Shown: positions 1-64,000 of the stretch, one piece after another
Position numbering within the stretch: position 1 is the first letter of the stretch
How the letters are laid out: every line of letters starts with the position of its first letter
Source: Novakomyces olei
Taxonomy: Eukaryota
Reading direction: 5' to 3'
DNA length: 64,000 nucleotides
Assembly: GCA_016906335.1 (NCBI GenBank)
Contig: JADEYG010000015.1
Span: forward strand, 558,001-622,000
Notes under the pieces: generated by a model
Told to the model about the DNA's origin: nothing
The model's database searches: none
Seen by the model: the letters and a program-made list of their open reading frames with translations, nothing else
Translations under genes and position numbers: made by a program

Positions 1-319
1 TTAGGGTTAGTCAGGGCCAGTTTCTGGTTTGATAAAAGACCATATTTGGGCTTTTTGATTAATACATTCAGCAAACATAATTGCCAAGAGTTCGCTCGCA
101 CTTTAATAGTCGGCACCAGGTATACAAGCTAACACTTGTCAACTCATCATACGCTTGTGGTCATCATTGTAAGCAATGCCGAATGACACGTCACTAGCGT
201 CCATGTGACTATGAATATGATAAATGAGTCCTACCCCACCAGAATCTCTCCATACCCGCGCAAAAGATAAGGTAATACAAAACATCAATGCATTACTATT
301 CTCCAATCGTCTAATGCGA

Positions 320-1930
320 CTAGAAATCGCCCTCATCAGTTTGCGAGCTACCAACAAATTGCAAAGACCAGACACCAATAATTCCCCATAGTCCGACTTT
401 CCAGCCGCGATATAAGCTTTCGCAACCCCAGTTTTCGTTTTGCTCCTGCGTCAATGAAGCCCACACTGTGCCCGCTACACCAGCGTACTTCCGTGTGGGT
501 ACTATCATTGTGTCATTAGGGCAAACACTGAGCTGAGCAGTTCTCAACACTGTTTCCAAGGGCAATTTCACAGTTAATTGAAACACAGCGGATGCAAAGG
601 AGACGGCATTATAAGCAAAAGGCTGCGAAAATGGATCAATAGCGAATCCGAAAATATTTCTCAGGGTAAGCGGCAGAGAAAATGATGCCAGTGGAGGCAG
701 GGCTGAATGTAAAATTGTAGGAATAATGAGTTGTGAGGGGCACAGGTAAGAAGGAAGAGTTGTAATTGCACTAAAAATTGAGTAAGGAGCACGATCAAGC
801 GGAGTCATTATCGTACGGATCCGCGCAACATCGAGCGGAGTAAGTAACAGTGAGGAAAGGCAGCTCGCTGTTACCGAAGTAAACAGGGAAGCAAATGGCT
901 GAGGCGAATCCAATACGTCAAACATCGCCGGATCTGGAAGGGAAAAAATAGCTGATAAAAATGATAAAAACCATGCTTCAACAGCAGACGACGTAACCGA
1001 GTAAAGAAATGTACCAATTTGGCCTCAAAGTTAGAATTGAATTTGATAATATAATAGACTAAAAAAATAGATAAATAGATAAAAATAGATAAATAAATAA
1101 ATAATACGAAAATAATATAAATAATAACAAGATTGTTATACTGCTTTACCTTTCCATAACGCACGAGTGCCCTCGCGCACATAAATATCAGAGATTGTCT
1201 TTTTAATGCCATAGTCTGAAGTATTCGACGCAGTAGTGCGAACGTATCCGCTTCGATCTGTCGGTCGCCGAGGCTCTTCAGCTCTCGTTTTATTCTCCTC
1301 TGCAGCAAAGTATTCAGGATCAGATTCGTAATCGTCATCAAGCTCAGACGAGTTGTGGGTATCCTTGTATTAGTAAAGCTGACCAGGATATTTTAAGAAT
1401 ACACAAGGCTGAATCAACAAGAGAGATGAATCAACAAGAGATGAATCAACAAAATTATCATTATAATTTGACCGTCTTTTCGACTAAAATAACCAAATAA
1501 TACAGAATCGAGAAGATCAAAGTCCAAAGAAAGACAAAGCATCGATATCATAAACACACCAGCATCCAGCGTAGTCGATTATTAAACGATATAAATGTTT
1601 AAATACCTTTTCATCATCCAATGTTTGCTTCGCTGTTCGCTGCGGTATAAACTGGCATTGAAGCACAGTTTTTGCGACTTCAAACGGCTGTGCGACAAAA
1701 ACGCTCAAGTATTGAACAACTGCATTGCTGAAAAGGCCGCTGATATATTCGCGAGTGTTCTCAAAAGTCGTATAGTCGCCAATATCGTTTATGATATCAC
1801 CCGCGGCTGAAGTGCCACGAAGACCTGTATGCACTCCTACACCGCCATGAAACTGGCCGGTTTGTGAGTCGTCAGCTCCGAGCCAATGTGGGTCATAATA
1901 CGGCCGAAACTCGTTCGGCTTCCCCGACAT
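320..1930 (-). CDS. UGO1: Ugo1-like mitochondrial outer-membrane fusion protein (carrier-like fold); 3 exons 1930-1607, 1363-1150, 1023-320
   Basis: N-terminal NEFRPYY, AQPFEVAKTVLQC, EGTRALWKG, LTPLDVARIR and KLPLETVLR carrier-type motifs typical of fungal Ugo1. Joining exons needs an AAG and a GAG acceptor, each just after CTAAY. Confidence 0.8.
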
Positions 1931-2312
1931 GATGTATTGACTTTAGCTGGCTCGTTATTAATTTACTGCCTTCTCATTATGTACAGGCAATACTGTTTAT
2001 ACACTGTATTCCAAGTATTCTTCATCTATATAATATACTACATAATAAGTATATAGACACAATAATTGACTACACTTCTCGGAAAACACGTAACCGCACT
2101 GTTGAATATAGAAGGTTGGAATTTGCTCTTATGGTAGATTAAATGAATTAGATACTCTAGATTGCTTCAGCTGAATCCCCCGAGGGTGTGAGGGTTCGCT
2201 TGAGCTATATATATGTAACTATGTATTTTTGAGTGAGTATTCTGTAAAGCTAAAAGTCAAACAACTGACACTCATGGTTGAGTTGTCTTAGCCGGTCAGT
2301 GAGTCGGCGAGT

Positions 2313-2530
<218 letters not shown>

Positions 2531-3005
2531 AGGGGATAATAGATTCATATTTCAACACGCACAATAAAGCAGTCTTTTTGAGACAGTATATATTAAAATT
2601 GTCAATAAGTATTCTGTGTGGTGTAAATAAAATAAAAGTCTTTGCGTATTTTGATTGTGACTATAATCTAATAAAATTTGTGTATCAATAATTGAATGAC
2701 GATCCTCTACACTTGTTTCATGATCGTTTAGCTTTATTACAGAATAGTAAAAGTTCTCTTCAAATATTGCGTATGACTGTACTCGCTTTGAAAAATCTGA
2801 ATAGTTTTTACACTAGTCTCTACCACAAGAATATATGAGTCCTTTCTAAATCTATATTACTTTCCAAAACAGACGGTTGCCTCACCGGATTCCAACGCAT
2901 TTCAAAAACATTATTGTACGGAAATTAAAATACATAAAATACTCGTGCAGTGCAGTCTCTGAGCAAAAATATAGCCTCATTTAATGTATAGCTTCATTTA
3001 AAGGC

Positions 3006-5109
3006 TCAAACTTTCCCGGATTCCGGGGTTTGTTGCTGTTCAAGCCCATCAGTTCGCTCCTCGATACCTTCCAAATCGTATGCCGAAGAAAAGTCGGATA
3101 GTTTTGTTGGTGCCTTGTAGAGTTTGCGTCCAAGAACAAACCAATAAACTAAAAATTTAGTAAATCCGATCAAAAGCAGCAAATTTTGGATATACAAACT
3201 GACAGTATAGATGAAAAATATCAAGCAACCAAACAAACAATTGGCAAGCTAATGAAGTAGTCAAAACAAAAAAAAGTAGAGTTCAAAAAGGTCAGCAAAA
3301 CAATATCATTCCTTACCCAGAGCAATAAAAAGTACAATGAAAATTACAACAATTGCATAGTTCATTTCAGATCCAGAGGTGACTGGTGCAACTGCGGGAA
3401 AAGTGAAAAAGACCGTCGTGACGAGTAAAAACATGATTGCTACTCAATTAGCATATTAAAGCAGAAATCTAAAGAGAATTACAGAATATGTTGACAGGGT
3501 AACCCCAGCGACCGAGATCAAAGGCCCGAGGTCCAGGGCCGAGACCTTTTCGACGGCCAAGTACTAAAAGTACGATCGGTAATAGATACGATAAGTTGAA
3601 AGCAATCACAGAAGACGATAGAATAGCATTGAAGGCACTGCAAATAAGAATTAGTTGAGCTTAAAGAACGTTGTGGGTTATAAGATAAGTTAATATAATG
3701 GTTGTAAAAACCATAAGAATAAAAAGATAAAGAGATATGATATGAAATTGAACAAGTCGAAAGGCCATACGTTTCAGTTCCGAGGTAAATTAATCCAAAT
3801 ATTATACACAGAATGAAATCGAGGATTAATGCATTTAGGGGCAAATCAAGTTTATAATTAACCTGCCGAAAGAATTTTGAAAAGGGTAGACCTTCGTCAC
3901 GAGCAAAAGCGTACGACATGCGCGAGCTAGTCGTCATAATCGCATAAGAGGCGTTGAGAGCACAACCAATAGGAAAAACGGTAAGGCAAATTGCGCCTGC
4001 ATTATTTCTTAGTGCCTGTGAGAAAATGGTTATTATGGGACCAGCAGCTGCACTCGTAACAGCTTCGATGTCTGTGATTGTGAAAAGTACGCAAATGAGG
4101 AAAACAAATCCACTGTCAATTAGAATACGTATAATTTAATTTAAAAATTTGAATTTTGAGATATAGACATAAATATAAACAAAAACGAAAATCAAAATCA
4201 AAATAGTGATAACATTAATCACAGTTTCAAATAATTTGAACATATCTGTGAGCCTTTGTTTGAACTTGATATCAATATTAAAAATTTATTGGTATTTATT
4301 GATTGCAAAACCAGAAAAACAAAAAGACATCAATCTTACGTGAATGTGCCAATACAAACTGCTAAGAGCATGGCTTTCGGCGCGTCTTTAGCAGCGAGAC
4401 CTTCATCGAGTAGATGCACCATACTATCAAACCCAATAACAGAAAAAGCACCTTCCAGCAAAGCCCCCACAAGAAAAGCCACACCGTCTGGCCACCCGGT
4501 GGAATTAACAAAATTCCCAAACACAAAAGTCCCTGACTGAAAAGTAGGAGAAGCAACGGCAAGGGTAACAATGCAAATCAGCACGAACCCCGTCAGAGAC
4601 CAGAAAAGAGCAATTTTATTTATCCAAGCCAGCTGACGATTGAGGCAAAGATTAATGAGGAAAGCAATTATCGTGTTAATTAAAAACACGACAAAAGTAT
4701 GCCAGTTGCGCAGCTCGAAATCTGGGTGCATAAGGCTCCAAAGACCCAAGATAAGTCCGGCGTTCAAAGAACCGCCACTGGCAGTGAGAGCCCACCAAGC
4801 ACCATTCAAAATCCATCCAACTGTGTAACTTAACACCCTTCGCCAGGAAGGCGGTGAAAGCGCTGCTGTCCAATCAATTTGACCTCCAGCAGAGGGATAG
4901 ACGGCGCAGATTTCACTCAAGCTAAGAGCAACGGCAGTGTTACCTATACCACCTGCCATCATTCCCCAAACAGCACCAGAAGCGCCTCCAGAGGGGAGGA
5001 CGATTGACAGTGAAGCTGACATTGCCGTCCATGTATTAATAATGGCAAAGCCCAGGCCAAGAAGTGAGAGAAGACCAAATTTCTTGGTCAATTGGACTTC
5101 CCCCTCCAT
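3006..5109 (-). CDS. APC-family amino acid/GABA/choline permease (Hnm1/Uga4-like), 5 exons
   Basis: KKFGLLSLLGLGF, SLSEICAVYPSAGGQ, GFDSMVHL, SSRMSYAFARDEGLPFS motifs; many TM segments; four GT-AG introns restore the frame. Confidence 0.88.
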
Positions 5110-6729
5110 TATGGCAGATTTTGATGCGTTTAGCCTTATTATTTTTTATCTTCTTAGACGGGAACTCTGGTTTAGCAATTTGGAAAAATAATATGACCAA
5201 GAATAAACCTAGAAATAAAATCAATAAACCGTCAAACCCCAGCGTTATGAAACCGCAAAGCAGTGAACTGGTACTGTCTCCTGATTTATTCCTAATCAAT
5301 CTCAATCAAGACAGATTTGGGTATTATAAAAGCGATACAACTCGCAAACGCAACACTGGTCCCGTACTGGTCCAGTAAAGCACCAATCCCAAAACTCGTA
5401 GTCGAAATACGAAAAAGTCGTAGACAAAGAGGAGTTGATTGATTCTGCAGTCGAGCAATAAAAAAGGCTGCAATTATTATGAATCAAACACACCAATCGA
5501 GCGCAGTAAATTATATCCAGGCTTTTGCCTCTTTGCCTTCGCTTTATCCCGCGCAAATCCCAACGCCGTTCGCAAAGCTCTGAACCCCCAAAAACTTTTG
5601 CTGTCCTGCCAATGCGATTTTATCGAGCTTCGACATGCGTCAGCTTCCAGCTTTATTGAACTGACAGACAAAATGCGCGGTTAAACCAGAATTGCCGTGA
5701 TGCTGGTTCAAAGGCGCGGCTATCTGCCCTTGAAAAGTTGCCATAAAGGGTCTTTGCTGGCGCGTATATTGAGTATTGCTGCATGCTGAAACGAATGACG
5801 ACATTACGTAAATCTTTTTATTTTACATAAATCTCTTGTACGTAAATCTCTTTTATGGAAGGGTACATGTATGTAATAAATTAATCGATTAAATTTCTGG
5901 CAATAAGGCAGAAGAAAAGAAGTGCAACGTATAAAAGATTATTATTTTGCCGGAGGCGAAGTGTGTTTATAATCAATTTATTGATAATATCCACAGAGAC
6001 GCGCCAATTATTAATTATAATATATTCTTTGGAATCATTATTAATTGAAATATATTTTTGGAACTATTAGTCCGATCTACTCTAGTTCAGCTGAATTATA
6101 TACCATGTGAATGCATGTTTTTGGATTAGTATAGCGATATGCACAGACGGCCGTTGTACGACAGTATTTAGCAGCAAAATTTCTAGGCGACCAGTAACTA
6201 AAATGCCTAGTTGAAATACTCACGTGGGAATGCGATTATCATCCAATGTCTCCTCAGTCTTAGCCGTCGTCTATAGTTGCCTGTTTTGGCTGCACAGTAT
6301 TTTACTTACCATATTGTACGTCATGTTGGCTTATATTGGCTGAATATAATGTGAGCTGTGCCATATATTATATGCCTTCATTGGATTTGCGAATAGACAT
6401 TATAGGGTTAATAGCAGTGTACGTTTTTCTTGAAATACATGTAAGGGACGTGTACGACTTTAGAGGTATCTGGAGACAAACTCCCGCATTATAATGTTTA
6501 GTGCATTTAATATGGGACGTAAAGTGGGACGTATCTTTATGTTTTACCGACCGAACCTCTGTCTGTAGTCCGTGCACTAAATATCTCTACTACGTTATTA
6601 TTCTACAATTGCTCCATCTACTGTCAATTTCAGCTAAAATATTATTATCACATGGCCTGTTAGAGGCGTATGAATAGTCAAAAGGCAACACCAGCGGTTG
6701 CCACCAACTGGTCATTGACTAGTCACCAA

Positions 6730-9700
6730 CTAGTCCACCAGTGTCTGGAACCGTTCCTGGATTTTTGTGAGCAGGCTCTCGTAGCGCTTGGTAAGCGCTT
6801 CTTCTCCGTCAGCCTGAGGATTTTCAAACTTCATGCTGCTCAGAGCGTGCATGAGATCAGCTACCTTTTCACGCAACGAGGCCCACGAAGTCTCGTTGTC
6901 CGAGACTGCCTGGATCGCATGCGTGTAAAACGTAATCATCCCCTTCATAATGTAAAAAGTCTTGTACAGCGGGCAGTTTCTGTCATACTCAGAGTACCCA
7001 TTCTGCTGCAGGAAATCGTCCTTTATCAGCCCGGCCACATCTAGAGTGACCTTGTCCGGTTCGCTGAGTGCCGATTTGCCTACCAGCTGAATAATCTCCG
7101 CCATTGACTCCTCCTGCTGGATAATGTCCTTGATTTTATCCCTCATTTCAGTAAACCCAGGCAGTTCAGCATCGTACCAAGGCTGGAGGGCACCCGTGTA
7201 CTTTGAGTATGAGACAGATGTATTGATAGAGGGGAAATGCTTGCGCTGAGCCAGTTTCTTGTCCAGGCCCCAAAACACTTGCACAATACCCAGAGTCGCA
7301 GAAGTTACGGGGTCAGAAAAGTCTCCACCGGGTGGTGATACAGCACCAACGATAGAAACGGTTCCGTTTCGCTCTGGGCTGCCAAGGCAAGTTACACTGC
7401 CCGCTCTTTCATAGAATGAAGCTAATTTCGCACCCAGGTAAGCCGGGTAGCCTGAATCAGCCGGCATTTCTGCCAATCGGCCAGAAATTTCACGCAGAGC
7501 TTCAGCCCAGCGTGAAGTGGAGTCAGCCATCATTGCCACGTTCTTGCCCTGATCACGGAAATACTCTGCCAGCGTAATGCCGGTGTAAATAGAAGCCTCA
7601 CGAGCCGCTACAGGCATGTTTGAGGTATTAGCAACAAGAGTAGTTCGCTTCATAATCGACTCGTTTCGCCCACCGACATCGATCGTCAGCTCGGGGAAGT
7701 CCATCAGCACTTCCGCCATCTCGTTCCCACGTTCGCCACAATTGTGCACAACTGCCAAGTTTGACAAAAGGAACTCGTGGTCCGATTCACGAGGCAGCGT
7801 TACGCCATAGTAATGAGCAGGAGCAGCATTCATGCCGATACTGAACGAAAACGGCTGCGGCTTGCGTTCCACAAACGCTTCTGCGGCTCGGCACTTTGCC
7901 TGACCGCCTGTGCGGACTGAAAAGCTCTTGTTTGCACACCTTTCAAACACAGAGTCAAGCGCTTCATTCTGCTCAAAGCCTACTGTAAAAGACGGCGGAC
8001 TGTAAGAGCAGCCAGCGGTAAAGGACTCGGGGCGCCTTGTGGAGTATTGCACCCGGATTCCAAGTGATCTGGCCAGTTTGACAATGCCCGCCTGCACAGG
8101 CAGACTAGCTGCTCTGACACTGAAAGAGGTGCAAGCAGCGCTTTCCTCCACGCTTCCGTCCACGCTTCCAAGAGCATCAAAGAGACCGGCTAGAAACTGC
8201 TCACGAACACTAAACTGCTCACTGGCAAACTGCTCAGGCACACATTTGCCTGCCCGACCACGGACGCCAACGGCACAGGCAATGTCATACAGAGACCTGC
8301 CTGCCAAACTACCGCCGGGCACATTGCTCTCGCTCACGTACAGCAGCTCTCCATCCACCGACTCGTGGAATCCCTCGTCTTTTTCTTCTTCAACAGCAAC
8401 CTGACCAGACTCTGGAGAATAATCAATGCCCAGCTGGCTCCCGTACTCGCAGACACGCTGCAAAAAGTGCTCCTGTCTTGCACTAATATAGAAACTAGAC
8501 GCGTCCGGTCGGCCAGCACCTACCCAGGCACCCAGCAGGTAAGCCGCTGCCTCTGTGGCAGCCGCGCTGCCCATAATTTTCGCCAAAACTGGCCGCTCAT
8601 ACAGCACTGGGCTGATCAGCTGCACAGTACTTGCACTGACCTTGGGCGAGAGCAAAGCATAGTCTCTCGCTTCTAAATTGTAGTGCAAATCTTTTTGCTC
8701 TTTAGCAAACTGCTCTGCTTCCTGCACCGTACGGAAATCCCTCTCCGCTTGCTGAGGCAGGGAAACCATGCGAGCAGTGTGCTTGCCTCGTGCGGGAACG
8801 TGTACGTCTTGCATCTCAAAGTACGAGACACGAGTCTCCCCAGTGATTGTAGGCACATTCAAAGTTTGCAAGACAAGCAGGTGAGTAGCGTTGCAAGTGT
8901 AAGAAAGCCCAGCTGTTTCTTGCTGACCGTTCAGCTTTTCTGTTACTGTATACATCTCTGAGTAACCACGGGGCAGAGCGACTACCTCGCGGGGCTCTCC
9001 GTCTCGGCCCATAACAGAATCGCCAACGGCAATTTCCTGGACGGGCTTATCCCCACCATCTGCCATCAGAACCATAGTGTCAGCGGCAAAGCAGCCAACG
9101 TACACAATGAGATCAGAGTTTGAATATTTGCTCAGAGATTGAGAAATAACCGTCTTTCCACATCCAAAGGCCCCAGGAATAGCAGTAGTTCCACCCTGGA
9201 CACAGGGAAACAGGGAGTCAAGGACTCTCTGGCCCGTCAAAAGCGGCTGATTAGCCGACAGCTTTTCGCTCGTGGGTCTCGGTACACGTACAGGCCAATT
9301 GTGCATCATTGTAAACCTCTGCTTGCGTCCATCAAACTCGACTTCGAGCACTTCGTCCTGCAACGTGTACTCGCCTTTGTCAGCGATAAAAGTTATTGTA
9401 CCACGTGCTCGCGGGGGCAGCATGAGCTTATGGTCATGGTAAAGCGAGTTCTCCCATACAGTGCCATAGATATCACCACCGGTGATATGATCGCCGACTT
9501 TTAAGGGCCCGGGAGTGAAGCCATAAGTACGCTGTCTGTCCAATGCTTCAGTTGCAATTCCACGAGGGATGTAAATGCTCTTGCTGTGCTCGGCAATCTG
9601 CTTCAGCGGTCGCTGAATACCATCGTAAATTGTCTCCGCCAGACCAGGACCCAGCTCCACAGATAAGGGTTTTCCCGTTCGCAGTACTGGATCGCCGACT

Positions 9701-10382
9701 GTAAGGCCGGACGTTTCCTCATACACCTGAATCGTACATTTATCCCGGTCGATACGAATAACTTCGCCCACAAGAGCATCGTGTCCTACTCGCACAAGCT
9801 CGTACATGGCACATCCAAGCAGATCGGCAGCCACCACCACTGGCAATGTGTTAGAAACAATTAATTGGAAGTGCGTTAGAAATAAAGAATTGGAAGTGCG
9901 TTAGAAACAAAAATTGGAAAGGCGCCCAGTAAAAACCCTTGGCTTTGAAGCATTCAATTTTGCCAAAAGACTAAAGCAAGACACGCAGGTGTGGAAATGA
10001 ATAGACAACTGGTCGAGATCAAAGCATAGAGAAAAAGAAGGATGAATGGTTCAATAGTTCAATAGAAAAAGCCTCCAGACAAAAAAGACTCGAGACAAAA
10101 AGCACGGGTTTAAATTAGATGGTACGAGAAAGTCGTAATGGCAGGTAAGGCAAGAGCAATGAAAGCGTCGGTGTCTCGTATAACCTACCTGGCCCGGAAA
10201 CACTGAAAACCTGTATGGCGTCAATCAAATTGTAACAGCATTGCTCAACTTACATGACCGTATTCGTCTTCACGTGCCTCATCGACACGGCGAACTTCGC
10301 GCTTTGCGTTTTCTAAGCCGCCGGCCTATTAATTGGCATTAGTCTTTACGGGAAAAGATAAGACTCTGGAGCCACTCACCAT
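6730..10382 (-). CDS. VMA1: V-ATPase catalytic subunit A precursor containing an intein; exons 10382-10380 (ATG only), 10325-10254, 10210-10189, 9839-6730
   Basis: Spliced N-terminus [11 protein letters not shown]...VFSVSGPVVVA; P-loop [39 protein letters not shown]. Confidence 0.98.
7741..9093 (-). mobile_element. VDE: VMA1 intein (451 aa, PI-SceI/VDE homologue) with degenerate LAGLIDADG homing endonuclease domain
   Basis: In-frame insertion at VYVG|CGERGNE; begins [13 protein letters not shown], block B TCNATH, ends [11 protein letters not shown] followed by Cys+1; LAGLIDADG-like [10 protein letters not shown] and [10 protein letters not shown]. Confidence 0.96.
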
Positions 10383-10512
10383 CTTGTGTCTTTCCGTTCA
10401 GCACTTTAGCCGTTTACGCCGTACTATGGTGCACAATACAGGGTTTTCTTGTAGTCATGCTGATTTATTGCTTTTAATCTGGCTGTCAATACAGTCCCCC
10501 AATACGACATGA

Positions 10513-10528
10513 CCCTAACTAACCCTAA
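10513..10528. promoter_or_regulatory. Telomere-like box CCCTAACTAACCCTAA in the divergent VMA1/WW promoter
   Basis: Two CCCTAA units in a 300-bp divergent intergenic region; the same motif recurs in other promoters. Confidence 0.55.
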
Positions 10529-10679
10529 TATTGTAATTTACCGTCGCATGCTATAGATATATACCTAGAGTTTATATATATTTATTCTTTTTTACATTTA
10601 TGCTTTATATTTATTAAATAATAAATTGGTGAGGTCGCTGGCAGAGGCATTGCAATTTCAGTGTCCCTAACCGTAACCA

Positions 10680-11588
10680 ATGGCGGAGGACACTTTGCCG
10701 CCGCCAGTTTCTCAGCGCGATACTGTCTATGACGCGAAAGAGACCGATTTACTAGAGACTTTGCCTCGCAGCGCGCACGAGGTTCGACCGATTAGCAAAT
10801 CGGCGTCTCTGCTCGAGACTGACGGTATTGCAAATAGCGACACTCATGGATCCAATGATGAACAGAGTTCAGAGTCGGATAGTGCACCAGAGCCGCCTGC
10901 AGACGGAAATTACGTGCAAAATGCTGAGCAGCAATCCAAAGCCTTTACTAAAGAACCACAAGACTGTTTGGAAGGCGAATTGCAAGAGATAGAATCCGAT
11001 TCTGCTTCGGCACCGCCTCTTCCTCCGAGCGATGAAGAGGAAGAGAAGGAAGAAGAAGGAGAGCAAAGAGAAGGTGACGCGTCTGATCCAAAGGGAAAAA
11101 TAAATGAGCCCCAAATCGTTCCCTCAGCGTGGTCGGAAGACGGGATGGTGGCGGCAATATGGGACGCAGAGGCAGGAGCCTATTATTTTTGGGATCGTCG
11201 TACAAACAAGTCTACGTGGCAAAACCCGAATGAGCCAGCAGACCAAGATGACGAAGAAAGCGATAGCAATGCGCCCAATTTCAGAGCTTCTTTTAATGCG
11301 CGCACTGGCCGATTTCAACGAGATCCTTCACTAGCAGATCCTACCAGGTATACAGAAGCCGGCCGCATGTGGCGGGAAGGTATTCAGTACTACGATGTGG
11401 ATGCAGCAGAAAAGCAGCAAACAGGTCATAGCCTGCGTGAGGAAAGGAGGAATAAAAAAATGACTCGGAAAGAGTTGGAGCATTTTAAAGAGTTGAGCAA
11501 GGAACGACGAAATGCGAGAAAGCGTGCTTGGCTTGTCGCTGCTTCGGACGATAGTCGCACGTGGCGCGAGTTGCAGCGGAAACGATGA
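10680..11588 (+). CDS. Conserved fungal WW-domain protein
   Basis: WW-like AIWDAEAGAYYFWDRRTNKSTWQNP, then ASFNARTGRFQ and a basic C-terminus ending KRAWL; acidic N-terminus; intronless. Confidence 0.75.
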   Translation: MAEDTLPPPVSQRDTVYDAKETDLLETLPRSAHEVRPISKSASLLETDGIANSDTHGSNDEQSSESDSAPEPPADGNYVQNAEQQSKAFTKEPQDCLEGELQEIESDSASAPPLPPSDEEEEKEEEGEQREGDASDPKGKINEPQIVPSAWSEDGMVAAIWDAEAGAYYFWDRRTNKSTWQNPNEPADQDDEESDSNAPNFRASFNARTGRFQRDPSLADPTRYTEAGRMWREGIQYYDVDAAEKQQTGHSLREERRNKKMTRKELEHFKELSKERRNARKRAWLVAASDDSRTWRELQRKR

Positions 11589-11899
11589 GATACCTTTGCA
11601 TTTGGGGATGTAGGAGTGAGAGTACAAAGACGGCTCGATCTGAAAGTGTATTATGATGTATATAGATTGGTTTCAAGCGTAATGACCGAAAGTACCTTGA
11701 ATTATGACTTGGAGACATTCTTATTAGTAGGAGCGTAAATATCGTAGTAAGCGTTGAGAGCGAATATCGCCAATAAAGTGCTTTTTGGCCTGCTTTTATC
11801 CCTTTAATTTCTCAGATTTTTGCAATTTTCCGAGATTTATGTGACTTTATACTTCTAATGTCAACCCTTTCGGCATGCCAGACTATCCAGATTTACAAA

Positions 11900-13405
11900 C
11901 TACCCAATTTTAACTGCCCTCCGGCGTTGCCGTGTGCGGCTATGGCTCCGTAATAACCTTTTCCAAGATTGAGTCCATTGCAGTCTGTTCTCCTGCCACA
12001 TCTTCTCCAATGTTTGTAGCGGCTCAATAGCAAAAAGTGGATCTTGGAATACTGCAGCATTTTGCGACTGCAATTCGTGTAATTGGCTGCTTGAATCAGC
12101 AGCCTGATCCAAGCTTGCTTGCGGTCCATTCCCAGTGTCGTCTTTTGCCTCTAAAGATAGCGGTAAACTGTCCCCTGAAGGCTCATTAAACAAACTGAAT
12201 TCAGCTGTGCTAGCAGGATTTTGGGATAGACCAAAGAGAGCCTTCAGCGACTGAGACGGGTCCGCCACGTTTCCAAGGTCTTTGGTATTATGCTCACCAA
12301 CAGACGTGGAATCCAGAGGCTCATGTAATGAGTTTTCGGACAATTGAAACCCGTCATTTTTAGTCTCACTTTGAGCCTCTTGGTCCGGGGAATCGTCGCT
12401 TGTAGCCTCGTCGACTTGTACCTCTTCCGAACCTGGTGCAGCGATTTCATTCTTTAGCTCCGAGCGAGGGTTAACCGCTCCACTTTTAAGCTCAAGGTCA
12501 GGAAACATCCCAGATAAAAGGCTTAAATTGCGCCGCCGTTCTTGTTCAAACATTTCAGCATCGTTGTCGGCAGAACTATTGGCAAAACTACTGTCCCCCT
12601 TCTCGTTAAAGTTTCGTGGTTCGTCCGCAGTAGCACTTTGCTCCACGTTTGCTTCCATACTGTCGTCAGAATCGCTTTGGGTTCCAAGACGGGCATTCTC
12701 GTTTAGAGACGGATCCCTGGCTGCCGTTCCATCATCCCCCCGTATACTATCTTGGTCCCTAACATTGGCAAAAGAGACGTACCCTTCGCCATCATACATC
12801 CAAGTCATTCCGGCACGGGAAGAATAGTCTGGCCGGCCCCATACTTTTGTCAACTGCTCGCTATTATGAGGGTCATTGACAGCGCGACGACGGCCGTGTG
12901 AGTCTGTAAAGTGCATAACCGCAATAGCACGACCGTACCTTCCCTTGACCCACCCTGCTACCTGCTGATGTGAGCGTAAAGCCTTGTCTGTCATAAGCTG
13001 CGTTCGTTCAGCGTGCATTTCGCCCTGTATTAGCCCCTTCTCGAGACGTACGCGTTTTCTTGCACTTGCAGATTGATCTCCTTGCCCACTTTGCGGCTGA
13101 ACAGCCGACTTTTCTGCCGCTAAACGGTCTATGAATACAGGTTTTGCCGGTGCGACTTGCAGCCTTTCTCCTTTGTACACTGAATGGTGGAGGATTGTAC
13201 GGCACCGGTGCCATTGCTCTGGTGTAGTGGTGAGTGTAGCGTAGGCAAACCTTTGGTGTCTAACATCCGCCGACTTGTCCACTATTTCCACATCTCTGGA
13301 TTCAATGCTGCCAAACGGGGATAAGCGCACACAAATGTCGCTGACCGTTACGCTTGGTGCAACATTTCCAATCCACACTCGCTGCTTTATTGGCTCTTTA
13401 TCCAT
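11900..13405 (-). CDS. N-terminal RRM protein, probably nucleolar (Nop8/NOL8-like)
   Basis: First ATG gives MDKEPIKQRVWIGNV..LSPFG..FAYATL..YKGERLQVAPAKP (RRM), followed by a low-complexity acidic region. Confidence 0.65.
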   Translation of the reverse strand: MDKEPIKQRVWIGNVAPSVTVSDICVRLSPFGSIESRDVEIVDKSADVRHQRFAYATLTTTPEQWHRCRTILHHSVYKGERLQVAPAKPVFIDRLAAEKSAVQPQSGQGDQSASARKRVRLEKGLIQGEMHAERTQLMTDKALRSHQQVAGWVKGRYGRAIAVMHFTDSHGRRRAVNDPHNSEQLTKVWGRPDYSSRAGMTWMYDGEGYVSFANVRDQDSIRGDDGTAARDPSLNENARLGTQSDSDDSMEANVEQSATADEPRNFNEKGDSSFANSSADNDAEMFEQERRRNLSLLSGMFPDLELKSGAVNPRSELKNEIAAPGSEEVQVDEATSDDSPDQEAQSETKNDGFQLSENSLHEPLDSTSVGEHNTKDLGNVADPSQSLKALFGLSQNPASTAEFSLFNEPSGDSLPLSLEAKDDTGNGPQASLDQAADSSSQLHELQSQNAAVFQDPLFAIEPLQTLEKMWQENRLQWTQSWKRLLRSHSRTRQRRRAVKIG

Positions 13406-14153
13406 ACTCTGGCGCTGTAATATAAAGGAACAAACAGTTGGCTCGTAGCCAAGCCAAATGGCTCTGCTGTGAAATTTACAAAACTCGATTGTTAAACCTT
13501 TATCAATAACATTTGGTCCCAATAGCAAAGCGAGTCTGTGCCGACAATCGGCTCGCAAAAGCAGAAATGTTGGCGATAGCAGAATATTTGTGCGACAGAA
13601 AAATAATTTAATTTAAATGTACAGCTTTTATCACACACGCGATTGTTTATACGCAGTCAGAGTGCAATATTTTTTTACTAGTATAAAGCTTTTTGGCAAA
13701 GTGTCAAAGTAGTACATGAAAAGTTTATCTACAACATTTGCCAAAACATGAGACACATGGAATTATTTATGCAATATATTCGGCACATAAAACCTATCCT
13801 CTCGTACACAATTTTTGCCAAATGCCCAACATTTTCCAACACTTTCCAACACTTTGGCGAGCACATCAAATTGTGCCACACAGCTTTTGCTGTACACACT
13901 TTGGATAAAGTTTTGCCTTTTGCGATTTCAGCATTTGCGGAAGACTATATTACAAAGTGGCGTTTCTTACCTTTGAATAGGAAGGATTACCAACTTCGCG
14001 ATATACATTATTATTTTCCACACCTGTCATTCATCATACATTACCTATATATTACGTACCTTATCCCAGACTGGAAATGAATATACTGTCATTGACGAGC
14101 GACTATTTGCTGTCAGCCCACATTTGAGGAGCTAATCAATTTGAAACGTTTCA

Positions 14154-15291
14154 ATGGCGGCGGATAACGATGCATTTGTATTGAAAAAGGTAGGCTCCTT
14201 CGCCTACGAGTCACGCCCAGTCCCGCAACTTCCAGGCTCGGATTATGTACGTGTCCGTGTAGTTTCTACCGGCATATGGTACGTTGTTGCAGCGTGTAAG
14301 ATTTTTGTGACTCATATTTTACAGTGGATCAGACGTGCACTACTGGAAAGAAGGCGGCATCGGCGATTATATAGTACGCAAGCCTCTAGTTCTTGGGCAC
14401 GAGTCCGCAGGCATAATAGATGCTGTTGGCGATGAAGTCACAGAATTCCACAAAGGCGACCGTGTCGCTATCGAGCCCGGTTTGCCGTGCAGAGTGTGTG
14501 AACAGTGCGTTTCCGGCCGGTACAACCTTTGCCCGCACGTGATTTTTGCGGCTACACCTCCAGTCGATGGTACTTTAGCACGTTACTACATAACTCGGCG
14601 CGATAATGTGTTTTTGCTGCCAGAGAATGTTTCTCTCGATGAAGGTGCGGCTTGCGAGCCATTGAGTGTAGCACTGCATGCTGTAGAGCAAGCCAAGTTA
14701 AAGCCGCAACAGTCTATCATTGTTTTCGGTTGTGGCCCCGTCGGTCTGCTTTGCCAGGCAGTTGCTCGGGCCTATGGGGCCTCCAAGGTCGTGGCTGTAG
14801 ACATCCAAAAGGGCAGGGTAGCGTTTGCTGGAAAGTATTCCGCGACTCATACTTTTATTCCTCCTGCTCCTGCAGATAAGTCCAAGCCTATTGAAAATGC
14901 AAAAAATGCTGCTGTCGAACTGGTTAAAGCTTGCGATTTGGGAGAGGGCGCGCATTGCGCGATTGATGCTACGGGTGCGCCTCCCTGTGTACAAACTGCT
15001 CTTTTCGCACTTCGACGAGGTGGTACTTTAGCGCAGGCGGGAATGGGAGCACCAGATGTTCTTATTCCTATTGCGCATATGATGTCGAGAGAAATCGGCG
15101 TTACTACTTGTTTTCGCTACGCGGGGACTTATCCGCGTGCAATTGATCTTATTAGCCGTGGACTGGTTGATGTAAAGACGATTATTTCGCACAGATATCC
15201 TTTCAGAGAGGCAGAGGAGGCATTCAAAAAGACATCGAGCGGTGACGAGGGCGTTGTCAAGGTACTGATCCAAGGTCCTGACGAGGAGTAA
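14154..15291 (+). CDS. Zn-dependent sorbitol/xylitol (polyol) dehydrogenase, MDR family; intron 14279-14324
   Basis: GICGSDVH after splicing, GHESAG, CRVCEQCVSGRYNLC, ATPPVDGTL, GCGPVG, FRYAGTYP. Confidence 0.93.
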
Positions 15292-15966
15292 GCTGCTCTG
15301 GGTTCTTTATTTTCGAGTGTGTATAGTATATACCAAGTGACATGGAACTAGTACAATTGATAGGAGTGTATCTTGAATTCATTCGCTGAATGGTAAAGAC
15401 TGGTAGGTAGAGTAAAAAAGGCAATTTTTGTCTATATATGTGTTTTATTTGTTTGCACTCGACGGCGATAGATGGAAAAGTAGCGTATATCACGAGCACA
15501 ATATGGCCGACTTGCCCTGCACACTTTTAATATTTAATTTACTGCTAAATGTACGTGTGTGTGTCGCGAGTATATGACGTAGCCAAAAATTGAAGTCGGC
15601 CGCGAATTAATATTAATTGTTAATTAATACGCATGTAAAATTACATTCAAGTCTAATTACATTCAAGTCTACTTCCAGTTAAAAGTAACGCGCAGGTAAA
15701 AGGGTCTAACTCTCGCCAAACACGGAGATTTAACGACCGGCTAAATGTTTGATTGAAACTTGTCAGTGTAAATCATCAAACGGTATTTTGTGAATCTTTC
15801 CACATGGCGTATCCGTATACATGTGTAGAGCTATTAAACGTCATATTTTAGGATAAATTACCGGTTGTATGACCCACCTTTGTAAACATATCTACTGTAT
15901 TTATATACCGCGGAGAATCCGCTCCCTCCGCGCCAAACATTCACCATTGCAATTACATTTTGCAAA

Positions 15967-17085
15967 ATGTCGTCTGTTCCCTCGTTTACCGTTCCCGTCT
16001 CTGGTGACAAAATCAGTCTTCTCGGCCTCGGTACTTTTGCCGCTGATAGAAAAGATGACGATAGTGTGTACAAGAGTGTACGGGAAGCACTGCGTATCGG
16101 TTACCGTCACATCGACACTGCTCAGGTACGGCGGTACGGCGGTTCGGCATTCAATCAGCCGGCTTTTTGTTTTGCACTTGCTAATTGGCTAGGAATATGG
16201 CTGCGAGGGTCAAGTTGGAAAGGCTGTTCGGGACTCGGGGATTCCGCGCAAAGAAATATTTGTGACTACAAAGTTTTGGAACTCTCTTCATTCTCCTGAA
16301 GGTGTCAAGGAAGCTATTGATATTTCGTTAAAGGTAACATAACCAAAAGAAATGCTTTTTTCAGTTTTTGATTATTGTTCTAAATTATTTACCATCTTCA
16401 GGGTCTTGGCTTGGAATATATCGATCTCTTTCTCATGCACTATCCCATTGCTTGCAAACCCGATCCTAAAGATCATACTCAAGAGCTGCGAGATGAAAAT
16501 GGTCAGGTCATTGTCCTGGAAGACCTGACACATGACCATGTTCCTACTTGGCGGGCAATGGAACAGCTTGTTGCCGAGGGACTTGTACGCAATCTTGGCG
16601 TTTCTAATTTCAATACTAGTATGCTGGAGGCCTTGCGCCCTCATGTCAAAATCCCAATTGCCTGCGATCAAGTAGAATGTCACCCTTGGCTGCAGCAGTC
16701 GCAGTTGCGCGAATATTGTAAGAAACACAATATTCTTGTCGTTGCTTTCTCTCCTCTCGGAGCTCAAGGCGATCCTATGGCGGTGCCGGACACAGACCGT
16801 AAACTGATGGACGAGCCGGTAGTTAAAAAGGTCGCTGCCAAAAACAATGTTACTCCAGGACAGGTTTTACTTGGATGGAATACAGGGCTGGGTAATGCGG
16901 TTATTCCAAAATCCGCTAATCCCAGCCGTATCCGCCAAAACATGGAGGGAGCTGCTCTGAAGTTGCCCAAGGAAGATTTTGATGAAATTACTCGAATTGG
17001 CGAGCAAGGCCAGTTCCGTTTGGTCAACTTTGACCAGTACTTTAACCATTATCCGCTTTACGGTGACGACAGGCAGTACCCGTGA
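15967..17085 (+). CDS. Aldo-keto reductase (Gcy1/Ypr1/aldose reductase-like); introns 16126-16192 and 16334-16401
   Basis: [43 protein letters not shown] and IPKS motifs. Confidence 0.93.
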
Positions 17086-17641
17086 GCCAGCTTTAAAGTC
17101 CTTAATCGCATATACGAACGTGTAAGAAATGACATATTCTGTGTAAACGTGTCCTGTGTTTGTGTATAGATGTTTAAAATGATTTAATGTTTTGAAATTT
17201 GATTGAATCAAACGTGTTTAGTTTGACTGAAGAGTTTACTGTTTGACAGGCACATATGTAGTCTTTTGAAGAGTATATGTTGTATAGCGTAGTAGACCAG
17301 GAATTACGGGTCATACATATCATGCCAACGGTACTTATGAAATTTTGGACCATTTAATGTGCTGAAAATACTCGCGCCTCGATTTTAATGGGTCCATTTC
17401 TCCCTAATGTTAGGTTGGCACACATAAAAGCCCTATACTAGAAAACCCTAATTCATCGTAGACTGTAAACTCTAAAGAGCTTGGATACTTTGATTTCCCT
17501 TTAGATAATGTATGCACGTCTTTTCTCATATCATCTTGCACTTTAACACTGCCTGGCACCACAAATATTTTAGTATTAGCTGACACCGCTCATAAGAGGT
17601 AAATCAGTATTTCATCAAATTATTCCAGTAAGAAACAAAAC

Positions 17642-19267
17642 ATGGCCGATAGCCTGCTTGAGCTGCAACGCAGCGTGGCCGAAGACCGTGAGCGGTTGGA
17701 ACAAGCTATAGCAGACCGCTTGGCTTTGAAGCCGGCCCATAGTAAACGAGAAGCGGTTCTGCGCGAACACGAAATCGTAAAGTTTATTGATCGCAATCAT
17801 GAACAAAGCGAGTTTCTTCTACGTCTTGTTGATGACGCCTCAGGGTAGGGATTGCGCGAGAGCAAGCCTGCCGATTATTTTACTGACAACCGCAGAGATA
17901 AAACTAAAGAGGTTACCAATTTGAAAAGCTCGGAAAATGATCTGGACAAGTTTTATAGTCGCTATAGAGCGATTCGTGATTTTCATCGACGGTACCCTGA
18001 TCGGGACGTCGTTGATCTCGCCGCGTCTTATACGCGAAAACGCTCAGAGGCCACTAGTTTAGCGGTCCCTGATGGTATGAATTTTTCTGTTTGTATCAGA
18101 TTGACGTGAAATAAAATGAGACTTTTTTGATTGAAACCAATTCTTGACAGCTGACATTTAGCCATCTCTAATCAATTTTCCGGTGAAGAAAGGTTTGGCA
18201 GGTACCTCGATCTCAATGCTCTCCATGAGGAATACTGCAATCTTAGAGACGTGCAGCCGATTTCGATAACCAATTACGTTGATCGGATGGATGATTTTAC
18301 GGGAATATCTGTCGGATCAAAAGGCGAAGCCTACTCAAAATATCTGGATCACTTTGTGGGGTATCTGGATAGTTTTTACCGGAAAACAAGGCCACTTGAA
18401 GACCACGACAAACGGTTAGAAATCCTTGAGACAGAGTTTGAGGCGGCTTGGCAAGATGGAAAAATACCTGGCTGGAGCGAATTATTACTCGGCGATAAAA
18501 ACCCTCTTTATTGTGAGGCGTGTGATAAATTGTTTACAAAGGATACTGTTTACAAAGCCCATTTAACCGGGAAAAAACATTTGAAAGCGGTAGAGTTAAA
18601 ATCAACAAGTACAAATGTAGAAAAAGATGCAGCTGCTGCGAAACCAGAACGGTACAAACTTCTGGCGGCTAAAGAATTCAGAGTTACCCGTCTTATCAAT
18701 CTTTTACAGAAAGAGCGTAAAGATACAAGGGAGAACCTAACGCGCAAGCAAACACTCACCGGCGCTGAATGGGAGGCAGAAATAGAGGCTCTTGAGACAG
18801 CGGAAGCTGATGCTGATGCTGAGGAAGCTGAGGAAGAAAGCATGAACATTGATGACGATGAAGGGTTGGATGAAGGTGATGGTGATGTGGTATATAATCC
18901 ACTCAAACTGCCTTTAGGTTGGGATGGAAAGCCCATTCCTTTTTGGTTGTGGAAGCTACACGGGTTAGGGGTCGAATACTCTTGCGAGATTTGTGGGAAT
19001 TTTGTGTATATGGGACGTAAAAATTTCGATAGACATTTCTTTGAGCAGCGGCATACCTATGGGCTAAAGTGCCTCGGTATTAATAACTCTTACTTGTTTA
19101 GCAATATTACAAGTATTGCAGACGCAACTACTCTAAATGACAAATTACGTCGGGACCGAAAATTGAGTGAGAGGCGGGCCGATGCGACTGTCGAGGTGGA
19201 AGATGAACAGGGGAACGTTATGTCTGAGAGAGTTTACAATGATCTCAAGGCTCAAGGCTTGATCTAG
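17642..19267 (+). CDS. PRP9: Splicing factor SF3a subunit 3 (Prp9/Sap61); introns 17845-17895 and 18075-18161
   Basis: FSGEERFGRYLDL, zinc finger YCEACDKLF..HLTGKKH, YNPLKLPLGWDGKPIPFWLWKLHGL, EVEDEQGNVMS..YNDLKAQGL. Confidence 0.96.
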
Positions 19268-19705
19268 TCTGCTTGTTTGAGACTGATAGATATGAAGGAG
19301 AGAATCAATAAAAAGAAGCTATTCTGCTCACGACGTGATTCACTCTACCAAATGCGTTGGCGTATGCTTATGGACGGACACTTTTTGATTCAAAATTATT
19401 AGCTTGAGCATAACGCCCGCTATACAAATGTCGGTGTAGTCTCAAGTGAAAAACGTGAGTATAAAGCAATGAGGAGCGATTGTCGCAAATGTTTTATACA
19501 AAAGAGTCTGCATTTGAAGCACAAACTGTATTCGCCACCGCTTCGCCTCCAATTCTTGTCTCGCCTATACACTATTTTAACGTGCTCCAGAAATTCACTA
19601 TATATATATTTCAAGGCTTAGGTGTACGTCTGCACACCTCACGTCCACATATTATATATGTACAGTAGATTTGAAAGTGTGGGGAACAAGGATCAATCTC
19701 GTTTG

Positions 19706-19756
19706 GCATAAATTTGAGCATAAATTTGAGCATAAATTTGAGCATAAATTTGAGCA
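19706..19756. repeat. 12-bp tandem repeat (GCATAAATTTGA)x4 upstream of the glutaminase gene
   Basis: Seen directly. Confidence 0.9.
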
Positions 19757-19886
19757 CATCGAAGTACAAGTCCCGTCACTTTTAGCGTAGTTTAGCGAGA
19801 ATCTAATTGCATTTAATACAGAAGCACAAAGGTATAAGGTATACGCAAAACTGCTGGTAAATACGCGAGCCTGCTTGTTCGAACTA

Positions 19887-22475
19887 ATGGCTCCAACATT
19901 GATCACTATCGCTATCGTTCTATCCTCACTCCTACTACGCTCTGTCGGGGCAGCGTCCACGTACTATCCATTCAAGCCTCCCGCTGTCCCGTTGATGGTT
20001 AATTCGCCTTATTTCTCCGTATGGTCGTCTACTGCCGATGGGTCCGAGCTGAACACCCAAAACGTCATATTTTGGAATGGCCGGAAACTTGATTTGTGCG
20101 GTTATGTCACTGGTAATTGTTTTATTATTAGGATTTTGTGCTAGGGCTGATAATTGCTTTTTGCTTTGGGGGATTAGTCGACGACGAGGCGTACGAATGG
20201 ATGGGCGATTTAAAGATAATTCGGGAATCGCGAAAAGCGGAGCAGACCAAGTTGGAATTCGACGCAGCTTCGTCTAACTTTACCTTCACTGCCGGCCCTA
20301 TACAGCTTCAAGTAGAGTTTATCACGCTCGTGGTACCTGACGATTTCTGCTTGAGCAGTATTCCTATGTCTTTTGTAACGTTTCGCTATCATTCACTCGA
20401 CGGCAAACATCATGAAGTTTCCGTGTACATATACATTGGATCGCGAGTGCTATCAGACACAAATGCCGATGTTTACATTGCTTCCTATGGGCGGCTTCAT
20501 TCATATGTACAGCATATTCCGCACCAACGAGTGTTTCACGAAACAAACGACTTGGCGGAATGGGGGGCATTATATTTTACGGCGAATATTAGCACTTCCG
20601 GTTTAGCTACATCGGTATCAACGACAAGAAGTTGCCTTTCCGAAAACAAACCCCTACCAAATTTTGCAGACAAAATTGTTCGGCGCTCCGACAAGCCGCA
20701 TGTTTCTCTTGGGTTCGTATTCGATATGAACGATCCAACTGTTGAGTAAGATTTTGAAATTTTCATCTCTTTATTTGCGTCAATTACATTGTGATTTTAA
20801 ATGCTTTCCGTTTATTTTTTGACGTTTTTGTGTTCTTCTACAAATCAGTCTTAAAATTATGCGGAGATATAGCGCTATTCTTCTAACGACAGCCCACGTG
20901 TGGGTGTAGGGTATTTTCATGATCCAGTCATACATATCAATGATTCTTTCGGGGTCAGAGACGAGGAACCCTTGTGGAAAAAGTGCTATGGCGATAACGA
21001 GGCAAAGGTTGTCTTTGACTATTTTATTCGATCGGAAGGACTGCGTACTTTGACCAATAATTTTGTTAGTCAACTTAAACAAGATGCTTTAGAAGCTCTC
21101 GGTAGCAAATGGCCTCCAGCGTTGACCGATAAGTCTTCACTCGCGCATTATGGCCTTGCTGCATTATCAGTCAGGCAAGTATTGGCCTCTATGGTCCTTG
21201 TGGGAAATGATACACAGGAACCTGATATTTATATGAAAGAAATTTCGTCTGATGGTGAGAACAGGTCTATTAAAACAACCTCTACTTCATAAGATTTGGC
21301 GTTTGTTCCTTGCTGACAAAAGGCAATATTAATACTCCCGATGTAATATATCCGGCTATGCCATTTTTCCTTTACGCCAATCCCGCTTGGCTTAAAGGAT
21401 TACTTTCACCGCTCTATCGCTATCAGGATACAAAGCTCTACCCAAATGAATATGCCATGCACGATATCGGATCACTGTTTCCCAATGTTACGGGGCATCC
21501 TAAAGGTATGAAAGAAATTATGGTTTAATTATTTTTAAATTATAGTTTTATTTTCTATATTTTTGGAATTTTTCTTCTAACACGATGAAAGGTGACGACG
21601 AGCGCATGCCGATAGAAGAATGCGGAAACATGATTATAATGTCACTAGCCTACTTCAGAAAAACAGAGGATACAACATTTCTTTTAGAGCATTACGAAAC
21701 TCTTAAAAGATGGGCCGACTACTTGGTGCATAATGGCCTTGTTCCAGGCTTGCAGTGTAAGTTTGATCGATTGATAAATTGCTGTTTGCTATCTATGATT
21801 TCTGTGTCATTTAGTCCCAAATATTCCGACTATCAAGTTAACATTTCAAGTGAGCACTGACGACTTCTCCGGTCCATTGGCAAATCAAACAAACCTGGCG
21901 CTAAAGGCGATTATTGGCATAAGATCGATGGCCGAAATTTCTGCGGCTATCGGCAAAACATCCGATTATTTGACGTATTTTTCTGTCGCTGGGAATTTTC
22001 TGTCTTTTTGGCTTAAACACGCTCTTACTGACTTGAATACGCACGCAATGCTGGCGTATCATATGCCAGACTCGTGGTCGTTGTCCTACAATATGTACGC
22101 TGATCAATTGTTGCAATTGAGCTATCTTCCAGAGTCCTTGTACGCTCAACAGAGCAGGTTTTATCTGGAAAAATTTGAAAAGTACGGCATTCCCCTGGAC
22201 AATAGACACAGTTACACAAAGCTAGATTGGGAACTTTTTGTGGCCGCACTTTTACCGGACACCAATAGACACGAAATTTTTGATAGAATATACGATTTTC
22301 TGGAAGAAACAGGTAAGTTGCGCTGCCCTACTTGTAATACTAAATCCCTTTAGACACTGGTCTTCCCCTGACTGATTTCTATGATGCTGTGACTGCTAAA
22401 TTTCCAGAGCCGGCCAAGTTTTTCAACCGGCCTGTGGTGGGGGCAGCATTTGCACTAATGGCCTTAAGTACTTGA
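19887..22475 (+). CDS. Secreted glutaminase GtaA-like protein (DUF1793/DUF4965/DUF5127 family), 7 exons
   Basis: Signal peptide, PPAVPLMVNSPYFSVW, MKEISSDGNINTPDVIYP, YAMHDIG, MPIEECGNM, QLSTDDFSGPLANQTNLALK, RPVVG; six introns, three ending in AAG. Confidence 0.88.
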
Positions 22476-22865
22476 TTTTGTTTCTCAATTGGATCCATTG
22501 TAATTTTTTAAAAATGATCTCCTCCTGCATGCGAGTTTCGCAAACAAGCGAGGTCAGATACGTGGACTTCTCTGTGCTTGTTGATTTTTCCGCAACTGAT
22601 TCTAGTTGCTGTTTATGTTTCAAGCCGTGGGCTTTCGGTTTCATTATATATAATTATTCTTGCAAGAGGTAGTAGATATAATGTTATTTTTCCAGCGCTT
22701 TTAGGCGTATACAAGTGGATATATTGGTTAGCAAATCGAATGAATATTAAACTCAAGCAGAAACATATAACAGCCCACATATGAAGAGCCAGAAGCCCTT
22801 TAAATTGCCATCAAAAAGCCGGTGCCGACTGATTGCGTGCCGATTCCCGTTGCTTGCTAGGCCAA

Positions 22866-23516
22866 CCCCACATTAATATCGGCGCGTCGCGTTATAAAGA
22901 CTTTTTGTCCAGGCTCGATCGAGTAGCGAAAAAGGGCAGAATTAATAGATTTCATTACGTAATCATTAATTATTTGTCAGCTCGATCGAATATGGTGATC
23001 AGACTGTAATTTCGCCGAATAATATTTATTTCGCGACAGCACTCGGAGTACATTTTGGTCTGTCTAACTGCAGCATTTCGACAGGATAGTGTCCATCACA
23101 CTGCTAACAGCAAGTTCCCCGCCCCTAATATTGACTAAAATTTCACAAAAAAGGAAGGCGACACTGGTCCACTGCACATCATATGCTTTTGCATTTGATT
23201 ATGCAGCCCACAGTATTACATGGAGAATTTTTGCCGACCAGTCGGCCCCTTTTGGACGTTCTAGAATGCAAACATACATTACGAGCTCGAGCGATACCGT
23301 GTTCGTCGATTGTTCCAGGCTATTGTTCTACGGCCTACTGTTTTGGGACGGAACCCACATTCGGAGCTCGGTGAGATCTCGGATAGGCACCGCGTGATGC
23401 AGAGAATATTCCCCCATATTCCCCCTAAAATCCTGTTCTATAAAAGCCGAAGGGTTCTCACCATTGCCCCACAAAACATAGTCGGAAAGCCTTCTCTATA
23501 TACCTTTCTTCCCCAC
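22866..23516. promoter_or_regulatory. Four SYGGGG (Mig1/CreA/Scr1-type) sites upstream of the FSY1-like gene
   Basis: CCCCAC at 22866, 23467, 23511 and CCCCGC at 23117, same orientation, mostly with A/T-rich flank. Confidence 0.45.
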
Positions 23517-23632
23517 AAGAATCCAAGGCACTGCATTCCAAAGATTATATTTACAAGTGTTTTTACTGATTCATTCCAATATTTTCCGTTTAGTCTCTTC
23601 ATTCCCCAATTTTTTGCTAGGATCGACTCGCA

Positions 23633-25475
23633 ATGGCACCTCGAGAAGTGTTTATCGATCCGACCACGGAGAAGCTTGATCAGTTTGATGAAACGGAGCA
23701 TATTGCCGACACTACAAGCAACTTTCGATCACAGGTCTTGGCTCACGTCGACCTTGACCAAGCAGTCCAGCAATTAGATGAGCAAGGCGCAGCCTGTGCA
23801 AAGAAGCGAACATGGTGGGAGCGGATGAAGTCGTTAGAAATCGAAACGACCTTTAAGAACCGGAACCACATGGTCTACATGCTGGGTGGATTCGCGTGTA
23901 TGGCTGGTATCCTCTCCGGTATTGATCAGAGTATCATTTCTGGAGCCAATTTTGGTGTCACCGATATGCTCCACTTGACAACTCATCAAATGTCTCTCGT
24001 CTCCTCTCTTATGCCGCTGGGCGCAGTAGGCGGCTCCATCATGATGACCCCACTGAACGAATATTTTGGCCGTAAAAAGTCTATCATCATCTCTTGTATT
24101 TTCTACACTGTTGGTGCAATTATGTGTGCTGCTGCTCCTAATTTTGGTGTTTTGGCTGCTGGACGTACTATTCTTGGAGCCGGTGTCGGTATTGAAGGTG
24201 GCTGCGTGGGCATTTATGTTTCCGAGTGTGTTCCCTCTAATGTTAGAGGTAACCTTGTTTCCCTGTACCAGTTCAATATTGCTCTAGGCGAATTATTTGG
24301 TTATATTGTGGGTGTTATTTTCTTTGACGTCTATGGCGGCTGGCGGTTCATGCTGGGATCGTCCCTGGTTTTCTCCACGATTCTGGGCGTCGCCATGCTG
24401 TTTTTGCCGGAATCGCCTCGCTGGCTTGTGCACAAGGGAAGAGTAGGCGAGGCCTGGAACGTTTACAAGCGATTGCGTGACGTAAACTTGGAATCCAGCA
24501 AATTGGAGTTTCTGGAAATGCGTCATTCTGCTGCTCGTGATTTCGAAATGCACTCCAAGGAACCTCGCTTCAAAGCCTACTTTGATCTTTTCCGAATTGC
24601 ACGCAATCGTCGTGCTCTCGTTTATGCTTCGATTATGATTAGGTATGAATCATGCTATGTCTTGGATCTTTATTATCTTTCACCTTCACAATCTTTAAAA
24701 CGTCATTTTTTCCTCTCTTCTGACTAATATCTAGTCTTGGACAACTGACAGGTGTGAATGCTATCATGTACTATTTGAGCACTCTTCTGAACCATATCGG
24801 CTTCGACGAAAAGCGATCTATTCTCATGTCTATGGTAGGCGGCGCGGCTCTACTTCTTGGTACAATTCCGGCTATTTTATTCATGGACCGGTTTGGACGG
24901 CGCACTTGGGCGAACACTATCTTTATTTTCATCATTGGCCTGGTTCTTGTTGGCGTGGGTTTCCGTATCAATATCAACACCAACCTTCGTGCTGCAGAGG
25001 GTGTCTACCTGACCGGCCAGATTCTTTACATGCTGGCTTTTGGCTCGTATGCTACTCTGACGTGGGTGGTTCCCTCTGAATCATTCTCCTTAAGCACTCG
25101 ATCGGCCGGAATGACCATCTGCTCTTCCCTCCTTTACTTGTGGGCTTTTACTGTCACGTACAACTTTGAACGTATGCAGGCGGCTTTCACCTATACCGGC
25201 CTGACTCTTGGATTTTATGGCGGTATCGCCGTATGCATTGGTAAGTTTGCTCTTTTTGACTTCATTATTGTCTAAGAGGCAGTGTTTGCTAACATTATGT
25301 AGGTATTCCTTACCAACTCTTTTTCATGGTGGAAACAAAAGACAAGACGTTGGAGGAAATCGACGATCTGTTTTCACGGCCAACGATGGACATCGTTCGG
25401 GAAAATACCCGCAACATGAAAAACAGTATTTCTCGCACGTTTAAATGGAGGAGCAGTGAACACGTTGTCTCATAG
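23633..25475 (+). CDS. FSY1: Fructose/H+ symporter Fsy1-like MFS sugar porter; introns 24643-24734 and 25241-25302
   Basis: Long stretches matching recalled Fsy1: LSGIDQSIISGA, SLVSSLMPLGA, TPLNEYFGRK, GVGIEGGCVGIY, GGWRFMLGSSLVFSTIL, FTYTGLTLGFYGGIA, ETKDKTLEEIDD. Confidence 0.85.
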
Positions 25476-26042
25476 AACGCTCGTATTTGATTAGTCTTAT
25501 ATTTGTTGTATTTTACCCCACATAATCATTGTGTACCGTATCCCATACAAGAACGTGCTATTTATTGTTAATCATTTATTGTTTTACTATTTAAATGCGT
25601 CTATACGCAAAGTATTCTAATTACGTATATGCTCCAGCCAGGTGGTGGCTATTGACAAATAATCGAGTTGCTGTAAGGATTTGCACGGTCCAATAGGAGA
25701 ATGCCGATAAGCCTACCGAATAAATGGCTTAAACCCTTGAGAGGAAGGAAGAGTGCGTGGGCAGTAAATTTAACCCAAATAAATTTTCTTAACATCTAAA
25801 TGAATAGCCAAGGCCGCGTTTGTGTAATCTCCTTTACCCTAATTTGGCGCTATGATGTGAGGCATACTACACTGTGACGTCAAGTTTGATATGGGGGTTG
25901 ATAAAAGGAGACAGCGGACGTGGGAGATTCAGTTAGCAAATATTGACCTTGCCAGTATCAGCGAAGGCACTTTGAACAAAGACAGTCCTTTTTTTATCAC
26001 AATTGTCTTTGGCGTGTACGATATTTCGAGTTCATCAGAGCA

Positions 26043-26948
26043 ATGTCGTCTCAAAAGTTTTACGGGGAAGGAAAATTTAAGAGTGAGATTCCTCCTCAGA
26101 CACAGGAACGGTTGCCCGGCACGGAGGAAGCAATGGATCCATCCTCAGAACCGACAAAGTTAGAAACTCAAAGTGGCCTGCGTGAGTATTCAGGAGTCGG
26201 TAAATTGAAGGGCAAAAAAGCAATAATCTCTGGCGGTGATAGTGGGATCGGTCGTAGTGTGGCCGTTCTTTTTGCAAGAGAAGGAGCAGATTCCACAATT
26301 CTTTACTTGCCTGAAGAAGAAGTCGATGCTCGAGAGACAAAGAAACTAGTTGAACGCGAAGGACAGCAATGTCTATGTTTTCCACTAGATATAACCCGTG
26401 AAGATTTGGTCAAGGAAGCTGTTCAGAAACATGTGGATCATTATAAACGGATTGATATCTTGGTGAACAATGCTTCGCGGCAAGAGCAGTGCAAAAACTT
26501 TGAAGATATTAGTTTGGAAGAAGTTTCGTTAACTTTTCGAACTAATATTTGGAGTATGTTTGCTCTTACAAAGTATTCCCTGCCTCATATGCGTGAAGGC
26601 TCGAGCATAATAAACTCGACTTCTGTCACTGCGTATCGTGGTTCTCCTGCTATGGTACCTTATAGCTCAACTAAAGGTGCCATTGTTACTTTTACACGAA
26701 GTTTGGCCAAGCAGCTTATTTCCCGCAATATTAGAGTTAATGCGGTAGCACCGGGGCCCGTGCACACGCCCTTAAACGCGGCCTCTAGACCTCCTGAGCA
26801 AATGGAAGATTTTGGAAGCGGTAGCTTGGTGGGAAGAGCGTTTCAGCCCTCTGAAATCGCTCCTACTTACGTTTTCTTGGCTAGTGCTGAGGGTATTGCA
26901 TACGTGGGCACAACGCTACATCCCTCTGCAGAAATTTTAAATGTATAA
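26043..26948 (+). CDS. Short-chain dehydrogenase/reductase (YghA/YdaD-like), intronless
   Basis: ISGGDSGIGRSVA, ILVNNA, YSSTK catalytic motif, VNAVAPGPV, QPSEIAPTYVFLAS. Confidence 0.9.
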   Translation: MSSQKFYGEGKFKSEIPPQTQERLPGTEEAMDPSSEPTKLETQSGLREYSGVGKLKGKKAIISGGDSGIGRSVAVLFAREGADSTILYLPEEEVDARETKKLVEREGQQCLCFPLDITREDLVKEAVQKHVDHYKRIDILVNNASRQEQCKNFEDISLEEVSLTFRTNIWSMFALTKYSLPHMREGSSIINSTSVTAYRGSPAMVPYSSTKGAIVTFTRSLAKQLISRNIRVNAVAPGPVHTPLNAASRPPEQMEDFGSGSLVGRAFQPSEIAPTYVFLASAEGIAYVGTTLHPSAEILNV

Positions 26949-27305
26949 AGCTTTTTTCGCTTTGTAATTGCGGGAATAAAGTACTTTGATGCATGCTTTT
27001 TGTGTTTTCTACAGTGCCGAGTAAAACATTTCACAAGTCGGCAGTTTGGATACACACGCCATATAGCAAACAATGATTTGATTTAATATTACACAGAATA
27101 CTGTAGCGTGTAGATTGCAGTAAGGGAATATATCACCATATATTACTATATATATTACTATATATATTGCTATATATTTTACTATATACCATATATTTAT
27201 TATTGTCTCGAGTTACATTCAAGTCGTATATAATGGATAAACAACAGCTTAAATTATATGCAGCATTAATTGGCTGCTGCACCGAGTTGGATTGGTGCAT
27301 TTGGA

Positions 27306-28120
27306 ATGAGGTAAGTGTACATTTACAGAAGCCTTCTTTGACGGTAATTAGCGTTACTTTAGTAACAGATAAGGGCAATATCAAGCTTGAACTCTACTGC
27401 GATCAGGCGCCTAAAGCATGCGAAAACTTTCTGGCGTTGTGCGCAAGTGGCTATTATGATAACACTTTGATCCATCGCAATATAAAAGGGTTTATGGTGC
27501 AGGTGAGTAGATCAAGTTTCTAGTTGTTAATATATAGATGGGAGATCCGACAGGTACGGGGAAGGGTGGAGACTCGATTTGGGGCAGAGAGTTTGAAGAT
27601 GAAATTAATGATTCACTGAAACACGACAAGAGGGTAAGATGCTTCTTGCGATTGCATTTGCCTTTTCAATTTATCTGACTAGCAATGCTTTACTATTGCT
27701 TAGTGTGACTGTCTGTAGCCGCCGCTGACAAATCAAAGGGGGTAGTTTCCATGGCCAATTCTGGGCCGAACACAAACAAGAGCCAGTTTTTCATCACATT
27801 TAGCAAGCAGCCACATTTAGACGGAAAATATACTATATTTGCACAGTAGGTTAAATTTTGTCGTTTGGTCTCCAGAGTGAATTCTTTTCTACGCGAATTC
27901 AATTGCTGTTTTACTACTTGTTTTACAGATATTCACATTGGTTATGCTCATTTACCCATTTTATTTTGTATTTGTTCCTGACAGCGGCAGTGTCATTTAC
28001 GGTGCGGAGACAACATTAAAGCTCATTGAGGACGAACCTTGCGGGAAGAAAAACAGGCCTCTACATGAAATACGGCTTCAAAAAGTTATCATACACGCTA
28101 ATCCGTTTGCCAATGCATGA
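27306..28120 (+). CDS. Cyclophilin-type PPIase (PPIL3-like), 5 exons
   Basis: Spliced [79 protein letters not shown]. Confidence 0.92.
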
Positions 28121-28254
28121 AACGTGGCAGCTAATTGAAAACAGGGCCAAACTGGCAAAGTTTGCATCGATCCATATTACATTTTCAGCATACACGAAAA
28201 GTACATATGACCACGAAAGAGCTATACTTCAAAATCACATACATTAATAAAATT

Positions 28255-29403
28255 CTAACCACGTTGCTCCGGTTTGAGTTGGTTGTGGTAAAGCTCTTCC
28301 ACATTTAGCAACCGCCGGCCTCGTTCTTTTGAAATTGTGACCGGATCCTTTATCTCCGTAATTGCTTCGTAAAAGCATTTTATCAAGTTCATACCGTTAC
28401 GCGACTTGAAAACTTTTGCAGACAGATCTTTTATTCCAGCGGCAAGACAAATTTCATAAATGTAATGATTGCATCGCAGCCCGAACCCGAGCGGCCTTGC
28501 TCGTGCTTGCATTCGCACAGAATGGTACTTGTGATCCACAAACCCGTGAATCGTTCTATTCTCGAACCGAGTAATCCGTCTCATATTCTTTACGGCGGCC
28601 GTATTGGCCTTTCGGATAGACAGAGAAGGATCATGATCTTTGCCTTCGCCCAACCCAACGAGTCCATTCTCATCACCTGCGACAGAAATAGAGTAAAAGC
28701 TCCGGATTTTGCCTTTACCCGTTTGATTAACGACACGCTTGGTCATTAGTGAGCGAATATGCAGTGATTTAAGTTCCTTCTCCGTGATCCCCACGTAAGC
28801 GTCTGCCGTACTAGAAATCGTCGTGCTTTCAACTTCTGGCTGCGGCTGACGAAACCGCATATTCGCCCACTCGGGTTCCCGCTCAACTCGCCGGGAGCGG
28901 CCGGTTTTGCTGTCCCGCGGCGCCTGAGGCAGCGCGTAGTCCAATACTGGATCAAGGTCACGGAAGGTGTCAAAGTAAGGGACATTTAGTACAGTTGCTC
29001 TGCTCCCTGCATTGGCAAAATCGTCAAGGCTCACACTCTGCTCAATCACGGACCGCCACCGTTCAATTTCGGAAGGCGCGAATGGTTCAATGCGTACAGC
29101 GTCTTTTCCCGGTTTTTGCGATTTAGATTTGGGCCTTTTTCCCGAGTTTTGCTGAGCTTTTGGCTCTGACGAGGCTGCAGCCGTCCGACCGCCAGTACCA
29201 TCTGCGGCTTTTCCGGCCTCCGTAGTCGGCTTTGCCGTCTGCGGCTCCGCGGCTTCCGAGGAGGGCTCTGTGCCTTTTGCATCGCTGCTGTTCAGCCGCA
29301 GTCCAGATACTCTGTAGTTTGGCGAGGCAAAAGTTGGCCGTGTCCACGCAGTGCACGAAGCACTGCGTGGCACAGTCAGGAGACGAGGAATTGGCACCCG
29401 CAT
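28255..29403 (-). CDS. MRPS5: Mitochondrial ribosomal protein uS5m
   Basis: Arg/Ser-rich presequence; KRVVNQTGKGKIRS, GDENGLVGLGEGK, RFENRTI, PLGFGLRCNHYIYEIC..GIKDL, SRNGMN. Confidence 0.93.
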   Translation of the reverse strand: MRVPIPRLLTVPRSASCTAWTRPTFASPNYRVSGLRLNSSDAKGTEPSSEAAEPQTAKPTTEAGKAADGTGGRTAAASSEPKAQQNSGKRPKSKSQKPGKDAVRIEPFAPSEIERWRSVIEQSVSLDDFANAGSRATVLNVPYFDTFRDLDPVLDYALPQAPRDSKTGRSRRVEREPEWANMRFRQPQPEVESTTISSTADAYVGITEKELKSLHIRSLMTKRVVNQTGKGKIRSFYSISVAGDENGLVGLGEGKDHDPSLSIRKANTAAVKNMRRITRFENRTIHGFVDHKYHSVRMQARARPLGFGLRCNHYIYEICLAAGIKDLSAKVFKSRNGMNLIKCFYEAITEIKDPVTISKERGRRLLNVEELYHNQLKPEQRG

Positions 29404-29617
29404 TAACAGTAAGCCTTCCAAGGCACAAGACGAGAATCTTACTTTTGCCTCGAGATTTTACCGTGCGCGATTTTTATTTGCTTATTTCTTATTTAATTAT
29501 TTTATTTTTATTTTTCTAGTCTTATTTTTCTAGTTTTATTTTTTTAGTTTCGTTTAGTTTCGTTATACTGCGTGCTACCCTTTGTATGCAAAGTTTTGCT
29601 GTACCGTTCTCTGAGCC

Positions 29618-29630
29618 AGGGTTAGGGTTA
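29618..29630. promoter_or_regulatory. Telomere-like box AGGGTTAGGGTTA in the divergent MRPS5/TRM2 promoter
   Basis: Two TTAGGG-phase units in a 350-bp divergent intergenic region. Confidence 0.55.
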
Positions 29631-29753
29631 AGATCATGTATTATCTGGAAACCACTTTTTTATTAGCGCTGCCTATACTCGTAATGTAAGCTCTGCCTCC
29701 CAATAAAAACTCTGCTATACTTTACATTAATCTTTTTTTTTGTGGAAATATGA

Positions 29754-31750
29754 ATGGCCTGGCGAGCAATCTGCGCCAAGGGCAGTATAGGTTTTGTGAG
29801 ATTCGTTGAGAGACAAAATCACGGCCAGACGCCACGTTTCTGCCGCACGATCATGGTTGAAAAATCTGCTAACGGCGGCGGCAATGCCGCTCCGCCGATC
29901 AAGAAGAGAAAGCTCAAGCACACAACGCGACCAGTGAAACCAGGGTCGGCAGAAGAAGCATTGGTGAAAGATGTGGAATCGCTCGTATCGGTACATGATT
30001 TATCTCGAATAATCCGGCGTGGTGAACCAGGACGGCCAGAGATGTTTTCTACTTTTCCCGTCGAAATTTTAGAATTAAGTGCGACCGGCGAGGGGCTCGG
30101 TGTAGACCGTGACAGAAAGCATATTGTTGTAGTGCCTTTTTGTTTGCCCGGTGAAACAGTTTTAACTAAAATTTACCGGAATACCACGCAAGAGTATGTG
30201 TATAAAAATTTGTTTTTATGAAAATTCATTTTTACGTTGCTCTTCGACCCATAACCATCAATGATTATCGTCGCTAATAGCGAAAGCGAACATTAAATTG
30301 TCGTTGTTTCTTTTCTCTCTGATGGCCTTAGACTTATCTAGCCTTTTTTATTGTGTTCGGCGGGATTATTTCTGAACAATTCTCGTTTTTAATTTTATTT
30401 CAAGGATGAAACTTCAAGCTACGTCTCAAGGACAGTTTGTAATCCTGTAAATTGCCTTTACGCTTTTGCAGAGAATACTAACAAACAGCTTATTTTGCAT
30501 GGGCGACTTGGTATCAGTACAAGTCGCGTCTCCGGAGCGCGATAATGATTTAGTTAAATGCCGCTATTTCGGTTCGTGTGCTGGCTGTCAGTTTCAGATG
30601 TGGCCATATGCCAAACAGCTCGAGCACAAACGCCAAGTTGTCCGTAAAGCGTACGAGAACTTTTCATCACTCACAAAGTCTTCCGATTTCCCTGTGGTTG
30701 GAGCCACCCATGGAAGCCCTTTGCAATACGCTTATCGTACAAAACTGACGCCTCACTTTGATCGGCCTCGAAGAGATAAAGATGGCGGTGTTTTGCCTTT
30801 CCCCATTGGATTCACAGTCAAAGGGAGACAGACGACTTTAGACATTGAAGAGTGTCCCATTGGTACTGCTTCACTGAGCAAGGCGCTACCCACCCTGCGA
30901 GAACAAACTTTGGCGAACCGGGATAAATACAAGTTGGGTGCTACTATACTTATGCGCGAGTCGCAAAGGACGATTGACGGTAAAGTTGAAAAATATTGCG
31001 AGACGGATAACAAGGCGACCATTGTGGAGCAGTTTGGTGAATATAAATTCGAAGCTCCAGCAGGTATGAACTTTATATATTTTTCAAGTCTTGTCAGTCT
31101 CTATCTCGTAATATAAATCTATTTTTCTTCTTCTAGAGTTGACAAACTCATATTGATCTGCGTTCAATTCAATTGTTAACTCGTGCAAAGGCGACTTTTT
31201 CCAGAATAATAGTTCAATTCTCCCCGACTTGACTTCATATGTTCGAGACCAGCTGCATGTGGGAGACAGTACTCCGCTAAAGTACTTGGTCGATGCTTAC
31301 TGCGGTTCTGGTCTCTTTACAGTAACCTGCGCAAAGGGTCTGGAGAGATCTGTGGGTGTTGAGATATCTGCGAAATCTATCGAATACGCTAAACGAAATT
31401 GCGCTCTAAACAATATTGAAAATGCAGAGTTTATAGTCGGAAATGCAGAGCGATTGTTTGCCGAGCTGTCTTTCACCGGAGAAGCCACGGGTATGGTGAT
31501 TGATCCACCTCGGAAAGGCTGTGATACACTGTTTCTAGAGCAGTTATTGGCCTTTGCCCCGCGACGTATTGTTTACGTGAGCTGTAATGTTCATACCCAG
31601 GCGCGGGACGTGGATTATATTTGCCGGAATAAAACAGCTGCGGGTGGGACTTATCGCCTGGATACAGTCTGTGGATTTGATATGTTTCCACAGACTTATC
31701 ATGTTGAAAGTGTGGCCACTCTCACCTTGCAAGATCCGGCAGATGTGTGA
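29754..31750 (+). CDS. TRM2: tRNA (uracil-5-)-methyltransferase; introns 30194-30488 and 31064-31190
   Basis: TRAM domain, CRYFGSCAGCQFQ, YRTKLTPHFD, FFQNNSSIL, VDAYCGSGLF, IDPPRKGC, YVSCN, FDMFPQTYHVES. Confidence 0.95.
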
Positions 31751-32297
31751 AGAATATGTGGAATAGATTAGTCACTACGACAATTATGCTAATAATGTTT
31801 CAGATATCGGCATGCTTTGTCCATCTAGACTTTAGGCACGATTAGCATGCTTCTACATAATTTCCCAAGCAGCCTAGCTAGAACTTTTTAGTAAAGCCAG
31901 GCACTGGTAGTCATTTCTTATGAGCAGTTGATTCTCTTACATTTATTAGCAGCTTACAGATAAAAGTTTAGTTGATTTATTTATATTTTATTATTTATAT
32001 ATATATATATATATATATATTAATTTATTTATCTTTATAAATAATAATTATTGGAATCGAACCGAATCTTTTTATTTTTATTTATGCGCATTAATATATG
32101 TCTACTACATATACGTGTCTACTATATATATGTGTCTACTATATGTCTATTATATGTCTGTTATATAAATTTTTTTATTACTTTTTATAACTTTTTTCTC
32201 TTTCTGAACATTCTCCTTTATTCTCTTTTTTTTTTCTCTTTTTTAATTTATATACTCGCGCCCGTCAATTGTGCCAGTTTTTTTGGATCCAAGAGAC

Positions 32298-34800
32298 ATG
32301 AGCGATGACGGGCTCATTCTGAACTTTGCACCACCGTCAAATCCGTCAGCCAAACCTCATAAGCGTGTACAGAGCAAACCGGCAAGCGGCAGATGGACTG
32401 ACAGGTTAAAGCATGCAAAAAGCAGCAAATTGAGGAGGAAGCAGCAATCTGCGCCCGCAGTGCGCCCCATCAGTGTTGCCTCGGACGCGCTCGCTGACTC
32501 GCGGGGCCAAGTGTCTGGGAGCGATAGGCGGCTCGACTCAAAGGCCAAGGAGAGAGCGGCGCCTAAATCTTTTAGTGGCAATGGCAGTTTAAAGGAAGGC
32601 TCGCAGGCTTTTAGCCACAGGCACAGAAAGCCAGTGCCGAGGGCAGAAGAAAAAGACGCAGCGTCCTCGGTCAGTGTACAGATTTTAGGAGTCAATGGAC
32701 CTGGCCAGTCTATTCAAAATCGCCAGCAAGTTCAAGGACGGCAGTCACTACAAAAGGAGCAGCAAAACCAAAACCAAAACCAAAACCAAAAGCCAAAGCA
32801 AAAGCAAAAAGAGCAGCCAAAGCAAAAACAGTCGCAACAGCACGTGTCTTCGCTTTTCTCCTTCAATCCAGCGGCGCCGGCACAGTCAGCTTTGGCTGAT
32901 GGAGCCAGTCACGAGCTCGGAACGGCGACGAATGCTCCGCTTGCTAGTGCGCAAGGGTTTTCTACGTTTGGTGTAGACGAGACACTGTGCAGGGTTTTGC
33001 AGCAGCGGCTCGGGATCAGCCGGCCGACCACGATACAGAGCAAATGCCTGCCTCTTCTGCTGTCTTCTGCCCGGGACATGCTGATCCAGGCAGAGACTGG
33101 CTCTGGCAAGACGCTGGCCTACCTGCTGCCCATCGTGTCGCGTATAATGACGCTGCCCTCTGGCAAAAGGAGCCGAGAGCAAGGACTGTGGGCCTTAATA
33201 ATAACGCCTACTCGTGAACTGAGCAATCAGGTCATGTCCGTCCTGACTGCACTGTTCCATCACGCAGACTCCCACTGGATCGTGCCCTGTGTGGCTATTG
33301 GTGGAGAACGGAAAAAGGCGGAAAAGGCGAGAATTCGAAAGGGGATAAACGTACTCGTGGGCACACCGGGTCGGGTCCTTGATCATTTGGAAAACACGCA
33401 TAGCCTAAATGTCAGGGCGGTTAAATGGATTGTGCTGGACGAAGGCGATCGGCTCATGGAGCTGGGATTGGGCGAAACTGTACAAAAGATTTTGGGCATA
33501 GTGAGGCAAATGTCCTCGTCCACTCTAGAAATTGGGGGGAAAATGCCAGTAAAACAGGTGACTGTCCTGTGCTCCGCTACAATGCAGGACTCAACCAGGG
33601 AAATGGCAAATATACCAGACGCTGTCTTTGTACGAGCACAAGAAGAGGATTCTTCCCGCAAGACAAAGACAGTTGCTCCTGCTCAATTGGAGCAGAGATT
33701 GTTTTACGCTCCCGCCAAATTACGTATGGTCTGCCTGGCCTCAACTTTGCTTGAGGCAGCCAGAGAAAAGGATGGGAAAGGCGGGGATGGAAACGGTCAA
33801 AAAAGCCGAAAAATAATCGTGTTTTTTTCCTGTGCCGCCAGTGTAGACTTTTATTTCCGTGTTTTTGCGTCTTGTGATGATCCTTCTTTGTCTGCATGTA
33901 ACGCAGCAGCCTTGAACGATACTTGCAAGATTTTTCGTCTGCACGGATCAATGGACCAGTCTCTGCGTACATCAACGATTAATGCCTTTGCCTCTGGAAA
34001 ATCTGAGGCTTTGACTGATTCATTTGGACAGCAAACCTGCTCCGTTCTCTTCTGCACAGACGTGGCAGCTCGAGGATTAGATCTGCCAACTGTTGATCTC
34101 GTTATTCAGTTCGATGCTCCCTTCTCTGTAGACGATTACATTCACAGAATCGGTAGAACTGCCCGTGCTGGTATGGACGGAAAGGCAATATTGTTCCTTT
34201 TGCCCAGTGAAGCGGCGTACAGCGATGTGCTCAAGGGAAGCGGTATCAACGTCCACGATGACGGACTAATGACTGTGGATAAATGTCTGCAAGCTGGCTT
34301 TGGTGGCCGTATTAAATATGAATGGGAAACCGCCGCGACTGAATGGCAGTTGGATAGAGAACGCTGGGTTATGAGCTCTACAGAGGTATGTTGGTTTTTT
34401 ATTTATTTATTTATTTATTATTTTATTATTTTATTATTCTTCTTCTTTGAAAACCGACTAATATCAGAACACAAAACTCGCAATTGACGCGTTTCAAGCA
34501 CACATCCGAGCCTACGCGACTCATACAGCCGGTGAAAAGAATATTTTTAATATCAGATCTCTCCATTTGGGCCATTTGGCCAAAAGTTTTGCATTACGGG
34601 AAACTCCGGGACAGATGAGCAGGAAAATCGGGTCAGGCCCAGACGATATGAAAAAGCGTAAAAAGGGAGAAATGCAAGAAGGCGGGAAAAGCAAGAAACG
34701 TGCTATCGGTCCAGGAAATGCGGCAGCGATAATGAGAAAAAAGGCAGCTGAGCATCAGGGCTTAGACTATAATGTTGGCCTTGGTGGATATGTGCTTTGA
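32298..34800 (+). CDS. DBP7: DEAD-box RNA helicase Dbp7; intron 34386-34467
   Basis: [11 protein letters not shown]-terminus, [64 protein letters not shown]. Confidence 0.93.
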
Positions 34801-35015
34801 TAATGATACCATCAACCAGGACTTGTACATATAAATGCTATATAGATTGAGGCATATGTCGGATTGCCCTCTTTGGCAGAACGTACTTTAAAAGTTGTTT
34901 ATTTATAATTATACTATTCACATGAACCCTGTAATTCTTTTCAATATAACCAACCAGCTTAGTTTGAACTCGAGCAAAGTGGTTTCACGAACCACGAAAG
35001 CAATCCTTCAAACAT

Positions 35016-37067
<2,052 letters not shown>

Positions 37068-37093
37068 GCCTTGGCATGTCGCACTCGTTTAAA

Positions 37094-37121
37094 TATTATT
37101 ATTATTTATTATTATTTATTA

Positions 37122-37169
<48 letters not shown>

Positions 37170-37170
37170 T
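37094..37170. repeat. Imperfect (TAT)n microsatellite in a divergent promoter
   Basis: Seen directly. Confidence 0.95.
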
Positions 37171-37207
37171 GATTCTTTAAATTAATTTTGTAATTCAGCG
37201 GCGCTCA

Positions 37208-38150
37208 ATGTCGGCCAACCATACAATGGACGACAATGAAGACTCTAAAGAGGCGCCCGTTATGCTTGGCTTTGCTGAGCCTATTGATGATACCAATGTT
37301 GATTTTATGCTCAGCCGTATTGGCGGCTTTCCCGTACGTTTTATGTCTATATATACTATTTTTTTTCTTTTTTTTTTTTTTTTTTTTTTTTAGTATGTTC
37401 ATTAACAAATCCCAGTATTTGCCAGATAAAGAGCCCACGATTACTGCCGACCAGTTACGCTGTGGTTATTGCGGAGATGTAATGAGTTTGTTGGTGCAAG
37501 TTTACTGCCCAGAAATTGGGAACGACGCGTATCATCGAGCCATTTATGTTTTCGCGTGCAAAAAAGGCCATACGAGAAGCGCCTTCCCGCCGTGTTTTAA
37601 GGCTATAAGGGTGCAGCGCACAAAGGACCAAGACATTAAAGGTCAGTATGTTACACTAGGCACCGTCTTCCCAGAGTACGAAATTGTTTCTGAGCCAGAG
37701 CCAGAGGAATCAAAGCCCAGTGAGTCTGCTATAGTACAGAGGTCATTGGGCTCCCAAGCAGTTCCAGACTTGGAGGAGGCAGTTGAGACAATCGGCAATG
37801 GTGACGCCACTTTTCTCTCGTTTCAGAGAAGGATTGAGCGCGAACCAGAACAAGTGCTACGGTATGTTCGCAACAACAAAGAAGGAACATCTCTTTCACC
37901 ACATATCCTTTGGATCAGCGATAAGGGCAAGATCAAAGGTGCCCCTCCGTGTCCATGTGGAGCTCCGCGAGAGATAGAAATGCAAATTCTCTCGACTCTG
38001 TTAAACCATCTCCTTATTGACCCAACCGATTCACATTCACTGGACTGGGGCGTTTTAAATGTTTATACTTGCACAAGTGACTGTACTGCTGCCAATGGGA
38101 CCGGATTCGCTACTGAATGTATTTACCGGCAGGACGTGGATCCCAATTGA
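37208..38150 (+). CDS. PDCD2/Tsr4-like protein (uS5 chaperone family), one intron with poly-T
   Basis: VMLGFA, SRIGGFP, CGYCGDVMSLLVQVYCP, FQRRIEREPEQVLRY, PPCPCGAPREIEMQI, LDWGVLNVYTC. Confidence 0.88.
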
Positions 38151-38601
38151 GCTTTTGCTTGATTTTTACAGATTTTTTATACCATTTATCTGCTCTCTTT
38201 ACGGTTGGATGGTTTTTGTTTTGAATGATACAGATACCCTTTGGAGATGGATGACACGAGGCGTGAATAAAGTGTCGTTGCCTCCGAATACTATACGGAC
38301 AAACGTAGATGGATTCCGTTACAAAAATGCCAAATACACTTTCTTAACATTGTGATTTTTAGTCATGTAGATTGGAAATAATAATAATTATTATTTTTAT
38401 CACGATAACTTTGTTGAACTAAAATATCACTGATGTAAGCTCCACCATTATAGCAATAATCCGAAATTGTTTTGCTTTGCTCTCTTTATTTTTGACTTAA
38501 ATGGTTTATAATTTAGAATCTTATTGTACGGGACTAGTATACAAGCTGGCTGCACTTTTTAACATTTTTGTTTCAATTCATCAGAGCATCCATCGACACC
38601 C

Positions 38602-40050
38602 TCAAGGTCGTAAAGACCGCAAAGCGCCCACGACGATAATACTTTCTTGCGAAGCAGATTGCGACCCCGTTTTCCTAACCGTATTGTGCAACAAAACTTG
38701 TAACCTTTCAAAATCTGATCGTAAGAGTCGAGCCAAAACTGACTGTGGTGATGCTGCAATGTCTCTTGCTCTTGAGGCAATAACAGAGGCTAAACGCCGC
38801 CAGAAAGCAGAGACAGGATTCGCTTCATCCAGGCCAGAGTAAGGTGATTGTTTGATCAAAGTCAGCAAATCAGCCGAAGTTGTAATTTCAAAACTAGTCT
38901 GGGACCTTAATGCCTTTTCCAAGAGCTGAACACGAACTGCATAGTCACCAATAGTACTCCAACATGATTCTATAGTGCGCCAGGCGCTTTGCTGAGTACT
39001 TGATTCAGTTTCCGAGGAAAAAAGCCGTCTCGAGACGCTTTGGCTGGAGAACGACTTGTTCACCAGGTCTGCAGCTGCGCGTACACATTCGTCAATTACT
39101 CGAGAGCAAATCTGTACGAGCGAGTCCTGTGAAACAACCGACAGGATCCTTGCACTTTGTGACAATACTGCCAGTTCCACCGGCTGTTCCGGTCTTGTGA
39201 TTGTCTGTATTTTTTCAACAGCGTCGTAGACTATACGGCCACGCAAAGAGTCCCGCCATGGTTTTCTCGCGGAAATTATACGGACCCTCATCTGATTTAT
39301 TATTAGTATTTATCCGTTTTTTGTTTGAGTAAAAGTACCAGCTCAGGCGTCTGTTCCAGCATCGCTTCAAGGTCCCTCCACACAGTAATTGCCCTAAAGT
39401 AGACGCTAAATTTTTCTCTCTCTACAGTGAGTTTACTGGCCTCTTCTAATTGCGCCTCAAGTCGCCTTGATAGTAGTATAAACCGTTCAGTAACAGTAAG
39501 AAGTCTGGTGGCCGAATGTAAACGGTCTGCTGCTCTGTGGTAAAGCTGTGCTTTTTTGTACGGTTGTAAAAGCCGTTTCGCGATTCTTGCATTAGTAATC
39601 CGTTGGAAAACGCGATTTCTATCGTTTTTTATTTATTTATAGTTCACCGTTCTTTCTCTTGTTTTTTTGATCTGACTTTGACAATGATAACATTACCTTG
39701 AATGTGTTTCCTCGACATCCTTAAGGGTCGATGACAGCTGATTTACATTCGAGCAATTCTCGCGGATTGTGGTTACAAGTGTGAGCAAAGTATCCGCGTT
39801 TTGAGTGATCTAATGTTGGAATTGTTAACAAACAAACTAAAACAATTGCTTTTCGTTTGTCTCATTTCACACTAAAGCTTACATGATCTGTAGCGGCTTG
39901 CCGCACATCGTACAATTGAAACTGGACTTTGCTCAAAGGCGTATCGAGATCGACAGTAGCATCGCCCTCGTTGTTAATAGACTGGACATACTCGTTTGCA
40001 AGTTCCAGAGCGGCACTTGAGATTTTGCCTTCAGAGCCATTGCCGTTCAT
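38602..40050 (-). CDS. COG5: COG complex subunit 5-like, 4 exons
   Basis: DLDTPLSKVQFQLYDV..ITQNADTLL N-terminal helix, RLLQPY, FWRRLAS; three introns restore a roughly 400-aa helical protein. Confidence 0.7.
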
Positions 40051-40167
40051 TATCCCCTTATTAATGCAAATGACAACTCAAATACGTCTACCGATGAATG
40101 GCCATCTTGAGCATTGGCGGGGTCGTGTTTTAATTGTCCAATTAATTCAAAGTGACCACAGCAACAA

Positions 40168-40173
40168 TTATTA

Positions 40174-40259
<86 letters not shown>
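40168..40259. repeat. (TAT)n microsatellite upstream of COG5
   Basis: Seen directly. Confidence 0.97.
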
Positions 40260-41289
40260 TCTTAAAAAGTCTACGCAAGCTTCTGGCCGATTACTAGATT
40301 TTAATGCTTGAAATGAAATAGAAAATATTTGAGTATACACTAATTAAACAATTTCCCCTTTATTATATCTTTTTGTACAGTCTTAAAACTGATCATCAAA
40401 GCCGTTAAAACATAACTCAACTCAACGGGAATAGCGGCACTTTTTTATTTATCCTTCCTATAACCTGATTCTAGATTCGTAAGTTGGTTACACGCTACCA
40501 AATATTACGAACACGCAATACAGACCAAGCCCCAAACCAAATTTCCGTCAATCCAAATTTCCCGCCGAGGGGGAAATTTGAGAACTGAATAACATTTGAC
40601 CATACAACACGCCTAAATCACTTGAAGGTTTGCGCGAAGCACGCAAAAAAAAACTTGAATAAAACTAAATAAAAGAGACAGAAAACAACCAAAAGATCAC
40701 CTTTCGATTGAGCTCCTGGCTCTACTGCTCACAACAACGGGCCATAAGACAGCCGAGACTTAATTTGCAATCCAAAAACTAAAATGATAAAATCAGAAAT
40801 AGAAAACAATTTTTGATAAGAGATATCCAACTAAAAACCACACTGATAGCAAAAACAAGCATACCGACAGCGCACGCTAAAATTTTGGTTCAAAACTTTT
40901 GTATTTAAAATACTTTTATTGAAGAAAAAAACAAAATATTTCATCTTGAAATTCCATGATATCACCGCTTGTATACCGACAATCGTTGAAATGCATACCG
41001 CTTAACACATTGTGCTCGATATGTAAAATAAATTAAAAGAAACTAACCTCCCACACACACATAAGAAAAGATAAGAACAGGCTCGATATTCGATGTTTAA
41101 TATAAGGCAAAAGTACAAGCCTAAACAAGCCTGACGTCTCAAAATTACATCTCGAATCGTATTAATTCTGCCCACATTTTTCATTTGAAACCAGACGGAA
41201 AACGGAGAACGAAAAAAAGATACCCAAGGAAAACAAATATAAAAACAAAAGACGAAATAAACTTCTCTGCCATCTGTTCCTTGAACCCA

Positions 41290-42746
41290 TCAACCCCAAA
41301 CATCAGCACTGATCCCCGTTACAAAACTCGTAGCTGGTGCTTTAGATGAAGGTTTTGAAAAAGATGAGCGCCAAAGGCTGCTGGAATCAGAGCTGCCACT
41401 CCCACCAGCTGAAGACCAGGAAGAAGCGAAATTTGACAGACCGCTGGGAAATCCAAAGGTAGCGGAAGACGAAGCAGAAGTAGGCGCAGACAAATTGGAA
41501 ACTGGACCTGGTGAGGCAGTCCAAGTAGGTGAGGGCTGCAAAGCATAAGCTGGCCGAGTTCCGATGGGCGGGATACGAGGCAAAGAAGCTTTAGCAGATT
41601 TCATATCCTCGGTTTCTCGACCCGACCCGGTTTTAAGAGACGAGGAGGATAAAGAATCGCTACGGTCTTGGGCAGAAAAGCTAGAATGAAACGAATCTGC
41701 CAGACTATCTGCTCTGCTGTCGATTCCACCGCCCGAAATTCCAGTATTGGTATTTGGAGCTACTGCTGCTGTGGCTGACGATTGCAGGGAAGACAGAGAG
41801 GCAGCCGAAGGAGAGGCAGCAGATGGAGGTAATCCTGAAGCCGCAAAAAGAAGCGGATGAACCCCGTGTCCATTTATGCCTGTATTTAATGATGAATCGT
41901 TTGAACAACTGCTACGCAAATCAAATGCAGGCGAGCCGTCTCCCCCAAAGGCAGAAGACTTAGGAGCAGAAGCAGCTGAGGAAGGTTTGAACCCTACTCC
42001 TTCAAAGGAATTGCCGCTATTGACAGCAGTGCTCGAGGCCAGATTGCTGCTGGTGCCGCTGGGAATAGTGCTCTGCTGAATAGAAGAGGGGAAAGACGCG
42101 CTTTGAAAATTTGAGTACCCAGGCGAAGGCTGCTGTGCTGCTGCAGCGCTGCTCATTCCTGGAGCCGGACGAAAATCGTCATAGCCCATTAGACTCTTGT
42201 GCAGTACTTCCCGACGGCCGCCGTAAAGCTTCCCCGCTTTAGCCAAATTTTCAATTGACTGATCAACTTCTGCTTGGGTTAGCTCTGTACCGAGCAGGTG
42301 CATGGCAGAAAAAAGTTGGGAGGAGGAAGTGTCAAAGTCTTCAGGGGGCAAAGAAGTGTAAAATTTCAGAATCAATATAATAGAACGCAGTATAGAAAAA
42401 AACAAAAAATACAACGAAATAAATTCAAAGAGGTTGCCACTCGAAGAAATTGCGGCATTGTAAACAAACAAGCAAAACCAATCGCGCCACCCAAAGGCAG
42501 CAAATCAAATCTTGGAATAATCGGAATCTTTTGATTAGAGCAGCAGCTCCTGCGAAAATGTGCGGAAGGATGAAACAGGGAAATAGCGTACCTTCAAACT
42601 GTTGCTGAAAGGAAAGATCGTCGTTTGCCGCTACTAAACAACGCGTCAATATCAAAATGCTTCTAATTGCAAGACGAAAACTTACAGTTGCTCCAAGACG
42701 ACGATAAAGGTCGCGAGTACCCGGCAATTCCGTCGCCGAAGGACAT
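41290..42746 (-). CDS. Ser-rich low-complexity protein of unknown function; 5' structure uncertain
   Basis: Long open frame ending SADVWG; upstream exons 42746-42686 and 42630-42592 join in frame via an AAG acceptor at 42339; alternative start ATG at 42303. Confidence 0.6.
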
Positions 42747-43874
42747 GATGGTCTCTCTGGTTCCTAGAGAGCGAGTGACCGGACCCGCCGCTCAATCTTT
42801 ACCAGATAAATATATATAGCGGTATAAATGACTGCGCCTGTTGCCGCCCGCCAGCGGAAAACTACGCAATCCGTTTAACGAGCAAACTCAGGAGAGACCT
42901 GCAGAGTATAATTGCAGCAAACGGAATTTGAGGGTACCAGTTTTCTTGCACGCACTTGTTCCACATCAACTCGAGGGCCTGAATATTTTTTGTGTTGGGT
43001 TTTGCGGTGTACGTTTGCACAGTACAGATTACATGTCGAAATGGTTATGTAAAAGTGTGGTACAGCTCTGAAATAATGTCTTACTTGCTCCCTGTACCAA
43101 GTATATAGAGTGCTGAGGTTGTTTGATGCTGCTATGTTACTTGTGAATCTGCGATTGGATACGGCGCGGTCAATTGGCCGGCGCCTAAATGTAATCACGG
43201 GTGCCGTGTATCTATTGTCTCGCACACGCGTCGCGGACAAACATAGGCTATGAAATTGTTCGTTGTTCCTCTGAATTTTGAACTGGCCTTTATGCAGAAT
43301 GAGGCACACGTATTGATTGATATGCCTCGCAGTTTTACAGTTTGAGCACGAGTGCTAAAAAGACATCATCAAGCGAAGGTTAGGGCTAACAATTCAATGA
43401 CTTTCCAAGATTTACAGCTTTGATGTGAGACATGTTTAATAAAAGTAATATTCCCGCCATGTTTTACAGCAGCTCAAAAGGCATATTCACGCGTTGCCCA
43501 CTGTATATAGATAAAATATATTATACATATTGGCCTTGCGCGTATAATTCAGTAGCTAAATAGAAACAACTGCCAATGCCAAAACTTAAAAGAAGCATTA
43601 GTATATTCAATATAGGCACGTTCATGAAAAAAAAATTAGATTTTAGATTTTAGATAACAATTTTTAATTTTTAGTTTCTATTTTTTAGTTTTTTATTTCT
43701 AGGCTTAGTTTTAAGTTTCTAGTTTTTAATTTTTAATTTTTTTGCATCTACTTAAAAGATAAGAATGACCATATAATATAATGCTACATGACTACACAGT
43801 ATGAAAGAGGAAAGATAATAAAGTATTAAATTTTGGGATGGGAATCATGATGAAGTAGGAGAGCCATCCATGCT

Positions 43875-45093
43875 CTATATAGTAAAGAGTCTAATTAGCT
43901 CTTCACTGACCCCGCTCATAGGATCGAGGATACCGATGTCTGTTATTAGGGCACTTATTAGCTCAGGCGGCGTGTAATCAAGAGTCGGACTGTTTTCAAG
44001 CTGTGGGACAGTCATTATATTTTCATTGGAAACTGTCGATGATAATGGCCGACGTTTATCTCCGGTCGATTCCACGTTTGTGAAAGCAAAACTGGATATG
44101 GCGGAAGGTAGGCTTTTCTGGTTCAAAGGATACATGCGAACAAATTTATGGCTAAAGGTGTTAGTCAGCTGGTAATTGTATCATTAAGCTCTTTGGTTTA
44201 GCAAATCAAATACCATTCAGATAGAGCATAGAAAGGTTTACGGTTAGCTTTCGCTACAACCGCAAGTTGGTAAGTTCCCACTTGATTAATGAGGCCGCCG
44301 TTTTCAACAACTCCTTCAGCGCCAACTATGACCTGGTCCACTTTTTCCATGATTGGTCCAACTGCACTGTCTGTAATTACACAGCAGGCGACTCCTTGCT
44401 GCTGTAATATGTCTGCCATGACTACCCCGGATCCAGATGGTCTTCCTTCTGCCACAATTACTTGGAACCGTTTATTTCTCCTTAGAGCTAGAACAATCAG
44501 GGCGGCAATCGACCGCGAGTAGCCGTGTGTGAGAATGACCGAATTATCACGTACAAATTTCTCTCCTAAATCTGCAATCCGCCGTCGCCCATCTTTTGCT
44601 CGCTGAACGAAAAGCTTGCCATTTTTGATTAAGTGCGCTCTGCACTGCTCGAAATCCTAGACCTGATTAGAGTTGCCAATTTTTATTGCCATTTGGATTC
44701 TTTTGAATAATTCTTCAAGTTTCCCGTGTTTATCCTGAGATCTGGCCCTTGCTTGATATGCTATTCAATTTTCTCATCTTATTCCGAACTTCATACCCCC
44801 AAATCGGCCAACGACCGAGTAACAAACTGCTGAAATAAATCTACTCCAGCCGACAGCGATATGTTATTGACAACACTCCGTTTTAATTCGTCGCCTCCAT
44901 GCTGTAAAATGTCCGTATACTCACTGATTGTGCTTGCTGCGACTGGTTAGATCGTTCTTTGAAATTGGGCAAACAAACCTTTGCAGACAGACAAAAGCTC
45001 TACCAGAGCCTCAATAGCCGCAACCGGCATTGTGATGTCGGCATCATCTCGTAAAATGCGATTATAAACCTCTACAATATCGAACGTTGCCAT
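43875..45093 (-). CDS. GCN3: eIF2B alpha subunit, 4 exons
   Basis: [78 protein letters not shown]. Confidence 0.96.
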
Positions 45094-46919
45094 TTGGTGT
45101 TCACGTGCAGCGATTATATTTTATTATTTAATATATTTAAAGCTTTAGCTGGCGAATTATTATGAGCATACGTTCCTCTGAGCATTTGGAGTTGTAAAGC
45201 AGTATCTTTCCATATAATTCATTATTTAATACTAGAGGATGATTTATCACTGTAATTCACCACATAATCTTCATGAGCACTACAGCTCATATTGGAATAC
45301 TATGCAATTAACGATATGGGGAGGAGGTTCAAGCAAAATATGCTTGCCAGAGGCGATACTATTGAGCCTGATAAAATCAAAACTATACCGTAAACCAATT
45401 AATTGGACGTTGAGTCTAATTAATTTTCCTTCTTTAATTTCCCTGTAGCGAGATTTTCGAATATTATTATCGTCAAAATTTGGTCAGTCTTAGCTATCTA
45501 GGCATGAATTTTATAATAAGGCTCTGCTGACTAGATTTGCTCATTTGTAATTTTTTAGATTAATGTATTCAATCAACTTGTGGTTAGACTTTGATTAATT
45601 ATGCCACCGTACAGCAAAAATTTCAATGTCACAAGATGGTTGCTTTACCAAAATCTTGCAGATACCGGCAAAAATGGCGCCCATTCTGCTACCATTCGGC
45701 CGAGACTTATTTTTCAATTGAAGCAGTGTCTTAATAAACCAGAACTATAATTCAGCCCACGAAAATTGAAATGTATCGGAACTAAAAATGCGAAATGGCA
45801 AATAGTCGCGATTTAATACAATTATACCCGGGTTGCCTTTTTCGTAATAATTACATTCCTTCGTGGGATGCATGGGCGGGCAAGAGCGTAAAGATTTATT
45901 TGTATTCAAGCACGAATTAGACTGGATGCAACGAAATATGATTTAGGCTTCATTTAAGCAAGAAAGGAACAAAAAGGAGCGTTTGCCGTCGGAAACCTCC
46001 TGATCCAAAAAAAAAAATAGTATAATTTAGAAAAATTATAAAGCAAAATAAAGAGAGATAAAGCCGTCCTGACTCTGAGAATGGAAGGCCCAAGATAAAT
46101 TACAATGTGGACATTATGGCTAAATTGTCTCTTATGAAGCGAAGGCAAAATATGTTCCAAGCCACTTGTTTTACCGTAATTTTCGTGTCCTCAGCAAAAT
46201 TCAAAGACCCAATTTCTTCGGTTCAAAAGTGGGAATGCAAAGTTTTACAAAAAGGTCTCGCTAGTACAATGCCGACCTAAAACTCCGCGAAATCCTACGG
46301 TACTTAATCTCTCATGAACTCTCCCGCAATATAAGCGAATTAATTGGCACTCTAAAGAGGAGAATTGTGATTAGAAAGTATGGCATGTAAAGCCTAAATT
46401 AAATGACTACAGGGGTAATTAGCTCACCTATCCCCCACTCACCAACCACGAACGGCTCCGGCTGAACTTCGTGGCACTATTATCTCCAGCCTCCAATTCT
46501 GAATCAATGGTGGACTATTGGATGCCTGTCTAGCATATGTTTGGCTTATCCCAGAGTTATGGGAGTTATGGCCGAGTTGCTTTCAATTTGTGCCCTCTTT
46601 GAGTCATAATTGTAATTTTGCTGTGATACATTGATTCAACTGGATATTTAAACAAATTACTTATATTATCTATATTATTTTGCAAAGATAGATAGATAGA
46701 TCTAATAGATTATTGACATGAAACAATGATAGCGGCTAATTGGATTAAGACAAAACATCAAAACGAAATGAATATTTGGAGCATTCTGATATATCAATAG
46801 CCTAAAAAGGAAACCAACGCTTGTCTACTCAATTGGATTGACTATCCGATTGGGTATAGAGTAGATTGTCCGGTATATAAATAATTGACATTGGTTATGA
46901 TAGATATTGAAGAAGTCTT

Positions 46920-47726
46920 TCAACAATTTTGCTTGAGCGACAAATATTCTTGAGGGAGCCTCGGGGGCAAAAATGGGAAGCACAGTTCAAACACTTCATC
47001 AACATCAAAAAATTGTCCTATTTCATGCTGAATAAGATGGCTTTCGTTGATAGCCATTAACGCATTTTTCACATTAGAGTGAGCTGAAAGCGACATTACA
47101 GTGGCACGGCAGCTATTTATTGTAGCAATGAAATGACACGGATCCTTTCCGGGAAATAAGGCTTTTGAGAGTGTTGGGGTAGCATGGCAGTGAGCATAAT
47201 TACTGAAATAAGTCCTCGTATACATCTCATGCGTAGCAAGTTTGAACTGCGTTTCGTTTGTCGTATTCAAAGCTCTCAAAGGCTCGAGTGCTTTGCACAA
47301 AAACCAACTAGCCACTTCAGAAGCCTCTTGATGAGCCGCAAAGCAACAAGTTTTATTCCATGGTTTTTCCAGACACTCTTCCTCATAAAACAAGACTCTT
47401 AATCCATGAACTTCATGCATAACCCTACACAATTCTCGGTCGGCGACTTTTCCATGTCTAGTAATGGCCTCATTGTAATACCAAAAGTCGCCCTTTTCCC
47501 AAGCCAGAGGTTTCAGCAAAAAGGGGAAAGGTTCATAGAACCCGTATTCACGCATACCATGGTTCAGCCTCCAATCATCAAAAATATGAGCAGACGATGA
47601 ATTTTCCAGCACGAAGCTTGCTCTCGTCGCAAACTTTTTCGTGCACAAGGCCAGTAGAATTGCCATGCTTAATATTTGCTGCATTGCAGGTACGACCGTG
47701 GAATGATCAGAAAAAGGTATAAACAC
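46920..47726 (-). CDS. Hypothetical orphan ORF (about 250-270 aa)
   Basis: Long stop-free frame in AT-rich surroundings; no family recognised. Confidence 0.4.
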   Translation of the reverse strand: MFIPFSDHSTVVPAMQQILSMAILLALCTKKFATRASFVLENSSSAHIFDDWRLNHGMREYGFYEPFPFLLKPLAWEKGDFWYYNEAITRHGKVADRELCRVMHEVHGLRVLFYEEECLEKPWNKTCCFAAHQEASEVASWFLCKALEPLRALNTTNETQFKLATHEMYTRTYFSNYAHCHATPTLSKALFPGKDPCHFIATINSCRATVMSLSAHSNVKNALMAINESHLIQHEIGQFFDVDEVFELCFPFLPPRLPQEYLSLKQNC

Positions 47727-48059
47727 AAAGCTATGGGACGAAATAAAATCAAACCAATTTAAAGAAATGAATATATTTAAATATATTTATCTAGACAAAT
47801 GATATTCATTCTAGACAGCGAAGGAAGATATGTCTCGTGTCTAGTGTGTGAAAGCCTAGTATGAATAGTCCGATAAATTCCAAAAATAAATTTGTCTGTG
47901 GAAATGGACTGAATCCATTTAGCGGAACGCACAACGAGACGGCGTTTTTGTTTGCCACAAAGCCATGCTCGATCGCTCGTCAGGCAATGTATACGGCGCA
48001 TATATATACGCCTACTGTTGAATAATAGGTCGCGCAAGCGGGTTTACTTTTATCGGATG

Positions 48060-49499
48060 CTACTCTCGGAGATACTTCAATACTTTTGGTCCCCATAAAG
48101 GCCGGCTTTTAAAAATTAGTAACAATCCTAAAATAATAATAACGGTAGCAATGGAAATAACAGTATTAATAATAAACGCAAAATCAAAGAACAAACAATT
48201 CTGTGGCAAACCTTTTATAGTACGATATGCCGGGAGCATTCCCAAGTTCGAGACCTTCAATTGCATCTGCAAAATCTTGTGCTGATCCTTCTGCCTTGAG
48301 CTCAGTGATAGGATACAGATAAGTTTTAATAACAAACACAAGGGCTTTTGTCTCAGGAAGTCGAAAAAGAACTTGCCGCTCGCTGCGCTGGCAACATTTG
48401 TTGATATCTAAATTATCATTTGCCACAAGAGGCGCCTCATTTTCGTTATCCCGGTATAAATGAGTGCCAGCGGGGCTGAAAAGCGTATCGTGCATTGTTA
48501 GAGACCACTGATTGTAAGTAAGTCTAAAGACAGGCTAGATGATATATTTGGGAAATTGAGTAAAGTAAAAATAAAACTGAACAGTGCTTTTAACTTACGT
48601 TTGCTCTACAAACAAAGCGTCCCACTTGTAGTTTTTCAAAAAATCTATCCATACTTCGTTCAAGCCGCTCTTTGTACGATGGTACTGGTGAATGTATATC
48701 ACGCAATTTCAAGCCAAATTTTTTATTGGGAGCAAACCCGGCGGGATAGCATGCAATACACGCTTGAAGCCTGTACCCGTCTCCATCTTCTGAAGGAACA
48801 AGAATCAAAAGGTCTTCATCGACGTTGCAACAGAGGATTCTTAACGCCTCTTGGTCTTGACTTGGGGGCTGCAAAGGTAGCAACTCACCAGTGACAAGGT
48901 TTTTTACGTCACTTCCTATAATTTTAAACATTGTTGGGAACCGCTGAGGAAGTACAATGCCCAAGATTAAAGTATACAGTTCTTGTAGCGCGATACGTGC
49001 CGACGCGTCCACAGCCAAGACTACTTCGGTATGCTTTTCCATAATTTCACGACGATGTTTAATATGCCAACGGTAATCTTTGTCCATCTTGATGATATCG
49101 TTGATAGACGTGTTTTCCAGGGCTTTATAGTCGTGTTAGCTTTATTATATAATAAACAATCTCATCGGGGACGCAAGCAACCAAGACCTTACCCATTGTC
49201 ATATTGTATTTTTTCTTGTAGGGCCTCAAGCGCAGAGGCTCCGTTGTTTCCCAGTCGAAATCCACCAGTGGAGTAATATCTCCAAGTTGGCCACCTACTG
49301 GCTATAATTGTTGAGGAATTGTGTACAATATATATTGTAAAGCTCCTACCTGCTTTGTTGGCAGCTTTTCCGCTCTCAGAGGAGCATGTTTAAGCTTGGG
49401 CCAGAGTAAGTTGCAAGCCCAATACGTTATGATTGAACCTAGCGCTCCTGCAAAGCAAATTTGCAAGCCAATTCCTCCATCAAGCATGTCGGCAAACAT
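48060..49499 (-). CDS. DUF3445 / heme-dependent oxidative N-demethylase alpha-like (HRQ) protein, 5 exons
   Basis: N-terminal TM, FDWETTEPLRLRPY, LPQRFPTMF, NVDEDLLIL, CYPAGF, IHSPVP, RANW, RSERQVLFRLP, IKTYLYPI. Confidence 0.82.
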
Positions 49500-50581
49500 G
49501 GTCTTTTTCACAATCAGTAGTCGAGGATCATCTAATTGATGCTGAAAGATTAAGGCAATTGATTCCCGCCCACTCTACCGGACGCTCTGTTTTGGAGCGA
49601 CTTTTAGCGCTCGATTCTAGATTAGCTGGAGCCTTCCATATTCATTATATTAGTATACTCATAATATATTCATAGTATTATATAGAAAAGCAGCACGGCC
49701 TATAAAAGAAACGGGATTGTAGTGGAAGTGATTATCTATAATTGGTAAAACGCCCTGAACGAAGATAACGTTCCATGATTGGAGGGGGGTCGTAAGTAAC
49801 TTCAAAAAAGTGCTTATCGAGGCCGCTACGCACGATGCTAGGGCGCAGTAGTCGTTTTAAAAAAAACTTGAAAGCATGATTAAAAAACCAAAATGCTTAT
49901 TCCAGAGCCTAGATCGATGGTAAGGATAAGTGAAAAAATAAGCTTCAAATACGAGGATTAGCTTCAACTAGGTATCTCCTCCACCTTTGTAAGTCTTATC
50001 TGGCCTAAAGAAACGAATAAAGTCGCCATTTATAATTTTCTAAATTTATAAGTATAATGTCGCAAGCAAACCTCACATTTTACAGGACAGTGGCCACAAT
50101 TAAAATTAAGATTGCGTTTGGCTGCTTTTTAGGACTCATGTTCAAGATTGTACAGCCCTCGTTTACCCCGCACAACTTTAAAAAGTTCAATAGGTGACAC
50201 TATTTTTCTTCCACAAAGTTTATCCGTTCACTATTGTACAATCCATCAAAGCTGGGTCCAAGGACTAAAATTTATCATCTGCGTCGCATAAACTTTAAGA
50301 ATTATACATTCACCATAGATACACATAAATTATGCAGAACCATGTTTTGCACCTTCTGCAGGGAGACACTTCAACATGCATCTATCAAGGTCAGACTCGA
50401 TTCATCGCATCTTGATCCCGTTAGCCTTTTGCCTATATTACAGCATAATGCCTTTATATACTGCCCGTCACAAGTAAATTTATTAGAATCTAAAATAACC
50501 ATAGTCTGTTTCTATAATGATGCGGACACTTATCAGATTCTATATAAAAAATATATGGCAATATAATTGCATTTTCTCATA

Positions 50582-52183
50582 ATGGCAGAGCCGATTGTTG
50601 AGGAGGATCTTCAGGCGGCGCCTCCAAGCGCAATCAAAGATTGTATAGCAGGAACTGTACGAAATCATCGATTTATCTACCTTACTAACTATAGGCTGGC
50701 GGTGTTGCGCAAGTCTTTGTTGGCCAACCGTAAGCAATACTTTAAATCCAAAAAATAAAAAGTTCAAATTTAAAAAAATAAATTAAAAACGAAATTGAAA
50801 AAAAGGCAAAAATATATTAGAATGACACTAATGATACAAGTTTTGACTGTATTAAAGTTCGACTGCAAACGCAAAGTGGAGCGTACAATGGGGTCGTCGA
50901 CTGCGTACGCAAAACTGCCGTCAACGAAGGGTTATTAGCCTTTTACAAAGGCACTACTTTGCCTTTGTTGGGCGTTGGAGCTTGCGTCAGTGTTCAATTC
51001 TCTGTCTTTGAAGCTATGCGAAGAGCCTTTAACTCTTACAATGGTGGTGGAAATTTATCTATGGGACAATTTTATCTCGCAGGTGCGGCTGCTGGACTAG
51101 CAAATTCACCACTCATTGCGCCGATTGAACATGTGCGAATTCGTAAGTGGTGCTTCATTTTAGCTCTCAATTAACTACGTTTTCCACGTTGGTTTTGTTT
51201 ACGTCTAATTTGAGCTGATCTTTCTCTTTGTTTTTGAATGCTGACGATCGACAGGACTACAGACTCAATCAGCCTCGTCAAGCAGTTTTCATGGGCCTGT
51301 TGACTGCTTGCGTAAAATAACTTCGAATTACGGTATAAAAGGTCTTTTTTCAGGTTACAAAGCCACAGTTTTACGAGAAGCACATGGATATGGGTATGCT
51401 AAGTTCACTGAAAAAGGCTGAATAATTTGTAAACATCTATGAGGAAACTTTGTCATTTTTGAAGTGCAAGAGCCTTCACCTGTCAGATGAGAAAACAAGA
51501 GCAATTCAATAAATTCGAAACTAACAATCAAGGCTATACTTTCTTACCTACGAGGCGCTTATGTCTTATGATATGCAGCGCAATAATCGAAGACGCATTG
51601 ATACTCCTGCAGCTAATCTTCTTCTCTATGGCGCGGCTGCGGGCTACAGTATGTGGATTATGTGCTACCCGATTGGTATGTTGCCTTATTCATTTTATTT
51701 TGTTTTGTTTTGCCTATTTTATTTTATTTTATTTTATTTTATTTTATTTTATTTTATTTTATTTTATTTTATTTTATTTTATTTTATTTTATTTTATTTT
51801 ATTTTATTTTATTTTATTTTATTTTATTTTATTTTATTTTATTTTATTTTATTTTATTTTATTTTATTTTATTTTATTTTATTTTATTTTATTTTATTTT
51901 ATTTTATTTAATAATTATTTTTTGTTTTTTGTTTTAATTTGGTTTCACTTATTTTTTGTACGATGTTGCTAATAATGCAGATGTTGTCAAATCTGTCATG
52001 CAGACCGACAGTCTACGGAACCCTCAATACTCCAACGCCACTGACTGCTTGCGCAAGCTGATTGGCCGTGAAGGCTTTAGATCACTTACACGCGGATTTC
52101 TTCCTGTGCTGGTTCGTGCTGCACCGGTGAATGCAGCTACTTTTGCGACATATGAAGTTGCAAGTAGCTATCTGTATGCGTGA
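50582..52183 (+). CDS. Mitochondrial carrier (Ymc1/carnitine-ornithine carrier-like), 6 exons
   Basis: Three carrier signatures QPFDCIKVRLQ, APIEHVRIRLQ, YPIDVVKSVMQ; FYKGTTLPLLGVGACVSVQF; RAAPVNAATF. Confidence 0.92.
51716..51909. repeat. Intronic (TTTTA)n microsatellite, about 38 units
   Basis: Seen directly in the last intron of the carrier gene. Confidence 0.98.
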
Positions 52184-53316
52184 AGCCGATGAACTGGTCG
52201 TTTGGAGCGACTAGCACACGGAGGCCTATGAACGTCTTACATGTTTTGAATACATCTTATAATGAAACTAATTTCTTTTAAGATACCAAAATTATACGAA
52301 TGCTATATATTGCAATAATCGGTAATCGGTACTAGTGTTTCTTGGGTAGCAATATTTTTATTGATTAGGATTTGGTGTAGTCAAAAACAAAATTATAAAA
52401 TTGCTCCCTTAAAAGTAAGAAAATCAGAATATTGAGAAAATAAGGAGACTTTTTTAAGACTCAAGTCGAGGATGGAACATGAAACAGTCTATCACAATAT
52501 TACATTTGCCTTTTGCATTAGATTCTAAACATTTATACACAACATGCACAAACAAGCATTGTTAATAACATCAAATTCTCTAACCGCAAATATTTCTTTG
52601 AGCTGAATACCGGGCTAACGACCTAGCGACATTGTAGATCTTTGTCGAAGATCCTGATGTTCGTGAAATGGTCTAATTAATGGTGCTTCCTTCCCATGCT
52701 CCTCCCCTTTTCTCCATGGTCCATATTTTGGTCCATCCCCGAACTTTGTCTTTTCTTATTATCATCCCTTAGCTTTCTAACCAAAAGGACATATTTCCAC
52801 CTTTGCATGTCTTTGTGCCCATTCAAAATTCAATTTTAGTATAGCGTTTAAAAAGCATCTCTTGCGTTACTCATACACTCATACTTTGCAATCAGATATC
52901 TTTTTTCTCGGTGGGAGTTTCTGAATGTTCAAGTCTATCACGAGGCAATGCAATTTTGAGCAAAATTCAAAACCACAAAATCTGGAAAGACATACACATT
53001 AACTGCATCATTATAAAAGATGTAAAAGTCATTCAGATGAGGCACAACGTAACAAAAAGTAAATAGAAGCATAAATCATATTAATTGATTTAGAAGTTTA
53101 AAAATGGAATAAAAGCAAATTTAAAAATGATAAAATAATTAAACAAAAAGTAATAAAATGATAAAATGAAAAATAAAAGACAAATGCAGAAAGGATTACA
53201 TATTTTGAACGAAAATTTGAAATGAAAACTGTTGCAGGAAAAGGTGATAAAAAGTCATAAAAATAGAATGAATAAGAGATACAAAACAAAATCCCTCCCC
53301 CCAATGGTTAACCAAA

Positions 53317-55290
53317 TTACATCACATAACGTCGACGCGGAGTTGCACCGACCTCGATAGAATCTCGTCGGCCGTGTAGTCGTCGATGGCAATAGCAGCA
53401 ACGGCAATCACAATCCACGTCACTTTCCTCGTCCAGCTCTTCCCTGTCGTAATCGTACTCATCCTCCTCATCAGCGATAGCATCATCATCGTCATCATCA
53501 TATATACAATCATGATCATCGTGGTCTATATGATCTGAGGGATGACACTCGCCACAATCAGGGCAGGGTTCAACATCGTCCTCCTCCAAAGCTTTATGCC
53601 CATGACCGTAATGACCGTAATTACGTCCAGTATGATCGTAGCCCGACGAAACCGATTTTTTGCCATTCATATTCCCTACATTACTACCATTGCTATTACT
53701 CCCATTTCGACCAGAATGTTTTCGTGCTTTGGCTTTGGCTTTATCCAGTAATCGCCGTCGCTCTCTAGCGGCCTTGAATTCACGTTTTTCCTTGAGATCT
53801 ACACGGCGCATCAGCATCTCTGGAACTGAGCCAAAAAGCGCCTCGTACTCGCAAATTTGACAAATCCAGCCGTCCTGTTGTATTGCACCTACACCCGCGC
53901 TCTTTAAATATTGACGACGACGCACTTCCTGCCGCGCCTTGGCGTCCAGCCTGGGTTTCGTTCGTACAGGAGGCTCTGGAGCCTCATGAGCCGAAGAAGA
54001 TTCATTGTGAGCTGCTGCCGCTCGGGGATGATGTGGTAGTGAGGGTTGGGGTGGGGGTGGTGGAGCCCGATAAGCAGAACCAGCCCTTTCGTCGTTCAAA
54101 TAGTCATCGTCTGCAGCTTGCTTATAAGGCTTTGCAGAAAGTAGTGGTGGGGGAGGTGGGGGTCCTGGCCTATGGGGCCGGGAAGATGCTGGCAATGGTG
54201 GGGGAACTAACTGATTTCGGGCCACACTCTGCTCCTGCTCATGTATCATTCTGGCCCCCGCGGCCCCCACAAGAGAGTCTGGTGGGAGTGGGGCCGCACC
54301 TTTAATCTGAGCCTTTTCTACCCCGTTCTCGGCAGAAAGAGGTTTGTAGGGCATAATTTTGAGCGGCCCATTTTTACGATACTTTATAAGGCAACCGATC
54401 CCGAAAACACAGGAAAATTCAAACTTTCCAGACGGCGGCTCCACAGAATCAATTTGCTCTGATTTGTCGCCATCGCCATCGCCATCGCCATCGCCATCGC
54501 CATCGTCATCCTCATCGTCATATTGCCCCCTTAACCGATTGGCCAGTTCAAGAGACGAATCCAGGTTTAAACTGGCCATCCTTCGTGCTCTACGGGCATC
54601 TTTGCTTTGGCTAACTGCTCTCCACATCGGATAGGAAACTCGACGCAGCCGTCTTTGAGCATTCGGAGACAGCTTAATACCTCCCATTATTCCATTATTG
54701 CTCGCAGCAGTTGTAGTGCTACCGCTGCTGCTGCTGCTGCTCCGAGGCGAATCGCTCAGGAATCCATGGTTAACGGTAGTAGGCACTTTTCGTTTCTTTG
54801 TATTGACTGAGCTCTCTGCCCAGTCGTACCGATAGTTGTATAAAGCATCTTCCTCCTCCTCCTCCTCTCCCTCTTCATCGTCCAGAGTAATACATGTTTC
54901 TTCCATCGTAATTGCACCCTTATCGCGAGCGCCAGACTGTGATCGTGGAACCGGTGTACGTGCAAACGGGCTATTCAGCAAGAACCGAGTCGGAGCCGGG
55001 GCAACTGAGGAAACTGAGCCGGAGGATCGGGACGCTACATCTACAGGAGCAGTATTAGCACTTTTAGCGTCTGATCCAGTGCTCCTGGTATTCGCGGTGG
55101 ATCCACTAGTAACAGTACTGCCAACAGTACTGCCATCAGTACTGCCCGCCACGGGCTCCTCTACTGCTGCCACAGACTTGTCATTCTGCGATCGAAGCCG
55201 AGACTTTGGGAGCGGAAGAATGTGCCGGGACGCAATTGTGTCCACTCCATTGAGCCCTCCACTGCTCGGCCGCGAGACAGCCGCTGTCAT
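53317..55290 (-). CDS. Uncharacterised fungal protein with NTKKRKVP and WICQICEYEALFG motifs and a Cys/His/Asp-rich tail
   Basis: 657-aa intronless ORF; the WICxxCEY...LLDKAKAKARK block resembles a conserved uncharacterised fungal family (recalled). Confidence 0.75.
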   Translation of the reverse strand: MTAAVSRPSSGGLNGVDTIASRHILPLPKSRLRSQNDKSVAAVEEPVAGSTDGSTVGSTVTSGSTANTRSTGSDAKSANTAPVDVASRSSGSVSSVAPAPTRFLLNSPFARTPVPRSQSGARDKGAITMEETCITLDDEEGEEEEEEDALYNYRYDWAESSVNTKKRKVPTTVNHGFLSDSPRSSSSSSGSTTTAASNNGIMGGIKLSPNAQRRLRRVSYPMWRAVSQSKDARRARRMASLNLDSSLELANRLRGQYDDEDDDGDGDGDGDGDGDKSEQIDSVEPPSGKFEFSCVFGIGCLIKYRKNGPLKIMPYKPLSAENGVEKAQIKGAAPLPPDSLVGAAGARMIHEQEQSVARNQLVPPPLPASSRPHRPGPPPPPPLLSAKPYKQAADDDYLNDERAGSAYRAPPPPPQPSLPHHPRAAAAHNESSSAHEAPEPPVRTKPRLDAKARQEVRRRQYLKSAGVGAIQQDGWICQICEYEALFGSVPEMLMRRVDLKEKREFKAARERRRLLDKAKAKARKHSGRNGSNSNGSNVGNMNGKKSVSSGYDHTGRNYGHYGHGHKALEEDDVEPCPDCGECHPSDHIDHDDHDCIYDDDDDDAIADEEDEYDYDREELDEESDVDCDCRCCYCHRRLHGRRDSIEVGATPRRRYVM

Positions 55291-56275
55291 TTGGCCCTAG
55301 TTCTGTGGTTAGTACGGAAAACATCTCAAACTTGGTCTCGGTCCGTGCCATACCAATTCACCAGACGTTGTAGAAAAGACGGTACGAGCACAGTTACGAG
55401 GGTCGGGCGGCAAACGTGAGGGGTGAAGGTAAACGCTTGTAAGCCGCCTTCTGACCGGGAAGCGATCCGTCGTGAAAACGGTCAGGCAAACGTGATTTTT
55501 GTGTAGGCAGGAAATAAATGTTTGCAGTACTGTGGAACACACATTTAACTGGTCTTTTGTACTTGTACGTACGTATAGCAGTACCAACTTTTTTTAGACC
55601 AACTTTTCGACTGCGTAGCTGTAACGCTCAGTATTGCTTGTACGCGTATAGGCAAATTAATAATGTATCAAGCATGCGTGTAACCACACTCAAACATTAC
55701 TTTTTTAAATTATACTGATACAATTGACATTATGTATTACGCGACCGTGTCTGCTATGCTTCTCTCTGTACCTACGTACGGTGCATTATCTCGCCAATAT
55801 AGCATTTGCCCAATAACATTTGCTCAATAACATTTGCTAATACTCTAATACTACATAATTCTGTAAAGGTGTAAGGTGCGCGTCTGAATAATTCATACCA
55901 AAGTTATAACGACTGCCCATGTACCATACATACTTATGCACTGAACCCTATATGGGGCCAATCAGTATGTTTGTGGTTTCATTACTAAAGATACCTTTGG
56001 CACGTTCGTTCATTATTCCGTACTGTAAAAGTAACATCAGCTTGTTTAATTTTCACGCCACACTGTAGATGTTTGAGATATTCCAATTATTTTTCTGAAA
56101 TTTGTCTACGATTTTGTCTGTAATATCGTTTACGGTACTACAGCACTATACAGCATTATCTGCAATATCTGCAATACTTGTCTATATTTGTCTATATTTG
56201 TCTATATTCTGAATATTAACAATATTTACTGTACGCTAATCGACCCGTATATGAACGAGTATAAACGCGAGAGCA

Positions 56276-57838
56276 ATGAGCGCAAGCAGCGGCGCGGGCG
56301 ATCAAGATGGTCGAGATGAAGAACCAATCCTGGACGGCGCCTCAAACTATGGCACAGCCGGACCCAAGCCGGCACGTGGAGATTTGGCGGATATTACACG
56401 GTGTGTTTGTGGGTTTCAAGATGTTCAGGGCGAAGAGGATATAGACGATAGCGGGTTATACGTGCAATGCGACTCTTGCGCAGTTTGGCAACACGGCCAC
56501 TGTGTAGGGTTTCGAAACGAGAACGATGTACCGGAACAGTACTTTTGCGAACTCTGCAGACCCGATCTTCACAGTCTCCGAGGGCGAGGGTAAGTTTGTT
56601 TTACACTATTCGCTTTGCCTATAGTCTCGTTCCCGGTTCGGGTTTGACTGCGTCTAGATGATTTTTTGACTTTGCATTTCTTTGCTTGGCTTTTATCTGT
56701 TTATATGGCTCGTTTCTTCGACGCTAGATCTTTTCGTGATCGGGTGCCTTTAGAATTGCAAACTTTTAAACTATGCAAACTCATTACCCAACTTTTCTTT
56801 GGCTATTCGTCTTTGATACAATCAAATGTTTCAATTAACTCTACCACAACTTACACTCAGGGGTTCACGGCAGTCACGGTATAATAAAGCGGCTGCCGCG
56901 CTGAGCGCTCCGCGCCGCGGTGGACGTGGCGGAATAAATAGTAATAGCAATAACAGCAATAATAATCAAACTGCACAGAGCGGCAGTGTGAAAAAACGAT
57001 CGACTATGAATTCTCGAAACAGTGACTTGGACTATTCTGATCTGGGAATACTGGACGAAAACAGTTTAAGATCAAACTCACAGTCCCACCCGAAACGGGG
57101 ACGCAAACGGACGACTGAGTCTGCAGAACCATCAGAGTAAGTTTGTATTTTCTCTTGACATTACAGACTGACGTATTCTTTTTTTTCTTCTATAGAACAA
57201 CTAAACGGCGGCGGACTTCAGACGAAGAAGAAATCAAAGAAGCAGAAACACCAACGGCTTTGGAACATCAAGAGCCCGTGAAAGAAGAGGAGCCAGACGA
57301 AGAACACTCAGCTGGAGATGAGCAAGAGAATGGAGTCACTGGACAGGATGAAGAAGAGCCGAGTAATACACAAAAGTCAGAGCCTAAAACTACGCGAGGC
57401 GGAATAAGGCGAAGAGCTCCAGGAGGTGCAGGTAGCCGAAGGTCTCGAGCGATGAATGAAGGCAGTAGACGAGGCAATAGATCTCGAGGAGGACCGAATG
57501 GTGGAGGATCAGCGGCCAATAGTACAGTGGGAGATAATGATAGTAAGGACGGCGGTGAATTTGTTATTAAACCTTCTCGGCCCAAACTTCCCCAGTCTCG
57601 TACGACTATGGCGGAAATGCGGAGACGTACAGCCGCCATATTGGAGTATATTGGTCGGGTACAACTTGATCTGGCGGTTGAACGAGAGGACAGAAAGCTC
57701 TTCTATAGCGCTGTCTCTGATATTACGGACGAGGATCGGGAGGCGCTGGTACAAGAAAGACCAGAGTCATTAAAAATGATGGAGCAGCTGACGCAGCAGC
57801 TTCTTGCTTGGGAGGAAAAGTTTGGTGCGCACAAGTAG
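56276..57838 (+). CDS. CTI6: PHD-finger histone deacetylase complex subunit Cti6-like; introns 56590-56860 and 57137-57195
   Basis: PHD TRCVCG..YVQCDSCAVWQHGHCVG..YFCELCRPDLH; RSTMNSR; C-terminal TTMAEMRRRTAAILEYIGRVQ..LLAWEEKFG. Confidence 0.85.
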
Positions 57839-57989
57839 GCTGATGTGCAATTCTTAGATTGATGTATAATAAATGTATAAAGTATTATGCCGATCTTTGC
57901 GAATAGATATGAGATAGTTACGAAGAGATTATGAGATTGTAGTGATAATAAAAATACTAATTATTGCCGAGTTCATCACGACAAAATAT

Positions 57990-57998
57990 TAACCCTAA
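57990..57998. promoter_or_regulatory. Telomere-like box TAACCCTAA upstream of VMA11
   Basis: Same motif as in the VMA1, PRP9 and MRPS5/TRM2 promoters. Confidence 0.45.
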
Positions 57999-58092
57999 TT
58001 CAGTCAGTACTCGATGTACGCGCAAATCTTAGCAGGGCAGTACAAGTGAAATTTCGAAATTTCTTTTTTATAGTATACACAAATTATAATTT

Positions 58093-58545
58093 ATACAATA
58101 CAATACAATACAATACAATACAATACAATACAATACAATACAATACAATACAATACAATACAATACAATACAATACAATACAATACAATACAATACAATA
58201 CAATACAATACAATACAATACAATACAATACAATACAATACAATACAATACAATACAATACAATACAATACAATACAATACAATACAATACAATACAATA
58301 CAATACAATACAATACAATACAATACAATACAATACAATACAATACAATACAATACAATACAATACAATACAATACAATACAATACAATACAATACAATA
58401 CAATACAATACAATACAATACAATACAATACAATACAATACAATACAATACAATACAATACAATACAATACAATACAATACAATACAATACAATACAATA
58501 CAATACAATACAATACAATACAATACAATACAATACAATACAATA
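58093..58545. repeat. (TACAA)n pentanucleotide microsatellite, about 90 units
   Basis: Perfect run seen directly. Confidence 0.98.
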
Positions 58546-58603
58546 AAATAAAATAAAATTAATAAAATACAGTACCTCCCAAGTATATCCACAACCGAGC
58601 GCA

Positions 58604-59409
58604 ATGCCGGACACAGAGCTGTGCCCAGCTTACTCGCCATTTTTTGGCTTGGCCGGCGTAGCTTGTGCTGTAAGAAATTGTCATGCACTGTGCAATACTA
58701 ACCTGTCCTTAGATGATTTTTTCTTGTACGTTTCGCAGTAGTTACCAGACTAAATTTAAGCTATTGGATCAGCGTACGGATGTGCAAAGAGCGGGATTGG
58801 TATCGCCGGGATCGGCCAATATAAACCAGAATTGGTGATGAAGGTCTGTTGATGTGCTCTCAGTTATTTGGAACATTTTTCTGATTAGTAAAGAGCCTTA
58901 TTCCCGTCGTTATGAGCGGTATTATCGGTGTCTACGGACTCGTGGTGGGCGTCCTTATCGCCGGTGATCTTTCACCGCACGCAAACTACTCTTTGTTCAA
59001 GTAAGGATGCTTTAGAAAAGTACTGGTGTTGAATTCGACTGACGCCTGTTTTTTGCGTAGCGGCTTTCTTCATCTCGGTGCTGGATTATCCGTCGGAATG
59101 ACGGGTCTCGCTGGCGGGTACGCGATTGGCGTTGTGGGCGACGCTGGAGTCAGGGCGTATATGCAACAGAACCGCATTTTTGTATCAATGGTTCTGACAT
59201 TAATTTTTGCTGAAGTTCTTGCCTTGTAGTACGTCTTCTCTTTAAAAAATAATATATAAATATATATATTTAGATTGGAATACTTTTTGTTTTTTTTTTT
59301 TTGTTTTTTTGCTTTTTGTTTTTTGGTTTTCTTTTTATTGGCCTTTCTAACGTTTAGCGGCTTAATTACAAGCCTTATCATAAATACGAAAACCAGCACT
59401 ACATGCTAG
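58604..59409 (+). CDS. VMA11: V-ATPase proteolipid subunit c' (Vma11-like), 6 exons
   Basis: Spliced [91 protein letters not shown] favours c' over c. Confidence 0.85.
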
Positions 59410-59755
59410 GTGCTGGTTAATGCAGACTGACGTTTGAAGATATTGTAAATCGATTTACAATATGGAAAGATTATTTGCCAAAAATCTATTCTTTTAGTGC
59501 TGTAAATGAAGAATCAACCATATAAAGAACAACCGTATGGCGCAAAATTTGAACCAGTTACTTTTACAATGGTTGAACTTTTACACAAAGGTTGTAACTT
59601 TTACAAAAGTTGCAACTTTTAGCATTCACTATTGAAAACTCTCCTTCAAAAATCACTTTTTAACAATAACTTTAAACAATGTTTGACTATATTGTTTTAA
59701 ACCATCTGTTCAAACATCCAGTGTCCAGCATTCTCTCTTCCCTTCGTCCTTGTCA

Positions 59756-62066
59756 TCATATATACTTTGTAAAATCCAGAAAATCCTCCAACTGCTGAAC
59801 CTGCTGGTCCAAGCGATCCTCACCGCCGTCTCCCTCGTCACTACCGGCCGCTGCCGCGGTCTGTCCATCCGCAAGGGATCCTGAAGCGTCTTGCCGAGGC
59901 CGATCCAGCTTAAAGGCACTCCTATGAGGAGCCCCTACACGACTACACAGCTGCTCAATCTGCCTTAACCTTTCTGTCCAATTGCCATGGTACTCTGCCC
60001 CACCTCGGTTATGAATCTGTGCCAGAACACTGGCATTCAAGGCCAGCAGCCTTACAAAGAGAGCCAGGCTTTTCAATGGGACTACTCGTGGAGTGAACAC
60101 GGGACTAAACTCTGGCAGAGAGTCTCTCCGCTGCAATTGCACTTTGTAAAACAAGTGGTCGCCACTTCCATTGGCGACAACAGGGCCCTCGTAGCAAGGC
60201 GACACTACAATATTTATAAAATTAAACTGCCCTGCAATTGTATCAAACCTGTACTCCCCGCCAGACTCATTGAAAACGATAACCACAAAATCGTTACCCA
60301 AATGCCTCTTTTTCATTGTACACAACGGGTCAGTTTCCGGCCGGGTAGGCATCATTGTGGCCACGTGGTAAATGATTTGAGTGACGCTGTTCCGCCAGTA
60401 ATAAGCGTACTCGCCATCCAAATCTTGCTCCGTGTCCAGCCCACCCGTAAACACACTGCGGTTCCCACGCAACGCTGTTATCGGGCCCAGTCCCCGTAAC
60501 ATTTCATTATAGGCACGGGACCCCGTGCGGTTAGCCAGTATTTCCGTTTCCCCATACTGACCAGGCCGTACGTAAGCGATGCCGATCTTGTGCAAGTCGA
60601 CGACGGGGATCCGATCCAGCACGGCCAGAGCACGCTGCAGAGCAGCATTGTCCTTGAGCAAGTGAGGGCGTATAGAGGCATTGACATCTGGCAGGAAAAA
60701 GGATTGAAGTGCCAAGTAGCCAGCGGTAAAGGAGGAAGGCACATGGCCATTATTGGCCTCTGGATCGACTGCAAACTCAGAGGCTACTGATAAACTGCCA
60801 TCCAGGAGGGAACTGTTCAGCAGGCAAGTAAAATTCAACGTACCCGTCGGCCTCCGCACAAAGACTTGAGAAGATCCGGTTGATTGCATTGTGCTAATTG
60901 TCATTACGGAATTGCCCCTAAGCCAATGCTCTGTAGAAATTGACATTGGCTGCTGCGCTACTTGTCCAGCAGCTGCATTGCTTGCAGTAACACTGTCTTT
61001 TATGGTACTGGGACCTGTGCCTATCTCGTTCATAAGGTTGCTATACGTGAACCGTACCATCATATCGAAAAACGTTTCACACTGCTCTCGAGCATTGGGA
61101 CCCGCTTGATTAGCGAGAACAAGACCACGAATAATCCAGGGCACAAACTTTCTTCGCTCTGAAAGCCGGGTAACGAGAAACCAGGTTGCCAGTACGTTAA
61201 ATGCCAGAGTTAGTAGGTACTTTGTAATAACACTGTCCTCTTTGCGTGAGCTCTGCTTTTCTTTCTCCATCATCATTGCTGCCTCCTCATCTTCCCCCGC
61301 CGACTCTTCCTTACGTTTCCTCAAGTCTTTGTCTTCTTTTTCTCTTTCATCTCGATCCGTAGTGGCCACCCCTACTGCAGCTGCCTCTCTGGACTCTACA
61401 TTGTAATGGTGAATGTACTTTAACGCAATCCCAAAAATTTGCTTGTACTCAGCCTCTGTAAAGTTTGAACATACCGAGGGGAATCGGGCCAGTGCCTCTA
61501 GGAACTCAAGGATGTGCAAACTCAAGTTCTGCGAGGTAATAAGCTGCGATAATCGGATTAGTGAAGCCGGTAAGATTTTAGCTACTGACAGAGGCATATC
61601 CAAACAGGCCAGGTAGAAGCCATGAATACACAATCGGGCAGTTGTATGCCATTTCTGCATACATTTTAATATGGCCGCCAGCATTTCATCCTGCTGATGC
61701 TTGCCTATACTCTCACTGTACGCTATCAGCGTCACTAAAATATCAGCATAAGCCGTCATTACATCTGCTTTTCGCAGATTGTTTGGCAAATTAGTGGCCA
61801 GCTGCTTTCCGTCCGCCAATACTTCAATGACTGCCAACCTCAACTCTTGTACATGACCTAAACATTTGGTAAAAAGCGGTTTGCAACACAACATGTCCGA
61901 CAGACGGGCCAGTACAATTTTGGATACTTGCCAGTCTGTTTCAGTGGACTTTTGTACAACAGAGACACATGTCTTGATAAAAGGTACAAACGAATCAACA
62001 CGGATCGGGTGCAGTGAACTTTGCACAAGTGTATCTTCGTCAGCAGAGAAGCTTTTACTGCTGTCA

Positions 62067-62107
<41 letters not shown>

Positions 62108-64000
62108 TATTTTGCTGTAAATATTCATATTGATGTTGTTGTCAGGGTTAGCGTTATTGTTGGTATTCGCATTTCTTGCATTTCTCTTTTCATTTGCAAA
62201 TAACCGGTTCAGTGGGCCATTTAAAACGTGATCAAGTACGCCTTCCGCGTCCTTGTTACTCTGAAACGATATTGTTGAAGCAGTATCACTGTTGATTGTG
62301 GCAGTCGCTGCACTATGATGGTGCTGCTGATGGTGATGTGGGTGGTGAAAGTGAAGGGTATCGGCTCCCTTTTCTTCCGACCAGCAAAACCTCCAAGTGG
62401 GTGATTTCTTTAACACCAACTGCTGCCTGCCATCACATCGAAACTGCATGCAAAAAGCCAGTAAAATTTGCTTCACCACCAAGGGGCTTGATGCAGTATT
62501 AATCACACGCACAATACGATTTAGTGTCATTGTAAAAGCAGCCACATCAGAGGCCATAAAGGCCTCCATTAGAATTTTTAGTAGGGTATAAGTGACCAGC
62601 GAGAGGCCAGAAAATTCCGCTGTATCACAGTGCAACCGGCCGCACAATTCTACGACGATCCGTTCCTTGTCTGCTAATCCTTCACTGTCGACAAAATGTC
62701 TCTGTGACCATTGTAACATTCCCTGAATCACATTGAAATCCTCTTCCTTGGCTAGAGCAGAGAACATTGTGTTTTCCAAGTCAGTGCAGGGTATATTCAG
62801 CATTGGCAAAATTTCTGTAAAAGTTGAGAGCAAATCAAAGGCTCGCAAGCGAACAGCGGGGCTCGCGGTCCTAGTGTTTTGGAAGCATTTTGAAGCGAAA
62901 GCTACGCATTTGTCCAGCTCTTGCTTGGGCATGGCCATGAAATCCTGAGACTCGTAGTACTCGAGCACAAAGATAAGTATATCATCAGTACAAAACTGGC
63001 TAATTGAGCGGAACAGTGAAGCCAGAGCTGCTTCGTCTTGAACAGAAGAATTGTTGGATCCTTCTGTATGAGAAGCTGATTGGTAAAGTTGTTGAACGCA
63101 CGATCTTATCGACTGAGCCAATTCCTCTCCGCTTTTACGATCAGCCTCCACCGTTTCATCAAAACTGGAAGCAATTTCTTGCAAAAGCGAAAGTGACACA
63201 AGGAACTCAGTTAGCAAAAGACTGGCGGATTTATACAAACTTTCCAATATAAAGCAAATATCCTTATTTACAGCGGCATTTCGTAGCCGTAGAGCGTTTC
63301 GAATAGTAGTTAGGCAAAAAACTTTAGTCAGACCCATTGGAGTCGCCCACGAAGTGTCGAGTAAAAGATTCCCAAGTACAGAAATGGCCCCACGCGTATC
63401 CAGGATTCGTGCGCCCTTAATCTCCAAAATATTCCTTATCGACAGTAGTGTCAGAGTGGCCACGTGGCTATTTAAAAAGTTTTTCATTAGCAGCAAGGCC
63501 TCCTCTTTGAACTGTGACGTGCCAATCATGGCACTACACAAAACCTCCACAATGGGTCCACAAGCATCGGAGGGAATAACTCCGAACCGCAAAACTGCAT
63601 CAAAAATAGCTATACACCCCAGAATATCCTGTGCCGACGTAGTTTTACGCGCTACTCCTGCCAGATCCAAAAGAATCAATGAAACGTGTGGTTGAGCCAG
63701 CAGGTGAAATTGAAACTTGAAGATACTTGCTAATAGAGTATACATCCTCTGTAATTCGGATTCTGACCGTAGTGCAAAAGCAGCCGCCATCCAATCCCTT
63801 AGTACTTGAAGAATATTATCTTCAAAGGGCATTATATCCCGGCCTCCGTTACACAAAGCCTCCAAGGCAGAGATTCGGGAGCTTATGCACTCTTGTGCGT
63901 TCGGCCGGCGAACAAGGTCCTGAAAGAACATGTACCTGTCAATTGGAGCATACTCACGCTGCTCCGTGGCTAGTGCGGCTGCCATAAAATCGTAGCATTG
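59756..64000 (-). CDS. TSC2: Tuberin (Rheb-GAP), probably 5'-partial (frame open to window end)
   Basis: N-terminal helical region, WFLVTRLSERRKFV, VRRPTG, Rap-GAP domain DRIPVVDLHKIG..GGLD..IYHVATMMP..KKRHLGNDFV..GQFNFINIVV..WTERLRQI. Confidence 0.93.

Follow-up and report, generated by a model that had tools for sequence, protein, structure and literature searches.

In PI-SceI (VDE), the VMA1-a intein of Saccharomyces cerevisiae (1vde, 1lws, 1dfa), Asp-218 and Asp-326 coordinate metal and are critical for activity, as stated in PMC1508164, and active LAGLIDADG homing endonucleases as a class are reported to require an acidic residue at both helix ends (PMC1508164, PMC5056185). The same two papers describe most VMA inteins as having degenerate or non-functional endonucleases, with only three active in vitro. 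The degenerate VMA1-a inteins of Saccharomycetes (from Candida, Saccharomyces exiguus, C. glabrata and others) are of full length and have intact splicing blocks, with one or both of the Asp residues of blocks C and E replaced. They are reported to be inactive in vitro where tested and variable in their C-D spacing; none of them is reduced to a mini-intein, and no VMA-a mini-intein is known according to these sources (Butler et al. 2006, PMC1508164; Fernandes et al. 2016, PMC5056185). In the words of PMC5784728, 'VMA1i are all HEN(+)'.

At a greater distance, PhoVMA of Pyrococcus horikoshii (PDB 7qst) is a V/A-ATPase intein in which both LAGLIDADG Asp residues are likewise absent, and it is described as keeping the LAGLIDADG architecture and as inactive in vitro (Beyer et al. 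2022, PMC8966425). It differs from the element reported here in being archaeal, in occupying the VMA-b site, in its other accessory domain and in a partly truncated block E. The HO endonuclease of Saccharomyces is derived from the same combination of Hint and LAGLIDADG domains and is an intein-family protein kept by its host (PMC5056185, PMC7282813). Its outcome is the opposite one: HO, a free-standing protein, no longer splices but is still a nuclease, whereas the present element lies inside VMA1, has kept its splicing residues and has lost those of the nuclease. The nuclease-dead state of VMA inteins is already in print, and the occurrence of VMA1 inteins in Taphrinomycotina has been recorded before. 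Our literature search found no paper on the VMA1 intein of Schizosaccharomyces japonicus or on a Coemansia VMA intein.

Here we describe a VMA1-a intein that belongs to the PI-SceI (VDE) family and is probably fixed in the V-ATPase subunit A gene of Novakomyces olei, a Taphrinomycotina-like host. We favour, at a probability of about three in four, the reading that its splicing module is complete, that its nuclease is dead and that the endonuclease domain is kept for structure inside the Hint fold.

The VMA1 gene and its insert

The window, i.e. the whole stretch of DNA analysed, comprises 64,000 nucleotides; all VMA1 features given below lie on its minus strand. Outside VMA1, it contains a tuberin-like ORF (59756-63985) with four protein matches, the best of which is 30% identical and comes from a Dothideomycete. 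The VMA1 ORF (6730..9846), for the catalytic subunit A of the V-ATPase, has 1038 codons with the in-frame intein inside. The last, large exon of the gene (6730..9839, intein included) is recognised by Pfam ATP-synt_ab, ATP-synt_ab_Xtn and ATP-synt_VA_C and terminates with a stop codon at 6730-6732. It probably begins at a 3' splice site (CAG/TG, 9840/9839), placed by reading the sequence and by its homology with ...SGPVVVA of S. japonicus. GT/AG sites and homology suggest two short exons upstream (10189..10325 overall), one ending in GH (about 10254-10325) and one encoding VFSVSGP (about 10189-10210), which a 43-nt intron (GTAAGT...CAG) would separate; upstream of these two, the search for splice sites and homology did not locate the ATG exon. 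Based on the ORF and on comparison of the intein junctions, the N-extein part of the large exon covers 9094..9839, and the C-extein, which starts with Cys+1 (CGERGNEM...), covers 6733..7740. The exteins are 79% identical to S. japonicus Vma1 over 585 columns; for the C-extein, identity amounts to 81% with S. japonicus and 79% with Saitoella. In the extein tree, Novakomyces olei VMA1 is sister to Schizosaccharomyces (fission yeasts).

An earlier note, made from the sequence alone, had called the 1353-nt segment at 7741..9093 an in-frame insertion of 451 residues, and the open frame, the conserved junction and the homology found with Pfam and phmmer all bear this out. The intein frame has no stop, while the two remaining frames of the segment have 13 and 22. 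The insertion point is the VMA-a site, between ...IVYVG and CGERGNEM, and the junction is identical in all 27 of the 27 intein-bearing VMA1 proteins compared. Pfam detects Hom_end_hint (E 4e-60) and, at residues 285-389, Hom_end (E 4.5e-22), values that exclude chance similarity. With phmmer, residues 1-451 align with residues 1-454 of the PI-SceI chains 1dfa, 1vde and 1lws (E 3.1e-47), and the length is close to that of PI-SceI, as had been noted (451 vs 454 residues). The insertion site, the order of the domains and the splicing residues are shared with that enzyme as well, at an identity of only about 29-30%. An AlphaFold model (pLDDT 86, pTM 0.86) predicts a two-domain fold, Hint with a nested LAGLIDADG domain, and in a Foldseek search it is closest to the PI-SceI structures 1vde and 1lws (E about 1e-36, TM 0.79-0.84); PhoVMA is also among the matches (E 2.6e-9, 15% identity). 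Mini-inteins have no endonuclease domain and measure about 130-200 residues in all, whereas this element, at 451 residues, contains a complete endonuclease domain of 228 residues. Neither does it resemble HO-like domesticated derivatives, which are free-standing genes that have lost the splicing residues and acquired a new host function, since it still lies within VMA1 and has every splicing residue in place.

That the insert might be an intron or an assembly artefact was ruled out by the open frame, by the full-length homology and by the presence of the same DNA in two sequencing runs, X1 and X2, which show no difference over the part covered and are both possible sources of the assembly, hence not independent of it. 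Runs X3 and X4 yielded only pieces of about 35-135 nt from conserved extein, with less than 90% likeness, evidently from other organisms. No read joining the exteins across the intein position was seen in runs X1-X4, of which X1 and X2 may have served for the assembly. Neither the GC3 of the intein (0.534; exteins, 0.506 and 0.568) nor its codon use (r = 0.73) gives any sign of a recent arrival. The 1353-nt insert should be annotated as an intein, neither as an intron nor as a fusion.

The nearest inteins in the databases searched are 37-44% identical, about 40%. In relation to the degenerate inteins of Saccharomycetes, the present one differs by its host, which does not belong to Saccharomycotina, and by its identity of at most about 42-44% to any intein found. 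S. japonicus, a member of Taphrinomycotina, has the closest extein of all named hosts (79%), and its intein (P0003) falls in one clade with that of Novakomyces olei (support 91/89). Within the free intein tree, the Novakomyces olei intein pairs with P0004, and a sister relation to the S. japonicus intein is not rejected (AU p = 0.228). The two inteins share Ala at the D218 position (block C GVWVGAG vs GAWVGAG); unlike the present one, that of S. japonicus keeps D326 (FLAGLIDADG) and T341, and the identity between them is 39%.

Splicing residues and endonuclease active site

The class-1 splicing set is complete, with Cys1, the block B His, the penultimate His, the terminal Asn and Cys+1. In the alignment, the N-terminal Hint core (residues 1-85, 8839..9093) comprises blocks A, with Cys1 (TGC, 9091-9093), and B, with TCNATH (residues 66-71, 8881-8898) including His71. 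The C-terminal Hint part (residues 411-451, 7741..7863) comprises blocks F and G and ends with His-Asn (CACAAT, 7741-7746), which Cys+1 (TGT, 7738-7740) follows. C1, H71, D438, H439, F441, L443, N445, V449, H450 and N451 are invariant in all 28 aligned inteins, so that the splicing residues, as claimed earlier, are intact. The precursor should therefore excise the 451-residue intein and ligate both halves of Vma1, to judge from these residues and from the predicted fold.

Next to the N-terminal Hint core lies a region equivalent to the DNA-recognition insert in the Hint domain of PI-SceI (residues 86-182, 8548..8838; boundaries set by us from the phmmer alignment with PI-SceI). It is 22-40% identical to its relatives and modelled mostly at pLDDT >90. 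The LAGLIDADG domain (residues 183-410, 7864..8547), delimited by Pfam Hom_end, the PI-SceI alignment and the model, is catalytically degenerate. The loss of both catalytic Asp residues had been proposed, and the alignment agrees: at the end of the first LAGLIDADG helix, in block C (residues 185-194, 8512..8541), Ala193 (GCT, 8515-8517) stands under D218, and at the end of the second, in block E (residues 300-309, 8167..8196), Leu308 stands under D326, its codon (CTT, 8170-8172) being at least two nucleotide changes away from every Asp codon. Two further positions, which we take to have active-centre roles in PI-SceI, have changed too, with Ser204 (AGT, 8482..8484) at the position of D229 and Ala328 (GCA, 8110..8112) at that of T341, Thr in 21 of the 28 inteins. 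K301, for which we assume a similar role, has its equivalent in Lys283 (AAA, 8245..8247) of the KCVP motif (residues 283-286), kept as had been noted and a Lys in 23 of the 28 inteins; the R231 equivalent is kept as well. Given these four replacements, at D218, D229, D326 and T341, the intein should not cleave DNA. We infer from the sequence and the model that the endonuclease can no longer cut the empty VMA1 allele, nor home. The earlier proposal of an intein competent for splicing but dead for homing is supported by the sequence, and the replacements by Ser204 and Ala328 strengthen it; all coordinates and residues given in that note proved correct.

Acidic residues near both motifs and a stretch of 14 acidic-rich positions within the domain might suggest an endonuclease still active by way of other carboxylates (the acidic stretch, D197, D306 or D312), which we regard as extremely improbable. 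In the model, the two LAGLIDADG helices pack at the domain interface, and helices 177-193 and 294-308 are predicted to terminate exactly on Ala193 and Leu308, so that the metal-binding Asp or Glu is missing at both helix ends. D197 and D306 have their aligned counterparts in D222 and D324 of PI-SceI, residues present in the active enzyme in addition to D218 and D326. The acidic stretch (residues 234-247, 8353..8394), correctly assigned by the earlier note to the endonuclease domain, belongs to the loop that connects block C to block D; residues 230-247 have pLDDT <50 and are predicted to be disordered. Among relatives, the length of this loop ranges from 1 to 84 residues; it is acidic and at least 30 residues long in 10 of the 28 inteins, among them P0005 and P0011, both of which have kept the two Asp residues. 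The acidic character and the length of the loop set the present intein apart from PI-SceI. As it is part of a hypervariable loop predicted to be disordered and not of the metal-binding helix ends, the stretch could not substitute for the active site, and the refutation foreseen in the earlier note, other acidic residues placed in the active sites, did not come about. The equivalents of D229 and T341 are also gone, and where Asp-less VMA inteins have been assayed, in yeast (PMC1508164) and for PhoVMA (PMC8966425), inactivity is reported.

Loss of both Asp residues is the majority state of VMA1-a inteins, and the condition of this intein is ordinary. Among 39 VMA1-a inteins, 24 lack both, eight lack one and seven have both. 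This set includes P0160-P0163 and P0168, five of the best matches of a search of representative sequences, which gave 2077 proteins at E <=0.001 and four at E <=1e-30 and in which VMA1 amounts to a few 50% clusters, not a census.

Structural retention, decay or a new role

Three readings of the dead domain had been offered, namely decay within the homing cycle, retention for folding and a co-opted DNA-binding role, and retention for folding fits best. Where at least 90% of the other 27 inteins agree in an endonuclease column, the present one conforms at 16 of 16 positions, and it does so at 17 of 21 columns conserved at 70-90% and at 20 of the 107 least conserved columns. The total of 33 out of 37 conserved positions (89%) is at the level of the inteins with both Asp residues (89-92%), despite an end branch of 1.24 changes per site for the endonuclease domain. 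In this test, constraint acting at present looks the same as constraint from a phase of the long branch in which the enzyme was still active. The family's most conserved motif in this domain, ARSLGI (residues 341-346, 8056..8073), has R342 and S343 invariant and A341, L344 and G345 at 90% or more in the 28 inteins. Since the conserved positions are kept and the domain is modelled confidently, structural maintenance seems probable, and the domain does not appear to be in free decay. Deletion of the HEN domain is reported to have harmed splicing in several inteins (PMC8966425).

The dead domain probably persists owing to its position within the Hint fold of a protein that the host needs. Stops or frameshifts in the intein would destroy Vma1, misfolding of the insert would impair splicing, and the domain could be removed only by a rare, well-placed in-frame deletion. 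Selection would then hold the structural core, while catalytic and surface positions would be free to drift.

Alternatively, the intein might be fixed and its useless endonuclease drifting neutrally towards loss, the full length and open frame being due to the damage that stops and frameshifts would do to VMA1 and to too little time or the want of a suitable deletion. We think this unlikely, although several observations point in its direction. Four active-centre residues are gone, one by a replacement that needs at least two nucleotide changes. The end branch of the whole intein is long (1.18 vs a median of 0.46). The ratio of endonuclease to Hint end branches (2.69) exceeds that of inteins with both Asp residues (1.99, summed, n=5) and is near that of Asp-less ones (2.86, n=16), and some relaxation is thus visible, in groups that are small and not independent. 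The domain is enriched in Ala, Ser and Gly (0.34 vs 0.22-0.24 in the other parts), and a dS/dN of 0.67 is given for inactive yeast VMA endonucleases (PMC1508164), a value that resembles neutral or relaxed evolution and, for some lineages at least, speaks against a strong constraint. Against decay stands the unevenness of the substitutions, with conserved positions almost all kept and the least conserved mostly not, as does the confident prediction of a PI-SceI-like fold. Moreover, VRE..LAGL.D..G and ARSLGI are invariant or nearly so in 28 inteins, 23 of which lack at least one Asp, and no VMA-a mini-intein has been recorded (PMC1508164, PMC5784728), contrary to what neutral deletion would lead one to expect. 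The decay phase proposed earlier agrees with the data only in part.

A further alternative is that the excised intein or its endonuclease domain was kept for a new function in the host, such as DNA binding or regulation. We hold this to be quite improbable, and found no support for the co-opted role suggested before. Maintenance of the fold and of a conserved non-catalytic core would agree with it, as would the retention of the K301 and R231 equivalents, and nuclease-dead LAGLIDADG folds bind DNA elsewhere, WhiA being among the weaker fold matches (ranks 20-21). The Ala at D218 common to S. japonicus, together with a sister relation that the AU test does not reject, would allow the intein to have persisted for a very long time with one site inactivated. 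Nothing points specifically to a new function, however. The endonuclease domain, which is acidic (net charge -8, pI 4.93, K+R 0.09), does not suggest a DNA-binding surface, nor does the DNA-recognition-equivalent region with its net charge of -1, though inteins with both Asp residues cover much the same range of values. The columns conserved here are those conserved in all relatives, active and inactive, as would be expected of the core of a fold more than of a novel interface, and a dead state in most lineages is more easily explained by loss of function than by repeated gain.

Meaning for the VMA1-a family

Retention for structure inside the Hint fold thus remains our preferred reading. With the Novakomyces olei element, a family known mainly from budding yeasts gains a well-preserved VMA1-a intein whose lineage is Taphrinomycotina-like and poorly sampled. 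The element represents a further case, distant from those yeasts, of a dead nuclease whose fold core is kept and which has not been trimmed to a mini-intein. As such, it bears on the standing question of whether the VMA1 homing cycle runs to deletion or whether the endonuclease domain becomes structurally indispensable for splicing.

It is tempting to speculate further, on what we consider a rather doubtful premise, that Ala at the D218 position is ancestral. The first site would then have been dead already in the intein of the common ancestor with fission yeasts, and selection would have kept the full-length, impaired domain ever since, either through an obligate partnership with Hint for splicing or through a host function of the excised protein. 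If this were true, VMA1-a inteins would exemplify the long-term retention of a dead homing endonuclease and not a passing stage of the homing cycle.

The VMA1 gene and its insert

Most of the catalytic subunit A of the V-ATPase is encoded by an open reading frame of 1038 codons on the minus strand (6730..9846), in which Pfam recognises the domains ATP-synt_ab, ATP-synt_ab_Xtn, ATP-synt_VA_C and ATP-synt_ab_N. The N-terminal ~35 residues come from short upstream exons, putatively located by sequence and homology at about 10254-10325 and about 10189-10210 (minus strand), and the large exon is predicted on the same grounds to start at 9839. The predicted splice signals comprise GTAAGT/GTAGGT donors, CAG acceptors and CTAAC-type branch motifs. 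Close to its 3' splice site, the last intron harbours three copies of TTTCTAAC in about 55 nt (9850-9905, minus strand), the first two having the direct repeat TTTCTAACGCACTTCCAATT in common; several candidate branch points thus precede the CAG acceptor at 9840.

The in-frame insert of 451 codons described in an earlier note is borne out, as translation is open throughout 7741-9093 (minus strand), directly before CGERGNEM, with no stop in the coding frame versus 13 and 22 in the other two. An open frame does not by itself speak for constraint, since the C-extein too would be lost with any stop or frameshift. Pfam assigns the insert to Hom_end_hint (E 4e-60, residues 1-450) and Hom_end (E 4.5e-22). 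Two sequencing runs contain DNA identical to that of the window and are possibly its own source; two others yielded only conserved scraps from other organisms. All splicing residues that the note listed are present: Cys1 (TGC, 9091-9093), TCNATH (intein residues 66-71), the terminal His-Asn (CACAAT, 7741-7746) and Cys+1 (TGT, 7738-7740), with all codons read on the minus strand.

In a phmmer search of PDB sequences, residues 1-451 aligned with residues 1-454 of PI-SceI, the Saccharomyces cerevisiae VMA1 intein (E 3.1e-47), confirming the near-equal length. D218 is paired with Ala193 (GCT, 8515-8517, minus strand) in the first LAGLIDADG motif (residues 185-194), and D326 with Leu308 (CTT, 8170-8172, minus strand) in the second (residues 300-309), so both reported substitutions hold; at least two nucleotide changes separate the Leu308 codon from GAY. 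K301 corresponds to Lys283 of KCVP (residues 283-286), which is indeed kept. Further pairs are D229 with Ser204, R231 with Arg206, T341 with Ala328 and H343 with Ser330, while K403 falls on Ser392 in a gapped part of the alignment where the pairing is unsure. We take D229, T341, K301 and K403 to be positions with roles in the PI-SceI mutagenesis literature.

An AlphaFold2 model of the intein, built from a 28-row alignment (A1), had a mean pLDDT of 86 and a pTM of 0.86, with pLDDT below 50 only in residues 230-247 and 257-261. The modelled LAGLIDADG helices (177-193 and 294-308) terminate precisely at Ala193 and Leu308, at the metal-ligand positions of this enzyme class. D218 and D326 are described as catalytic in PI-SceI (PMC1508164, PMC5056185); D197 and D306 of the new intein align with PI-SceI D222 and D324, which are present in the active enzyme beside them. 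A Foldseek search of the PDB placed PI-SceI structures first (1vde, 1lws; E about 1e-36, TM 0.79-0.84 over the whole chain), and the two-domain fold is therefore predicted to be kept.

The acidic stretch pointed out in the endonuclease domain is present (residues 234-247) and falls within the low-pLDDT segment 230-247. The region between blocks C and D is hypervariable among the 28 VMA1-a inteins, spanning 1-84 residues in columns cut out, and in ten of them it reaches at least 30 residues with 7-20 Asp plus Glu. These ten include P0005 and P0011, two database records that keep both catalytic Asp. Variable C-D spacing in VMA inteins has already been noted (PMC1508164). Since this loop is modelled with low confidence, variable and often acidic in relatives, we regard the stretch as a family-typical floppy loop; we considered it as a substitute active site and rejected that idea on the same grounds. 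As far as the alignment and the modelled helix ends show, no other acidic residues fill the active sites: the helices end in Ala and Leu and the acidic stretch lies in the loop. Sequence and predicted structure together show a class-1 Hint module that is complete and sits at the VMA-a site, joined to a PI-SceI-like endonuclease domain without metal ligands. Judged by its splicing residues and the lost Asp pair, the intein would be splicing-competent but homing-dead, as first proposed.

Aspartate loss in related inteins and the host lineage

Loss of both Asp is the usual condition of VMA1-a inteins and amply documented (PMC1508164, PMC5056185). A word-indexed search with the intein region scored 7999 candidates and gave 40 proteins at E up to 1e-3; in 27 of them, all VMA1, an intein occupies the same position, and the best matches are only 37-38% identical. 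Named hosts include Schizosaccharomyces japonicus, Scheffersomyces, Tortispora, Cyberlindnera and many Kickxellales (Coemansia, Kickxella). In a MAFFT alignment of 28 inteins, including that of the window, five have both Asp, seven have one and 16 have neither, one of the latter carrying Glu at the second site. Adding 11 sequences (six intein-bearing VMA1 matches and five top matches of a representative-protein search) gave 7, 8 and 24 among 39, a non-exhaustive sample of cluster representatives in which some added rows are fragments and the S. cerevisiae protein is absent from the matches. The T341 column is Thr in 21 of 28 inteins and the K301 column Lys in 23, so the retained Lys says little about activity. 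According to PMC1508164, most VMA homing endonucleases are no longer functional and only three are active in vitro, and its account of VMA inteins reports no allelic mini-intein; PMC5784728 states that 'VMA1i are all HEN(+)' and places VMA1 inteins in Pezizomycotina, Saccharomycotina, Taphrinomycotina and Pucciniomycotina (Table 1 and text).

VMA1-a inteins also occur in many species of Kickxellales (Zoopagomycota: Coemansia, Kickxella, Martensiomyces, Mycoemilia, Dipsacomyces; records P0008, P0012, P0017-P0023, P0025, P0116, P0117, P0133, P0153, P0162, P0163, P0168). Nearly all lack both Asp, which are kept in Coemansia sp. RSA 2708 (P0008), and other Coemansia have an intein-free VMA1 of 619-620 aa (P0122, P0137, P0148). 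A literature search for VMA inteins in Coemansia found nothing, and Zoopagomycota are absent from the VMA1 entries of Table 1 in Green et al. 2018.

The C-extein is 81% identical to that of S. japonicus, with no closer protein in the collection searched, followed by Saitoella and S. cryophilus (79% each), S. octosporus (78%) and Savitreella (77%). In a quick maximum-likelihood tree of 24 exteins, the window is sister to four Schizosaccharomyces-type rows (SH-aLRT 96), nested with them in a group containing Savitreella and Pneumocystis (support 96). As this is a single-gene tree, the host is placed only as 'Taphrinomycotina-like'. A long tuberin/Tsc2-like ORF (59756-63985, minus strand; Pfam DUF3384, Tuberin, Rap_GAP) runs off the window end; in a collection of 5.8 billion proteins, its best relative reaches no more than 30% identity over half its length, which shows how sparsely this host lineage is sampled. 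In five other minus-strand ORFs of 268-657 codons (11900-13558, rich in Ser, Asp and Glu; 35661-37067; 41290-42471; 46920-47726; 53317-55290), Pfam recognises nothing at E up to 1e-5. Some of these ORFs may run across introns of spliced genes.

The intein tree (28 rows, 441 columns) groups the window with P0004 (96/82), then Tortispora (83/72), then S. japonicus (91/89), the window end branch being 1.18 versus a median of 0.46. The P0004 extein groups with a Pezizomycotina-like row. None of the four members of this clade has D218 (Ala, Ser, Ser and Ala stand in its place), and D326 survives in S. japonicus alone. The half-degenerate S. japonicus intein (P0003) has the same Ala as the window (GVWVGAG) but, unlike it, FLAGLIDADG with D326 and Thr at the T341 position; a literature search by species name found no mention of it. 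Forcing the window and S. japonicus inteins together cost 8.8 log-likelihood units (AU p = 0.228), so the data neither reject nor establish that both descend vertically from a common ancestor in Taphrinomycotina. With a GC3 of 0.534, the intein is intermediate between the two exteins (0.506 and 0.568), and synonymous codon fractions correlate (r = 0.73), giving no compositional sign of recent arrival. P0160, P0119 and P0004 are VMA1 inteins in Pezizomycotina-like exteins, grouping outside Saccharomycotina and Taphrinomycotina; of the three, P0160 and P0119 retain the Asp pair, and their C-D insert is long. By phmmer, P0160 is the intein most similar to the window (44% identity). The novelty lies solely in the host lineage and in the sequence itself, whose identity to any intein found does not exceed about 42-44%.

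Drift or constraint in the presumably inactive domain

In the first of two protein-level tests, the topology of the intein tree was held fixed and separate branch lengths were fitted to the Hint core (127 columns), the DNA-recognition-like insert (114) and the endonuclease domain (200). The ratio of summed endonuclease to Hint end branches was 1.99 where both Asp are kept (n=5), 2.46 where one is (n=7) and 2.86 where neither is (n=16); for the window it was 2.69, its endonuclease end branch alone measuring 1.24 changes per site. For these small and related groups, the rates indicate modest relaxation and no collapse. When endonuclease columns were binned by agreement among the other 27 inteins, the window matched the consensus in 16/16 columns conserved at 90% or more, 17/21 at 70-90%, 13/35 at 50-70% and 20/107 below 50%. 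In leave-one-out comparisons it scored 33/37 (89%) versus 89-92% in Asp-intact inteins, the four changed positions being L289F, A324F, T328A (the T341 site) and L383F. Residues of this domain that are unchanged or almost so across the 28 inteins include Y185, L186, G188, R297, E298, A302, G303, D306, G309 and A341-G345 (ARSLGI). Substitutions have thus accumulated at catalytic and variable sites and left the core of the fold untouched.

Such a pattern is in keeping with selection on the ability of the insert to fold, an idea already put forward for other inteins, although the test is blind to whether constraint acts now or acted earlier on the branch, when the enzyme was still active. Deletion of the endonuclease domain impaired splicing in several inteins, and the PhoVMA endonuclease, which lacks the Asp, is described as inactive with its architecture retained (PMC8966425). 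Strong constraint on a dead domain is opposed by the dS/dN of 0.67 given for this domain between two yeasts with inactive enzymes (PMC1508164). The Ala at D218, shared with S. japonicus, might mean that inactivation is very old and that selection has kept the dead domain for a long time since, a scenario that we consider improbable.

For a splicing-competent, homing-dead intein, the precursor would splice to mature Vma1 and a free intein of ~50 kDa. The latter would be unable to cleave the empty allele, so homing would not occur and inheritance would be vertical only. The dead domain would then persist because its clean removal requires a rare in-frame deletion sparing the Hint fold, and because a misfolding insert would reduce V-ATPase output.
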